Below are positions 1-57,784 of a stretch of 57,784 bases of DNA, piece by piece; position 1 is the stretch's first letter, and the number at the start of each line of letters is the position of its first letter. The DNA is from a virus. Its lineage: Duplodnaviria; Caudoviricetes. The stretch is from the IMG/VR virus record IMGVR_UViG_3300044742_000189, positions 1-57,784 of that record; one strand, 5' to 3'. The notes beneath the pieces are model-generated. The model made no database searches and was not told the DNA's origin. It saw only the letters and a list, made by a program, of their open reading frames with translations. Position numbers and translations under genes: made by a program.

Positions 1-127
1 TCGCCGACGTAGGGGCACCAAGCATTGTACGGGCGCGCACTGTCGTCGTCGTTGTCGACGTATGGCGACAGGCAGTCCATCTCGGGCGGGCAAAGCGAAG
101 TCGGGCCAACCAGCCAATCCCACATCC
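1..127. repeat. Terminal direct repeat (identical to 57658..57784); circular assembly overlap
   Basis: First 127 nt match the last 127 nt; the portal reading frame continues across the junction. Confidence 0.97.
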
Positions 128-968
128 ACTCGCCTTTGAACTTATACCAAATGTTGACCAGGAAGATGCGGCGCTCACGACTGTTTACCCACTGCGTCCA
201 GTTCTTCTCCTTTGGGAACAGCTGGGGCATCATGGCCTGGCCGCCGGCCGCGATCTCGCCGATTTGGTCAATCGTCTCCTTCGCCCAAGGCAGCAGATCC
301 TTGGCCACCTCGGTCGGCGTCCATTGCGCCTCGCCCATGAATTGGGCGTCGCTGAAATCCCATTCCTCCGATCGCGGGTCGTAGAACCACGTCTGTCCCT
401 TGACGCGGCGCTTCTTGATCTGGTGCTTGCTCTTCTTGTCCTTGACCACGCCGCCCCATTGGGCGCCAATGCCGCGAATGAGAGCGTCACGGGCGCACTC
501 GGACGCCACGCTCTGGAATTTCGTCGTATCCTGGATGGAGCGCAGCGTTGCCGTGGCGATGGGGGCGGCTGCCTCGGCCTCTGGCGTGCGCGGGAATGCC
601 TTGGGATCGCGCCGAAGCCGCTGCTCCAGCCCGACCAAAAAGTCAATCTTGCGCCGGATCAGATTCTTGGTGGATGGCGGCTGGTTGCGGCGAGCGAGCG
701 TTTTCAGCTCAGCGTCAGTCCACTGCTTGCTGTGATAGTAGCGCTCCGCCTCGTACATCTCGAGGTTCTCGGCGGCCTTGGCGGTCTCCCACGCCTGGAA
801 CATGCGGAACAGGTCGGGCGCCTCGATGCGTTCGGCGAGCGGTTCCGGCTCCGGCATCTGCTGCGCACGCATTGCGGCGAGGAATGCCTGTATGTCCGGC
901 GACTGGATGTCGCCGCCCATCATTGGGGCGGGCGGCTCCATGCCTTGGGGCTGCATCGTGTCGAGCAT
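1..968 (-). CDS. Portal protein, 5' part (join 968..1 + 57657..56460, about 721 aa), P22 gp1-like
   Basis: ATG at 968 (TGATG overlap with upstream ORF) is in frame with ORF 56460..57782; reads MLDTMQPQG...ERYYHSKQWTDAELKTLARRNQPPSTKNLIRRKIDFLVGLEQ, typical of P22-type portals; follows TerL. Confidence 0.9.
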   Translation of the reverse strand, partial: MLDTMQPQGMEPPAPMMGGDIQSPDIQAFLAAMRAQQMPEPEPLAERIEAPDLFRMFQAWETAKAAENLEMYEAERYYHSKQWTDAELKTLARRNQPPSTKNLIRRKIDFLVGLEQRLRRDPKAFPRTPEAEAAAPIATATLRSIQDTTKFQSVASECARDALIRGIGAQWGGVVKDKKSKHQIKKRRVKGQTWFYDPRSEEWDFSDAQFMGEAQWTPTEVAKDLLPWAKETIDQIGEIAAGGQAMMPQLFPKEKNWTQWVNSRERRIFLVNIWYKFKGEWMWDWLVGPTSLCPPEMDCLSPYVDNDDDSARPYNAWCPYVG

Positions 969-1186
969 CAGTCCAACAATCCTCTTTGCTCGGCATCACG
1001 ATGACGCTCGATGACCTCGGATTCCTCCAAGGCGTCGAGGATGACTGCTTCCATCAATCGCTGAGACATGGCGGGATGGGTGGCGATCTTTTCTGCTGCG
1101 AACGCCGCGATCTGTTCCTTGGTGGGCAACCCACGCGACGGATCGCCCTTGAGGGCTTCGCCGAAGAGATCGAGCAGCTTGCTCAT
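968..1186 (-). CDS. Hypothetical protein between TerL and portal
   Basis: 72-aa ORF translationally coupled at both ends (ATGA, TGATG). Confidence 0.7.
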   Translation of the reverse strand: MSKLLDLFGEALKGDPSRGLPTKEQIAAFAAEKIATHPAMSQRLMEAVILDALEESEVIERHRDAEQRGLLD

Positions 1187-1944
1187 GCGACCTTCCAGCC
1201 TTCCCCGTCATCGCCGCCGCTGCCATAGTCAGACCGATGCGGGCGAGGATCCGATCCACCTTCCAAAGCGTACCGCTTCATCATGACGGCGATGCGCGTT
1301 GCCGAGAGAATGTCGTCGGCCAGTTTCACGATCAGGCCGTCCTTGCGGTGATAAAGCCTGAATTCTTCGAGCCACTCATTCAGGTTCGAGAACACCTTGA
1401 GCCGGCCCGTCTGCATTCGCTCCAGCATTTCACTGATGCCGGCCTCGATCCCGAACCCGCCCGCATCGTGCGTTGCGTGCTCTTGCCACATGTTGAGACC
1501 ATGCGTGGCGTACTGGTCCTTGAGTTGCAGGCCGGAACTCTTGTCGTGCTGCAGGCCGTCATGCGGCCAGGCGACTGGTATCCACGCGCCCCATGGCTTG
1601 ATCGCCGCGGCATGAATGGGCGGCGTTGCCTGTCTCTCGCGATAGCAGGCCGTCACATAAATCGTATCGGTGTCCTTGTCCCATGCCAGCCTGGCGGCGC
1701 CGAATGGGTGATCCCAACCAAAGTCAATCCCGATGATCTGCGCCCAGTATTTGGGAATGGGGAACGGGTCGACCTTGATCTTGTCTTCGCTGACCGGGAA
1801 AACGCGACCAGAGCCTAGAACCGGGATACCTTTAGCGCGGGCTTCGCGCTCTGCCTCTGGGTAGCTGGCGACGATCGCGGCCCGTTGCTCTGGGCTGTAG
1901 TGCTCCGCATCATCGATTGTCATGAACGTGACAAAGCGGCTCAC
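1183..1944 (-). CDS. terL: Terminase large subunit, C-terminal (nuclease) part, P22 gp2-like
   Basis: MTIDDAEHY, EREARAKGIP, IIGIDFGWDHPF, PVAWPHDG, EEFRLYHRKDG and DDILSATR motifs; GTG start. Confidence 0.93.
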   Translation of the reverse strand: MSRFVTFMTIDDAEHYSPEQRAAIVASYPEAEREARAKGIPVLGSGRVFPVSEDKIKVDPFPIPKYWAQIIGIDFGWDHPFGAARLAWDKDTDTIYVTACYRERQATPPIHAAAIKPWGAWIPVAWPHDGLQHDKSSGLQLKDQYATHGLNMWQEHATHDAGGFGIEAGISEMLERMQTGRLKVFSNLNEWLEEFRLYHRKDGLIVKLADDILSATRIAVMMKRYALEGGSDPRPHRSDYGSGGDDGEGWKVA

Positions 1945-2028
1945 GTGCTATATAGTCCAGTCACGACGCCCGTCCCGCTATGACCACTGGCTAGATGCTA
2001 GCTCGATGCCGGTGCGAGCGGGCGGGGG

Positions 2029-2796
2029 TCATTTCGTTAACCTCTCCACCATCTGCGGCGTCAGAAACATCCGCACTACTTCCGACATGCCTTGCAGCGG
2101 CGTAAACGTCATGATGGCGAACTGCCCGCGCTGTCCATTGTTGGTTCGGGTCAGCCCCTCGGTGTAAATCTCCAGCGGGGCTTCCTCATCGAACCAAACA
2201 CCATCCACGGTAGGGCCTTGCCACTTCTCGCGGCCCTTCTCGTAGCTCTTAAAGTACAGCAGGCTTTCGCCCTGCTGAACGTCACCACCACCGCCCCATT
2301 TGACAATGGCATTATCAAGAAGCCCAGTGACACCCATGGCTCGAGCAACTTGACCAAGAGCATCCTTGGGGACCATGCCGGTGCCCCACTCCTCAACCTT
2401 TGGGGGTGGGCCAATCAGGATGCGCTGCGGGTTGTCTCGGGTTGATTCCGACGTGACGCCCGACGCCCACAGGATCACGGGCTTGGCGAACGTGGCGCCT
2501 TCCCACCAATCAGGATACCGTCCGGTGAGGTGCATCGCCCATTCAGCCCCACCGGCGACAGTTTTTCCCAATTGGTTACCTGCCATAAAGAGGCGCTGGG
2601 AATTGAGTTCCTTACCGTTGCGGTGGAACTCAAGTTGCTTGCTGTACGGCTTATAGGTTCGCAGCTTATTAGTGGCGAGCCTTCGAGCCGCTTCCTTCTC
2701 GATCTTTGCTATCAATGCCCGCAGCGTCTCCGAGGAGGCTGGCTGCGAGAGCGGCGAGAGCGGCGAGCTGTTCGTCTGTGAACTCTGAAAGCTCAT
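2029..2796 (-). CDS. terL: Terminase large subunit, N-terminal ATPase part
   Basis: Walker A AGNQLGKT, Walker B VWFDEE, coupling motif TFTP. Confidence 0.93.
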   Translation of the reverse strand: MSFQSSQTNSSPLSPLSQPASSETLRALIAKIEKEAARRLATNKLRTYKPYSKQLEFHRNGKELNSQRLFMAGNQLGKTVAGGAEWAMHLTGRYPDWWEGATFAKPVILWASGVTSESTRDNPQRILIGPPPKVEEWGTGMVPKDALGQVARAMGVTGLLDNAIVKWGGGGDVQQGESLLYFKSYEKGREKWQGPTVDGVWFDEEAPLEIYTEGLTRTNNGQRGQFAIMTFTPLQGMSEVVRMFLTPQMVERLTK

Positions 2797-3064
2797 TCTT
2801 TACGGTGATCTCTTTCGGCAACAAGCTGGCGACCATCTTAGCGAATTCGGTTGGCTTGTTCTCCGCCGCGCGCCTTAGAACGTCGAGGCCGGACTCTTTC
2901 CAAACGGCGTACAGATCCTGGAGAAAGTCATCCGATAGCTTGTTGCGTGAGCCCTTTTCGCGGCCCTTGGGGTTTCCGGATTGGCCGGGCTGGAAAAGGT
3001 GCGGTTTATTCTGCTTTTCTTCTGTAGGTGCAGAATGTGCTGGTTTGTTCTTTTTGTCGGTCAT
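2669..3064 (-). CDS. terS: Terminase small subunit (DUF5681-like)
   Basis: FQPGQSGNPKGR motif; immediately upstream of and overlapping terL; start uncertain (3064 or 3097). Confidence 0.75.
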   Translation of the reverse strand: MTDKKNKPAHSAPTEEKQNKPHLFQPGQSGNPKGREKGSRNKLSDDFLQDLYAVWKESGLDVLRRAAENKPTEFAKMVASLLPKEITVKNELSEFTDEQLAALAALAASLLGDAAGIDSKDREGSGSKARH

Positions 3065-3097
3065 TTTGTAAGCTTGGCCCGCTCCGCAGCCTCCCAA

Positions 3098-3400
3098 TCA
3101 ACCATCAACATTGCTGATCCTCTTCCGTTTGGCTCTATGCGTGGCCGCTGGCGGGGATTTCGCTTCTGGGGCGGGGGCGGGAGCCTCAACCAGCGGAGAC
3201 ACCCTAGCGGCCTCCAGCTTAGCTTTCACACGGCCCACATCCCATGAGGGCTCGATGACGATGGTCTGACGATAAGCGAGAGGCCCGAACGTTAGAAAGA
3301 ACTGCGGATTGTGATCCCAGCCCTCTTTGACGGTGACAGACACTCGCTCAACGACGAGCTCGTCACAGATGTCGACGATATCTCGGGCTCGTAGAGTCAT
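3098..3400 (-). CDS. Hypothetical protein
   Basis: 100-aa ORF with ATG and AGGTG SD, on the operon strand. Confidence 0.6.
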   Translation of the reverse strand: MTLRARDIVDICDELVVERVSVTVKEGWDHNPQFFLTFGPLAYRQTIVIEPSWDVGRVKAKLEAARVSPLVEAPAPAPEAKSPPAATHRAKRKRISNVDG

Positions 3401-4032
3401 TCAGTCACCTAGTTTGTTGTGCCAAACGGGGCGCTTTTTCTTGCGAACGTCCGCACCGGCGTCCGCTTCGTTGGATCTCGCTTGTTTTGGGCTGACTGAA
3501 GGCGTGCCTCGCACCTTTATAGCTCGAAGATCGCCAGGAGTTTCAGTGGTGGCCATCTCTATTTCTGGGCCTTTGGTGCCTCAAGATACGCCGCAACCAG
3601 CTCCTCCAGCCTTGAAAGCTGTGCTGGCAAGTCCCTTAGAGCATCCTCATTGGGACACACCTGCAGAACCCGATTTATTACGCCAAGTTGATTGCCAACC
3701 AGCGCGAGGATATCCCAATGGGTGAGCGTCATTTTGATTATCACATCTCCGGGTAGACAGGGCTCGGCGGCAACGCCCCACAAGCGCATCTCTGCGAGGA
3801 AACGTACCATGGAGTCAGCTTCATCGGCGATGACGGAGTGTAGTTTCTAAGCGAGCGTCATGATGGGGCCGCAATTGTTTCCTATTGTTTCAATCGTGAG
3901 TGGCGTAGATGGTCTCGCGTAACCCTGTCAGTACCAACGCCCGGGTAGCTGTTCCCACAGCACTCGGGCGTCACTGTTTGTGGGGGGATAGGTCAGCTAT
4001 GCTGTCCGACTTCCCGTGAAACAATGAAGCGT

Positions 4033-4257
4033 TCAGTTTCCAACCTTCGGCTTCTTCGCTTCCCAGGCAGCAGCCCGCAACCCAAGCTCTATAAGTTTGC
4101 GAACCGCGCCACTTTGTGACTTGAAACGATTAGAGAAACGGTAGTCTTCGACATCAGCTAGGAGGCTCGGAGTGACGGCGATAAAGATCCTCTCCGACGC
4201 CAGCTCTGCACTGTCGTCATCTTGGGAAACGCTGCCGTTGATGGCAGGATGGGCCAT
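4033..4257 (-). CDS. Ribbon-helix-helix (CopG/Arc-like) regulator
   Basis: RIFIAVTPSLLADVEDYRFSNRFKSQSGAVRKLIELGL fits the RHH beta-alpha-alpha pattern. Confidence 0.7.
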   Translation of the reverse strand: MAHPAINGSVSQDDDSAELASERIFIAVTPSLLADVEDYRFSNRFKSQSGAVRKLIELGLRAAAWEAKKPKVGN

Positions 4258-4457
4258 TTCTCAGGACATGTTTCGGGTTTTGCCGGGTTGGCTGTCCTAG
4301 CACCGTGCTCCCCGCATATCCGCCTTGGGAAGGGCTAGCACGCCGAAGCCACGGGCACATCAAACTTTGACAGTTGGGTATTTCCCATTGTTCGCAAATT
4401 CACGCAAGCGAAATCTTATCCCTTTCTACCGATTTTTGCCGATGTTGCCGGCGAGCG

Positions 4458-5018
4458 TCAGGCGGCCCTCACTTTGTCGAATGGAACCTCCACGACGTGC
4501 ATAGATCCGAGCATATTGAGCAAGACCCTCACGCCCTTTTTTGTGACGCTGTCGATCTTGGTCTCCTGGACATCAGAGCCGATGTATACGTTGACCTTTT
4601 TGCCGGGTTGTAACGCCTTATGTAGACTGACCTCCGTTGCGCCTGATGTCCCCTCAACCAAGGCGGATAGCATTCTCACGTCGGCGTCGGAAAGGATGAG
4701 GGGCGACCATTCTCCCCTTGCCCGGCTAACGATGCCCTTAATTTCTGGGATGGCGCCGCGCAGCGCTAGATAATCCATCTTCACGTCTTGGAGGCCGGCA
4801 AACACATAGGTCGGGAATAGCGCGTATTTCCGGAGTTTGACCTGGTTCTTGCCTGGGCGCGTTTCGTGGACGATCTCGACGGGCAGTAACGCGGGGCGCT
4901 CCCACTGGGTAATGCGATGGAGAACAAGGAACTCTATCCTGTGTTGCGGCACAGTTTTTAGGGCTACCCAAGAGAGCATTTGGCGTCGTCTCCATTTTTC
5001 TGCGCTGACGCCAATCAC
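4458..5018 (-). CDS. NusG-family transcription antiterminator (probable late-gene regulator)
   Basis: NGN motif ALFPTYVF; KOW-like C-terminus VRVLLNMLGSMHVVEVPFDKV; lies at the early/late boundary. Confidence 0.85.
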   Translation of the reverse strand: MIGVSAEKWRRRQMLSWVALKTVPQHRIEFLVLHRITQWERPALLPVEIVHETRPGKNQVKLRKYALFPTYVFAGLQDVKMDYLALRGAIPEIKGIVSRARGEWSPLILSDADVRMLSALVEGTSGATEVSLHKALQPGKKVNVYIGSDVQETKIDSVTKKGVRVLLNMLGSMHVVEVPFDKVRAA

Positions 5019-5455
5019 CGAGGATCGTATTGCCGGATCTTGGTCTCGAAGTGATCCGCGAGCTTGCGAGCGAGTTCTAGGGCTTCATGATTTGTGAAAC
5101 GGCCGACGCCTAGGTACGTCTTGTCCCCATCAGGGACGAGGTCGATCTGGGTGAGCTGGTTGGCGATGGCGTTGCGGGTGGCTTCGCTGGTCTGCAGGCG
5201 GCGCAGGTATTCCGGGTCGTTGGATGGGAGCTTGAGGGTTTCCATCCCCTCACGGATTGCCTCTGTGCTCTCAACAAGACGCAGCAGCAGATCATGGTCC
5301 TGCTCGGCTAGGAGCTTGTCGGCTTCGCGCTCGAGCGGATCGACCTTGTGATACCCACTAGCCGCGAGCAGTCGGTCCTCGCGTTCGGCTCGCGTGTCAG
5401 CTGCGCCGGAGACATCGCGCAGAGACATCAGCTTTGATTGCTTCTTGCGTGCCAC
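5015..5455 (-). CDS. Hypothetical protein
   Basis: GTG start overlapping the MTase stop (TAGTG); stop overlaps the nusG start. Confidence 0.6.
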   Translation of the reverse strand: MARKKQSKLMSLRDVSGAADTRAEREDRLLAASGYHKVDPLEREADKLLAEQDHDLLLRLVESTEAIREGMETLKLPSNDPEYLRRLQTSEATRNAIANQLTQIDLVPDGDKTYLGVGRFTNHEALELARKLADHFETKIRQYDPR

Positions 5456-6393
5456 TATGGTGCCTCCGAGAGGGTGAGCTGTTCTGGTTCTGGAGCTTTG
5501 GCGGACTCCACGAACATGTCGGGTTGATTCATGGCTTCGGTGATGCGACGACATGCGATCTCGAAGTAAGTTGGCTCTATCTCAATTCCGATGAAACGCC
5601 GACCAAGCTTCACACACGCGACGCCGGTTGACCCAGACCCCATGAACGGATCAAGGATGGTAGCGCCATCCGCTGACACAACCGTCAGCAGTTGTTTCAT
5701 GAGATCAACGGGCTTCTCAGTCTGATGCTCACGCTCAGATGAATGCATTCGCGGGATCGTCAGCACGTTCCCATAGTCAAAGCTGTGATAGGCGGCGGTA
5801 CCTTTTGCGAAATGCATCGCAAGCTCATGCTGAGCACGAAAGCCCGTCCCTAGCCCAGCATTCCCTTTGTTCCAGACCACAAGGTTCTGATAGCGGAATC
5901 GCGCACTTTCGATGGCCGGGGCTAGGTGGCCTGCCATCCTCCAATCCGTGAACGCCGTTAGCGTGCCCCCGTCAGGAAGTAACTGGTAGCACCAGCCCGC
6001 CACCGAGCTCATGAGCCACGAAATGCCCGCCGTCGTCATGTTGTCGCCAGCGAACCAACCAACATCGCGAATAGTCTCGGAGCGCAAACCCATCCCCTTC
6101 GCCTGCTTTTTGCCCGTCTCGGAGAACCCACCGCTGCAATACGGAGGGTCCATCACCACGGCGTCGACGCGCGGCAGAAGCGGCAAGATTTGGGTGCAGC
6201 CGCCCAGGTACAGCTTATGCGGCCCGATCCTCTCGCAGCGAAACGACACCAGCTTCTGTCTCATCGTATCAATGGCGAGGTCGTAGCACTTGGCGGAATT
6301 GTCGGCGGCGTCATAGCCGTCGTCTTCCACCCTCGCGTAATAGTTACGGAGGCAGTTGAGCAGAGCGAGGGGAGGCTTGCGCTTTCTGGCCAT
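5455..6393 (-). CDS. Orphan DNA N6-adenine/N4-cytosine methyltransferase, beta class
   Basis: Catalytic DPPY precedes SAM-binding ILDPFMGSGSTG; HQTEKP and FIGIEI motifs. Confidence 0.95.
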   Translation of the reverse strand: MARKRKPPLALLNCLRNYYARVEDDGYDAADNSAKCYDLAIDTMRQKLVSFRCERIGPHKLYLGGCTQILPLLPRVDAVVMDPPYCSGGFSETGKKQAKGMGLRSETIRDVGWFAGDNMTTAGISWLMSSVAGWCYQLLPDGGTLTAFTDWRMAGHLAPAIESARFRYQNLVVWNKGNAGLGTGFRAQHELAMHFAKGTAAYHSFDYGNVLTIPRMHSSEREHQTEKPVDLMKQLLTVVSADGATILDPFMGSGSTGVACVKLGRRFIGIEIEPTYFEIACRRITEAMNQPDMFVESAKAPEPEQLTLSEAP

Positions 6394-7860
6394 TCAGTTT
6401 CTCGTCCGCATTTCGCGCAGCCAAACATAGGCGCTCGCGACCTTGATTTCTTCGGGAGACAGCGCCTCGGGATCGCTTCGACCTCTTTCCAGGATGGAGC
6501 GAATGCCTGCCTCAGTGTAAGGGGCGATGATGCGCTTCGCCTCTTTGTGTGACGGAACGGGAGGCTTGCGCTTGCGGGTCATGGCTGGACCGCCAGCAGA
6601 TAGGCGCCCCAGACAGCAAACACAGCAATCACGATCCACTGGGCAGTCATCTTGCCTTCTTCGCTTTCCGCAGCTCTGCCAACAACAGCGCAATCTGCTC
6701 CGCCAGGGCTGTCCTGGGGCAGTCGATGCTTGGGTCTGCGTGGCACATGTGGATGATGTCCCAGGCCTGCTTGAGGTCGCGGGCGGTCATGGGCGGTTGT
6801 ATCCCTTGGCTACGCGCACGCGCTTGCTGGCTTTCTGGCGCAACCTGGCGCTGACATCGACGTGCTTTTGGCAGCGAACGAGTTGACCGTTCTTGTCCAG
6901 GCGAAAACCCGAAAGCTTGATCCCGTTTTGTTTCATAGGTACTTTCCGAACCTTGCTGATCTTTCCGTCCCGTACACAATCGTACTCAGCAGAGGGGCGA
7001 TGCGATCCCCTAATCGCTTCCCTCCGGTCCCCTCTGCTACTGGCGCGGCCCCGACCCCCGTTCGGGCCGCGCCGCCTTCCCATGGCTGGGTTCTGCTGCC
7101 CCGCTTGTCACTACTGCCTGGCCTTGGTTGACGGGGGAGCGGGGCTGGCTGCCTTTGTTGGCGCATGGAGCGATGCCAGCCCACTCCAGAAGATCCACGC
7201 ATTGACACCGACCGGGATGCAAACGGCTGCAATCAGAAGCAGGAAGATCGCGGTGATTACGCCATCTCTTGCGCCTTGAAGGCACGAGATCGCAACGCCA
7301 CTGATCGTCGCCAAAGAAGCCCTCGCGGAAGACTGTGCGGTCATTGCCTTGCTCCATCCCTCGCGATCGCCAGCACTATGGCCGCGACGAGTCCAACGGC
7401 AACCATCACCCATCCAGTGGTGGGTGACAGCTGAATTCCGGTTATGCCGGTTGCTACGGCGCCAGCGCCGACGCCTAATTGACTCCAAGCAAACCTTTCA
7501 AGATCGGTCATTGTTGCCTTGCTCCATTTCCCCATGACGCGCGACGGGCTGCGATCTTTTGGCTGTATCTCTCTAGCCGTAGCTCCTCCTCTAGGTGCTC
7601 GACCTTTGCTAGGGCGGCATCGAGAAGCCTACCGAGCTGGGCGTTGCGGTCCTCGAGGATCTTGACCGTTGTGGGCTTCTTTGGTGCACCGGTCATATCC
7701 GAACCCCCACAACGATTGGCTCGCTGTCCTTTGATCTGTCTCGCTGCTTGACGACTCGGCGTCTCGCCCTGTGAAGCTCATCGACGGCTTTGCTGTGCTG
7801 CTCTGGGGCGAGCCTGCCGCTGGCAAGCAGCTCCTCGAGGTGAGCGATAAGGGCGCCGGT
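6394..7860 (-). CDS. Run of small coupled hypothetical ORFs (e.g. 6394..6582, 6647..6790, 6787..6936, 7341..7535, 7508..7696), several with TM segments
   Basis: Tightly overlapping minus-strand ORFs; individual starts uncertain. Confidence 0.5.
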
Positions 7861-7868
7861 CATGTCCA

Positions 7869-8414
7869 TCACTTTCGCCCCCTGATGTCGTCGGGCTTGC
7901 GCTCGACAAGACACGGCCGAGCCCACAGAGCACAGCGCACGTTCTGGCCGCCCTTGCCGGTTAGCGCGCCCGCCGCCTCGGTTAGACGGCCTGATGCCGT
8001 ATCGTGAGCGTTGCTGGGTCCACATCGCCAACGTATGTGCGCAGCCTCGTCCAGGTCCATGTACATGCCGCCTACGGACCATTGGACCTTTGCCATCCAC
8101 AGCTTGCGGGCGGCCTCGCGTGCGTTGTCTTCGGATTGATGCTCGGTTGAGAGAACATCAACCTCAGCCGGCAAGCATTGGTCGCGCCTGTCGGGGCGAT
8201 CCCATCGATCGTCGCTGCGGCGCTCGTATCCGTACACCCTCGGCGCATAGACCCGCTGACGCTCGTGCCGCTGGTAACAGTGACCCCACCCGTTGCAGTA
8301 GGTGCGACGGATCGTGCGGTAAGTTTCTTCGGGCTGGGCAACAGCCAGATCCGGCAGTGCCGCCATCGCCAGAACTATCGCAAGCAGAAACGTTTTCATT
8401 GGCTCACCACACAC
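7869..8414 (-). CDS. Secreted Cys-rich protein
   Basis: Signal peptide MKTFLLAIVLAMAALPDLAVA; six Cys in the mature part. Confidence 0.7.
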   Translation of the reverse strand: MCGEPMKTFLLAIVLAMAALPDLAVAQPEETYRTIRRTYCNGWGHCYQRHERQRVYAPRVYGYERRSDDRWDRPDRRDQCLPAEVDVLSTEHQSEDNAREAARKLWMAKVQWSVGGMYMDLDEAAHIRWRCGPSNAHDTASGRLTEAAGALTGKGGQNVRCALWARPCLVERKPDDIRGRK

Positions 8415-8477
8415 AGCGTGATGGCCATAAACACGACAAACGCCGCAGCGTGTCGCAGTCCATTTAGGATCGTCTTA

Positions 8478-8993
8478 CTACCAGCCATAGCGAACCCCCA
8501 CCCGTCCACCAGCCTTGCCGTCCTCTGTCCATCCAAGAGCGCCGTTGACGCTCAAGTGCCCTTGGATGCGCGCCACGCCTGAAATGGCCACGGCCGAATT
8601 GTCCCCAAAGAGACCTATGCCGGCGCCTAGCGCGAACTTCTCTTTTTGCTCCAGCCACACGGGCGTCGATAGCGCGATCCCCAGCGCAACGCCTCTGTCT
8701 GCGTTGGCGTTGATTCCAGGTAGACCCTGGTCGCCTTTTGGGCCTTGCTGGCCCGTCGCACCGGTCAGCCCCTGTGGGCCAGCAGCTCCAGTCGCCCCAG
8801 CGGGGCCAGTTGCGCCTGCATCGCCTTTAGGCCCTGGCTCGCCCTGTGGACCCTGCGGACCGGCGGGACCCTGAGGTCCAGGCGTTCCACTTCCGAGGCA
8901 GGCGGCAGGCAACGGAACCTGCGTACAATCCGGTGCACTGTAAGCCGCCGAATGCATCAGCATTAAAAGAGAAAGCGCGTATACGACTTTCAT
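8478..8993 (-). CDS. Collagen-like protein with YadA-type trimeric autotransporter anchor
   Basis: Signal peptide [20 protein letters not shown]; 20 Gly-X-Y triplets; C-terminal GVALGIAL...[20 protein letters not shown]...[10 protein letters not shown] anchor ending in an aromatic residue. Confidence 0.85.
8709..8888 (-). repeat. Collagen (Gly-X-Y)20 coding repeat
   Basis: Uninterrupted from GTP to GIN. Confidence 0.9.
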
Positions 8994-9145
8994 TTCAGAC
9001 CTCATGTAAAGTTGACCCGGCGTCAAAGCAGCGAGCGAGGGAATAGCCCGCCTCTAAGTTTTCCCGCGCCACCACGAACGGGGCAAGCCGATCATAGGAG
9101 AAGGCGCAGCGAGGACAACTCAGGGGCTTTGACGCCGGGGTTCCT

Positions 9146-9814
9146 TTATTTCATCGACTTACAGCTGCCGGCAAGCTTCGGGTCACAGCCCTTGACGGCG
9201 CTTTCCGGCGCGTCGTCAAAAAGAACTGGCACCAAGTTCGGGCCGAGCTTGAAATTGACGCCGAGGCGGATGCTATCGCCACGCACGTCAACACCAGGTC
9301 CGAAAGCGTCCTTCTCCACCCAGAGATGGGTATAGCGAAAGTCGAGGCTTGCTGGTGTCTTGGGAATTTTGACCTCAATACCAGCGCCCATTCCCCAGCT
9401 GTCCAGATGATCGCCAGAGCCGAGAATGCGGGTCCATTGGCCAAGTGCGTAGACGAGCGCATTCTGCGTCGGGAGGACGCCGAGGCGACCACCAACCGTT
9501 ACGGTGTTGTCGATGCCGAACTTGTGCAGGTCACCCCACACGTAATCGCCCTCGAGAAAGACGCCGGCCACGAGGGCCTGCATCTGGTAATCACAGAACA
9601 GGCTGACGCCGGCTGATTGGCCGGTCATGCTGAGCCCAACAGGGCCGCCAGCCGATGCGCCACCTTCAATCAGAGCGCCATGCACGCCCGCGCCGCAACC
9701 GGTCCAAGATGTGCCGGCCTTCGCCTTGCTGGCCGAGTACGTCAGGAACAGGAGCGCCGCAGATAGGCAGACCACGAAGGCTGCCCAGAATTTTCTATCC
9801 TTTAGCATATGCAT
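9146..9814 (-). CDS. Omp25/Omp31/RopB-like outer-membrane beta-barrel protein
   Basis: Signal peptide; SWTGCGAGVHG, CDYQ...VAGV, GRLGV...LVY, WGMGAGIE and IRLGVNFKL strands. Confidence 0.85.
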   Translation of the reverse strand: MHMLKDRKFWAAFVVCLSAALLFLTYSASKAKAGTSWTGCGAGVHGALIEGGASAGGPVGLSMTGQSAGVSLFCDYQMQALVAGVFLEGDYVWGDLHKFGIDNTVTVGGRLGVLPTQNALVYALGQWTRILGSGDHLDSWGMGAGIEVKIPKTPASLDFRYTHLWVEKDAFGPGVDVRGDSIRLGVNFKLGPNLVPVLFDDAPESAVKGCDPKLAGSCKSMK

Positions 9815-9889
9815 CGTTACGTCTCCTTAGCGTTGGTTGTGAACAGCTGATCGAACGCACTGAGACGCAACGGAAACTCAGGAAGGAAA

Positions 9890-10222
9890 TCAGCCGGCGA
9901 TGCCGATCATTTCCGGTCTGGCGTCGCCCTCTTGCTTATCTTCTGCTCCCGGAAGAGCCGAGGTCAGGACTAGGGCCGTGTCTGGCCCGTCTAGCTCGTC
10001 ATCGAGAATTGGAACACCACTGATAGCGCATCGGATAACGATGCCATTCTCATCGACCGCCAAGAGGAGCCCCCGCTCTTCGTAGGCGGCAAAAGCATCG
10101 TCGCGCCGACGGAAGTCGCTTTCGGTTGAATCCGAGGACATGGCCTCTTCTAGTGTCATATATTCCTCGTACAGCCTCGCGGCCTCTCGCCTTGCTTCCA
10201 TGTCAGATAGGGTCATCGCCAC
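9890..10222 (-). CDS. Hypothetical protein
   Basis: Acidic 110-aa ORF with AAGGAG SD. Confidence 0.6.
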   Translation of the reverse strand: MAMTLSDMEARREAARLYEEYMTLEEAMSSDSTESDFRRRDDAFAAYEERGLLLAVDENGIVIRCAISGVPILDDELDGPDTALVLTSALPGAEDKQEGDARPEMIGIAG

Positions 10223-10902
10223 GTCGCTCCTTTCAAAACAATGTCGGCAAGCTCGTTCCTGCGCTTGAGCATGGCGTCACCGACGTTACTCACAAGATCT
10301 CTCATGGCTCCAAGTGCCCGCAGATCGCTGCTGCCGTTTCCGCGCACGGCTAGAGCATAGGCTTCGTCAAAGTCTTTGGCCTCTCGCTTGCACCACTCAA
10401 GCTCGGCGACCATTTGCTCCGGTACCTTGCTAGATTTGCGATATGCGATCTTGTCCGTTGCAGAAGGCATCCTGCGGTGCTTGCGAACGAACGTGTGCAG
10501 CGTGCCGATCCAGCCTTCCTTGGCTGCCTGGATGCAGAGCGGGTTTTTTCTGTTGAGAGCTATATCGTTGGCGAAGTCGTCCTCTCTCCAGTCCATCAGG
10601 TATGGCTCTGGAGTTTTGGTCGCGAACGCCATCGTGCCCGCGTTGCTTTCCGCAAAAATAGCGCCTCGGGCGTCCTTGCAGTACCGGATGCATTCCGCGA
10701 CGGTTGGAGTCTTTCGCTCCTCAGTCGTCAGGCCGCGCGTTTGAATAATTTTATGTGCGGCGCGATTGAGCACATCCGCATCGAAGCCTCCGAGCTCGCG
10801 GACCATGTCCTCGGTCCATGAATTCTTCTGGGCGTCATCCCATCTGAAGCTGGGGGGAAACCGCTGAATGATGCGATCGATGAAGTCCGTTAGGGCGCTC
10901 AT
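10213..10902 (-). CDS. Hypothetical protein downstream of the initiator (possible helicase-loader position)
   Basis: ATGA-coupled to rep; function inferred from position only. Confidence 0.6.
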   Translation of the reverse strand: MSALTDFIDRIIQRFPPSFRWDDAQKNSWTEDMVRELGGFDADVLNRAAHKIIQTRGLTTEERKTPTVAECIRYCKDARGAIFAESNAGTMAFATKTPEPYLMDWREDDFANDIALNRKNPLCIQAAKEGWIGTLHTFVRKHRRMPSATDKIAYRKSSKVPEQMVAELEWCKREAKDFDEAYALAVRGNGSSDLRALGAMRDLVSNVGDAMLKRRNELADIVLKGATWR

Positions 10903-11924
10903 ACCCGGTGGCCCTCCCTCTTGAGTTTCGCCTCTGCCTGCTCAGCGAACCGGCGAATGCTCTCTCGGGTGGACTCTTTCGGCGTCCCGGCAGCCTTCGC
11001 GGTTCTGGCTACCCGGCTATCCTTGATCTTCTGCGCGGTTCCGATCAGGTATTTGTAGGGCTTAGGGATCACGCCGCCGGCCATTTCAGCCACCGTGATC
11101 GTGTACGCCTCCATCATCGCATCGGGGCCATAAACCCTAATGTTTGAGGAAAGCATCCGCCTGGCTTCCGCTTCCTCAATGATGCCGCCCGCGTACTTGC
11201 CGATGAATGCGAGCAGATCGACCGCTGTCCCATTCAAAATATCGAGGTAATCACCACCACTACGCGCAGCGTCAGACTCGACGCCTGTGGTAGTATTCTT
11301 TCTTTCTTCTTCTAGCTTCTGGATTCTAGATTCTAGATTAGTGCCAGAGCTGTGGTCGCCTTGTGCCACAGCTGTGCTACCTGCATTCAATGATTTCAAC
11401 GGGTTAGGTGGGGTCGACTGGGGTGGTGGTCCATTGTGCACTGGGGGGGATACCCTAGCCCCGACTGGGGGGGTCAGGGCGGGGGTCGCAAGGGGGGTCG
11501 GGGTGGGGGTGGACTTTCGCCGTCTCTCTATTTCAGCCTCAACAGCATTGGCGAGTTGTATAGCCCTGCGCGCGTCTTCGCGATCCCTCGCAGCCTTTGA
11601 CCGCGCGACATGCTCCATCCGGTATTTGTCGATTTCCTCCTGCACCCGCTCGTTGAACAGAATGCCCTGGGCGCGAATTACCTTCCCCTTTGAGATGAGG
11701 GAGTCCATGACCTTGCGGAACTTGTTGACGTGCACGTTAAGAAGGTTCGCCGCCTTCGGGTAATCGTCCGGAAGCGCCTTCCCGGTGTCGTAGTGGAACA
11801 TGCATAGTCGGATATAGAGCCCTTCCTCTTCTAGGTTCAGCACCAGGCATCCGGTTCGCCAGTCGCTGGGAAAGAACTTGGTGAAGGTCATGCCGCCGCG
11901 CGGCGCATATGTTTCCGTGATCAT
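10899..11924 (-). CDS. Replication initiator, DUF1376/YdaU family
   Basis: FFPSDWRTGCLVLNLEEEGLYIRL...YDTGKALPDD N-terminus; low-complexity linker with repeats. Confidence 0.85.
   Translation of the reverse strand: MITETYAPRGGMTFTKFFPSDWRTGCLVLNLEEEGLYIRLCMFHYDTGKALPDDYPKAANLLNVHVNKFRKVMDSLISKGKVIRAQGILFNERVQEEIDKYRMEHVARSKAARDREDARRAIQLANAVEAEIERRRKSTPTPTPLATPALTPPVGARVSPPVHNGPPPQSTPPNPLKSLNAGSTAVAQGDHSSGTNLESRIQKLEEERKNTTTGVESDAARSGGDYLDILNGTAVDLLAFIGKYAGGIIEEAEARRMLSSNIRVYGPDAMMEAYTITVAEMAGGVIPKPYKYLIGTAQKIKDSRVARTAKAAGTPKESTRESIRRFAEQAEAKLKREGHRV
11291..11515. repeat. Putative replication origin inside the rep gene: 12-bp-periodic GGGGGTC-type repeats next to an AT-rich TTCTAG(A) repeat tract
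   Basis: Four units at about 11468..11515; TTCTAGC/TTCTGGA/TTCTAGA/TTCTAGA at about 11309..11337; lambda O-like position. Confidence 0.55.
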
Positions 11925-12133
11925 GCCGCCACCTCGTGGGTGCCGGGGTCGCGTGTGAAGATGGCAAGCAGAATACGCTGCTCGCGGTTTGGGCGGCTGG
12001 TAGACGACGCCCGAACGATCGAACGGACTAGCTCCCCTGTCTCACGTAGAGACAGTTTGGACGATGTGGCACGCCATGCAGTTAGATCGATGTCAATGCC
12101 GTCTATTTGCGGGGCGATCGACTTCTTACGCAT
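11921..12133 (-). CDS. Small protein resembling a DUF1376 N-terminal fragment
   Basis: IDLTAWRATSSKLSLRETGELVR resembles the rep N-terminus. Confidence 0.45.
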   Translation of the reverse strand: MRKKSIAPQIDGIDIDLTAWRATSSKLSLRETGELVRSIVRASSTSRPNREQRILLAIFTRDPGTHEVAA

Positions 12134-12521
12134 GACGCGCCTCCATCACGGAGAGGCTGCGTACCGGACCAATGAACTCGCTGGTGCCCTTGTTGCTATT
12201 GCACACGAGGCAAGCGCGAGTGACGTTGGCTGGATCGTATGTGCCGCCATGCAAGCGCGGAACGATGCGATCAACCGCCGCACCAGACGCGCAGCCGCAA
12301 TACTCACAGCAATTGAATGCTGCGCGCACACGGCGGCGAATGGACTTAGGACATGCCTTATGCTTGCGAGGCTTTGACGGTTTCCATCCATGCAGCTCGG
12401 GATAGGTGAATGGTATTCCCTCTGCGATTTGGACGGCGATCTGGCGCGCTAGGGGGCTAACAAGCCCGTCGCTCCTTGTGCGCAACCTCTTGACAACTTG
12501 TGGGCTTCTGTTAATGTCCAT
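12126..12521 (-). CDS. HNH endonuclease-like protein with catalytic His replaced by Arg
   Basis: CEYCG...VDRIVP...GGT...NVTRACLVCNSNKG; GAAGGA SD before ATG 12521. Confidence 0.8.
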   Translation of the reverse strand: MDINRSPQVVKRLRTRSDGLVSPLARQIAVQIAEGIPFTYPELHGWKPSKPRKHKACPKSIRRRVRAAFNCCEYCGCASGAAVDRIVPRLHGGTYDPANVTRACLVCNSNKGTSEFIGPVRSLSVMEARHA

Positions 12522-12612
12522 CTGTTTTCCTTCGTATGTGGGTCGATGCAACCGACCTACTCAGCACTCGGGCAGTTCCGAAACCTCGCCGTGGCTGGCG
12601 GGGTTTCGCATT

Positions 12613-13569
12613 TCACGACACAGCTCTAAGGTGCCCATTCGCACGCATTGGTGATACCGCCACGATGCGCCGGCCGCGCCTTACTCGTTTGATGTCGCCC
12701 TGACTTTGGATGGTCGCCAGCCACTTGCTGGCTTGACCCTTATCCACACCCCATCTTTGGGCATATTCGGTGGTGCAAATCTCACGGCCGCGAGCACAGT
12801 CGCTCAGAACGTCGGTTTTGGCTTGGGCGAAGGAGAGTTGCCGCAAGGTTGCCGATAACCGTCGGTTGGTTTCTTGGGGTGAATGGGGCCACAAAAGAGC
12901 GCTCAAAAACGGCCCCAAAAGCTCCCCGACAACCAATAGAATTGGCAGGGCCGCAATTGATAGAGCTTGGGCCTTGTCTGTATCTACACCTAGGAGGTTT
13001 TTGGCGACCTCGGCTCGTGGATCGACGACGATGACATCGGATGACTCGGCCACTTGGAGCGTGACTGGTTTCTGGCTCAGCGCTTCGATGCGCGAGAGAA
13101 CGTCATCCTTGTCTTTCTTGGCGGCTGTCGTGTAGGTGCGGAACAGTTCAGTGCGCAGCTCCTTGCGTTCATCCAAGGTTAGTTTGTTCTGGATTGCGGC
13201 GGTGTCCTCGGCGTTCCTGCGGCGGGCCTCGGCGGGCTTGGTTTTCGAGTACACCTGCCACCCCGCATAACCCGTTGAATTGCTGACGGTATACCCGACA
13301 AAGCAAACGGCTATCGCCATCATGACAATAGCGCCAACCCAGCCCAGAAAGGTACGCCGCTCGGCCAGCAGCCCGGCACCGAACGCGAACAACCCGCCAA
13401 TGATCGATAGAGCAACGACGGCGCCGCCCTGCACCCACCAGCCCTCGTCGTCGACCGTCATGCGCTGGGCATAGCGGACACTCATGTACCCATGGACAAG
13501 TGCGGCAACGCATGCCGCAACGCCAAGCGCGAAACAAAAAACCTTCATTCTTGTTGCGCTGCCGTTCAC
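12613..13569 (-). CDS. Multi-pass membrane protein with C-terminal winged-HTH-like segment
   Basis: Three N-terminal TMs plus a fourth; YAQRWGVDKGQASKWL...GDIKRVRRGR. Confidence 0.65.
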   Translation of the reverse strand: MNGSATRMKVFCFALGVAACVAALVHGYMSVRYAQRMTVDDEGWWVQGGAVVALSIIGGLFAFGAGLLAERRTFLGWVGAIVMMAIAVCFVGYTVSNSTGYAGWQVYSKTKPAEARRRNAEDTAAIQNKLTLDERKELRTELFRTYTTAAKKDKDDVLSRIEALSQKPVTLQVAESSDVIVVDPRAEVAKNLLGVDTDKAQALSIAALPILLVVGELLGPFLSALLWPHSPQETNRRLSATLRQLSFAQAKTDVLSDCARGREICTTEYAQRWGVDKGQASKWLATIQSQGDIKRVRRGRRIVAVSPMRANGHLRAVS

Positions 13570-14240
13570 GCGACGGTCTCCGTGGCGTCGAATTCAGCAA
13601 GTGCCAAGATCCTGCCCGTCATCTGGGGGGCGCTGGAGTGGAGCGGATTAGGCAGCCGCGACGGCGGCTGTGGCGGCTGATACGCCCTGGCGCAGTGGTG
13701 CGGGCAGTAGGGCAAACCAGAACCGGCGGTTTTCTTCCCGTTGCAGAAATGGAAATCCGGCGATTGGGGGTCGCCTATAGGCCATCGACACGCCGTAGCG
13801 TCCATTGCGTCATTGGCGCATAGCTGGCCCTTGGCATTGCGAACCAAGATGCCCCTGCGCTCGTCGAGCGGAACGACGATGTCGGGCTCGCTCAAGAGGG
13901 CAAGAAGCTCTTCTCTGAGCCTCGCCTCTGTCGCGGCGTGCTCGGCGAACGAGGCTACTGGTGCGGCGCCGCGCAGCCTACGACGGCCGTTGATTTGGGC
14001 CAGTTTGGCTGCCTTACGCGCCTCGGATAGCCCGCGGGATATGCGCTTTCCTGTCGGACCCAGCCGACGCGCGTTTCGATGGTGGGTGATCCTCCCCGAC
14101 AAGCCGAGGCGATGCACCTTCCCTATGACCGCCATTCTCGAGATCCCGCCACCTAGACGGCGCGCGATCTGGCTACCGGAATAGCCGGCCGCCCAATCTT
14201 GTTTAAGTAGTTGAACGCGCTCTTCTGTCCATGCAGCCAC
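13566..14240 (-). CDS. gcrA: GcrA-family cell-cycle regulator
   Basis: WTEERVQLLKQDWAAGYSGSQIA...SRMAVIGKVHRLGL HTH and CRWPIGDP...FHFC...PYCPHH C-terminal domain. Confidence 0.93.
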   Translation of the reverse strand: MAAWTEERVQLLKQDWAAGYSGSQIARRLGGGISRMAVIGKVHRLGLSGRITHHRNARRLGPTGKRISRGLSEARKAAKLAQINGRRRLRGAAPVASFAEHAATEARLREELLALLSEPDIVVPLDERRGILVRNAKGQLCANDAMDATACRWPIGDPQSPDFHFCNGKKTAGSGLPYCPHHCARAYQPPQPPSRLPNPLHSSAPQMTGRILALAEFDATETVA

Positions 14241-14294
14241 GACGTAGCCCCCGCTGTGATGTGGTGGTTACGCAACTCGACGAACACAGAAGAT

Positions 14295-14549
14295 TTACGC
14301 TGCCGCTTGAGCGCGCCCGCGACGGCGCCCCTTCTCACTCTGTAGGCGCTCGGCGATACGGTTGGCCTGGTAAATTTGGTCGACCGTCCGGCCGCTAAGC
14401 TCCATGATCATCGGCCAATGGTCCTCAGGGATGCCGTTTCGGTACCACTTGAAGACGGCCTCGTTTGTTACCGCAGAGGCCGTCCTCTGAGACGCCCTCG
14501 AAACAGCTATGGCTCCGCCGCAGTCCTTGATGATCTCGCGAACAGTCAT
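14295..14549 (-). CDS. cro: Cro-like HTH regulator
   Basis: IIKDCGGAIAVSR...TNEAVFKWYRNGIP; divergent from cI. Confidence 0.8.
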   Translation of the reverse strand: MTVREIIKDCGGAIAVSRASQRTASAVTNEAVFKWYRNGIPEDHWPMIMELSGRTVDQIYQANRIAERLQSEKGRRRGRAQAAA

Positions 14550-14555
14550 AGTTGT

Positions 14556-14584
14556 AGTGTATGGAAGTAAAATCCACTTTGCAA
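14556..14584 (-). promoter_or_regulatory. Leftward lytic promoter TTGCAA-17-TACACT with operator TGGAAGTAAAATCCA (14562..14576) in the spacer
   Basis: 17-nt spacer; -10 box 6 nt upstream of the cro ATG; operator matches the copies at 15302 and 15342. Confidence 0.8.
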
Positions 14585-14634
14585 GCTGCTTTTTTCCGTT
14601 ATGGTGGAAGTGTTGCGCTGATACGCTCGCGGTC

Positions 14635-15252
14635 ATGGAATGGCATGCTCGGTTGCTGCAGCGCATCAAAGACCTAGGCTGGCCCAAAGTGGAACTCGCC
14701 CGGCGAGCCGGCCTAGACAAAGATCGGCTGTATAAGTGGTTGCGGGGCGGGGTCGATCATCCGCGCGGCGATGTTCTTGAGCGGCTGGCGAAAGCGGTCG
14801 GCTGGACGGAACACTTTCTGCTTTACGGCGTAGAACTGGACCAGAGTGATGATCGACTGCCCTTCTATTCGTGGGGGGAATTGAAAATGTTGGATGTTGT
14901 TAGGCGTAACAGCGCCGAGGCGGTTGGCATGCTGAAGCCAAATAATGATGTGGGGCCAGACGCTTTCTATACGACAGCGCCAGACAACAGCAACGCGCCC
15001 GGCATCATGACTGGAGATCGGTTGCTTTGTGATCCGGCCAAGCCGGCCGCGCCCGGCGTCTTCGTTATCGCCAAGGTGGTCGGCCATGCCGACCCCATCC
15101 TCGCCCGCTACAAAGTCAAGAAGACCAAAGGCGGCAAGCCGATAGCGGTCGATCTCGTTCCAGACAATGATAAGTTCGAAACCGTCGAGGTGCGGCGGAT
15201 GGCGGACATGCAAATTCTGGGGCGTGTCGTCTACAGAACGCACCCTATCTAG
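14635..15252 (+). CDS. cI: CI-like repressor (XRE HTH + S24 peptidase-like domain)
   Basis: LGWPKVELARRAGL...KWLRG HTH; DNSNAPGIMTGDRLLCDP...ILGRVV S24 fold. Confidence 0.9.
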   Translation: MEWHARLLQRIKDLGWPKVELARRAGLDKDRLYKWLRGGVDHPRGDVLERLAKAVGWTEHFLLYGVELDQSDDRLPFYSWGELKMLDVVRRNSAEAVGMLKPNNDVGPDAFYTTAPDNSNAPGIMTGDRLLCDPAKPAAPGVFVIAKVVGHADPILARYKVKKTKGGKPIAVDLVPDNDKFETVEVRRMADMQILGRVVYRTHPI

Positions 15253-15301
15253 GGCCGTACCCCCCCCCCCCGCGTGGCCGTTTTGTCACTACAAAAATAA
15301 T

Positions 15302-15356
15302 TGGAACTAATTTCCAGATTGTTGTTGACACGTCTGCGATATGGAATTAAATTCCA
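15302..15356 (+). promoter_or_regulatory. Rightward early promoter TTGACA(15325)-17-TAAATT with two TGGAA-N5-TTCCA operators (15302..15316, 15342..15356)
   Basis: Consensus -35 box, 17-nt spacer, two dyad operators. Confidence 0.85.
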
Positions 15357-15463
15357 GATCGTCACTGAGCGCAGACGCCCCGCAACCTCAACACAAAGCG
15401 GCTACGCGCACTCAGGCAGGGCGGCTCGCTCGGTGACACTGGTTTCAGCCGGGAGAGATCGCA

Positions 15464-15763
15464 TTGGCAACCAAACCAAAATCCAACGGCGACCGCGCGG
15501 TGCTCGTGACAACCGCGCATCGTGGCGTGTTCTTCGGTTACGCCCGTGAGACGGGCGGCGCCACCATCAAACTGCGCGCCGCCCGCAATTGCCTCTCCTG
15601 GCCGAGCGAGAATAAAGGCTTCATCGGTCTTGCTGCATTGGGTCCGATGAGTGGCGCCCGCGTCGGACCTGCTGCCGACATCGAGGTTCGCGACATCACC
15701 TGCGTGGCCGAATGCACGCCCGCCGCCGTTGAAGCATGGGAGCGCGCACCGTGGACCAAGTAA
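15464..15763 (+). CDS. DUF6948-like protein
   Basis: AVLVTTAHRGVFFG...IKLRAARNCLSW...LAALGP; this family commonly precedes Gly-Tyr repeat genes. Confidence 0.7.
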   Translation: MATKPKSNGDRAVLVTTAHRGVFFGYARETGGATIKLRAARNCLSWPSENKGFIGLAALGPMSGARVGPAADIEVRDITCVAECTPAAVEAWERAPWTK

Positions 15764-16284
15764 CCATTGTGAGGGGCGACGCCCCGAATGGCTATGGCTC
15801 TGGCTATGGCGATGGCGGCTATGGCGATGGCTCTGGCTCTGGCTCTGGCTATGGCTATGGCTCTGGCTATGGCGATGGCTATGGCGATGGCTCTGGCGGC
15901 TATGGCGATGGCTCTGGCTCTGGCTATGGCTATGGCTCGGTCGAGTATTGGGCTGCGTGCGTCGATTACTTGGCGCGCGCGTGGCCTGACGGTCTACGCG
16001 CGCGCCTCACCGATCTGCGCAAGGCCCGGGCAACGATCGCCTTTTGGCGATCGGACGCCAATGGCCGAGCCTGCAACGGCGGCAGCAACGCGCCCGTCAA
16101 ACCCGGCACCGTCGAGACAAGTCCGGGACCGCTCTCGCTCTGCGCCGCGGGTACGCTGCACGCCACGCTGTTGCCGCCGAGGTGGCATGGCGAGCGCTGG
16201 TGGATCGTCGCCCTGATCGGCGAGGTGGTCGGCGACGGCGAGAAGTTTGGCGCGCTCAAGCGCGAGATCATCGGGGAGGTGTGA
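15751..16284 (+). CDS. Protein with Gly-Tyr-Gly-Asp/Ser repeat
   Basis: GYGSGYGDGG... tract followed by a globular domain; GGGAG SD before GTG. Confidence 0.75.
   Translation: MDQVTIVRGDAPNGYGSGYGDGGYGDGSGSGSGYGYGSGYGDGYGDGSGGYGDGSGSGYGYGSVEYWAACVDYLARAWPDGLRARLTDLRKARATIAFWRSDANGRACNGGSNAPVKPGTVETSPGPLSLCAAGTLHATLLPPRWHGERWWIVALIGEVVGDGEKFGALKREIIGEV
15790..15936 (+). repeat. Hexanucleotide GGC-(TAT/GAT/TCT) coding tandem repeat
   Basis: Directly visible. Confidence 0.95.
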
Positions 16285-16520
16285 TGTTCCGCTTCATCAT
16301 CGGCGGCAACCGCCGCAACGGCGAACAGATAGTCGAGGCTGCAACTCAATTCGAGGCGCGCAAACTCGCAATCATCAAAGATTTCCGCGCCGGCTACATG
16401 GATGAGGAGCTTCGCGTTTGCTGGGCCGAGCCATGGACCTGGGATCTGGCCTACGAATACGACCTCCTCCCCTACGAAGAGCACCCGCAATGGGTGGGGG
16501 TCTCGCCATGGATGGCCTGA
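16284..16520 (+). CDS. Hypothetical protein
   Basis: GGAGGT SD, TGATG coupling. Confidence 0.6.
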   Translation: MFRFIIGGNRRNGEQIVEAATQFEARKLAIIKDFRAGYMDEELRVCWAEPWTWDLAYEYDLLPYEEHPQWVGVSPWMA

Positions 16521-16774
16521 TCTTAAACCTCCTGTTTTTCGGACTGGGAACACTGTTCGGTGTCGTCCTTTTTGCCAGCGCGAGGGAGGGGAAATGAGAT
16601 GCTAGCCGAGCGGGCCCACAACATCCGCACGCTCGGCTGGCGCATGTGGCTTCGCTGCGAGGTCAGGAATATCGCGTTACGGTTTCAGCTTACCAGCAAC
16701 CAGATGGTTTTACCCGGTCTCGGGTCCGCCACGGGCGGCGGACGGTGTGGGCGCGAGATCGGTTTAGCGGGGGG

Positions 16775-16813
16775 TGGGGGTGAGTCAGATTCAGCGGTCT
16801 CGGCTCACCCCCA
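16775..16813 (+). terminator. GC-rich hairpin (terminator or processing site)
   Basis: TGGGGGTGAGTC...GGCTCACCCCCA stem; no clear U tract. Confidence 0.45.
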
Positions 16814-16841
16814 TTAACGCAGACGACAGGAGAAGGTTCCA

Positions 16842-17108
16842 ATGAAGTTTCTCATCGAGTGGGGCATGCACGGCTATGTCCAGTTCGCGGACGTGGTCGA
16901 GGCGGAAACCCTCCAGCAAGCGATCCGCATGGCCGACGAACAAGCCGAAGATCTGTGGGAGTCAAACAAGATCGCCACGGCGCGACCATTCAGGGACAAG
17001 CAAGAAGATGGACAGCCTACAGACAACGCTCTTCCAGGTAACGACGCTGTGCTTAGTGTGCGTATTGTTGGGTGTGGTTCTGGCAATGGTGGCTCGGTGA
17101 CGCCATGA
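16842..17108 (+). CDS. Hypothetical protein
   Basis: AGGAG SD plus ATG. Confidence 0.6.
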   Translation: MKFLIEWGMHGYVQFADVVEAETLQQAIRMADEQAEDLWESNKIATARPFRDKQEDGQPTDNALPGNDAVLSVRIVGCGSGNGGSVTP

Positions 17109-17353
17109 GCAACGTAAGCCAGCTCGCTGACCATCCGAAACGGAAGGACCTGACGGAGAAGATGCGAAAGCTGCGCGACGGCTTATGCGCCGGGCTAACA
17201 GCAGATCAAATCATCCAGCAGGAAGTGGACCGAGAGGCGCACATCATCGCCGCCGCCATGGATCGGATCGCTGGTTACACATTATCCAAGTCGGCGATGG
17301 TCGACGTCGTTGAGAAGCTGTTGCAAGCGAAGGTCGGAGGAGCGGTGAGATGA
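17105..17353 (+). CDS. Hypothetical protein
   Basis: ATGA-coupled at both ends. Confidence 0.6.
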   Translation: MSNVSQLADHPKRKDLTEKMRKLRDGLCAGLTADQIIQQEVDREAHIIAAAMDRIAGYTLSKSAMVDVVEKLLQAKVGGAVR

Positions 17354-17859
17354 GTAACGCGGCGCACCAACTCCAGCGCGAGACAGAGGCGGCGCGGGTT
17401 CTGCGCGCCCAGATTTCTGCGCTTGATGGGGTGGATGAGGACACCATCCGCGACACCATCGAAGGCGAAACCAAGCTTGATTCGCTGATCGCCCAGGTGG
17501 TCGAGGATATCGCCATAGACAGCGCCAGCATCGACGGCATCAAGGCGCACATCGAAACCATGCGCGGCCGCAAGGAGCGGCTAGAGGCGCGGATTGAAAG
17601 CCGGCGCACGGCTGTTTTGATGGCCATGACCATGGGCGAGATCAAGAAGCTGGAGCTTCCTGTTGCCACGCTCAGCCGCAAGCCGGTGCCTCCGAAAGTC
17701 CAAGTTGTAGACGAGGCGCAAATTCCGTCCGCCTTCTGGAGGCGATCGGACCCAACCCTAGACAAGCGCGCATTACTCGACGCGCTCAAAGGCGAGCAAG
17801 TCATTCCTGGAGCCAGCCTATCAAACGGCGGCGAAACCCTTAGTCTGCGTTGGAGCTAA
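17350..17859 (+). CDS. Siphovirus Gp157-family protein
   Basis: DTIRDTIEGET, coiled coil, V.VVDEAQIP..FW, LDKRALLDALK...IPGA.L. Confidence 0.9.
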   Translation: MSNAAHQLQRETEAARVLRAQISALDGVDEDTIRDTIEGETKLDSLIAQVVEDIAIDSASIDGIKAHIETMRGRKERLEARIESRRTAVLMAMTMGEIKKLELPVATLSRKPVPPKVQVVDEAQIPSAFWRRSDPTLDKRALLDALKGEQVIPGASLSNGGETLSLRWS

Positions 17860-17863
17860 CACC

Positions 17864-18805
17864 ATGAATGCTACCGCCCAATGGTATGACAGCGAGAAGC
17901 AAGTAGCGCTCGTCAAGAAGACCGTTGCCAAGGATTGCGACCGCGACAGTCAGGGCCGCGACCTGCATCTAGGCGAGTTCGATTGGTTTTGCTCGATCTG
18001 CAAAAAGCTCAACCTCGACCCGCTGCGCAGGCAAATTTACGCCTTCGTCTTCAATAAAGACGACCCAAGCAAGCGCCAGCTGGTGTTTGTCATCGGGATC
18101 GGCGGTTATCGCGCCATAGCCGCACGAACGGGAGACTACCGCCCAGGCAGCAGCGAGATCGTCATAGACGAAAGACTGAAAGACCCAGCCACCAACCCCA
18201 TAGGTATCTCGCACGCCAAAGTGAGCGTTTTCCGGCATTCGCATGGCGAGTGGCACGAATTCTCTGACGTTGCCTATTGGGAAGAATTCGCGCCGCTAAA
18301 GGAGATTTGGGTAGACAACAAGCGCACCGGCAAGTTCCAGCTCGACCCCAAAAAAGATGGCTGGCGCAAGATGGGCCGGCTCATGATCGAGAAATGTGCC
18401 GAGGCAAAGACGCTGCGGCGAGGCTGGCCCGAGAACCTATCCGGCACCTATGGCGAGGAGGAACTGGACCGCCACAAGACGATCGAATTGACCGCAACGG
18501 AAATGGCGGCATCCGCAGAGCAAGCCGAGCGGCTGGCCAAACTCGGCGGCCCCAATCAGATCGCGGTGCAGTGGGAGCCGAACAAGCCGCTGGAGCGCGT
18601 CCAGGCAGGCAAATTTCACGACGCCGTTATGGAGTTCATCGGGAAGCACAAGGACCAGCCATCGGTTGTGATGATCTGGCGAAACATGAACACCATAGCT
18701 CTGCAGGACTACTGGGCACACGATAAAGACGCCGCGCTAAGCCTCAAGGTGGAGCTTGAGAAGGTAAACGCATCCATCGTGAATGTGTCCGAAGCAGCGG
18801 AGTGA
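17864..18805 (+). CDS. bet: Bet/RecT-family single-strand annealing protein
   Basis: LNLDPLRRQIY, IGIGGYRAIAARTG, W.KM..LMIEKCAEA.TLRRGWPE.LSG.YGEEE. Confidence 0.9.
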   Translation: MNATAQWYDSEKQVALVKKTVAKDCDRDSQGRDLHLGEFDWFCSICKKLNLDPLRRQIYAFVFNKDDPSKRQLVFVIGIGGYRAIAARTGDYRPGSSEIVIDERLKDPATNPIGISHAKVSVFRHSHGEWHEFSDVAYWEEFAPLKEIWVDNKRTGKFQLDPKKDGWRKMGRLMIEKCAEAKTLRRGWPENLSGTYGEEELDRHKTIELTATEMAASAEQAERLAKLGGPNQIAVQWEPNKPLERVQAGKFHDAVMEFIGKHKDQPSVVMIWRNMNTIALQDYWAHDKDAALSLKVELEKVNASIVNVSEAAE

Positions 18806-18808
18806 TCC

Positions 18809-19036
18809 ATGCTCTCCCTAGACACCATCAAAGCCATAGAGGCGGAGAAGAAGAGAAACCAGCGCTTGGCCGAGATCCAGCGCAAGCAACGGGCCTACCA
18901 GATCAGGCTGCTAGTTAGGGAGGGATACGGCGTCGATGATCTTATGCACGACCCGAAGGAAGGACCATCTAAGCCGTGGAAGTTGGGGTTGTCCCGCGAG
19001 GCGGCGCGGGCGGCTGTGTTCGGGGGGGGAAAGTGA
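18809..19036 (+). CDS. Hypothetical protein
   Basis: In operon, coupled to the next gene. Confidence 0.55.
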   Translation: MLSLDTIKAIEAEKKRNQRLAEIQRKQRAYQIRLLVREGYGVDDLMHDPKEGPSKPWKLGLSREAARAAVFGGGK

Positions 19037-19500
19037 CCGTCACTCATTGCCCCGAGTGCGGCTTCATCTTTGGTGGAGGGCGAAGCCTGCCGGATCTGCG
19101 GCGCTTCTTTGCCCTTCTCCGCGCCGCCCACATGCACTGGCCAGAAGATCACCCACTTATATCCAGTAACGAGGAGCAATTCCGTGCGCGTTTACTACTC
19201 GAGGCGGGACACGCCCATGTGGCAAAAGCTGAGATACCTGCGGGCTATGCGGAAAGCGAAGCGGACCGCAATTACTTCCGGGCAGCTGTCGACGGAGCTT
19301 TTAGAAGCGCTGACGGCAAGGCTCTATATCGTGAGCTGCGAGTGCGAGATGCTTCGCTGGAGATTATCACACCTAGAAGCATATCGTTCCGAGCAAGTCA
19401 GCAAAGGGAGTTCAACGCCGTTCGCGACTCCGTCGAGTCGATTATTGAACTAGCAACAGGGGTTCCCGTCGAGCAACTATTACGGGAGAAAGCAGCATGA
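19033..19500 (+). CDS. DUF1367/NinB-like recombination-associated protein
   Basis: RSLPDLRRFFALL, LLLEAGH and PRSISF...EFN motifs. Confidence 0.6.
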   Translation: MTVTHCPECGFIFGGGRSLPDLRRFFALLRAAHMHWPEDHPLISSNEEQFRARLLLEAGHAHVAKAEIPAGYAESEADRNYFRAAVDGAFRSADGKALYRELRVRDASLEIITPRSISFRASQQREFNAVRDSVESIIELATGVPVEQLLREKAA

Positions 19501-19709
19501 TCGAGCGCACAGCCAGAGAGAGCATGCCTGATCGCGAGCGCGAGAAACAAGATCGCAGGCTCATCAGCGTCATCAAGTCCGGCATGCATTACAGCAAGAT
19601 CTTAGCCACCTACCGCGTGACGGAAAGTCGGCTCAATAATCTTGCCAAGGCTCATGGGCTTACGATCGTGAAGTTAGGGAACAACAAGGGCGTGTGGGGG
19701 AAACCGTGA
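19497..19709 (+). CDS. Small HTH-like protein (paralog A)
   Basis: SKILATYRVTESRLNNLAKAHGLTI. Confidence 0.6.
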   Translation: MIERTARESMPDREREKQDRRLISVIKSGMHYSKILATYRVTESRLNNLAKAHGLTIVKLGNNKGVWGKP

Positions 19710-19939
19710 CAAGGACAGGACTATTATTCGCCGCCTCGAAGGGTACGCCGCGGACGGTCGAATCCATCCGCGCCCAAGCCCGGATGGAACACCGCGTCGT
19801 CGCGGCCCTGGAAAACCTTTGGACTTTATCCAGGATCATGGCTGTCTATAGGGTCAGCCCTGACTATGTCCGAGGCATAGCCGCCAAACACCATTTGACC
19901 GTCGAGAGGCCGTCAGACAATTGGGTGGGGCGGGAATGA
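19706..19939 (+). CDS. Small HTH-like protein (paralog B)
   Basis: SRIMAVYRVSPDYVRGIAAKHHLTV. Confidence 0.6.
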   Translation: MTRTGLLFAASKGTPRTVESIRAQARMEHRVVAALENLWTLSRIMAVYRVSPDYVRGIAAKHHLTVERPSDNWVGRE

Positions 19940-20340
19940 GCAGGGCGCGCATTCCATTCAAGACCAAGTTGGCGTCCGCGCTTCGAACGATGCTCGTCGA
20001 GGAAGACGGCAAGCTGGTGCCGTTCATTGACTACGAAACGGCAAAGCAAATGACCGAGGACCAGGTCATCAGCCTATTTCACTTTGACCACGATCCAAAA
20101 CCGAAGGCATTCGGCGGTTCAGACGAGCATCACAATCTAGTGCCGCGGCCGATTCTAGCGCACCGGATCAAGACGGCAAAAGTCGATCGGCCGCGAATCG
20201 CAAAGGCTGATCGCCTGTCCTCCAAACAAGAGGAATTCCGGCGTGTGTTGTTGGCGAAGGCCGGGCAAGGCGATGCTCAGCCGCAGCCGTGGCGTTCGCG
20301 CTTCAAGAAAAAGATAAACGGTCGAGCTGTCCTGAGATGA
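19936..20340 (+). CDS. HNH-type nuclease (nin-region)
   Basis: FDH...GGSDEHHNL...HRIKT. Confidence 0.65.
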   Translation: MSRARIPFKTKLASALRTMLVEEDGKLVPFIDYETAKQMTEDQVISLFHFDHDPKPKAFGGSDEHHNLVPRPILAHRIKTAKVDRPRIAKADRLSSKQEEFRRVLLAKAGQGDAQPQPWRSRFKKKINGRAVLR

Positions 20341-20652
20341 CTCCCGCCCTCACCATCATCGGCATCGCCCTATGGGGACAGCTCATATGCGGGCTTGTGG
20401 GGTTCGTGATCGGGCGCATCACGGCGAAGCGCGGGCCGTGTCGAATCGTTGAGGTCTACGAAGGCGAGGGGGTCCCATTCTGATGGGTGAGGTCGGACAC
20501 ATCGATTGGACGTGCGAGCACTGCCAGGCTCGACGCTTCACATGCTGCTATTGCGGCCACGAGGTGATTACAGATCACGATCCCGAAAGCGAGATGTGCG
20601 AGAGCTGCTTCCGGAAGCCACCGCCAGAATTGCCGAAACCAGAGACGAAGCC

Positions 20653-20838
20653 ATGAGCGTCAACCGCTGGCCATGGGTGGATTACCTCAACGAGGAAGAG
20701 ATCAACGATCTCCGCGCCACCGAGGCACATCTGCGGTGGGCGAGGCTACAGGCCGACGCAGCGCAGACGAGAAGGACAAGACTCGTCAATCTTGGAACGC
20801 AAAGAGCCAAGGCAGCAGCGGGGAAGACCGATGTCTGA
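20653..20838 (+). CDS. Hypothetical protein
   Basis: Short ORF overlapping the xis start. Confidence 0.5.
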   Translation: MSVNRWPWVDYLNEEEINDLRATEAHLRWARLQADAAQTRRTRLVNLGTQRAKAAAGKTDV

Positions 20839-21184
20839 GGCCGCCGCCAAGTACCTCACCGTGCAGGATTGTCTTGCCCGCTTACCAATCCGAATGAGTG
20901 AGCGAACGTTTCGCGATAAGGTGCGCAAGAACGGTTGCTGTCACGAGCACCGCAAGCAGATATTCTTGTCAGAGGAGCAATTCGCTACGTTCCTGGAGAC
21001 CTTGACCCCATGCGCAACATCCGCTCGACGCTCGCGCCGTACTGGCACAAAGGGCGCCGGAAATGGTATCCCCGCGGCACGTATCCGGTCAAAGACGAGA
21101 CCGGCCACATTGTTCGAAAACGAGGTTTCGTCGGCGCGGGCTCAGATTCGAAGGCTGTGTGCCAAGTCGACTGTGACCGCCTAA
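20831..21184 (+). CDS. xis: Excisionase-like HTH protein
   Basis: YLTVQDCLARL..MSERTFRDKVR wHTH; overlaps the int 5' end. Confidence 0.7.
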   Translation: MSEAAAKYLTVQDCLARLPIRMSERTFRDKVRKNGCCHEHRKQIFLSEEQFATFLETLTPCATSARRSRRTGTKGAGNGIPAARIRSKTRPATLFENEVSSARAQIRRLCAKSTVTA

Positions 21185-22101
21185 GCCGGGAATTCGAGGC
21201 CGAGGCGACCTCTGGCCCGCTTGAGCCGACATTTGCGGAAGCCGTCGCCACCTACCTGGGCACGGGCGGGGATAGGCGGTTCCTGGGCGAGACCGAGGAT
21301 GGTCCGACCAACCGGCTGCTGGATCAGCTTGGGCACGTCAGAGTGAATGATATCACCGATACGGTGATGGTGCATGCCGCCGCAGCGGTCTATCCCACGG
21401 CAACGCCGGCTACCATCAACCGGCAGTTATATACACCTGTCATTGCGGTGCTGAGGATGGCGGCGAAGGGCAGGCCGTGGAAGCCGGACCTGACCCGCCC
21501 CAGGGGGCATAGCGACATCAAGCCAGCCGAGGCGCCCCCGGATACATGGTTCAAGCCGCTGCTGCCCCAGTGTCGGCCGCAGCTCGCCGCCGTCCTGCTG
21601 TTCTGCACGACGTCTGGCAGGCGGGCCGGAGAGGCCATCAAGTGCCTGCCCAGTAGCTACGACCCAGAGAGGGGAACGGTTCTGATCGGGCGGGACAAGC
21701 GCGGCAACCCGATCTTGGTCCAGGTCGCCAAGCAGGTGCAGGAGGCACTTGGGTTCTACGATTGGAAGGCGGGGCCGGGGCTATTCGGCTACTACACCCC
21801 GAGGAACCGCCGCAACCTGTTCCGCGACCTCGAGGCGGCCTGCGAGCGCGCCGGGGTCAAATACTACACCCCACACAAAGTTGGCCGCCACGCCTTTGCC
21901 AAGCGCTTCCTGGAGGCAGGCTATTCGATCGCCCACCTGATGGGTGCTGGCGGCTGGGACGACCCCAAGATGCCCACCAAGTTGTACGGTCATTACGCCT
22001 ACTCAGAAGTTGCAGAGGACGCTAAAAAGGTTGGCGAGGCATTCCTGACCAAGATCGAGACCAGAGACAACGTGGTGGAATTGAAAAGATTGAAAAAGTA
22101 G
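21010..22101 (+). CDS. int: Tyrosine integrase
   Basis: TSGRRAGEA (R), TPHKVGRHAFA (HxxxR), GGW...KLYGH (W, Y); adjacent to attP. Confidence 0.93.
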   Translation: MRNIRSTLAPYWHKGRRKWYPRGTYPVKDETGHIVRKRGFVGAGSDSKAVCQVDCDRLSREFEAEATSGPLEPTFAEAVATYLGTGGDRRFLGETEDGPTNRLLDQLGHVRVNDITDTVMVHAAAAVYPTATPATINRQLYTPVIAVLRMAAKGRPWKPDLTRPRGHSDIKPAEAPPDTWFKPLLPQCRPQLAAVLLFCTTSGRRAGEAIKCLPSSYDPERGTVLIGRDKRGNPILVQVAKQVQEALGFYDWKAGPGLFGYYTPRNRRNLFRDLEAACERAGVKYYTPHKVGRHAFAKRFLEAGYSIAHLMGAGGWDDPKMPTKLYGHYAYSEVAEDAKKVGEAFLTKIETRDNVVELKRLKK

Positions 22102-22118
22102 AGGCCCTAGCGTCGACC

Positions 22119-22573
22119 ATGCTGCGTTGCCCCTGGACCTCTGAGCCGTGCGACTGCAAATTCAGGGGCGTTGATGAATGGCCCTGGCCGGCCGGCAACC
22201 GCGTGCCCAAGCGCTGTCAGGACCGCCTATCGCTGGTGCGGAAATCTCGCTCCATGCTGAACCCTCGGCGAGTGGAGAGGGTGGACTTTTGGGCGAAATG
22301 GGATGGACAGCCGTGCGCCTATTGCGGCAAGCCAATGGAGCTAGAAAATCCGTGGCGCAGACCGACGCGTGATCACGTGGTTCCGAGGAATAAGAAAAAG
22401 ATAGGGTCGAACGCGGCGTCCCATCCATTGTCATCGCTTGTTACTACTGCAACCAAAGCAAGGGGGACACGATGCTCGACGTATGGCAGGAAAGGTTGGC
22501 CGAGGAGGGCGACCCAAGGGCAGGCTGCGTACTTGCGTTCCTAAGAGATCGCCAAGCCAAGATCATAGCTTAA
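22119..22573 (+). pseudogene. HNH endonuclease split by a -1 frameshift near 22394..22400
   Basis: Frame 0: CAYCG...TRDHVVPR; -1 frame continues IVIACYYCNQSKG...GDPRA to TAA at 22573. Confidence 0.75.
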
Positions 22574-22599
22574 GTTGCAGATCGGAACCGTCTGAAATT

Positions 22600-22874
22600 T
22601 GGTGACAGAACGGTTACAAAACGAAGCCGCGTCGCTCCCCAATCATCGAAAACCCCTTATTTCTCTAGCTAAAGCGCTCCCTTGAGTGTCAGTTGCGCTC
22701 ACTCTTGGTAAGGGAGAGGTCGAGAGTTCAATCCCCTCCGGCAGCACCATCAAAACCCACGAAATACACGATATTTCTTGCGGTCTTGCCGATCTTGACC
22801 AAGGGCGACGCGGCGGGAACTGGTGATGAACACGTCGGGAACCCGCATTCATTGGTGGTGACAGATCGGTGACA
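22600..22874 (+). promoter_or_regulatory. Integrase arm-type sites flanking the att core
   Basis: TGGTGACAGAACGGTTACA (22600..22618) and TGGTGACAGATCGGTGACA (22856..22874), 17/19 identical, each a tandem GGTGACA repeat. Confidence 0.75.
22704..22749 (+). other. attP core: 3' part of tRNA-Thr(GGT)
   Basis: CTTGGTAAGGGAGAGGTCGAGAGTTCAATCCCCTCCGGCAGCACCA = anticodon loop, T arm, 3' acceptor strand, CCA; no 5' half. Confidence 0.9.
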
Positions 22875-22879
22875 CGAGT

Positions 22880-24961
22880 TCATTGTTTGTCTTCAGTCTC
22901 CGTAGTCAATTGCAGCACCCCGCCTGCTTCTAGCAAGCGCGCAAATTCCGCATTCGCCTCTTTGTTCGCGGGCAGGTTGGACACCGCGCTCCAGTAGGCC
23001 GCTCGCTGCTCTGCCATCGCCTCGCGCTTCGTCTCATAGCCTTCGCACCCGCCAGTGCATCCCAGGCATTCGTTCTCCTGCAAACACCACATCGGCATAG
23101 GGCATCCTCAGTTCTTATGGGCGGTCGCCAGAACGGCCTTAGCATGCGCCACGCTATCCCAGCACTCAGCCCGTCCGGGGTTCGGACTGAGGTTGTTGGT
23201 TTTCTCGTAGTCGTTCACGTCGTGCACCACTCGGCGTAGCGCGTCCTCAAGCTCTGCGATGCGCGCCGCTACCGATCCCATCGTGGAATTACGCAAAGCG
23301 TCGTAGGCGATGCGGCAGGCGAAGCTCTCGAATGGGCATCCGCTCTCATGGTCGTACTCGCCATCGGGGCCGGCAACGATCTTCTGTAGTGCCGCCTCCG
23401 CGATGCCGGCGCGGTCGAAAGCCACGAGCGCATCGAAACGGCGCTCGCCAGTCAGACGCATGTACTCTGCGAGCGCCTTGCTCTTCCACGCCTCGAGTGT
23501 CAGCATTTACCTCGGCTCCTAAATTATCTTCGTCGGTCGTCTGAGTGTGCGACGCCTTTTCTTCGCGCGCCCGCCCGTCCAGATGCGCCTCAAGATGAGC
23601 GGCGAACTCTTCCGCAGATGCCAGTAGAAGGACCCGACGTACACGCCACGGAAGCGACGCATGGAACGTCTCGGGTCTTGCGCCTCCTGCCACACGGTAA
23701 GCCGCTCCTGCATTGAAACCACCACCCCTTGCGGGCGACCTGTTGTCAGGTCTGGCGTACCCTGGGAAGAGGCCGGTGGCATATCTCCCTATCGCGCCGC
23801 GCCCGCATCTGCACTCGGTTGCCTTTGACGCGAAAATCAACCTCGTGAACTAGCGCACAATCACAGCACCGCATCCGATATCCGCGCATCTCTGGCCGAT
23901 ACCAGTCGGTCCAGCCAGCCTTGTCTATGCCGTGATCTTGGTAGCGCAACGCCCCGCTTCTCACTTAACCACGCGCAATCCGTGCGGGTTCGCCTTCGCG
24001 GCGCGCACCTTGCGCAATTTGATGAAATCCCATCCAACCGTCCCGGTTGGCTCGACGGTGAGCTCCCAACCCAGCGCCGCCGCAGCTCGCGAGATTGCTT
24101 CGCGGTTCTGGGTGTGCGCCATCGTGTCAATCTCAGCGACCATTCCCTCAGACATGCGCCACCAGATTTGGCCGAACTCGAACCCATGAACGAACGCGCG
24201 CTCTTCCGGCATCGTCGGATAGAGACCATCGAAGCTGACGATCAGTCCGTAGGTTGTCGCGTCCTCGGTCATCTCGTCACCTTGCGAATAAACCTGTCGA
24301 TTGAGGGGCCCACCGTGTAGCCGAGCAGCACCCCGAGCGTCATCCAGAACCACCACTCCACTGCGGCCTCCTCGTTATACAGTCTTGCCCAACGTCTCAC
24401 GCGCCTTGTCGAGCGCTTCCGCGAGCACCGCGCCGGTTTGCATGAAAGCCCATGTGCGCGATTTGCTGCCCATATCTGGCGCCTGCACCCTCTCCAGCAT
24501 CACGAGACTGCGGAGCGCCGACTGCAACTCGACGACGCGTCTCTCTAGCGCCGCAATGCGCTCGCGCGCCATATCGGCGGTCATCTTCCCACCGTGCGCT
24601 GGGTCAGTCGGGGCGCTGTCGTAGTCATAGCGCGCCGCCGCTGCTGCCTGGCACTTGCACGGGTGCCGCCCGGTGCTGTCGTGGTAGTAGCCAAGACCGG
24701 CGCAGACCATGCATGTTTGAGCGCTCAAGCGTCTCTCCTCCGCTACCGCTTCGACACGTCGCCGTAGATGCGCACGGCTACGAAGTCTCCGCTCTCCGCA
24801 TCGTAGCCCAGCTCGACGTTGCCGGAGCCCGCATATATCCGCCAGATGATGTTGCAGTCGCGTAGCAGCATCTCCGTGCGCTTCGGCGTATCGAACACAA
24901 TCACGCACGGTTCGAACGGCACATCGAAGTCCGGGATCGCCATGTCGTCGTTGTCGCGCAC
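22880..24961 (-). CDS. Leftward run of small hypothetical ORFs (22880..23098, 23108..23506, 23746..23964, 23961..~24272, 24375..~24583, 24743..24961)
   Basis: Coupled small ORFs, several with CxxC motifs; functions not recognisable. Confidence 0.55.
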
Positions 24962-24971
24962 GCCTGCCTCC

Positions 24972-25538
24972 CTAGTTCCTGGGTCCGAATTTCCGCCAAG
25001 CCTCGCGTGGGGTGAGGTCGAGCGCCTTCAAGGGCGCGCGGGTGTCCTCCCACGTTTTGAGCCTGCGGTTATTCCAGACCGCCTCTGCCTTTGCCCAATG
25101 CTCGGGCGGGAACGTCTTCAACGGCCGCCCTAGCCTGCCGTTGATGTGCGACCGCAGACCCCGGCCGTCCCGCGCAAGCTGCTCCGTCGCCAGCGCGATC
25201 AGCGCATAGCGATGCTCGTTGTTCGCGGTTGTGAGCCCTGAATCCACGTCTTTTATCATCCCGCCGCGCTTCTCGATCCTGGCCATGGCGTCCAGCAAGT
25301 CCTTGCGCCGGCCGCCCGCCTTCCGCTTCGACCTGGGGTCCGCCAGCAAAAACGTGTGGACAAGTTTGACCACCGTACCGCCGCGCACCAGCCGCTCTAA
25401 GTCTTCCCGCTTGTGGCCGCCCTTGATGCTGATGTCCATGATCGCCCGGACTCCATCGCGCTCTAGGCGCTCCCTCTGGCCTTTGGCCTTGAGGCGCCGA
25501 TGCTCGCGAACAACGCCAATGGCATCCACATCGTTCAT
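24972..25538 (-). CDS. Resolvase-fold protein lacking catalytic residues, with C-terminal GRP/HTH
   Basis: IGVVREH (cf. IGYARVS), LVRGGTVVKLVHTFLLA (cf. LR.GD.LVV..LDRL), KDLLDAMARIEKRGG, GRLGRP plus helical tail. Confidence 0.6.
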   Translation of the reverse strand: MNDVDAIGVVREHRRLKAKGQRERLERDGVRAIMDISIKGGHKREDLERLVRGGTVVKLVHTFLLADPRSKRKAGGRRKDLLDAMARIEKRGGMIKDVDSGLTTANNEHRYALIALATEQLARDGRGLRSHINGRLGRPLKTFPPEHWAKAEAVWNNRRLKTWEDTRAPLKALDLTPREAWRKFGPRN

Positions 25539-25546
25539 TACCGAAA

Positions 25547-25590
25547 TGTCTAACACAGGGGTTGACAACGTGTCAAGCACCCCTTATCTT
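25547..25590. promoter_or_regulatory. Overlapping divergent promoters around the palindrome TTGACA-ACG-TGTCAA (25562..25576)
   Basis: Rightward TTGACA-17-TATCTT; leftward TTGACA-18-TAGACA, 8 nt upstream of ATG 25538. Confidence 0.75.
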
Positions 25591-25618
25591 CGCATCACTG
25601 GACAACGGAGAAGACGCC

Positions 25619-26091
25619 ATGTTGACCGAGAGACAAGAGCAGGTTCTGAAGGCCGAGGTCTTCTACTTCGGCTATCGCCGGACCCCGAGCAAGGTCGTCA
25701 GCATGGTGCGCCTTGAGAGCAACTCGCAGTACATCGGTCGCGCTGAGTTGGTTGGGCCGCGCGGCGGCAGGTTCATCGCGTTCATCCGGCACGACGGGAC
25801 TGCCCGCAAAATATAGGAAAAATGCGGACCATGAACCGCGCCTTAGCCATCGACATCGTGAACGACATTCGGGCGCTCTCGCTCATTGAGCAGAAAGCAG
25901 AGCGCCTGGAGGCAGTTGTCGCCAATGCGGTAGCTGCGGAGCGCGAGGCGTGCGCCGCCGTCGCGGATCGCCAGACCGCAATGTATCGTGAGACGCTGGC
26001 GGCGATGGGCGACAGCATGATGAAAGAGCTTGCAGCAATCCGCGCGGAGACGGCGAGCCTTGTGGCGACCGCCATCCGCGCCCGGCACTAG
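25619..26091 (+). CDS. Two small hypothetical proteins (25619..25816, 25822..26091)
   Basis: GGAG SD; first genes of the rightward cassette; AEREACA motif common in phage ORFs. Confidence 0.6.
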
Positions 26092-26098
26092 AGGCCCG

Positions 26099-26356
26099 AT
26101 GGCTACGAACCAAAAGATCAGGCCGTGCCCGCAATGCGGCTCCGCCGATGATGTTGCCGTGTACAAGTACGATAACGGCTGGTGCTACGTAGAGTGCAAC
26201 AACGGCTTCAACGCGGTAGGCAAAAAGTCCTGCAGATACCTCGGGCCGGGCGAGGGCTCCGTCCGTCAGGCGATCAAGTCGCACAATGAGAAATGTCAGC
26301 TAACGCATCAACAGGAGGTCGGCGAGGTTGTGCGTCATGGCCCCGGATCATCGTGA
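26099..26356 (+). CDS. Lar-family restriction alleviation-like zinc-ribbon protein
   Basis: IRPCPQCG...YVEC...C...GP...AIKSHN pattern. Confidence 0.65.
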   Translation: MATNQKIRPCPQCGSADDVAVYKYDNGWCYVECNNGFNAVGKKSCRYLGPGEGSVRQAIKSHNEKCQLTHQQEVGEVVRHGPGSS

Positions 26357-26426
26357 GGAAAGGCCCGAAAGATGTACCCGTGGTACACAAACCGGGCGAA
26401 GGATAAACCAACCATGAGGCACCGCC

Positions 26427-27826
26427 ATGGTGAGCTTCGGACCCGATCAATCAGACTGGTGCCTGTTGCACGGGTACGACCACATGCGTCGCGAGGCGGG
26501 CAGCCCGATTTCCGTTTGCGATGCGTGCGATGCCTACTTCGACCCGATCGAGAAGTTGGCAGGGTGGATGAACGCCAACGGCTTTGCGACCGGGCACGGT
26601 GACACGTTCGACAACCTGCTCCGCGAGCTTGATTGGCAGATCAAAGAGCTTCGCGCTCGCAACCGCTAAGGAAGGCCCGCCGTGGCGCACGACCGCGAAG
26701 CATATGCGAAGGCCAAGGCGATCATGGAGAAGTATTGGCCGAAGTACACTGACGAGACTGGGCGCCGGCCTATGTGCAGCATCGATGGAGACTACGTGCG
26801 CTCGCACATCGAGCAGGAGATGGCGCTAGAGTTTGAGCGGCTGGGCGCCGAGAACCGTACACTGCGCAACGTAGGCATTTCGCAGTTGGAACAGATCAAC
26901 CGGCTGCTCGCCCAGCAGACCAACAATTGAGCCCGCTATGTGGAAGACGGGCATGTACTGGCGATGGACGAGCCCGCACCAGATCACGGTCTATAACCGG
27001 CTCGGTCAGATCGTGTGCGTGTTCAACAGCATCGAAGACCTGCGCCGATGGGTGGCAGGGAAACGGTAACGGAGGCCCAATGAAACGCTTGGAAGGCATG
27101 ACCCAGAAAGAGCTAGAGGCGTACATTGCTGAGCGCACGACGTGGCATCCGGCAACCAAATCACGCGCGATCCTCGACGCACAGCGATTGCCGCGCCTGA
27201 GCGACGATGAGGTTAAGGAGACGCTCAATGCAATCCGCAAGCGCAACCTAAACTGAGGCCGCCCTCGTGACCGACATCGTTCAACTTCTCCGCGAGTACG
27301 ATAGCGGCAAGGCGTTCGTCACAGTCATCGACAGCATTACGGAGCAGGCGGCCGACGAGATCGAGGCGCTGCGCGCTGCACTGATCGAGCGCCGCGTCAT
27401 GGACAGCCACGAGAGGCCCTCTCAGATGCCGAGACCGTATCCGCCAGAACTGACAGAGCAGGAGAGGCGCCTAGACCGCGCGCTGTGCTGTTTCTGCAAT
27501 CAAGCGGGTGATCCGTTCCAGCCAGCATCTCAATGGGACGAGTACGTCAGGCGCGATCTAGCCGAACTCGCGGCCGCATATAATGAGTGGTACAAACTCA
27601 AGGTCATGCAGAAATGACGCTAGATGAATTGGTGCGCGAGACCCTGACCGAGAAGAACCGCCGACTGCGGCAGGAGAAGTGCAAACACAAAGAGACGTAC
27701 TCGCAGAGATGCGACGGGCCTAGCGGCTCATTCGCCTCCGGATTCTGCTGGGACTGCGGCAAGCCGTGGCGCTCAGAAGTCACGCCATCAGTAGCAAAGC
27801 AGCGATGGCGATCGAGGCCGCGTTAA
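26427..27826 (+). CDS. Rightward run of small hypothetical ORFs (26427..26669, 26682..26930, 27080..27256, 27267..27617, 27614..27826)
   Basis: Consecutive ORFs with SD motifs; TDIV...AADEIEALR motif common in phage ORFs. Confidence 0.55.
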
Positions 27827-27871
27827 CGCACCAGCGGCATTTCGTGTGGGCCATGTACCAGTCATAAAACG

Positions 27872-28180
27872 CTACAATCCTGCGAGCCAGCCGAGGCTTG
27901 AGGAGATAAGACGCGCCAAATAACGCAGCCCCGGCAATACCAGCGTCCAGAGTGAGACCGCCAGCAAAACTAGCAGCGGCCACGTTGTCAGGAGCAACCG
28001 CAGAAGCGAAACGACCCGCGACGATATCTCCACCGCCCCCTTGATCCGCGCCCATCTCTCGGCGGATGTCTCCGATGATGTCGTCAACCGAGACTCGAGC
28101 GCCGTGATGCGGCCGTCGTGACTCGAAAGCCTCGCCTGCAGCACCCGCAGACGAGCCCAGAAGATCCCCTCGAGCTCCAT
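27872..28180 (-). CDS. Coiled-coil plus TM membrane protein at the end of the lysis module (holin/antiholin candidate)
   Basis: HDGRITALE coiled coil, then a hydrophobic helix. Confidence 0.55.
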   Translation of the reverse strand: MELEGIFWARLRVLQARLSSHDGRITALESRLTTSSETSAERWARIKGAVEISSRVVSLLRLLLTTWPLLVLLAVSLWTLVLPGLRYLARLISSSLGWLAGL

Positions 28181-28223
28181 GGTCGGTCATCCGTCTTCCC
28201 CCTCACGCTCCCCCGAGCGCGAT

Positions 28224-28478
28224 TTAAGTTGTCGGCGGCTTCACCTCATCAACTTGGCACGGCGCCTTATACACAACGGCTTTCTTGCCCTTGACGCTCG
28301 CAAGGTAGGAGTTTTGCGCGGCTATCTGCTGCTGCTGCCAGCATGGGGATTTGGTGGAGTTCTGCACCCTCGGCAGCCCATCCAGCAGTTTAGTCGTTGC
28401 GGGTAGTGGGATCTCGCTTCCCGCGCACCCGCTTATCAAGAGAGCCAGCGGCAGCGCCGCCACCAAGCTTGGTCGCAT
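28224..28478 (-). CDS. o-spanin (Rz1-like lipoprotein)
   Basis: MRPSLVAALPLALLISGC lipobox; overlaps the i-spanin gene in another frame. Confidence 0.75.
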   Translation of the reverse strand: MRPSLVAALPLALLISGCAGSEIPLPATTKLLDGLPRVQNSTKSPCWQQQQIAAQNSYLASVKGKKAVVYKAPCQVDEVKPPTT

Positions 28479-28641
28479 TGTCGTTCGCCTTCTCGATGTT
28501 ATCAACAACGCGCTCGGTGGCGCGGGTCTCAACTCGTGCGTCATGGACAAGCAGCCACGCGAAGAACGACGCTGCTAGAACTGCGGCGCATGCCGTGGCT
28601 CGCGCGATTGGCGATAGCAATAGGCTCATGCCGGCCTCCAC
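28390..28641 (-). CDS. i-spanin (Rz-like)
   Basis: N-terminal TM, then a periplasmic helix; follows the endolysin. Confidence 0.7.
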   Translation of the reverse strand: MEAGMSLLLSPIARATACAAVLAASFFAWLLVHDARVETRATERVVDNIEKANDNATKLGGGAAAGSLDKRVRGKRDPTTRND

Positions 28642-29555
28642 AGACGCTTGATGCGTTCAGCTATCTGCGGCCAGAACCAGACCCCGGCGATGACGATTGC
28701 AACGGCCACGGCCAGCACGGGAGCGCTGATCGCGGCCTTGGCAAAACCGGATACCTTCTCGCTTGCGGCCTGCCACACGCTCAAGCTGGAAACCGTATCA
28801 AGCCAGCTCTGGGGCACGTTAGGGATAGCCGCGAGCGTTGTGGCCGTTCCCGCCAGCGCCATGGGCTTCGCGCTCGACGGGGCCTCCGGGGCGGTGTCCG
28901 GCTTGCCCTTGCCGCCCCAGATGCTCCACGCCTTGGCGAACCACGCCCGGCGGTCGCTCATGCCTACCGGCTTCACGTTGGAGGTCGCGGAGCCCGTATT
29001 GATCGCCTTGCTGACTTTGACGATGTCGTTTTCGTCTGCCCACTTGTTGCATTCGCTGTGCACCCATTCGGCGCAAGCGAAGCGAAGAGTGAGGAGCGGG
29101 TCATCCAGGGAGTGGGGAGACGGCGCGACGCCCAGCTCCTTGCAATACTTGTCGACGGCGTAACGACCCGTGGTCTGTAGCCACATTCCGCCCCGATAGT
29201 CATAGCCGTCCGACGTGCCAGGGCGGTTTCCCATGCGCCCGCCATAAACGGCATCGGCCAGCTTGATTTGATCGGCACACAGGTCGGCTAGATAGGCGTC
29301 AGACTTGTCGCGGAAGCGCGACGGCCATACCTCGCGCAGCCGCGACGGGCGATAGGCTAGGCTTTCGCGCAGCACGACAAAGCCGCCCGTCTCGGCCCCG
29401 CACTGAGCGAAAAAATGCGCTGCACGAAGGCTGTTGTCCAAGATCCCCGCATCGCGCAATATGTGTACATTGTCCAGAAGCGTGTCCACATAGACGGGCC
29501 GAGCACGCGGCGCGAACTTGCGCAAGTCTTCGCGGGTGATGGTCAAGGAGGTCAT
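28626..29555 (-). CDS. Endolysin, glycoside hydrolase family 19, with C-terminal TM segment
   Basis: AHFFAQCGAETGGF...ESL.Y, YGGRMGN...DGYDYRGG..LQTTGR, VSKAIN. Confidence 0.9.
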   Translation of the reverse strand: MTSLTITREDLRKFAPRARPVYVDTLLDNVHILRDAGILDNSLRAAHFFAQCGAETGGFVVLRESLAYRPSRLREVWPSRFRDKSDAYLADLCADQIKLADAVYGGRMGNRPGTSDGYDYRGGMWLQTTGRYAVDKYCKELGVAPSPHSLDDPLLTLRFACAEWVHSECNKWADENDIVKVSKAINTGSATSNVKPVGMSDRRAWFAKAWSIWGGKGKPDTAPEAPSSAKPMALAGTATTLAAIPNVPQSWLDTVSSLSVWQAASEKVSGFAKAAISAPVLAVAVAIVIAGVWFWPQIAERIKRLWRPA

Positions 29556-29623
29556 TTTATCCGCCCTCCCCGCTTGAGGGTTTCAGCTAGACAAGATTGG
29601 AAGCGATCTGGCATGGTCTGTAG

Positions 29624-31243
29624 TCATCCCGTCCAGAGCGCCGATAGCACAAAGTCATCCTCGCCACCGAACTGAGCTGGCGTGCCTTGAGTATTGGGGG
29701 CGATTTCGAGCGCCGTAACCACGTTGATGCCCAGGCTTGGAACCTGGATGAACTCGGCGGATATAGTCATGTCGTTGTCGTCAGCGGACGGATTTGTGAT
29801 TGAGGCGGCGCCCTGCCTTCCGCTGAGTGCGCTCGTCGAGTTCCAACCTATGCCAACGTAAGATGCTTGGGTCTTCGAGCCACCTCCAGGAACGGCCACC
29901 GTGACACGCTGCGTGTTTCGCAGAATGTACATCTCCTCGGCGAGACCCTGAAACACCGTCAGGCTGTTGGCGCTGGAGCCGTTCGCTGCTCTCCATGTGT
30001 TGGTATTGTAGGCCCACGACGCGGTCGAATCCCCAGCCTTCAGAATAATGGGCTTGCGGTGGAAGGCATTCCAGATGCCCCACTTGCGCGACTGTCCCCA
30101 ACTGCGATGACACGTAACCTGCCCCGCCACCCCGTCGATGAAGAGCGACCCGACATAGGTCGCCTGATTGGCGGATAAGCTATAGGTCGTCGCACTATTG
30201 CGAGCCGTCATGGCGTTGGCATTAGTCAGCAGGCCGCCAACGCGGGACAGCCCCGTTGTTCCTGCCCCCGAGCCACGCGCGCATGATCCGGCCGTTATTG
30301 TCGACCATGCCGGGCCTGTTCCTACCGTTACGGCTCCCCCCGATGGATTCAAAAAGATGAACACATCATAGATGGAACTGAGCACGTGAGACGCCGACAG
30401 CGTCAAGGTCAATTCGGCAAATGTCTTCTGCACCATTATCGAGCCATCGTAGATCGGCACGAAGTTGCCGGCATATGGTGTGTAATAGATGACGGTGGCT
30501 GATGTGACATCTGCCGCGATCACTGGCGTTGCGCTTGTTGGGGTAAGGTAGCCCTGCGGATGCGGCAGCGCCGTCGCGGTGGCGACGCCGGCATCTTGCC
30601 CAATCATCCTAAAGTCTGTTGCATTGCAGATGATCTCAAACCCCTCGCCAACAGCGAGGTCGCGAGAGGTAAAAGTGCTGCCCTCGAAACGGATGTTCTG
30701 GGATGCCGATAGATTCACGGTATTGGCGCTGCCGGAGTTGCGTATTTTGCAGGACCAGCCATCGCCCAGCGTTGCTGCCGCCGTGAGCGTCAACGTAAAC
30801 GTGCCACCCGTAGCGTTGACCTCTACCAGCTTGGATCGATCGGCGGCTACAATCGTATAGTCTGCCGTCTTGGATATGACGGACTGCGTCAGGGTCGACG
30901 TTGATCCCGTCGTCAGGAACGTCGAGGTATCAATCGCCCCCTTGATGTTGTCGAGGGACATGATTGTGTTGTCGTCGGAATCCGTGATGACGAGCTTGTA
31001 TGCCGCCGTCCCCGTGTAGACCATGACCTCCGTGTTTGAGCCAGACGATGCAACGGGAGCGCCAAGGCTATCCGTGTAGACGGTTGAGCCAAGTGAGGAC
31101 GACAACCCGGAGTTGGAATAGACGGTCTTCGGCGTTGTGGTGCCGACATCGTAAAATTTCAGTTTCGCCCCAGACAGCGGGGCTCCAGTTTCGTCGTCGG
31201 TGACGCGAAAGCCGGGCGGGAAGATCTGGACGGAGTCCGTCAT
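29624..31243 (-). CDS. Tail fibre/spike-like virion protein
   Basis: N-terminal head-binding-like GAPLSGAKLKFY..GTTTP.TVY; Ser/Thr-rich beta structure. Confidence 0.75.
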   Translation of the reverse strand: MTDSVQIFPPGFRVTDDETGAPLSGAKLKFYDVGTTTPKTVYSNSGLSSSLGSTVYTDSLGAPVASSGSNTEVMVYTGTAAYKLVITDSDDNTIMSLDNIKGAIDTSTFLTTGSTSTLTQSVISKTADYTIVAADRSKLVEVNATGGTFTLTLTAAATLGDGWSCKIRNSGSANTVNLSASQNIRFEGSTFTSRDLAVGEGFEIICNATDFRMIGQDAGVATATALPHPQGYLTPTSATPVIAADVTSATVIYYTPYAGNFVPIYDGSIMVQKTFAELTLTLSASHVLSSIYDVFIFLNPSGGAVTVGTGPAWSTITAGSCARGSGAGTTGLSRVGGLLTNANAMTARNSATTYSLSANQATYVGSLFIDGVAGQVTCHRSWGQSRKWGIWNAFHRKPIILKAGDSTASWAYNTNTWRAANGSSANSLTVFQGLAEEMYILRNTQRVTVAVPGGGSKTQASYVGIGWNSTSALSGRQGAASITNPSADDNDMTISAEFIQVPSLGINVVTALEIAPNTQGTPAQFGGEDDFVLSALWTG

Positions 31244-31249
31244 CTCGTG

Positions 31250-32812
31250 CTATTCTTTCTTGCGGGGATTGCCGGCAAAGTGGCCGGTATCGCCTTCATG
31301 GTAACGGGTGACGCCATCCTTGCCCTTACTCTTGGTGAAGACGCGAGGCTCAAGTGCAGATTGACTGGGCGAAGCTACGGGAGACGGCAGTTGACGTTGG
31401 GCCGGACCGCCAGCGAGCCCGTTTCTTGCGACTCCTAGCGCCGTTCCTTCCGGCACTAGCGTTGCTGGGGGTGTGCCTGATATTCCCTGATTACCCCCAC
31501 CGGGCGGTAGCCCTCCACTACTTGGTCCCCCTGGGCCTCCTAGCTGCGGCCCTTGACGCCCTCCTCCTCTGAATGGTGAGGCCAAAGCGTTAGCGCCCTT
31601 CGCAAGAAGGGAGGCAACTAGTGACCCTCCGTAACCTCCGACAGCACCCTCTACTCCACCATAGAGGCTTCGCTCGGTCAGCTTGGTCGGGTCATAAAAT
31701 TCCTTTGAGGCTGCCGAACGGATCGGGTTCTCCTCTGGGAGACCTCTGGCGTACGCTTGCCATTCTGCGCGCCTAGTGGGCTTGCCAGCGGGGTCCGTTG
31801 GCGGTAGGTCGCGGCTATATTCCTCGTATGCCTCACGAGTAGGATTGTAGGCTGGGGGACCAATATAGGCATCATACCCGAGCGGGCCATTGGCGCCCAC
31901 CACGCCTTCGGGAATGCCAACACCTATGGGGAACGCATACTTTGCAATGGGGTTGTTACCGCCAACCAACCGACTAACTGCACCAGTAATGGCGGGGAGA
32001 ATTGCCGGCGTGTAACCTGCGGTCGTATCATAGAATTTTTTTGTGTCCGAATCCTCGAATCTTCCCCTTTTGGCCTTGGCTAACGCATCCTGGAGCTTGC
32101 CCTCTGCGTTGGCCACCTGGCTGTCATATTGCTCGCGATCCTTGCGTGCAGCCTCTGTCTTGAGGGTGCGCTGGGCATCGGCCTCTGCTTCATCTTTTCT
32201 GATGGAGGAATCTTGTTTCTTGCGCGTTTCTTCTATCTCAAGCATACGCCGCTGGCGTGGCGTGAGCCCCTGCGCCTGCGCCTGCGATGGATCGAGCAAC
32301 CCCAGATCCTTTGCTGCGGCGCCTGCATACCCAGCCCCAAGCGAGCCGAGTACAATTCCGGGGCGCATAAGGGCTGCTCCACTCGCGGCTCCCGCCCTTG
32401 AAACATTGGCGATGGACGGATCGATCATCGCATCCCCAACCGCATCGCCGGCTCGAGCCAAGCCAGGAACGAATGTGAGCTCGGCCGCCGTTCCAGCGGT
32501 GCGCCCCAGCTCATTCATCTGCTCTTCCGGCAGCATATTGGCCATCCGCTCGCCGCCAGCCCGGAAATAGTCTAGGGGTGAGGACACGATGGACGGCGTT
32601 GGGGGCGCCGCGCTGCGGGCCTCATGCCTTGGGGCCAGCGGCGGCAAATACGGAAGCTGCCCAGGCCGCACCCTCGGCCTATCCAGCGCGGTCGCAGCCG
32701 TCCTCACGGCTTCCTGTGGGCTTGCGCCAGCTCTTTCAAGCTCGGCCGCAAGAGCTGCCAAGGCTTCCTCAAAGGATACGGGAGCGCCGCTTGAGTTTTC
32801 GGCCATTGCCAT
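31250..32812 (-). CDS. Probable internal virion/ejection protein
   Basis: 520 aa, Ala/Gly-rich, coiled coil; in the ejection cluster. Confidence 0.6.
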   Translation of the reverse strand: MAMAENSSGAPVSFEEALAALAAELERAGASPQEAVRTAATALDRPRVRPGQLPYLPPLAPRHEARSAAPPTPSIVSSPLDYFRAGGERMANMLPEEQMNELGRTAGTAAELTFVPGLARAGDAVGDAMIDPSIANVSRAGAASGAALMRPGIVLGSLGAGYAGAAAKDLGLLDPSQAQAQGLTPRQRRMLEIEETRKKQDSSIRKDEAEADAQRTLKTEAARKDREQYDSQVANAEGKLQDALAKAKRGRFEDSDTKKFYDTTAGYTPAILPAITGAVSRLVGGNNPIAKYAFPIGVGIPEGVVGANGPLGYDAYIGPPAYNPTREAYEEYSRDLPPTDPAGKPTRRAEWQAYARGLPEENPIRSAASKEFYDPTKLTERSLYGGVEGAVGGYGGSLVASLLAKGANALASPFRGGGRQGPQLGGPGGPSSGGLPPGGGNQGISGTPPATLVPEGTALGVARNGLAGGPAQRQLPSPVASPSQSALEPRVFTKSKGKDGVTRYHEGDTGHFAGNPRKKE

Positions 32813-32821
32813 TTATCCCTT

Positions 32822-33316
32822 TTAGTACGGCGCGTCAGGCAGCACGGGGACGCCACCCTCGCCTATTTTGGGATCCTGAGTGCGCCCAGTGCCGACTGAG
32901 AACCCGACATATCCGGCGTTGCCCCAAGCAGGCAGGGCCTGGCGGTATCGCAAGGCCAATGCTGCGAGGCCCCCATGAAGCAACAGGCCCTGATTGAGGT
33001 ATGCCTTATCGCCAACCAAAGATCTGGGAAGGTACCAAGGAAGATCATAGTTGGGTTGCGCTTTCCCCAATTCGCTCCGAACGGCTTTCTCAAGCTCCGT
33101 TTCACTTTGCGAGGTTGTCTTTTCGCTAGGGACAAAACCAGCCAAGGGGCGCGTGCCGCTCAAAGTAACGCGCGCTTTCGTTCCGAGCCCTAGCGCCAGT
33201 TCAATGGGGTCGGGTGGCCGCATGAGGTCATTCTGAAATAATTGCGCTTGGCGCATGGCCTCATCGTAGGCACCCCGTCCATCATTCCCCATCTTGTTTT
33301 TCCAGTCTTCGGCCAT
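32822..33316 (-). CDS. Small ejection-cluster protein, paralog of 45428..45955
   Basis: AGGAG SD; PNYDLPWYLPRSLVGDKAYLNQGLLLHGGLAA...GNAGYVGFSVGTGRTQDPK. Confidence 0.7.
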   Translation of the reverse strand: MAEDWKNKMGNDGRGAYDEAMRQAQLFQNDLMRPPDPIELALGLGTKARVTLSGTRPLAGFVPSEKTTSQSETELEKAVRSELGKAQPNYDLPWYLPRSLVGDKAYLNQGLLLHGGLAALALRYRQALPAWGNAGYVGFSVGTGRTQDPKIGEGGVPVLPDAPY

Positions 33317-33396
33317 TGGCCTATCTTGCTCCTGGTGGGAGATGAGGGTAGAAAGCGCAGATGCGGGGAAGATTTGCGCTGTATTTCCTGCTCGGC

Positions 33397-35793
33397 CTAA
33401 TGCAGCCGGGGCTGTTGTTCTATTGGCTGTTGCTCATTGGGGCGCTCGCCGACCCCATTTTCAGCGGCGACAGCCCGGTAGATGGGAAGTAAAGCCTGGT
33501 CCTTCTGAGCCAGATCACCCAGCCGATTGACCACGACTTGCAGTCTCGCGGTGTTTGCGTTGATGCGTGATCGCGCAACGGCAGCGCGCACCTGAGCATA
33601 GGTCGTCATCCAGCGAACATAGGCCGGCCTCGACATGAGGATTGAAGCAGCGAGACCCGATCCAGCAACGCCAAGAGGGACGGCAATATTGCCGGCAGCG
33701 ATCGACCCAGCCGATCCAACCAAGGCGGTTAGATTCATGGCGTTGGTGCCGCTGCGAGATCGGTTGGCGGTTTTTTCCACATTGGCCAGCCGCGACACGA
33801 CATGAATGAAGTTGTCGATGTCCTTCTTGAGTTCGCCGCCAAACAACAAATTGCGCGCCTCTGGGCTCATCGCCTGCCAACGCGTCAATGCCGACTCCAT
33901 GGAGAATTTGGCTTCTTGCACTATGCCGCCCGCCGATGCTTGCGGCTTTCCGAGCTCCTCGAAGACCATCCTAGATACTTGGCTTCGTTCTTCCGGTCGA
34001 AGGACAGCCAATGACGTGCGCAACATCTGCATGTTGCCCTTGGTGCCATCCAGGGCTGATCGAATGAGTAGGCCAGCAGCGGCTTGCGGGTTCTCGGTGC
34101 CAACCAGCTTGGCAAAGCGATCCATGCGCTCCATGCCCATGCGCGTATAGCGATCAGCCCGACGCAGCGCATAGAGCGCGCCCTCGGCTTTTCTGGCAGC
34201 GTCCAGGCTGACGGCATCGGCGCGGTTATTGCCAAGCCGCGATTGGATGCGCGCGCGATTGGCGAGATCCATGACGCCCACCTCTATGTCGCGCGAGATG
34301 GCGCCATAGAGATGCTTGAGCTGCGAACGGTCCAGGCGCGCATCATAGATGCCGAAGTTGGACAGCGAGCGTCCGATCTCCGTTCGCATCAGCTTGAGAT
34401 CGGGGAGCGTCACGTTGGTCTTGACGCGGTCGGCCATGCCGGCGAAGCGTCCGCCTACAATGCCCCCAGAAATGCCAGCCTTAGCCTCGGCCGCGGCCAT
34501 TTGCTGAAATGCATTCTTGGTGTTTACCGCCGCCATCAAATCCGGGTTGGCCGCGCTGTTGATTTTGAGCTTGGCGGGAATTTGATTCCATGCGTGCTCA
34601 AACAACGCTTCCTGCCGCGCAGCAAAGGACGTGTCGGCGCTTGGTGCGCGAATGATGCGGTTGAGCTCCGCTTGGCTCATGTCCTCGGCACCGCGCCGGG
34701 CGGTGATTGTTTCGTTGAGCGGACGGGCGGCAGGAACGGTTGCGCCGCGCGCCGTCGTTGCTTGCGCCGTCTCGCCGCTGGCTACTCGGATTAGCCCGGC
34801 CTGCTCCAGGCGCTCCGCAGCTCCCTGCGTCATGGTTGTGCGCGGCTGAACGGGCGCCCGCGCCGCAATACCCATGTTCTCCAACACGCCTGGCTCAAGA
34901 TCACGAATGCCTGCTGTGCGGTAGCGGTCCAGGCCGCGCTGTAACGCAGCGCCAGTTTGCTCGACGCTGGCAGAGGGCGCAATCGCATCGGCGATCCTGC
35001 TGCCAGCCGCTGCTGTATCCTTATAGCTCTCCTCCAGCGCGTTACGGAGCGGCCCGCCTATAACTGGCGTCTCGGTCAACTGCTTGGCGATAGACGCAAC
35101 GGGGCCTTGGTTGAAGGCTGGGCCGAACCTGCGAACATCCAAATCCTTGAAGGCTTGCGCATCGCGCGCGGCTGCTGCCGCGCGCTCCGTCGCCATAGCG
35201 GCACCAGTCTTGGTGCCGAACGTCTCAACGGCGCGGGCGCCTTGCGCTGCACGCTCGGCCGCGCCGAGAGCTTGCACGCTGCGCTGAATGCCCGCGATCG
35301 GGCCGACGACCATTCCCTCAAGCAGCCCCTGCGCACCGCTGGCGCGCGGCTGATTGGTCAGCGCCTCTGCCTCGGCGCCCGCGCTCCTTTCGTGTCGCGC
35401 GTAGACGGCGAGCTTGCCGGTTTCTGGATCGCGAGCGACGAAATCCTTAGCCGGGTTGATGCGCAGCTCTGCCGGCTTCCCGGTCGCTGGGTCGACCCCG
35501 TGGTATCCCTCGCCCCACTCGAACTGCTGGAAGTCACCAAGCCTGGTTGGCTGCTTCGGTGCGTTTGGAGATAGAGCGTAGTTGGATACCTTTTGCTTGC
35601 GGGCGAGATCGGCATCGGCTTGCGCTTGCGCGGCGACATCGACGCCTTTTGAGAGGCTAAGGTTTACGTCTGGCTGCTGGAAATCCTCCCACGGCCCGCC
35701 AGACGGCGGCGATGCCGGCGACGGCACGACTTGCGCCTTCGCCATGGGCAACTGATAGTCTTCCCAAGGTCCGCTCACTGAGCCCGTTCCCAA
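33397..35793 (-). CDS. Large DNA ejection protein (P22 gp16-like position)
   Basis: GPWEDY/GPWEDF N-terminal repeats, NRSRSG motif, C-terminal hydrophobic hairpin. Confidence 0.7.
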   Translation of the reverse strand: MGTGSVSGPWEDYQLPMAKAQVVPSPASPPSGGPWEDFQQPDVNLSLSKGVDVAAQAQADADLARKQKVSNYALSPNAPKQPTRLGDFQQFEWGEGYHGVDPATGKPAELRINPAKDFVARDPETGKLAVYARHERSAGAEAEALTNQPRASGAQGLLEGMVVGPIAGIQRSVQALGAAERAAQGARAVETFGTKTGAAMATERAAAAARDAQAFKDLDVRRFGPAFNQGPVASIAKQLTETPVIGGPLRNALEESYKDTAAAGSRIADAIAPSASVEQTGAALQRGLDRYRTAGIRDLEPGVLENMGIAARAPVQPRTTMTQGAAERLEQAGLIRVASGETAQATTARGATVPAARPLNETITARRGAEDMSQAELNRIIRAPSADTSFAARQEALFEHAWNQIPAKLKINSAANPDLMAAVNTKNAFQQMAAAEAKAGISGGIVGGRFAGMADRVKTNVTLPDLKLMRTEIGRSLSNFGIYDARLDRSQLKHLYGAISRDIEVGVMDLANRARIQSRLGNNRADAVSLDAARKAEGALYALRRADRYTRMGMERMDRFAKLVGTENPQAAAGLLIRSALDGTKGNMQMLRTSLAVLRPEERSQVSRMVFEELGKPQASAGGIVQEAKFSMESALTRWQAMSPEARNLLFGGELKKDIDNFIHVVSRLANVEKTANRSRSGTNAMNLTALVGSAGSIAAGNIAVPLGVAGSGLAASILMSRPAYVRWMTTYAQVRAAVARSRINANTARLQVVVNRLGDLAQKDQALLPIYRAVAAENGVGERPNEQQPIEQQPRLH

Positions 35794-37022
35794 CTATTAG
35801 CGTCGGCAGGATTGCCGCCCTTGAAGCGGTACGGCACGCCATCGCGACCAGTTTTGACTGTGCCGGGAGCCGGCGCCTGCGGCAGCGCACCCGTATTCTG
35901 CTTCTGGACTTGAGGCCCAGCCGCCGGCCCGTTCTGCACCTTCGTCACGCCGCTCAGATCAAACGGAACCTGCTTGTTGACCTCAGCCATGATGGCCGGC
36001 GTATCTGGCGGCATGCCGCGCTTATAGAACTCCATCTCTAGCTGATGCTTGATCATGGAGCGCTGGGCGACGGCTTTCAGCACGGGAAGCGCCGCCGGCA
36101 ATGTGGACGGGTCGGATTGCAAACTCGCAGTTGCGCGCTCGCTAGCGATCATGTCGAGGTTGGATGCTGGCTTGAGCTGCTTCGTGAGTTCGAACACGCC
36201 TTTTTGAGCGAGAAACTGGAACAGCTCGGTAGGCGCAATTGAGGGGTCTTTGATGCCAAGCTGCGTACCGAGCTTGCGCAACTGCAGCAACTGTGGCCCA
36301 GCAAAGCCAGTCTTGGCATACGGCGCCAATTCCTCGAGCGTGCCCATGATGTTGTGGGTATCGGCGGCATCCCCGTATAGCCTGCTGGATTCCGCGTAGA
36401 GCTTCGGTGCCTCGGTCTTCGCGAACTCCTTGCCGAAGATGAGCGCGCCTTGCGGACCCGCGTTTGACACGGGCGGCGCCTCCATCTGATTGTAGTATTC
36501 GCCGGTGACGGCGTTGACCTGAGTCTTGGCCTTCGACTGCTGCATGGCGAGCGCGCCCTTGCCGGTGGCCTCCGCCGTCTGCGCTGCCTGCAGCGCCGCG
36601 GCGCCTGGGTCTTTGTATCCATGCGCGATCTGAGATGTGAAATGCCCAACCAGAGCGGGATTGCTTTGCCAGCCTGGCGGGAGCGCCCTATCCAGCATCT
36701 CCCTCATTTTTGGGTGGGAATAAATCTGCTGGACATATTGCTGTTGTTTGGCAGGGTCAGTCTCAGCAAGAATGGCCTGCCCGATCCCGCCAAAACGCTG
36801 CGACAAGTTCTTCTCATATTCCAGCTTACCCGTATCGACTTGCTGCTGTGCCGTCTGCACCTTGAACGGCTGCAAGGCCCTCTCGAACCCAAGCCGCTCC
36901 CCCTCGAAGCCGAGGCGCTTCTCTTCCATGGCGAGCTTGTTGCGCGCCACTTCATTCAGCGCATTCTCCTGCAGAGACTGGTTGAGGGAATTGAAACCCT
37001 CAAGCGCATCATAGCGGCCCAT
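35775..37022 (-). CDS. DNA ejection protein (gp20-like position)
   Basis: Gln/Ala-rich; C-terminal YRFKGGNPADANSWE motif. Confidence 0.65.
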   Translation of the reverse strand: MGRYDALEGFNSLNQSLQENALNEVARNKLAMEEKRLGFEGERLGFERALQPFKVQTAQQQVDTGKLEYEKNLSQRFGGIGQAILAETDPAKQQQYVQQIYSHPKMREMLDRALPPGWQSNPALVGHFTSQIAHGYKDPGAAALQAAQTAEATGKGALAMQQSKAKTQVNAVTGEYYNQMEAPPVSNAGPQGALIFGKEFAKTEAPKLYAESSRLYGDAADTHNIMGTLEELAPYAKTGFAGPQLLQLRKLGTQLGIKDPSIAPTELFQFLAQKGVFELTKQLKPASNLDMIASERATASLQSDPSTLPAALPVLKAVAQRSMIKHQLEMEFYKRGMPPDTPAIMAEVNKQVPFDLSGVTKVQNGPAAGPQVQKQNTGALPQAPAPGTVKTGRDGVPYRFKGGNPADANSWERAQ

Positions 37023-37027
37023 TGACG

Positions 37028-37738
37028 TTACCCCGCCGCGCCGAAGCTGCCGTTGCCAGCAGGAAAGTACTTGCCGAGGTTGTTATTGCCGTAGTTTATG
37101 CCGCCCGCGCCGCCTGCTCCGGGTATAAACTTGGCAACGGTGCCCGCAACAGCAAGAGAGTTCTTTAGACCCGTGCTGTCGTTTTCGGCCATATCGCCGT
37201 AGCCCTTCATCAACCTGTCGGCGTTTTGCCCGTAGGCACCTGACAGCAATCCCGCCGATTGCATGTATCCAGAGCCGCTGTCTCGGGTGGCACCGTAGCC
37301 CAAGTCCACCATGCCTTTTTGGCGGTTCAGCCAATCTTGCTGGGCGCCGTAATAATTTTGGTAGTTGACACGGGAATCAGCAAGCGCGCCGATGCCGCTT
37401 CGGCCGCCGTCTGCGCCGCCATAATTGCCACCCGCGTTAGACAATCGCCGCTGCCGATCAATGTCTATTTGGCGCGCTTGGTTCAGCGGACCCTCGGGGT
37501 CGAAATACCGCTGATCGAAGCCGCCTGGTCCGCCAGTGCCGTTGGCAAGCGCGTTCCTGTATGTCGCATAGTCTTGCTGGCCACCCTGAACGTAGGGCTG
37601 AAACCCTGCCTGGTATTTGCCGCTGGCGTCATTGATGGCGCCGGTCTGCTTGGCGAGGTCGGCATTGGCCGCATCAATGCCCTGCTGAATATGCTGCTTC
37701 TGTGCCTTGCCAGTGAAGCCGTCAAACCAGCCGCTCAT
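37028..37738 (-). CDS. DNA ejection/pilot protein (gp7-like)
   Basis: MSGWFDGFTG..., FQPYVQGG; Gly/Gln-rich; first gene of the ejection trio. Confidence 0.7.
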   Translation of the reverse strand: MSGWFDGFTGKAQKQHIQQGIDAANADLAKQTGAINDASGKYQAGFQPYVQGGQQDYATYRNALANGTGGPGGFDQRYFDPEGPLNQARQIDIDRQRRLSNAGGNYGGADGGRSGIGALADSRVNYQNYYGAQQDWLNRQKGMVDLGYGATRDSGSGYMQSAGLLSGAYGQNADRLMKGYGDMAENDSTGLKNSLAVAGTVAKFIPGAGGAGGINYGNNNLGKYFPAGNGSFGAAG

Positions 37739-38100
37739 ATCCTCACCCGCGCCGTTAGAGTGCCGGAACCAAGATCTATGGCCCCGCCTGTTTCGTTTTG
37801 GAAGCGTACCGAGACCGTATCGTCTGCGCTCACCCAAGCCGTAAGGGTCACACCTTGCAGATCGAGGGAAAAGGACACCTCGGCAAAATTGCCGAGCGCC
37901 GCGCCAGTAACGGTCACAGTCGTCGTTTCCCCGGCCCCGTCTACAAGATTGCCGGGGTCATAGGTGGCTGTGCCGGTTAGCCCTTGCAGCGCGTTCACCG
38001 CGGCAAACAAAAAGAACAAACGCTGATACCACGTCTCATCCGGGCGGCCGTCGTCCTTGGTAAGCCGAGCCGTGGGCGACGGAAGAAGCTGATCGGCCAT
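37735..38100 (-). CDS. Small virion protein (tail-needle position)
   Basis: GRPDETWYQRL N-terminus, beta-rich C-terminus; directly after gp10. Confidence 0.55.
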   Translation of the reverse strand: MADQLLPSPTARLTKDDGRPDETWYQRLFFLFAAVNALQGLTGTATYDPGNLVDGAGETTTVTVTGAALGNFAEVSFSLDLQGVTLTAWVSADDTVSVRFQNETGGAIDLGSGTLTARVRI

Positions 38101-38104
38101 CGGA

Positions 38105-39559
38105 TCAGGCCAGCTTTCGCGCCGTCACCGCCGCACTCATGAACCCCTTGATCACCCTAGCCGAGCAAGACAGCCGGAACGATACGCCCTGCACGTCGAA
38201 CATGCCAAAGTGTGACTCGCGCAAGACGATGCCGCGCTGAGCGTCGGCGCCGATGTCGATCTGCCGCAAACCGCCAAACGACGCCCCGCCATCGTCAGAA
38301 TAGTCCACCATCAGCTGCGGATTGGCGTCCTCATCCAGGCTCGAGTTCACGCCAACCCCCGTCAGCGCGTCGATATAGAGATCGTCGATGACGAACGAAT
38401 GAGGGAACATGTGCACGGGCGGGGTGATGATCGTTGCCACGATGGGATCGCCCACCTCATCGAATGTTTCGGCATTAGACTGATAGAGCAGGTTGTCGGC
38501 GTAGTCCCCGAACAGATGCACCTGCCCGATCTGGGCGTGGCACTGAGCCCGCCAGCGATCGAGACCGTAGCTCTTGCGTTGGTGCCATTGGCCGGTGCCG
38601 GAATCCCAGCACATGGAGAACGCCGTTCCAGAGATGCAATAGAAGCTATGCTCGCCCTCGGTCCAAGCCATGGCCCTCAGATTGGCGGGATCACTTTCCG
38701 CCCTCACCAGGCGATCCACTTGCGGGGTTGAGATCCGTGTCCCCGAGTACCCATCCAGCACCCGAATACCATTGTATGTACCCTCGCTGTCCGTAGCCGC
38801 CCAAATCACGCTGTCCACGGCCGATCCGGATTGGGGCTGTAGGATTATCTGCTGGACCGATCCCGCCGCGTAGCAGCCAATTCTGGCCGTCTGGACGCGG
38901 GAGAACGGGAAATCGGCCGAGGCGGCGTTGTCCACGTAGAACTCGAGGGATTTGGACCCCATGATGATGAGCTCGCGCCCGCGAACCGCAGCCATCACAT
39001 TCTGATCGGGCGAGGATTGCGCCTCGGTGAAATCCAGGCCGTCGATTGTCGTGTCGTCGATAGCGCTGATGAACCAGCGCCCATCGGCAATGAGAAAGAC
39101 GAAATAACCGTCGATCTCCGTGACAGCGGTCGGCGGGGGAAGATCGGTATCGGTGCCCTCCGTCAATGTCCCGCCGTTGAATATGAACCACTGCCCATCG
39201 CTGACGATGGCCACGTCAGGCGTCGGCGTGCGTCGGTTGCGCGCCATGGTAACGAAGCCATCGGAGGGAATGCCGCCCACCAGCGTCATGGGCGAACCGC
39301 CCGCATTGGTGGAGTACAGATGCCGCCCTGAGACGGTCAACACTTGGCTATCGACGGTGAGCATGGCGCGAATGGCGCCGCCGCTCGTCAGTTCATCCCC
39401 GAAGCTATCCTGCCCGTTGATGGCATAGATCGGCCATTCGACCTTGCCGCCCTCGCCCAAGTGCTCGACGTAGCAATTGACGAAAGAGGCAACACCCTCT
39501 TGTCCGTGCCGGCCCTCATTGGAGCCGCGACCGAGGGATATGGGAATGGGCTCAGCCAT
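38105..39559 (-). CDS. Packaged-DNA stabilization / tail hub protein (P22 gp10-like)
   Basis: IDGYFVF, AQSSPD, GCYAAGS, RIST..VD, YSDDGG motifs. Confidence 0.85.
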   Translation of the reverse strand: MAEPIPISLGRGSNEGRHGQEGVASFVNCYVEHLGEGGKVEWPIYAINGQDSFGDELTSGGAIRAMLTVDSQVLTVSGRHLYSTNAGGSPMTLVGGIPSDGFVTMARNRRTPTPDVAIVSDGQWFIFNGGTLTEGTDTDLPPPTAVTEIDGYFVFLIADGRWFISAIDDTTIDGLDFTEAQSSPDQNVMAAVRGRELIIMGSKSLEFYVDNAASADFPFSRVQTARIGCYAAGSVQQIILQPQSGSAVDSVIWAATDSEGTYNGIRVLDGYSGTRISTPQVDRLVRAESDPANLRAMAWTEGEHSFYCISGTAFSMCWDSGTGQWHQRKSYGLDRWRAQCHAQIGQVHLFGDYADNLLYQSNAETFDEVGDPIVATIITPPVHMFPHSFVIDDLYIDALTGVGVNSSLDEDANPQLMVDYSDDGGASFGGLRQIDIGADAQRGIVLRESHFGMFDVQGVSFRLSCSARVIKGFMSAAVTARKLA

Positions 39560-39924
39560 CAGAAATACGTCGCCTTAACCGGGAGGCCGGTTGCCTCCGT
39601 CGCCAAGATGCGATTGAGCATGAACCGGCCCTTGGTGCCGATGGAAACGGGCTGGCCGGTTTCGTCGGGCTCCATGGGAGTCTGCATGCCCAAGCCAGGG
39701 CACATCTCCTCGGCAATGATGCGGGATAGCGCGCCGAACACGAGATCAGGGATCTCGTCTGCCGGCCAATACGTCCGATCGAACCGGCTCATCTCGGCGT
39801 ATTTTTGATCGTATAGGGATTGCACCCTTGCGCGCTGCGCCGCGGTCGGCGACTTGTTGATATCGATCACGCCAAGGCGCACGCCCAGCACATCGACCGC
39901 AAGCTCTGCGACGTTCTTTGTCAT
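39559..39924 (-). CDS. Head-tail adaptor (gp4-like position)
   Basis: Helical 121 aa ending ...KATYF, directly upstream of gp10. Confidence 0.65.
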   Translation of the reverse strand: MTKNVAELAVDVLGVRLGVIDINKSPTAAQRARVQSLYDQKYAEMSRFDRTYWPADEIPDLVFGALSRIIAEEMCPGLGMQTPMEPDETGQPVSIGTKGRFMLNRILATEATGLPVKATYF

Positions 39925-40259
39925 GGTGCGTAATCCATCGACCAAATCGGGTCTTCGAACCTAGACCACTGCACCAGGAATTCGCCCTCATCGACGATCT
40001 CGATCACATCATCTGTTTCAGCCTCCCAGCGGCGATACCAGCGCCCACCACGATCGGGCCTGATGGTGCCGACGTAGTTGCCGGAATCCGCGCGCGTCAC
40101 TTCGTCATCTGTGCCGTAGACATAGGAGGTTTCCACGCCGCACGGGTCTATGATGCGCAGCGTCACAACCTCCGGGTCGTAGTCATTGCCGCTCGCGTCT
40201 GCGAAATTGACCGCAAGCGATATCGGGCTATTAACGTAGTGCTTTCCGGGGGAGAGCAT
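39921..40259 (-). CDS. Small Ig-fold-like virion protein
   Basis: DP..VTLRIIDP.G...DSGNY...GRWYRRW pattern. Confidence 0.55.
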   Translation of the reverse strand: MLSPGKHYVNSPISLAVNFADASGNDYDPEVVTLRIIDPCGVETSYVYGTDDEVTRADSGNYVGTIRPDRGGRWYRRWEAETDDVIEIVDEGEFLVQWSRFEDPIWSMDYAP

Positions 40260-40468
40260 TGTTCACCGTGCAGAAGCTGTTACGCCGCCAGAAGACGCGT
40301 TGCCTCGTATGCTCGCCGCCTGCAGACACGGGCCGGCCAATGATGCCCCGATCGGAAGAGAGCCGATTGGCGCTCCGGTTCCTGATACCGCCACAGGCAC
40401 AGGCAAAGGCCGCGCGGTATCGGTGGACTTAGCGGCAATGGTGGTGGTCATGTCAGCGTTCCCGGCAT

Positions 40469-42622
40469 TTACGCGGCGCGACCCACTTCCACCCATAAGG
40501 TTGAAAGGCGGCGCAATCTAACGGTGCTGTTGGAGCCCATTGCGAAATTAACATCCCCCGCCAGGCGGATTGATCCGCCTGTAACGAGCGTTGTGTTGGC
40601 GTTGGTGGCATAGATCGTTATTTCCTGTCCATCCACGCCGTTGGTGAAATTTGTAATCGATGTGGGCGCGCTATTGGTGGCGGTAAACACACTGCGGCCC
40701 CCGAGCACAGACGGCGTGGTCGAATTGTTTGTCAGCAGGTAGCTCTGGACGCTCTCCTGCGTCGTATAAACATTGTCATTTATGGCGGCGTCGAGTACGT
40801 CAACCCTGAGGTCCGCGGTGGTATTTCCCGAGCAATTGTTACCGTTAACGGCTAGGCGCGTAAACGCACCGTTATTTACGCATAGGACGCCGTATCGCGA
40901 ATTGTTGCGGCATTGATTGCTGGCGACCGTCAACCCGTTGACCTCGTCTGACGCACCCACCGCTATGCCAGAGATGCCGTCTTGGGTGTTATTGTAGCAA
41001 CTGTTGCCCACAACGATCACACCGTTTATGTGGCGTGTGCCGACCCCTGCGTTGACCAAAATGCCAGCAACCTGCGTCCGCGCGCCAGCCGCTCGCGTAT
41101 CGAAGCAGCTGTTCGCTGAAATCGTCGTGTTTGATGTCTCATCGATTACGATGCCGTACAGATTATCGCTGCAGCTGTTGCCGACGCATGTGGAATTGTC
41201 AATGGTCAGCAACGCTATCCCGCCCTCTGGGTGAACGCTGCAGACGTTGCCCGTGATCGTGATGCCCGATGGTACGTCGTCCTCGGTCAGATACACAACG
41301 TCACACTGTATCCCGCTGAAGCCATTGTTGCGGCACACGTTGCCCGTGATCGCGAGATTGGTGGTTGTGAAGCCCAGCGCCCCGTTGAATATGATCCCGG
41401 AGCCGACAGCGCCTTGGCAATTGTTGCCGTACACCACCCCGCCCGTGCAGGTCATGCTGATAGCGGACCCGCCCGTATCACTAACGACGTTTCCGAACAC
41501 GACCGGCTCGATCTCCAGCTCGTCGGTGGCGTAATAGCCGATCTTCAGTCCGCCGGCACCGTTGGCAATGATACCGTCGGATACGCTATTGAAGAGATAC
41601 CTGCAGCCCTCATTGCCAAGTGCGCCGATCTGCGAAAAATAGCCGCCGCCCGTGACGGTGTTATAGGAAATTTCGCAGTTGGCACTATTCGACATTGCGA
41701 TCTGCGCGCCGTCGAACGCTTGCCCGTCAAGAACTGTGCGTGTCCACACGCAATTGGCGCAGTCGTCGATATAAACCCACACCAACCCGAGATTGCCGCG
41801 CGTGTTGTCCGCTGCCGCGGTGAATTTGATCACCGCAAGCTGCCCGTCGATAACAAGATCGCTGCGGCTGACGACGGTTAGTCCGTTCTCATCAACCAGG
41901 TAGGTACCGGGCGGGAAGACAATTTTTGCGCCATCTGGTGCGCCGTCGATTGCAGCCTGAATGCTGGCGGTGTCGTTTGTTACGCCGTCGCCCGTGGCGC
42001 CGTGGGCCGATACATCGATAACGCTAGGGCCAATGTAGAGCTTAAACACGTATACGCCGCTTTCCTTGCGGTAGCGCGTTCGCAGACTGTTGCGGCTCTC
42101 ATCAACGAACACCTCGACGACGGCAAGATTCGACAGCCCCGCGAGCGCAGCGTTCGCGGCTGACTTGGTGTCGTAGAAATTGATAGCGCCGGATGCCTCG
42201 GCCGCGGCTTCGGCCGCTGCGGCTGAGCCAGCGGCACCTGAGGCGGAGGTGGCCGCCGCCGCAACGCTGGCAGCGAGCATAGTGGGATCTTCCGCAATCG
42301 CAACCAGATCTTCAATTATGATCGCCGGCAGGCCGCCAACGACATCCTTGATCCCAGACGAGAAGTTAACGGCATTGCCTTCGTTGCTTGACGACAGAAT
42401 TTCTGTGCGGGTCAGGGTGTCGCCGCCAGCGCCATATGTGTACTCGGCTATCTCCCATTGCGGCAGCAGACGATGCGAAACGGTGAGATAGATTGTGTCG
42501 TCGTCCTCAAGAACATCCCGCGCGTTCTGGTAGCCGTTGAACGACGGGGAATTAAGCGTTAGTGCTCCCGTCCCCGTGGTTGAGGTGGAGTCGAGCACGC
42601 GGTCTGCAAAGACGTGGGCCAT
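40469..42622 (-). CDS. Tailspike with right-handed beta-helix (pectate-lyase-3-like depolymerase)
   Basis: V.AHGATGDGVTNDTASIQAAID...FPPGTY, then many GN.C..N...GI parallel beta-helix repeats. Confidence 0.88.
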   Translation of the reverse strand: MAHVFADRVLDSTSTTGTGALTLNSPSFNGYQNARDVLEDDDTIYLTVSHRLLPQWEIAEYTYGAGGDTLTRTEILSSSNEGNAVNFSSGIKDVVGGLPAIIIEDLVAIAEDPTMLAASVAAAATSASGAAGSAAAAEAAAEASGAINFYDTKSAANAALAGLSNLAVVEVFVDESRNSLRTRYRKESGVYVFKLYIGPSVIDVSAHGATGDGVTNDTASIQAAIDGAPDGAKIVFPPGTYLVDENGLTVVSRSDLVIDGQLAVIKFTAAADNTRGNLGLVWVYIDDCANCVWTRTVLDGQAFDGAQIAMSNSANCEISYNTVTGGGYFSQIGALGNEGCRYLFNSVSDGIIANGAGGLKIGYYATDELEIEPVVFGNVVSDTGGSAISMTCTGGVVYGNNCQGAVGSGIIFNGALGFTTTNLAITGNVCRNNGFSGIQCDVVYLTEDDVPSGITITGNVCSVHPEGGIALLTIDNSTCVGNSCSDNLYGIVIDETSNTTISANSCFDTRAAGARTQVAGILVNAGVGTRHINGVIVVGNSCYNNTQDGISGIAVGASDEVNGLTVASNQCRNNSRYGVLCVNNGAFTRLAVNGNNCSGNTTADLRVDVLDAAINDNVYTTQESVQSYLLTNNSTTPSVLGGRSVFTATNSAPTSITNFTNGVDGQEITIYATNANTTLVTGGSIRLAGDVNFAMGSNSTVRLRRLSTLWVEVGRAA

Positions 42623-42862
42623 TTAGGTATTCGCCACCTGCTCCACGTGCCCGTTGGCATGGATAGCTGGCTTGGGTGCATGGGCAGGCGCGACGGAGGG
42701 CTCCCCAACCCTGGCCTCTAGTTCGCTTATCCTGCGCTGCGCCGCCAGGAGCTGTGCTCGCAAACTAACCCCGTCATTCAAAGCGCCGTTGCGTTGCAAT
42801 TCCATGCCGTCAAGCTGATCCTGGATAGCCTGCTGCATCGCTTGCTTTTCCGGTTCGGTCAT
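42623..42862 (-). CDS. Small coiled-coil protein
   Basis: AAGGAG SD; 79 aa. Confidence 0.65.
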   Translation of the reverse strand: MTEPEKQAMQQAIQDQLDGMELQRNGALNDGVSLRAQLLAAQRRISELEARVGEPSVAPAHAPKPAIHANGHVEQVANT

Positions 42863-42991
42863 AAACCATTCTCCTTGTTGTTTGACCCCATCTACTAAGC
42901 GAGGCTACTCGGAAGTTGTTGTTGGAAGGCCATGACCATTGGCGTGCCCATTTCTGTGGAAACTGCTTAACTGGCTTTCCGGTTTTAGGTG

Positions 42992-43020
42992 TTGACAAGG
43001 CATCTCTCCTCCACTATGTT
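42992..43020 (+). promoter_or_regulatory. IS promoter TTGACA-17-TATGTT
   Basis: Consensus -35 box and 17-nt spacer at the inner IS left end. Confidence 0.75.
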
Positions 43021-43055
43021 GACTCCGGAAGTTGATGTGGAACGGGGAGACGGAT

Positions 43056-43379
43056 ATGCGAGAAGAAAAGCGCACGATGGCTGTCGAGGCCACGATCTAT
43101 ATTTGCGATGATGGGACAGAGTTTGCTCCCACGATAGAGGGCATGGAGCCCGGTAATCTCAAGTGGCGCCAAGACGATGCGAAGTCGAGGGCCGCGCGCC
43201 ACCAGAGCCAAGTTGAGAGGCGAGCAAAACTTACACCGATGCTGGAGAGGCTGTTTGGCGCCAGGGCTGACGAGGTCAAGGCGGCAATGGATGTGCCTGC
43301 GATGCAGTGCCTAGAAAGGCGCTGGCGCGTCCTAGAAACGCTCGACAACCAGTTGGAGAGTCGAAAGCAAGCATCTTGA
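43056..43379 (+). CDS. Passenger ORF of the inner ISL3
   Basis: GGGGAG SD; stop overlaps the probable TTG start of the transposase. Confidence 0.7.
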   Translation: MREEKRTMAVEATIYICDDGTEFAPTIEGMEPGNLKWRQDDAKSRAARHQSQVERRAKLTPMLERLFGARADEVKAAMDVPAMQCLERRWRVLETLDNQLESRKQAS

Positions 43380-44866
43380 ACCACGCCCTCATGCTCGTCG
43401 GCTGGGACGTTACCGAGGTCAAGATCGTCGGTAACGTCCAGGAGGCCACAGCGACCTACGGCCCGGCACTGGAGGAATGTCCCAAATGCGGCGTTGTTGG
43501 GCGCCTCTACCGTCATGGCACCAAGACCGTCGAATACCGGGACGCTCCCGCATTCGGCAAACAATTCGTTATTCGCTGCAAAGTCCAGCGCTTCCGCTGC
43601 CGCGATTGCAATGAGACATCCATGCAACCTCTGCCGGACATGGATACCAACCGGCAGATGACTAAGCGCTGTGTGGCCTATGTCGAGCAGCAGGGCATTC
43701 CGCGCACATTTGCCGAAGTGGCGCGCGACATAGGTGTGGACGAGGCGACAGTCAGAAGCATTTGCACGGCCTACTTCAAATCGAAGATGAAAGGCCACAA
43801 TCACGTCACCGAGGCGCCGGTTGCCCTCGGGATTGACGAATTGATGCTTGATAGGCGCATGCGGGCCATATTCATGGACCTCGGGATTGGTCGCCCCATC
43901 GATATCATCGGCAGCCATAGCAAATGGGAGGTCGCCCGCTGGCTTTCGCAGATGAAGCATCGCGACCGCGTTAAGATCGTCACCATCGACATGACGGGCC
44001 ATTACAAGGATGTGGTTCGAGGCAACCTGCCGAACGCGGTCGTCGTTATCGATAAGTTCCACGTTTTGCGGTACGCCGACGATGCTCTGAAGAAGGTTCG
44101 CGCCAAAGCCCGCAGGAAGGCCGAGGGAGGCACCGGCAAGAATCCGAGACGGAACGTCACCATCCTGCGAAAACGCGCCCACAGGCTCTCCCCGGCGCAG
44201 GAACTGGCCCTTGATGGGATTATCAAGAACGATCCAGTTGTCGGCGCTGCGTATCTCGCCAAGGAGGCGTTTCACAACATCTGGCAAATGACCAACCGCA
44301 TCCAAGCTGAAAAGCTGTTCGCTGATTGGGCTGCCAGCCTCGCGCCCGAAATCAGACGCGAGTTCGGGGTAGTGGCCAGAATGGTGGAGCGCTGGCACGA
44401 GGAGATATTCGCCTATTTCGACTATCGGGCCACGAATGCCGTAACCGAGAACAGAAACGGCTTGATCAAGCACGTCAATCGGTCTGGGCGCGGGTACTCG
44501 TTTGAAATCATCCGCGCCAAGGCTCTTCTCGCTGAGTCGCTGTATTCTGGCCCGATGCGCAAATGCGAGTACTGCAAAGGCGACTATCCAGCGAAGGCTT
44601 TCAGGCGGCTGCCCATCTTTGACAAGGTCTCTATCGATCCGAAAAGCCGAGCGCCCGTGGCGCGCATAATGCGGATCGCCGCCAAGAAACTGCCGGAGAG
44701 TTGCCTGAACTGCCATTATTCGATGTTCACGGTTAGCAAAGGACCGCCGCCCGAGCCCGGTCCAGATAGCGTGGAGATATCGTTTGCCGAAGCCATCTCG
44801 ACTCCATTGCACGCGCTTGTCGCCAAATACGGGACGGACAAATTCCACGGCGGAGGTCCGATGTGA
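43307..44866 (+). CDS. ISL3-family DDE transposase (true start possibly TTG 43376)
   Basis: zf-ISL3 CPKCG...RFRCRDC, HTH, LGIDE, VTIDM, IDKFH, TNAVTENRN; extra C-terminal CEYC...CLNC. Confidence 0.95.
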   Translation: MPRKALARPRNARQPVGESKASILNHALMLVGWDVTEVKIVGNVQEATATYGPALEECPKCGVVGRLYRHGTKTVEYRDAPAFGKQFVIRCKVQRFRCRDCNETSMQPLPDMDTNRQMTKRCVAYVEQQGIPRTFAEVARDIGVDEATVRSICTAYFKSKMKGHNHVTEAPVALGIDELMLDRRMRAIFMDLGIGRPIDIIGSHSKWEVARWLSQMKHRDRVKIVTIDMTGHYKDVVRGNLPNAVVVIDKFHVLRYADDALKKVRAKARRKAEGGTGKNPRRNVTILRKRAHRLSPAQELALDGIIKNDPVVGAAYLAKEAFHNIWQMTNRIQAEKLFADWAASLAPEIRREFGVVARMVERWHEEIFAYFDYRATNAVTENRNGLIKHVNRSGRGYSFEIIRAKALLAESLYSGPMRKCEYCKGDYPAKAFRRLPIFDKVSIDPKSRAPVARIMRIAAKKLPESCLNCHYSMFTVSKGPPPEPGPDSVEISFAEAISTPLHALVAKYGTDKFHGGGPM

Positions 44867-44911
44867 CGAGTGTTCATTTGTTATCAGTTACACCCTCAAT
44901 ACCGGAAAGCC

Positions 44912-45310
44912 GCTTAACTCGCGACACGCTGGACACTTGTTGCTAACGCCAATGCTCTCCCTGCCCGGCACCGGGTAAGAGACTGTTTCGACCGCATCGG
45001 CCTCGAATTGGCCGAGGCACATCTCGCACATCGTGAAGTCTCCCCCGAGATTGCGCATCCGCATGGCCTTGGCGCGGAGGATTGGAAACGTGTACCCGTT
45101 GCCGGCGCCATTGAGTGCCCGGATCAGTTTGTTGCGGTACTCGGTGTAGGCGTTGGTGAAGGGATAGTCGAAGAAATGGAATATCTCCTTGCGCCATTCC
45201 TGGACGGTTGCTGCGGCATCCTCAAACTCCGGGATCGAGGATGCATGCTTGATGCGCCAGTCGTCGAACATACGCTCAGCCTTTCTTTGCGGCGGCTTGT
45301 CGTAAAGCAT
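44912..45310 (-). pseudogene. C-terminal ISL3 transposase fragment of the outer element, interrupted by the inner IS (continues at 42964..42905)
   Basis: WRKEIFHFFDYPFTNAYTEYRNKLIR...GYTFPILRAK; after removing the inner IS the frame reads KCPACRELS-SFHRNGHANGHGLPTTTSE* with TAG inside the IR. Confidence 0.9.
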
Positions 45311-45427
45311 CCCGCATTGGGGCTAACTCTACATGGGCGCGCATCAGTGCGGCGCGTATAATGACGGTTGTTCTATCGTGGCGGCGACTTCGTTTTGGTG
45401 TCGCGGCCACGGTGGTTGGTGGTTTCT

Positions 45428-45955
45428 TCATTTCATGCGATCCAACACATTACGTGTGTCGTGGTCGGCGCTATCCAATTCAAGCAAGGGATTGCGATAG
45501 CCTTCGCCATACCTATTGCTCAGGATCGAGGCTAGATCATTAGCTGGCATCGGGTCGTTGACTTTTGGCTTCGGCGCCGTGCGCCCGCTGCCAATCGTCC
45601 AGGCCACGTACGCAGCATTAGCTAATGCGGTAACCAATCCAAGCCACCCAGGCCCTCCCATTCGGCCGCCGGCAAGTTTGCTTGCCAGCCCATCCAATGC
45701 GGATGCGGCGCCATATGCCGCTATCCCCCCGTGCAGTCCCACACCTTGGTAGCGATACGGTAGATCACCGACGAGCCCTTCCGGCAGATAGTAAGCATGG
45801 TCGCCGTTTGGGCGATAAAAGCCACCTTCGCTTCGCTTCGGGTCCGTTAGTGTAACACCTGGCATGCTGGGCGCGGGAGCTTGATAGCTGCTGCCGTTGC
45901 CGTAATGCTCCTTCAATAGCTGGACCAAGGCATTATGGTCACTGTATTCGGCCAT
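45428..45955 (-). CDS. Cargo gene of the outer ISL3 element; paralog of phage gene 32822..33316
   Basis: GGAG SD; shared PNxD..YLP..LVGD..Y..QG..LHGG.AA and NA.YV...G.GRT..PK motifs. Confidence 0.8.
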   Translation of the reverse strand: MAEYSDHNALVQLLKEHYGNGSSYQAPAPSMPGVTLTDPKRSEGGFYRPNGDHAYYLPEGLVGDLPYRYQGVGLHGGIAAYGAASALDGLASKLAGGRMGGPGWLGLVTALANAAYVAWTIGSGRTAPKPKVNDPMPANDLASILSNRYGEGYRNPLLELDSADHDTRNVLDRMK

Positions 45956-46038
45956 TTCCCCGCTCCGCCCCCAATATCAAGTTCCGAATTTGGCACTACT
46001 CTGGTTTGGCGCTATTCACAAGTGAAATCCGGAGAGCC

Positions 46039-47115
46039 CTAAGCGATTGTGCTAGAAGCCATCCTGATCCAGTTAGTTCCGTCGCTAACCATGATGCACC
46101 ATGCGCCGTCAGTTCCGGGTAAAATTGCAGTTCCGGCACTTGCCGTAGTATTGGGAACAACATTGGACGAGACGGATGTTACAGTCTGTGCTTGTATTGT
46201 CTTCATGTAAATCTCGCGACCTGGCCAAGCCGATGCTGCAGGAAGAGTTACTTGCGTGTCGCTTCCTTTGTTGCATATCACCCAGTTCTCCGTAGCCGCC
46301 AGACTGAAGTCGCCCGTCTTGGTGACGACGTTGCCGCGCGAAAGCGGCCCGCCCAATGTCGCAAGCAGCGTGCTCGCAATGGTTAGGCCGGCGACGGGCG
46401 TGTTCGGCGTTGAGCCCGTGCTGCCCGCAGGCGCCACCTTGAATATGAAGCTGCCGCCTGCTCCAGTCCCTTTCCCAGGCGAGGCGATGAACGTCCAATC
46501 TTTACCAGCTTGATCCGATGAGCCGCCAGTAACGAGTCCCTGAGAGCGGATCGTCTGCGCGACGGCGGCCGCATTGGTATCTGCATCGGCGGCGCCAAGC
46601 TGAAGAGAGGCGGCGCCGCCGCGCGTGATAAAGAGATCCTGCGTATCGCCATAAGAGGACCCACTCGTCCACGCAAGCGCCAGGGCGCTTGTTATCTGCA
46701 TCGCAGCGCTGCTGCGAACGCCAAGCCCAAACGCATTGCTTGAATCCGTGAAGGCTGCGCCAGCGCGAACTATTCCATAACCGGAGACACTAAAATACGA
46801 CGACACGCCCACCAGGCAATCGATATGTTTTGAATTGCCGTCACTTGCCGTGTCCGTAATCGCACTGCTAATAGAAGTAAAGACCGTGGCGCCGTTATTC
46901 CATGTTTGGCTGCTGGTGAGCGGCTTGCTGGTCGTGACGGTGCCGGCCGCAAAGATATTTTGCCCTGTCCACGTATTCGCTAAGCCAAGGATGTAATCCC
47001 TGATTTGGCTGTTGGTGAGATACCCCTTGACGCCGGCCTTCGACGCTGGGATGCGGTCGGTGGCCGACGCAGAAGCATGCGCGCTAGAGCCAGAAATAGT
47101 AACAGCGGTGCTCAT
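46039..47115 (-). CDS. Ser/Thr-rich tail fibre-like virion protein
   Basis: Beta-rich; C-terminal VTKTGDF...VTLPAAS..PGR...VSDGTNW domain; stop codon lies in the TSD. Confidence 0.7.
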   Translation of the reverse strand: MSTAVTISGSSAHASASATDRIPASKAGVKGYLTNSQIRDYILGLANTWTGQNIFAAGTVTTSKPLTSSQTWNNGATVFTSISSAITDTASDGNSKHIDCLVGVSSYFSVSGYGIVRAGAAFTDSSNAFGLGVRSSAAMQITSALALAWTSGSSYGDTQDLFITRGGAASLQLGAADADTNAAAVAQTIRSQGLVTGGSSDQAGKDWTFIASPGKGTGAGGSFIFKVAPAGSTGSTPNTPVAGLTIASTLLATLGGPLSRGNVVTKTGDFSLAATENWVICNKGSDTQVTLPAASAWPGREIYMKTIQAQTVTSVSSNVVPNTTASAGTAILPGTDGAWCIMVSDGTNWIRMASSTIA

Positions 47116-47119
47116 GGTG

Positions 47120-47266
47120 TCAGTCGTCCCATGCTATCCAGACGTTAACATCCTCGTCCCACGCCATGACATCGCCATCGTCCCAGAGGATTTCATCGGG
47201 TACGGAGCCGATAGGCGTCCCACCAGCACCGCCAATGAGGATGATGAGTTTTTTGACGGTATCCAT
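47120..47266 (-). CDS. 48-aa acidic Trp-Asp repeat virion-region peptide
   Basis: MDTVKKLIILIGGAGG...ILWDDGDVMAWDEDVNVWIAWDD; TGATG-coupled; below the ORF-track cutoff. Confidence 0.55.
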   Translation of the reverse strand: MDTVKKLIILIGGAGGTPIGSVPDEILWDDGDVMAWDEDVNVWIAWDD

Positions 47267-47745
47267 CAGAGTTTTACGGCATGCAGCGTGATTTTGTGTA
47301 CCGTTGCGCTCTGTGGCGTATAGGCGCCAACGGTCACCAAATAGGCGAACAGGCTTTGACCGCTCAGCGCTAATTGCTTGTTGACGATGTTCTGCTCGAC
47401 GTAGACCGTGCCACCGAGATCGACGGCAGTCCCGAGCTCTAGGAAGCCAAGATAAGACGCGCGATCACCCGTCAGAATGTCCCAAGCAACATTGTCACCA
47501 TAAGCACTAGGCGGCGTGATGTTGTAAAGATGCAAGCGGTAGCTGGTTTCGCCCGATATGACGGCGTTGCGGTCAATTTCCAGCTGCGTGCTGGTAATCA
47601 TGATGCGCGATCCGGATTCACCCATGCCCTTGAATTCTAGGGCAGCGGTTGACCCCGTGGCCGCGCCGAGCACATCATTGGCTGTGTATGCGTTCGTATC
47701 GCTGGTACGCGTCAGCGAGACGATGGCGCCGTAAGCGTCGCTCAT
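47266..47745 (-). CDS. Virion-region protein
   Basis: TRTSDTNAYTANDV motif; beta-rich. Confidence 0.65.
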   Translation of the reverse strand: MSDAYGAIVSLTRTSDTNAYTANDVLGAATGSTAALEFKGMGESGSRIMITSTQLEIDRNAVISGETSYRLHLYNITPPSAYGDNVAWDILTGDRASYLGFLELGTAVDLGGTVYVEQNIVNKQLALSGQSLFAYLVTVGAYTPQSATVHKITLHAVKL

Positions 47746-47779
47746 GATCGGAGGCCTTCGAGGGAGAGGAGGGGAGGGG

Positions 47780-48535
47780 TTAGGAAACCTTGCGCCAGTT
47801 GAATGTGATCGTGCCGGTGAAGGTCACAGCGCCTGCCGCGTCCACGTTGGCCCAGCCATCAGCTACGTTCAGAAACAAATCGTGCGACAGTCCGCCGGTG
47901 GTCTTGATCCAAACGCCCATGGTGCTGGCCGCCAGCATGCCCTTTAACACGAAGGTATCGCCCGCGACGTTCGGCAGAATCGCGGTGCCGCCTACGACGC
48001 CGCCGGCCGCACCGCCGTCGATATAGTCCTCCATGGTGGTGGACAGCGTTGTGACGGCGCCCGTTCCAACGGTGGAACCGACACCATACTCTGGTGTATC
48101 GGTCGTGACAGAGATTGCGGCGGTGAACTTGCCAAAAATCACCATATCCTTGACCACGATATCGCCGGCCGGAAAGGTGTAGAACTTCGCGCCAATCGCA
48201 AGGTTAGAACTGTCGCCGGACGTGCCGATCGCGAATGCGGTCATAGTTAGTTTGGTGAAGTGGTCGACATCGCTGCCGGATTCTAGGGCTGCCGTGGTTG
48301 CCGAGGTGGTGACGGTCCCAGCGGTGCCGTCTGGCAACCAGGCGCTTCCACTGTAGACGTTAATCAGGCCCGTCGTGGTGTTGTAGATGGCATCGCCAGC
48401 CTTAGCACCACCCGATCCCGTCAGCGCGTCCCGCTGCGTGGTCGTCAGGTTGTTGAGGCGCAAACCCGGGTGGTCTGTGCCCTCAAACTGGTGACGCTTA
48501 CTCCAGACGATCGGGATATCACGATGCACGGACAT
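47780..48535 (-). CDS. Thr-rich virion/decoration-like protein
   Basis: LTTTQRDAL...GDAIYNTTT...YSGSAW repeat seen in phage fibres. Confidence 0.65.
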
Positions 48536-49535
48536 GGGTTGTCCTTTCAGAAGGTTGATGACTCATGTCCGCACGGGCCTTTCCATTCGGCCGCACCGAT
48601 TTCATTAGGATCGTCTCGAAGTATGCAATCGTCGCCGTCAGGCCGTCGCGCAATGGCACGGTCGGCCGCCAGCCCAGCTCCGTCTTGGCGAGCGCGATGT
48701 CGGGCTGGCGCTGGCGCGGGTCATCTTGCGGCAGCGGCAGATACACGAGCTTCGATTTCGATCCCGTAAGCTCGATCACGAGTTCAGCAAGGTCATTCAT
48801 GGAGAACTCAGAGGGATTGCCGAGGTTGACCGGCCCAGTGAATCCGTCCGAGTTCTCCATGAGTCGAACCAGACCGCGCACCAAGTCATCGACGTAGCAG
48901 AACGATCGCGTCTGGCTGCCGTCGCCGTAGATGGTGATCGGCTTACCCTTTAGGGCCTGCACGATGAAGTTCGACACCACGCGCCCATCGTTTGGGTGCA
49001 TGCGCGGGCCGTAGGTATTGAAGATGCGTGCGACCTTGATATCTAGGTGATGCTGGCGACGGTAATCGAAGAACAGAGTCTCGGCGCAGCGCTTGCCCTC
49101 GTCGTAGCAGGCCCGCGGCCCCACAGGGTTGACGTTGCCCCAGTAGTCCTCGCGCTGCGGATGCTGGCTTGGATCGCCGTAGACCTCACTCGTTGAGGCT
49201 TGCAGAATGCGACACTTGAGGCGCTTGGCGAGACCCAGCATGTTGATGGCGCCATGCACGCTGGTTTTCGTCGTCTGCACAGGATCGCGCTGATAGTGAA
49301 CTGGCGAGGCTGGGCACGCCAGGTTGTAGATTTCGTCGACCTCTACATACAGAGGAAGCGTCACATCATGGCGCAACAACTCAAAGCGCGGATGGCCAAT
49401 GCGATGCTCGACGTTACGCTTGTTGCCCGTGACGAAATTGTCTAAGCACAGCACCCCATGACCGGCCTCGAGCAGGCGGTCACACAGATGCGAGCCGAGA
49501 AACCCGGCGCCGCCGGTCACCAGGATGGATTTCAA
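48519..49535 (-). CDS. uxs: UDP-glucuronate decarboxylase (UDP-xylose synthase), extended SDR
   Basis: [63 protein letters not shown]; TTG start coupled to the GT stop. Confidence 0.93.
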
Positions 49536-50632
49536 TTCAGGTACTCCGCCCATTGGCGAGCTCGGATCGCCCATGTGTGATGCCGGTTCATATGAACTGC
49601 CTGGGCATAGAGCGCAGCGGCATCGGTCTCGATGGAATAAGGGCGGTCAACGATGGCGCGCGTGTAGTCCCGCACATATTTTGGTTCGTCCTTGAAATCG
49701 ATAGGCACGAGATCGGCAAAGCCCTCAGTCGTTTCCGGGAGCGCGGCGAAATCACTCGTCACCACACGCATTCCCGCGGCCATTGCTTCCATCACAGCTA
49801 TGCAGCTCGTTTCCGGGAATATGTTGGGATAGGCGAGGATGTGCGCGTGCGCGAGGCGTTCGGCGAGAGCCGGCTGAGGCAGGGAGCCGACGTACTCCAC
49901 GCCATCAGTGGACCTCAGGGCGTCGTACATGCCGCTGAACATTTCCGCGTCGAAAACCTCGTGCTTCCGATAGACAGCCATGCTCGAGAAGACGCTTAGC
50001 TTGGCTTCCGGGTTGCTTCGTCGGTACTCCGGGAAGATGTCGAGCAGATGCTTCAAGCCGCGGTATGGCGTGCTGGTATAAGCCAGCGTCAACGGGTTGG
50101 ACTTAGCCCTGACCAGATCATCAGGCGAACGGAACAACCCCTCGAAAGACGGCGCGATCGCATTGCGGATGGTGGTCAGCCGATCAGGGGCGAGACCGAA
50201 CGTCTCGATGTAAGAGTTGCGCTGCCAATCCGACACGCAAACGATGCCATCCCAATTCTCGCTGATCTCCTTGACGGCCAGCCTGCACATCGCCGGCTGC
50301 ACCGTCTCGTGCTGCGTCCACAGGATCAGCTTCGTCGATGGCGGCAGATCGGAGCGCCGCTTGCTACCGCTCGACGAGTTGAGGACGATAACAGCGTCGA
50401 ACTTGCGCTCGCGAAAGAATGCACCACTGCAAAGGCGGGCGTTGATGCACTCGACCCCGGATACTATGGCCGGGCGCTTCGTGCCGGACATAACCGTGAC
50501 TGTGTGCCCCACCTTGGCAAGCGCCACCGCGAGGTAACACAGCGCCGACTGAGACCCGCCGAGCGGCCCGACCGTAGGCGCATCGACGTTGTAGTCCCAG
50601 TCCGTGAGATCAACGAAGCAGAGGCGCATCAC
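49532..50632 (-). CDS. GT-B glycosyltransferase (GT4-like)
   Basis: [39 protein letters not shown]. Confidence 0.9.
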
Positions 50633-51351
50633 GCTGCCGAGCCCATCTTCTCTGGTCTATCGGCGGCGCTCTTGGTAAAATCCCCGGCCCAGACGTTGCG
50701 GCCCGCATGCAGGAGCTTGATTACCGGATCGAGCCAAATCTTGAAGCCTGCACGTGTGGCGAATACGGAGAACGCATAGTCCTCTCCCCACCACATCGGC
50801 TTGCCCTTGGCATTCTTGGGAAACCCATCGATGAGACCCGTTGGGAACAGATCAATCACATCGGACTGGAACGGCTCGTGGTAAAACGTGCGGCCCGCAT
50901 GCTCGGCATACAAAACCTCTATGACCTCGCGCTTGATGAGCAAGAACCCGGTTGCGACCATGTCGCACTGAAGCAGGCCAAAGTCATCGGGTATGCCATC
51001 GGTCAACGCATACGGCCATGTCTTGGTTGGAGGCAGACCAGGCGCGACCTTCTTAGGGTAGGGCGCCACGATGATATCGCGGTCGTAGCTGAGCAAGCGA
51101 CGCAGGGCGCCCGCGGGGGCCGCTACGTCGTCATCCCAGAAGAACAGATGACTGCAACCAGACTGCATGAACTGATGGGTGAGAAGATTGCGGCACAGAT
51201 GCACGTAGCAGTTGCCGTGCAAGAAATTGACCTCCGGCCTCTCTTTATCGGCCTCCTGCATATCGAGGACCGTCGCGTTGAGACTGACGATGCAATCGAT
51301 GTCCGGCTTACCCGTACCTGACGGCATGGCAATGAAAACGCGTTCTTTCAT
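50629..51351 (-). CDS. GT-A fold glycosyltransferase (GT2-like)
   Basis: VFIAMP, RN.L...F, LFFWDDD, ATGFLLIKREV, GEDYAFS, IWLDP...HAG. Confidence 0.85.
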   Translation of the reverse strand: MKERVFIAMPSGTGKPDIDCIVSLNATVLDMQEADKERPEVNFLHGNCYVHLCRNLLTHQFMQSGCSHLFFWDDDVAAPAGALRRLLSYDRDIIVAPYPKKVAPGLPPTKTWPYALTDGIPDDFGLLQCDMVATGFLLIKREVIEVLYAEHAGRTFYHEPFQSDVIDLFPTGLIDGFPKNAKGKPMWWGEDYAFSVFATRAGFKIWLDPVIKLLHAGRNVWAGDFTKSAADRPEKMGSAA

Positions 51352-51358
51352 CCTGTCC

Positions 51359-52141
51359 TCATGTCTTGCGCACCTGAGCGATGAAGTACCCGTTGTGCCA
51401 ATCGCTTTTGCCGCGGGTGTACTTGTCGGGTGGGTGGCTGTCGTTCTTAGTGGTGCGAATCTCGATGGCGTGATCTACGCGAAGTCCGGCATCTATTAGC
51501 GCCTTCAGCGTTCCAGTCCTGACCCCGAGCCAGTTCCAGTCGTCTACGATGAGGGTGTAGCTATCGGCGAGCGCATGCTGAGCGCGCCTGATCCCTTCGT
51601 AGTGATCCTGCTCATTGTGCGGCCCGTCGAACACATACACATTGAACGGGCCGCCCTTGATGCTGGAATATCGGACATCCCGGAAGTCGGACTCAATAAC
51701 CTCTAGCGTGGCATCGGTTCTGATGGCGGCGATATTGGCAAAGAAGTCCTCACGCGGGCCGCCATACTCGGACCAATTATCAATGCAGCAAGCGTGCCCC
51801 TTATTGCCCTCGATGGCAGAGGCAAGCGTCGAACCCTTCCACGATCCGACCTCGAGGTAGCGAGCGTCAGATCCGAGCAACCGCATCAACTGGTTGATGA
51901 ATATCCGATACCTACGGCCAGACATTCCATCTAAGCCGAGCACAAATGGCGAGGGGCGAGCAACTGTCGGACTGATAGCGGCCAGCATGGCTTGGCCGAT
52001 AAGCGTGCCGCTGGTGACTTGATCCCACCATCCCAATTCCTCTCGGTAGGATGGTTCTGCCAACCGCCGCTGGCGGTGTAGATCGGCCCGTGCGTCACCG
52101 TCTGAGAATTGGGGCGAGCCCATTTGCGCAGGCTCGCCCAT
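51359..52141 (-). CDS. Class I SAM-dependent methyltransferase (Methyltransf_24-like)
   Basis: YLEVGSWKGST, CIDNW, VFDGPH, IVDDWNW. Confidence 0.88.
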   Translation of the reverse strand: MGEPAQMGSPQFSDGDARADLHRQRRLAEPSYREELGWWDQVTSGTLIGQAMLAAISPTVARPSPFVLGLDGMSGRRYRIFINQLMRLLGSDARYLEVGSWKGSTLASAIEGNKGHACCIDNWSEYGGPREDFFANIAAIRTDATLEVIESDFRDVRYSSIKGGPFNVYVFDGPHNEQDHYEGIRRAQHALADSYTLIVDDWNWLGVRTGTLKALIDAGLRVDHAIEIRTTKNDSHPPDKYTRGKSDWHNGYFIAQVRKT

Positions 52142-52150
52142 CTTGGTCTG

Positions 52151-52615
52151 TTACGCTGCCACGGGCGCGATTCCGGTCGTCACGTTGATCTCAGGATCGA
52201 CGAAATACGACAGCCCGAGGATGAACGTGCCGGCTACGGCGGTCTCTGCCGTAGTGGCAACCGTCATCTTGAGACGGGTGGCCGTCGCATACTTGGTGTA
52301 GCGAGCGGTTGTCGTCATCGCTGACGAACCGGCGCTCTGACCAGTGGTCGTGTTGGCGAAGAACAGGTTGGTAGTGGTCGAGTCGCCGACGTTGTACGCT
52401 AGTGATGTGCCGGTATCCAAATCGTCGACCTTCACATAACCATCAACGATGACGGCGCCGGCCGGAACATACATGAGCCAGGTAATGTCGCCGGTCTGCA
52501 TCTGTGTGGTTGGCAATTCCGCAATTGCGGTTGCGTGAACGATTTGGCGATTGCCGCCAGGGCCTACGCCCACATAGCCGGTTTTCGCGTTTGGAAGAGT
52601 GACTGTGTCAACCAT
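52151..52615 (-). CDS. Capsid decoration/cement-like protein
   Basis: VPAGAVIVD...DDLDTG...VGD pattern; Thr-rich; follows the capsid gene. Confidence 0.65.
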   Translation of the reverse strand: MVDTVTLPNAKTGYVGVGPGGNRQIVHATAIAELPTTQMQTGDITWLMYVPAGAVIVDGYVKVDDLDTGTSLAYNVGDSTTTNLFFANTTTGQSAGSSAMTTTARYTKYATATRLKMTVATTAETAVAGTFILGLSYFVDPEINVTTGIAPVAA

Positions 52616-52696
52616 TGGAGTTCATCCTTCGAGAAAGATTGTGGGTTTCGACTTGTTTAGCTGTGCAGCGATGCGTGTTTCCGCTATACTTATGCG

Positions 52697-53242
52697 ATGC
52701 AGAACAGCGACGAGATTTGGAAGGTCATCCCCAACTATGGGGATTGCTATTCGGTATCCAATCGTGGGCGAGTTATGCGCTTGAAACGCGGGCCCGGCAC
52801 AAGGCCGGGTCGCATTTGCAAGCCAGCATACTTGCGGGGATATGCTCGCTACAGGTTAAGCGTTAATGCCGAGCACCCACGCATGTTCAACGCCCACCGT
52901 CTCGTCTACGAGGTCTTCGTTGGCCCGATCCCGGAGGGAATGCAGATCAATCACAAGAACGGCATCAAGGACGACAACAGACCAGAGAACCTTGAGGTCG
53001 TTACTGCGTCTGAGAACAAACTGCATGCTCATCGCGTTTTGGGTCTGCCCGGCAATATCAACTCAATGCCAGGCGAAACAAATCCAAGAGCGAAAGTGAA
53101 CTGGGATCAGGTTCGCGAAATCCGCCGACGCTACGCAGTCGGCGGCATCAGTCAGCAGGCTCTCGCCGATGAATTCCGCCTTGACCAAACGGTGGTAAGC
53201 CGAATTGTCAGAGGAACTATTTGGAAAGAGCCGATCGCATAA
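52697..53242 (+). CDS. NUMOD4-HNH homing endonuclease with C-terminal HTH
   Basis: EIWKVIPNY..YSVSNRGRV, HRLV..F, INHKNGIKDDNRPENLE. Confidence 0.92.
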   Translation: MQNSDEIWKVIPNYGDCYSVSNRGRVMRLKRGPGTRPGRICKPAYLRGYARYRLSVNAEHPRMFNAHRLVYEVFVGPIPEGMQINHKNGIKDDNRPENLEVVTASENKLHAHRVLGLPGNINSMPGETNPRAKVNWDQVREIRRRYAVGGISQQALADEFRLDQTVVSRIVRGTIWKEPIA

Positions 53243-53264
53243 GTCATTGAAAACACTAGCGAAA

Positions 53265-54398
53265 TCACGCGTCCCCGACTGCGGCAAACCACCCGGTGAC
53301 AATGCCATTGTCGATGAACGTCCCGTCGACGCCGTGCTTGCGCATGATCTTGTTGACGCCAACCATCTCCTCGATGCCCGCGCCGGTGAAGAAGTCGTAA
53401 TCGGTTTCCTTCTTCTCGGTCGGCCTCGGCTCCTGACCCCAAGCAGCGCAAATCGCCTGTGCGCCGCAAAGGAAGGCGCCGCCGCAGACGACTGATCCGC
53501 TGTTGGTGATCGTCGGGAACTCCGGGATCTCGCGGATGATGACGCCGTCATGGATAAGGTCGCCGTCCTGAAACAGCGGGTTGTTATCCATGCCGTTGCC
53601 CTCACGGGAGCGAGCGTCACGATTGTTTGAGATGATCGTGCTGTCGCCCTTCAAATCCCGGAACGATCTTGAGTTTGTGAACAGGACGTAATACTCGCGA
53701 CCCGCTTCCGAGTCGGTGCGGATTGGCCGGATGTGCGGATCGCACGTCTTGGCCAGCCGCTTCATGACGCCGATTGCCGCCGCCGTGAGCTTGTCGTCGG
53801 TGTTGTCGAGAGTAGCCAACGATGTGGCGAAGTCGGTGGCGTTGTTGGAGATCAACTTGCCGAACAAAGTACGATCCGTATTGGCGGCTCGCCATGTGTT
53901 GTTCTGGGTGCTGGTCGCCGTGATGTTCCAACTATTCAGCGGCGCGGTGACAGTTGCGCATTGTGCGCCGCTGAACGCCACCGAATGCAGTGCATCGATG
54001 ACATCGTCGCGCAGCTTTTCGCTTGACCACTGCTTGAGCAGCGGGCGGGCGGCATCGCGAGCGCTGGAGGCGTCGTAATGCTCATCCTGGGCCGAGAATT
54101 CGATGGCGTTCCTGCGATACTGGATCGTCACCGAATGGCTGTGCTTGCCCAACGACTCCTCTGCACCGGTCAGGCGCGTGTTGCCGACCACGCCGCCGGA
54201 GGTCAAGCGACCAACGAGCGGGATCGTCAACGTCTTGCCCTTGGGCTTCAACTCCATCGCCGTGTGGATGACGGAGGTAATGCCCTCGCTGCCGGTGCCC
54301 ATATATTTCTTGAAGCCGGACTCGCGGACATACTCCAGCCAATACTGCTGCCTCCACTTAGTAAGTACGAGATCTGATGGCGTTGTGGTGGTGGTCAT
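53265..54398 (-). CDS. Major capsid protein (N4 gp56-like / DUF4043)
   Basis: F..YMG, G..LTIPL...L...GV.GN..L.GAEE, NPLF.....DGVIIRE, LCGAQA..AWG, DNGIV. Confidence 0.88.
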   Translation of the reverse strand: MTTTTTPSDLVLTKWRQQYWLEYVRESGFKKYMGTGSEGITSVIHTAMELKPKGKTLTIPLVGRLTSGGVVGNTRLTGAEESLGKHSHSVTIQYRRNAIEFSAQDEHYDASSARDAARPLLKQWSSEKLRDDVIDALHSVAFSGAQCATVTAPLNSWNITATSTQNNTWRAANTDRTLFGKLISNNATDFATSLATLDNTDDKLTAAAIGVMKRLAKTCDPHIRPIRTDSEAGREYYVLFTNSRSFRDLKGDSTIISNNRDARSREGNGMDNNPLFQDGDLIHDGVIIREIPEFPTITNSGSVVCGGAFLCGAQAICAAWGQEPRPTEKKETDYDFFTGAGIEEMVGVNKIMRKHGVDGTFIDNGIVTGWFAAVGDA

Positions 54399-54410
54399 GA
54401 GAGTTCCCGT

Positions 54411-55220
54411 CTAGGTTCGTTGCGGCTTCGCAAAGAGCTGCGATTTGAAGAAGTCGCCCGCATCCATGACCACCGGGGACGTAGCGCTGGCCCTGGTGGC
54501 GGATGAAAGCGACGGCGGGAGAATTTGAGGCTGCCCAGGTCGCGCGGCAGGCGCGGCCACCCCCTTCGCCAACTCAGCAAGGATTTCCGCTTTGAGCTTT
54601 TCCTTGTACGCGGCGGGGTCGCCGATTTCCTTCGCGATGGTCTGGCTCGTGTGCCACTTCATCAGCTCCTGGTAGGGAAGCTGCTGGTTCAGGAAGTAGT
54701 CACCTAAACCTGCCGCCTTGGCAGCATCGCGTGCAGTTTCGACGGCTGCATCGCCATGCTTGTCCCTAGCCAGCATCTCGGAGGTGTTGGCCCTGTTGTG
54801 GATCGCCATGCTTTGCATTTGCTGGTCCTTGCGGGCCAACTCCTGCTGAACGGCTGCAGCGAACCTTTCGGGCTCAGCCACCGGATCGATGGGTTGAGGC
54901 TGAGGTCGTGACGCATATTGCTGCGCCTCAAAATGCTGACGGATTTTCGCTTCGAGTTCCTGGCGTTCCTGGCGCAATTGCGCTTGGGCGGCTTGACGCT
55001 CTTTGCGTTCCTCAATCAGCAAATGCAGGGGAACCTGATACGGCTCGGCTGGCGTCGGCGGCACAACGGGCTGTGGGGCCGGCTGCGCGACGACGGGCTG
55101 AGCTACTGGCTCGGCTGTGGGCTGTGCCTGATGATGATCCGCCGAAATAGGCTGGAGGATCGACTCAACGTCCGCAGGCAATGCTTGCGGCTGAGCAACT
55201 TCAACTTGATGCTGTTCCAC
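54411..55220 (-). CDS. Scaffolding protein
   Basis: VPL..LIEERKERQ coiled coil, IDP...PE, PPSLS; directly upstream of the capsid gene. Confidence 0.8.
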   Translation of the reverse strand: MEQHQVEVAQPQALPADVESILQPISADHHQAQPTAEPVAQPVVAQPAPQPVVPPTPAEPYQVPLHLLIEERKERQAAQAQLRQERQELEAKIRQHFEAQQYASRPQPQPIDPVAEPERFAAAVQQELARKDQQMQSMAIHNRANTSEMLARDKHGDAAVETARDAAKAAGLGDYFLNQQLPYQELMKWHTSQTIAKEIGDPAAYKEKLKAEILAELAKGVAAPAARPGQPQILPPSLSSATRASATSPVVMDAGDFFKSQLFAKPQRT

Positions 55221-55383
55221 TGCGTTTTTCTCCAGTATCGTTGGGGAGCCACGAACCGCCCTGTGTCGTCGGGCGCGACGAACCGCTCTGGACGCAACTG
55301 TCTTTCCACCGTTCCGAGCGCGGAACGATGTGACTTCAGACGCGAATGCTGGTAAAATGGACTAAGCCAAATAGAGAGAGAAC

Positions 55384-55926
55384 ATGCCGCTTACTCAACG
55401 CCAGAAATGGGCTATCAAAAAACGAAACCGTCGCGGATTAACTTGCGAGCGCCTAAAAGAGTTGTTCGTGTACGACCAGGACGCCGGAACCTTTCGGCGC
55501 ACAGTAGATGCGGGAGGCTACAAGGCTGGAGCCATTGCGGGCGGCTCTACTGGCAAGGGATATCACTACATTGGCATCGACGGAGCGCAGTGGCTCACGC
55601 ACCAACTGGCGTGGCTATACGTTTACGGTGAATGGCCATCAATGCAGATCGACCACATCAACGGCAACCGAGCCGACAACCGCATCGCTAACCTACGGGA
55701 GGCCACAGATTCTCAGCAGAGAGCGAATTCCGCCACTCACAAGAACAACACATCAGGCTCCAGAGGGGTGAGCTTCTACGCGAAACACAACCGCTACAAA
55801 GCTAAAATTGCGTACAACGGCACAACGCACTATCTTGGTTGGTTCAAGACACGCGAGGAGGCCGAAGATGCGTACCGCAGAGCCGCTACCCGTCTATTCG
55901 GGGAGTTCTCTGCTGAACTGCGCTAG
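55384..55926 (+). CDS. HNH endonuclease with AP2 domain
   Basis: LAWLYVYGEWP..IDHING.RADNRIANLR, NTSG.RGV, YLGWFKT.EEA. Confidence 0.92.
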   Translation: MPLTQRQKWAIKKRNRRGLTCERLKELFVYDQDAGTFRRTVDAGGYKAGAIAGGSTGKGYHYIGIDGAQWLTHQLAWLYVYGEWPSMQIDHINGNRADNRIANLREATDSQQRANSATHKNNTSGSRGVSFYAKHNRYKAKIAYNGTTHYLGWFKTREEAEDAYRRAATRLFGEFSAELR

Positions 55927-56132
55927 CTTCAGGCGCCCTGCCGTGTCGCTGCGGAGCAGTTCTTCACCCACGAGCACCCGTGCGAGTAGCGAATGAAAAC
56001 GACAAAGCCTAGACTTAGTCTCGCCGAGGGCTGGCCCAAGGGCTGGTGCTACTCAGGCGAGATAGAAACCGTGAACATTGAAGCGCTACTGGCGCCGGAT
56101 GAGTATTTTAACCGGGTGATCCTAGGGCGTGA

Positions 56133-56444
56133 TCACTCACCGAGCTTATTGCGCCACTCCTCTGGCGACGGTCCTTCGGGCAGTCCAGTATTGCCCCACA
56201 TGGCCGCACCACGACGAGCCCGCTGCGCTGCTCGCCATTCATCTAAAGCCTTCGATCCCGAGGCGTAACCAAGCATCCCAAGCAGAGGCATGGCGCCTAC
56301 TCCTGCCCCACCAGATACAAATGGCGCGGCAGCCGTCGCAACACCAAGGCCACCAGATATGGTTCCGTTCAGAGCCATTTCAATTTGATGCTGCCTCTCA
56401 AGCTGCTGCATGTATTGCTGCATTGATGTGGTATCGTCGGCCAT
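56133..56444 (-). CDS. Small hydrophobic protein after the portal
   Basis: AGGAGG SD; Gly/Ala-rich hydrophobic hairpin. Confidence 0.65.
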   Translation of the reverse strand: MADDTTSMQQYMQQLERQHQIEMALNGTISGGLGVATAAAPFVSGGAGVGAMPLLGMLGYASGSKALDEWRAAQRARRGAAMWGNTGLPEGPSPEEWRNKLGE

Positions 56445-56459
56445 GGCAATTTCCTCCTA

Positions 56460-57784
56460 TCAAACCCCACCCGGAGGCAGCGGAAGCCCGCCCGCCTGAT
56501 TTATCTGCGGTTCCTCGCCGGGAACCCAAGGCGTAGACGATTGCTCCAGGAAATCCTGCTGCGGTGCTTCGGCGCCCGGAGGCATGGCACCCTGACCAGG
56601 TGGGCCGCCGAGCGCGTTGGGTGGTGGTGGACCCGGCTGGCCTGGAGGAGCGCCGGGTCCACCCGCAAGCCCATTCATCCCTGGGGGTGGGCCACCCGAG
56701 ACGTGCTGGGCCTGGTCGAGAAATGATGGCTCGCGGTGAAAGAACGGGAAGACCTCGCCGATCTGCGGCAGCATCTGGGGCGGCATGCCAATACCCGCGG
56801 CCGCAACGAACGCGTCGGTGTGAACCTTATCCGTATCCGCCCGCGTCTTGTCGATGTCGGCCGCCTTTTGTAGCTCCTCGAGCTGGGCCATCCGCTTTTG
56901 CAGCTCGATCATCTCGGGCGGGGGCGCCTTGAATTGCTGCAGCTTCTGTAGCAGTGCGTCCTTGTCAGGGAGATTGGACAATTCAATCAGCACCTCTGAC
57001 GGGATGTCGGGTCGGTCGGATAGCTGCTCGATCAGCTCCTCTCGCATCGTGACGGTGTCCGGGCCCTCGTCGAGAATGATATCAACGTCCATCTCGGCGA
57101 TCTGGTTCTCGACGCCCGTGACATTGCCCATGCCGTCCGCGATAGGGACGTTGATGCGTAGATGCTGGTTGGCCTGGGCGTTGCCCGTCAGGCGGATGTA
57201 CCTGTCGTCGGTGTAGAACTTGCGGGCGTTATTCCAGTCCATGTGATAGCCGCTCAGCTTCCACTCGCGCATGCGCTCGTAAACGGGCGACAGTTCCGCC
57301 ATGCCGGAGTTTTGCTGGGCGAGGATGGCGCGGCCGGACTGCTGTTCAACCCCCTTGCCTTGAAGTGCAGGATTGGGGCCGGTGTTGTTGAGGTCCGCCT
57401 TGGCGTCCTGCATCATCTCCAGGTTTCCCTGGATCTGCGCAGTCTGCTCCAATGGCTCAAACAAGAATCCCTTGTTGACTTTGATGATGCCGTCCGGCTT
57501 GGCGAGCTCGCGCCTCGCTTCCTCGATATCGGCAACAGCCCCCGCCTCATACTTGACTTGGCGGACGGACAGTAGGTGCAGGGCCTTGGATGCCCGCTTG
57601 TTCACCTCATCTTGGAGGGAGCGAAGATCGCGCACCATACCGTAGCGCGTGCCGTCCTCGCCGACGTAGGGGCACCAAGCATTGTACGGGCGCGCACTGT
57701 CGTCGTCGTTGTCGACGTATGGCGACAGGCAGTCCATCTCGGGCGGGCAAAGCGAAGTCGGGCCAACCAGCCAATCCCACATCC
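56460..57784 (-). CDS. Portal protein, 3' part
   Basis: RYGMVRDLRSLQDEVNKRASK, QSGRAILAQQ and DVDIILDEGP motifs of P22-like portals; Pro/Gly-rich tail. Confidence 0.9.
   Translation of the reverse strand, partial: MWDWLVGPTSLCPPEMDCLSPYVDNDDDSARPYNAWCPYVGEDGTRYGMVRDLRSLQDEVNKRASKALHLLSVRQVKYEAGAVADIEEARRELAKPDGIIKVNKGFLFEPLEQTAQIQGNLEMMQDAKADLNNTGPNPALQGKGVEQQSGRAILAQQNSGMAELSPVYERMREWKLSGYHMDWNNARKFYTDDRYIRLTGNAQANQHLRINVPIADGMGNVTGVENQIAEMDVDIILDEGPDTVTMREELIEQLSDRPDIPSEVLIELSNLPDKDALLQKLQQFKAPPPEMIELQKRMAQLEELQKAADIDKTRADTDKVHTDAFVAAAGIGMPPQMLPQIGEVFPFFHREPSFLDQAQHVSGGPPPGMNGLAGGPGAPPGQPGPPPPNALGGPPGQGAMPPGAEAPQQDFLEQSSTPWVPGEEPQINQAGGLPLPPGGV
57658..57784. repeat. Terminal direct repeat, second copy
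   Basis: Identical to 1..127. Confidence 0.97.

Follow-up and report, generated by a model that had tools for sequence, protein, structure and literature searches.

Nested ISL3 insertion sequences in the late operon of a temperate soil phage, the outer one a defective shell with a phage-family gene as cargo

How did a gene of phage late-region type come to lie between insertion sequence (IS) ends in the structural operon of a phage? The question is raised by a 3.1-kb segment (3,136 bp, positions 42903..46038) of the window, i.e., the whole 57,784-nucleotide stretch of viral DNA analyzed here (IMG/VR record IMGVR_UViG_3300044742_000189). The host genome of the insert is that of a temperate podovirus-like soil phage, which encodes an integrase and also RecT-like annealing and Gam-like proteins. 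An earlier note had described the segment as one nonautonomous ISL3 element carrying a relative of a resident phage gene. The limits that it drew are correct: both ends begin with GGCT and are flanked by perfect 8-bp copies of CTAAGCGA. So is its observation that no gene is broken, since the tail-fibre-like gene 46039..47115 (358 aa) has its stop codon within the right copy of the duplication and the neighboring gene 42623..42862 is whole. The insert occupies the spacer between the tail-fibre-like gene and the 79-aa gene preceding the tailspike, all phage genes remaining unbroken.

The segment consists, however, of two ISL3 elements, one nested in the other (Table 1). The outer element, IS-B, is the defective, cargo-bearing shell (42903..42972 plus 44920..46038, approximately 1,189 bp), and the inner one, IS-A, is intact, lies on the opposite strand, and sits at the 3′ end of IS-B. 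IS-A is bounded by its own perfect 8-bp duplication, GCTTAACT (42965-72 and 44912-19), the left copy of which is formed by the last 8 bases of the IS-B distal end. The outer GGCT ends and perfect duplication are what one would see of a single nonautonomous element, but the inner inverted repeats are better and have a perfect duplication of their own, a complete transposase is encoded on the other strand, and beyond the inner element the reading frame of the IS-B transposase continues in phase. The single-element reading is refuted because of the inner duplication, and we regard it as very improbable. What stands of the earlier description is the outer shell, with only a C-terminal transposase remnant; the intact element nested inside had been missed. 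The complete IS-A transposase means that the segment as a whole does hold an intact transposase gene.

TABLE 1 Coordinates of the nested ISL3 elements, their genes and the resident relative of the cargo gene
Feature	Position in window	Strand	Remarks
Resident family member, 164 aa	32822..33316	-	Between 798-aa and 520-aa late genes
IS-B target duplication CTAAGCGA, left copy	42895..42902	.	
IS-B distal end (IRR, tip GGCTACTCGG...)	42903..42972	-	Last 21 transposase codons and TAG stop (42907..42905)
IS-A, intact ISL3 element, 1,939 bp, nested in IS-B	42973..44911	+	Both inverted repeats begin GGCTTTCCGGT
IS-A slot ORF, 107 aa	43056..43379	+	ATG at element position 84
IS-A transposase	43388..44866	+	Likely start ATG 43388; mechanical ORF from GTG 43307
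IS-A target duplication GCTTAACT, right copy	44912..44919	.	
IS-B transposase remnant, C-terminal part only, split near 3′ end by IS-A	44920..45310	-	
Spacer between cargo and transposase remnant	45311..45427	-	
Cargo gene, 175 aa, intact ORF	45428..45955	-	ATG at IS-B position 84
IS-B proximal end, tip GGCTCTCCGGATTT	45956..46038	-	Terminal repeat, subterminal repeat copy, RBS-like GGAG before cargo ATG
IS-B target duplication CTAAGCGA, right copy	46039..46046	.	Holds TAG stop of 358-aa gene 46039..47115

Because ISs are repeats and often misassembled, one may ask whether host IS sequences were misjoined into a phage contig. The whole stretch is covered, however, by one 21-kb contig of run X1 (possibly the source of the DNA itself), with 41500..47500 inside its 21,063 bases at even depth. 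From a different sample, X3, a 441-bp contig corresponds to 42805..43245 with zero differences and crosses two of the four insert junctions, phage/IS-B and IS-B/IS-A. Two nested perfect target duplications are also not expected from chimeras, and we consider the probability of an artefact to be close to negligible.

Members of the ISL3 family have terminal inverted repeats starting with GG and generate an 8-bp target duplication (ISfinder). IS-A is a member of this family, with GG-starting ends, an 8-bp duplication and a complete transposase comprising Zn-ribbon, HTH and DDE domains. The transposase matches PF01610 (DDE_Tnp_ISL3; E = 2.5e-51), PF14690 (E = 3.9e-10) and PF13542 (E = 1.3e-6), Zn_ribbon_ISL3 and HTH_Tnp_ISL3 both being present, and NF033550 at 270.3 bits (cut-off, 180). 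The left and right ends of IS-A resemble each other with a score of 6 versus -13.2 ± 4.9 in shuffled sequences (0 of 2,000 as high). Between its left end and the transposase lies a 415-bp slot whose 107-aa ORF, preceded by a promoter-like TTGACA-17-TATGTT at 42992..43020, belongs to no family in Pfam, PHROGs, NCBIfam or PADLOC and has no plasmid match. Viral contigs, species-representative genomes and plasmids yielded no second copy of IS-A.

IS-B, which has ISL3-type ends and an 8-bp duplication and lacks a functional ISL3 transposase, is a nonautonomous derivative rather than an autonomous member of the family. About the last 150 transposase codons are kept. The remnant matches only positions 160 to 233 of the 240 in DDE_Tnp_ISL3 (E = 2.8e-10), is 41% identical to residues 333 to 453 of the IS-A transposase, the sole region that aligns, and is preceded by three in-frame stops; as worked out from the coordinates, its frame continues in phase across the IS-A site to a TAG within the terminal repeat. 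Because its transposase lacks the first two thirds, IS-B is unable to move by itself. Its two ends are alike beyond chance (score of 6 versus -11.1 ± 4.4; reached by 2 of 2,000 shuffles), the distal tip being divergent, with four mismatches by eye to the ISL3-end pattern. Across the window, that pattern matches exactly three times, at the two tips of IS-A and the proximal tip of IS-B, against a chance expectation of 0.09 (0 of 100 shuffles reached three). In the spacer following the cargo gene begins a 51-codon ORF that overlaps the cargo stop codon as ATGA. Neither a second copy of IS-B (in viral contigs, species-representative genomes or plasmids) nor a full-length parent was found; the closest match of the remnant shares 49% identity with it, and the search for longer proteins was empty.

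The position of the cargo gene ties the two elements together. The left end of IS-A and the proximal end of IS-B are homologous over 86 nt (score of 13 versus -13.0 ± 4.8; 0 of 2,000 shuffles), and in both, element position 84 is where the first ORF begins. This shared start places the 175-aa gene in a canonical cargo slot. A wider search returned 161 proteins matching the IS-A transposase at E ≤ 1e-20 (best identity, 81%). Relatives were encoded by 106 stretches in viral contigs, giving 80 loci, of which 43 were delimited by script through inverted repeats and an 8-bp duplication (perfect in 42) and 37 were dropped from the slot survey as not delimitable, several because the locus was cut. 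In all 43 delimited relatives, the transposase is preceded by a slot of 417 to 2,971 bp (median, 840) that contains one or more co-oriented ORFs, called mechanically, of 60 aa or more, and in 18 of them the first possible start lies 30 to 100 nt from the tip. The slot cargo is very diverse (76 ORFs in 68 clusters) and includes DNA methyltransferases and PAPS-reductase-like, Lar-like, queuine-tRNA-ribosyltransferase-like and YopX proteins. Judged by these sequence comparisons, IS-A and IS-B belong to one phage-borne cargo-slot ISL3 lineage, for which we found no name in the literature. The earlier note had the cargo stand in place of the 5′ portion of the transposase gene; it is better described as occupying the normal slot, with subsequent deletion of the first two thirds of that gene.

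As previously noted, the cargo gene is co-oriented with the late genes and its product resembles that of a resident late gene of the same phage. The pairwise BLASTP alignment bears this out (33.9 bits, E = 3e-7, 36 of 94 residues identical). Each of the two copies in the window is also recovered by a family profile (E = 3.2e-44 and 8.5e-42), but since the profile had been built with them among its sequences, the independent test is the pairwise BLASTP. The two proteins form part of one small unnamed phage family, for which 25 cluster representatives were found at E ≤ 1e-3 in a search of 1.84 billion. The 27-sequence alignment has invariant G63, Y67, Q70, G71 and H75, and the core common to cargo and resident reads D-x-P-W/Y-Y-L-P ... 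G-D-x-x-Y-R-Y-Q-G ... H-G ... N-x-x-Y ... G-R. The structure model of the cargo protein predicts a two-helix hairpin (residues 70 to 94 and 101 to 123). Identity as a holin or lysis membrane protein was considered and rejected, there being no clear transmembrane helices: the top 19-residue Kyte-Doolittle means are 1.29 (cargo) and 0.91 (resident), the usual transmembrane threshold being about 1.6.

The nearest homologues of the cargo protein are 73% identical, versus 38% for the resident copy, and include one from phage L004, whose gene lies, free of IS ends, with an endolysin on one side and a spanin-like pair on the other. At the DNA level, homology with L004 extends precisely to the cargo stop codon, with none outside the ORF, and pN of 0.20 versus pS of 0.78 points to purifying selection on the cargo gene. 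That the cargo is closer to a gene without IS ends in another phage than to the resident copy fits capture and transfer, not local duplication. An ART-PolyVal gene lies near the L004 homologue. In L047, a 453-aa protein joins the family core to an ART-PolyVal-like domain, a match of 29.5 bits that is under the Pfam cut-off of 31.2. Gene order and such fusions in relatives suggest that the "ejection-region" and "virion-packaged" character ascribed to the cargo may be apt.

The reading we favor, at a probability of roughly 0.75, is that of a nested ISL3 pair in which IS-B is a cargo shell with a phage late gene in the slot of its lineage and IS-A inserted later. The lineage layout comprises a terminal repeat, a subterminal repeat copy, an RBS, a start (in the closer relatives about 74 to 85 nt from the tip), the cargo and the transposase. 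In IS-B, the slot holds the 175-aa member of the small late-gene family, probably captured from an L004-like phage, and loss of all but the last third of the transposase has left a shell like a mobile insertion cassette. The cargo would have reached this phage by transposition of IS-B, presumably mobilized in trans, probably at the prophage stage. IS-A, an intact element of the same lineage with a different cargo, would have entered the 3′ end of the IS-B transposase remnant afterwards. The cargo is likely to be expressed late, by read-through from the late operon, which has the same orientation (no terminator-like site was found on the minus strand inside the insert), and from the built-in start region, and the product may act as a helical-hairpin accessory of the ejection/lysis gene neighborhood, possibly packaged in the virion.

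The order of events is the sole point on which a further possibility departs from this: IS-A may have joined IS-B elsewhere, e.g., on the host chromosome, with subsequent transposition of the 3.1-kb composite into the phage on the IS-B ends. One clean duplication flanks the composite and an independent sample has the identical nested left junction, neither of which decides the order; this scenario needs, however, a transposase acting on the IS-B ends, and that of IS-A is only 41% identical to the IS-B remnant, with differing tips. Phage copies carrying only IS-B were not seen, nor were any lacking it. We consider this sequence of events possible, if doubtful. Less probable still, and in our view unlikely, is that IS-B landed as an ordinary ISL3 element, full-length or truncated, and that the cargo, never moved by transposition, recombined into it later in this phage from a co-infecting phage or resident prophage. 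The RecT-like and Gam-like proteins make recombination available, a second cargo-bearing IS-B was found nowhere, and the cargo has an irregular right junction, which falls inside the transposase gene and not at the normal right slot border. At least one nonstandard event is needed for this junction, a point against the favored reading. But homology to a donor-type phage is absent outside the ORF, and the cargo ATG, directly after the conserved subterminal repeat, is at position 84, the start of the IS-A slot ORF, which is expected of lineage-typical cargo and a coincidence under random illegitimate recombination.

The broader proposal that the element shuttles genes between late operons fared less well, there being one case, with no second copy of IS-B and no other IS-borne member of the cargo family. 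The resident member in the same phage upholds the cargo as a phage-family gene on an ISL3 element; a second IS-borne member was not found, and since the 76 slot ORFs of the ISL3 relatives include none, IS-borne spread of the family rests on this one case. The empty site that related phages might have provided was likewise not found, no joint appearing in the assembled contigs compared, and at the corresponding position the two closest phages (major capsid protein 78 to 79% identical) carry different tail-fibre modules. Tentatively, the phage-adapted ISL3 branch could be a gene-cassette exchange system among phages, with a fixed expression slot for almost any phage gene and transposase-less shells moved in trans. 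If so, the slot would be made up of the subterminal repeat, an RBS and, some 80 nt from the tip, a start codon; late, possibly virion-delivered proteins, not anti-restriction genes alone, would be carried into structural operons; and the lineage would extend to GC-rich soil phages.

IS-B and IS-A together are a variant of transporter-IS and mobile-insertion-cassette elements, new in form. Mobile insertion cassettes (MICs) are exemplified by MIC231, derived from IS231. Like these, IS-B encloses a passenger gene between IS-type ends, lacks a working transposase and presumably relies on one supplied in trans; unlike them, it retains a 3′ transposase remnant, is ISL3 derived, and lies in a phage late operon with a phage late-region gene as cargo. 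The polyvalent proteins of phages are injected proteins. The family shares with polyvalent-protein modules (ART-PolyVal, PF18760) the L047 fusion and the L004 gene neighborhood described above, whereas the cargo and resident proteins stand alone, without an enzymatic domain.

ISL3-family transporter ISs (tISs) include ISPpu12 and ISPst2. In the accessible parts of PMC8136500 (a data set of 347 phages) and PMC3429520, ISs are described as rare in phages, mostly found in temperate ones and linked to mosaicism. The integrase-encoding phage examined here likewise carries ISs but, unlike those phages as far as these parts describe them, has two nested ones, in a structural operon, with no gene broken and with a phage gene as cargo of one. 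The tIS concept of the ISL3 family is set out in PMC9330008. Like a tIS, IS-A has an intact transposase and a passenger ORF inside its inverted repeats and an 8-bp duplication. Unlike a tIS, it carries its passenger ahead of the transposase, in a slot whose start position is conserved, its lineage is found in viral contigs with phage-type cargo, and its transposase is less than 60% identical to each of the 2,965 matching plasmid records (34.7 to 38.8% among the 15 of these matches listed).

The insert had been read in the earlier note as one non-autonomous ISL3 element, a reading that fails: an inner inverted-repeat pair revealed a second element inside it, with a duplication of its own and a complete transposase. 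The outer boundaries themselves stand, with GGCT-type tips at both ends of the segment between the two copies of CTAAGCGA. We refer to the inner, intact element as IS-A and to the outer, defective one, which holds the 175-aa cargo gene, as IS-B; the latter corresponds to the insert minus IS-A and one copy of the IS-A duplication GCTTAACT, i.e., about 1189 bp. As had also been noted, the cargo ORF is intact and has the same orientation as the late operon, and no phage gene is disrupted: the TAG stop codon of the flanking 358-aa gene lies in the right-hand outer duplication, and the neighboring gene is intact. The insert is not set apart by its GC content (0.57 versus 0.59).

Features of the nested insert and of the phage that carries it
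Feature	Position	Strand	Description
Outer target duplication	42895-42902 and 46039-46046		CTAAGCGA, perfect, 8 bp
IS-B	42903..42972 + 44920..46038	-	Read on minus strand: 83-nt left end, 175-aa gene, 117-nt spacer, transposase remnant
Cargo gene	45428..45955	-	175 aa
IS-A	42973..44911		1939 bp; both tips start GGCTTTCCGGT
Inner inverted-repeat pair	42967-42986 and 44898-44917		
IS-A target duplication	42965-72 and 44912-19		GCTTAACT, perfect, 8 bp
IS-A slot ORF	43056..43379	+	107 aa, upstream of transposase
Neighboring phage gene	42623..42862		Intact
Flanking 358-aa gene	46039..47115		Stop codon TAG in right outer duplication
Resident gene	32822..33316	-	164 aa, related to cargo
Late genes		-	Portal, major head protein, head-closure Hc3-like protein, pectate-lyase-type tailspike, endolysin-like protein
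Large terminase	2029..2796 and 1183..1944	-	Two ORFs, same frame
Two genes within structural operon	48519..50632	-	Glycosyltransferase-like and nucleotide-sugar epimerase-like
Direct terminal repeats	1..127 and 57658..57784		127 bases

The IS-A transposase is encoded on the plus strand and has the Zn-ribbon, HTH, and DDE domains of the ISL3 type, with a score of 270 bits against NF033550 (cutoff, 180). The 107-aa ORF in its slot, i.e., the stretch from the left tip to the transposase gene, matched no family in Pfam, PHROGs, NCBIfam, or PADLOC and had no plasmid match. The motif GCTTA is common to the duplications of both elements (GCTTAACT at 42965-42972 and, on the other strand, TCGCTTAG at 42895-42902), which may reflect a common target preference, or chance.

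In IS-B, the transposase is reduced to a remnant that covers only positions 160 to 233 of the 240-position DDE_Tnp_ISL3 profile, with three in-frame stops upstream; the region from the end of the slot up to approximately codon 330 is absent. By coordinates, the frame of the remnant stays in phase past the IS-A site and ends 21 codons beyond it at a TAG (42907..42905) within the terminal repeat, the tail being the end of ORF 42905..43093; this makes the 70 bases on the left side of IS-A the genuine 3′ end of IS-B. The remnant is only 41% identical to the IS-A transposase (residues 333 to 453) and the tips of the two elements differ, both of which bear on which transposase could move IS-B. The left ends, in turn, are alike, each with a terminal repeat, a second repeat-like copy about 50 to 70 nt in, and a GGAG-type ribosome-binding site; their first 86 nt align with a score of 13 (shuffles, −13.0 ± 4.8; 0 of 2,000 reach the score), and the ATG of the first ORF is at element position 84 in both. 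Given these similarities, the cargo does not simply replace the 5′ part of the transposase gene, as had been proposed: that part is indeed absent, but the cargo fills a slot equivalent to that of the upstream ORF in IS-A.

The slot is a conserved feature of the lineage. Among 8,000 candidates scored, 161 were relatives of the IS-A transposase at an E value of ≤1e-20 (best identity, 81%), and a profile built from 30 of them recovered 106 relatives in viral contigs, from which 80 loci were kept. A script that required GG-starting inverted repeats (≥15 of 22 positions matching) and an 8-bp duplication (≥7 of 8 matching) delimited elements in 43 of these loci, with a perfect duplication in 42; the other 37, several of them cut by the locus end, were left out of the slot counts, which refer to the 43 elements only. 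All 43 had 417 to 2,971 bp (median, 840) between left tip and transposase start and at least one co-oriented slot ORF of ≥60 aa. In 18 of them the first possible start lay at a distance of 30 to 100 nt from the tip, and in 38 at 30 to 200 nt; among 13 relatives whose left ends were read by eye, the start codon following the subterminal repeat was mostly at about 74 to 85 nt. The 76 non-overlapping slot ORFs, called mechanically so that some small ones may be non-genes, fell into 68 clusters; those with a recognizable family included DNA methyltransferases and PAPS-reductase-like, Lar-like, queuine-tRNA-ribosyltransferase-like, YopX, NikA-like, and HTH proteins. None resembled the 107-aa ORF of IS-A, and the cargo family did not recur between ISL3 ends elsewhere, as the earlier note had suggested asking (0 of 76 slot ORFs). 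The largest cargo load seen was in a 4.4-kb relative on a viral contig (L115, 491..4910), with a 2,971-bp slot holding several ORFs.

The similarity that had been claimed between the cargo and the resident protein, encoded elsewhere in the late genes, is borne out by BLASTP (33.9 bits; E value, 3e-7; 36 of 94 residues identical), and these are the only two family members in the window. A word-indexed search with the cargo gave four proteins at an E value of ≤1e-3 among 287 candidates, namely, the cargo, two proteins sharing 73% identity with it, and a fourth sharing 47%. With the family profile, 25 of 1.84 billion cluster representatives matched at ≤1e-3 (15 at ≤1e-10); the resident protein was among the 25 but was already a row of that profile. 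In the 27-sequence alignment, G63, Y67, Q70, G71, and H75 are invariant and D52, R68, N113, Y116, G124, and R125 nearly so. Neither cargo nor resident matched a Pfam, PHROG, NCBIfam, or PADLOC family, and the cargo as query found nothing in the plasmid collection, phage collection, viral contigs, or representative genomes. The family is accessory, since no member was present in three phages related by capsid protein (records 49 to 93% complete). Of the family members, P0002 lies on a 7,077-bp contig and P0004 on one of 1,167 bp, near the 1,189 bp of IS-B, which we record as a lead only.

On a 6.9-kb metagenome contig (L004), a 73% identical homologue is flanked by a GH19-type endolysin on one side and, on the other, by an ORF pair that by eye resembles overlapping spanins (a transmembrane protein plus a lipobox protein), with an ART-PolyVal protein two genes beyond; the genes are closely packed and no IS tips were found around the homologue. 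DNA similarity between IS-B and this contig is 69% and stops exactly at both stop codons, with no donor-type homology outside the cargo ORF; over 156 codons, pN was 0.20 and pS 0.78. The 79-aa gene of the window shows no similarity to the ORF that precedes the endolysin in L004. On a viral contig (L047), a 453-aa protein (6948..8309) has the family core at its C-terminal end, and the gene after it is a phage lysozyme; the middle of this protein matches ART-PolyVal at an E value of 1.4e-6 and 29.5 bits, just below the cutoff of 31.2. A motif located C-terminally in the cargo subfamily (...DSADYDTRNV..., cargo residues ~137 to 175) is found at the N terminus of other late proteins, the 453-aa fusion among them (P0019 and P0028 being concerned), suggesting that small modules are shuffled among these proteins. 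An "ejection-region" label for the family may reasonably be inferred, on the basis of the ART-PolyVal-like fusions and of gene order, for which we take P22 as the comparison.

An AlphaFold2 model of the cargo (27-row alignment; mean pLDDT, 71; pTM, 0.52) has as its confident core a two-helix hairpin, residues 70 to 94 and 101 to 123. When the model was compared by Foldseek with viral models and with the PDB, nothing reached an E value of ≤0.001, the weak rows being mostly membrane helical hairpins that do not count as evidence, and the ESM Atlas had no match at 0.9 or above. The cargo is not called a holin, though beside lysis genes, because its hydropathy is under the usual transmembrane threshold. 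Our best guess, a tentative one, is a helical-hairpin module that would act as an accessory to, or an anchor for, late proteins that may be delivered. What is defined here is a small phage protein family without a name, with a helical-hairpin core, sometimes fused to ART-PolyVal-like domains and adjoining lysis or ejection-type genes.

The nested left junctions are present in more than one sample. In X1, a run that is a possible source of the window DNA, one 21-kb contig spans 41500..47500 at even depth, and a 441-bp contig from a different sample, X3, matches 42805..43245 with zero differences, crossing both the phage/IS-B and IS-B/IS-A junctions. Two further samples contained flank and IS pieces, mostly with zero differences and a few short ones with 2 to 6, none of which bridged the right junction. 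Runs with small shares beyond these do not enter into the comparison. As the minus strand of the insert has no terminator-like site, late-operon transcription could plausibly read through to the tailspike gene.

The empty site proposed as a check was found neither among related phages nor in sample contigs. The 358-aa flanking protein has no relative in viral contigs and only partial matches, in four records, in the phage collection, and the closest relatives by capsid protein carry different tail-fibre modules; the sample contigs, in which no insert-free joint was seen, cannot demonstrate its absence. Searches of plasmids by DNA gave a single 77-nt ISL3 match for IS-B and none for IS-A, exact peptide words of the IS-A transposase were absent from representative genomes and viral contigs, as was the 22-nt IS-B tip from viral contigs, and the search for longer relatives of the remnant yielded no full-length IS-B parent. 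These searches gave no empty site, no second copy of either IS, and no parent. The cargo probably arrived with IS-B; its recombination into IS-B within this phage, a reading to which the lack of a second copy lends weight, we consider unlikely.

ISs are described as rare and poorly tolerated in phages and as occurring mostly in temperate ones (PMC3429520; PMC8136500); here, two are nested within a structural operon, in a phage whose genome assembles completely. Passenger-carrying ISs are a known kind, the transporter ISs (PMC9330008), which IS-A resembles in carrying a passenger ORF. Transposase-less cassettes with IS ends, which IS-B resembles, are likewise known. Judged by titles and abstract starts, none of the papers retrieved on ISL3 with phages and passenger genes or methyltransferases describes a phage-borne ISL3 lineage with a cargo slot. 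The case seen here is that of a GC-rich soil phage with a cargo shell derived from ISL3, which is loaded with a late gene and nested with an intact relative. The conserved slot of the outer element is filled by a phage gene, where the 43 delimited viral-contig relatives hold dozens of unrelated cargos. If cargo is indeed moved between phages by such elements, they would represent a concrete, testable route to mosaicism beyond homologous and illegitimate recombination, and would also supply ready-made expression cassettes.

The phage record (57,784 bases) has direct terminal repeats and a completeness rating of 100%. The repeat length, 127 bases, is a common assembler word size, so that an overlap from a circular assembly would explain the repeat better than a physical terminal repeat. 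The phage is temperate, since an integrase is encoded alongside RecT-like and Gam-like proteins. The gap between its two terminase ORFs (~110 nt) holds three stop codons; the corresponding halves in L005 and L006, the two closest phages, are in different frames and separated by 38 nt. Such an arrangement suggests a conserved split, recoding, or a small element lying between the halves. The glycosyltransferase-like and epimerase-like genes lie within the structural operon, between the head and tail-fibre genes.
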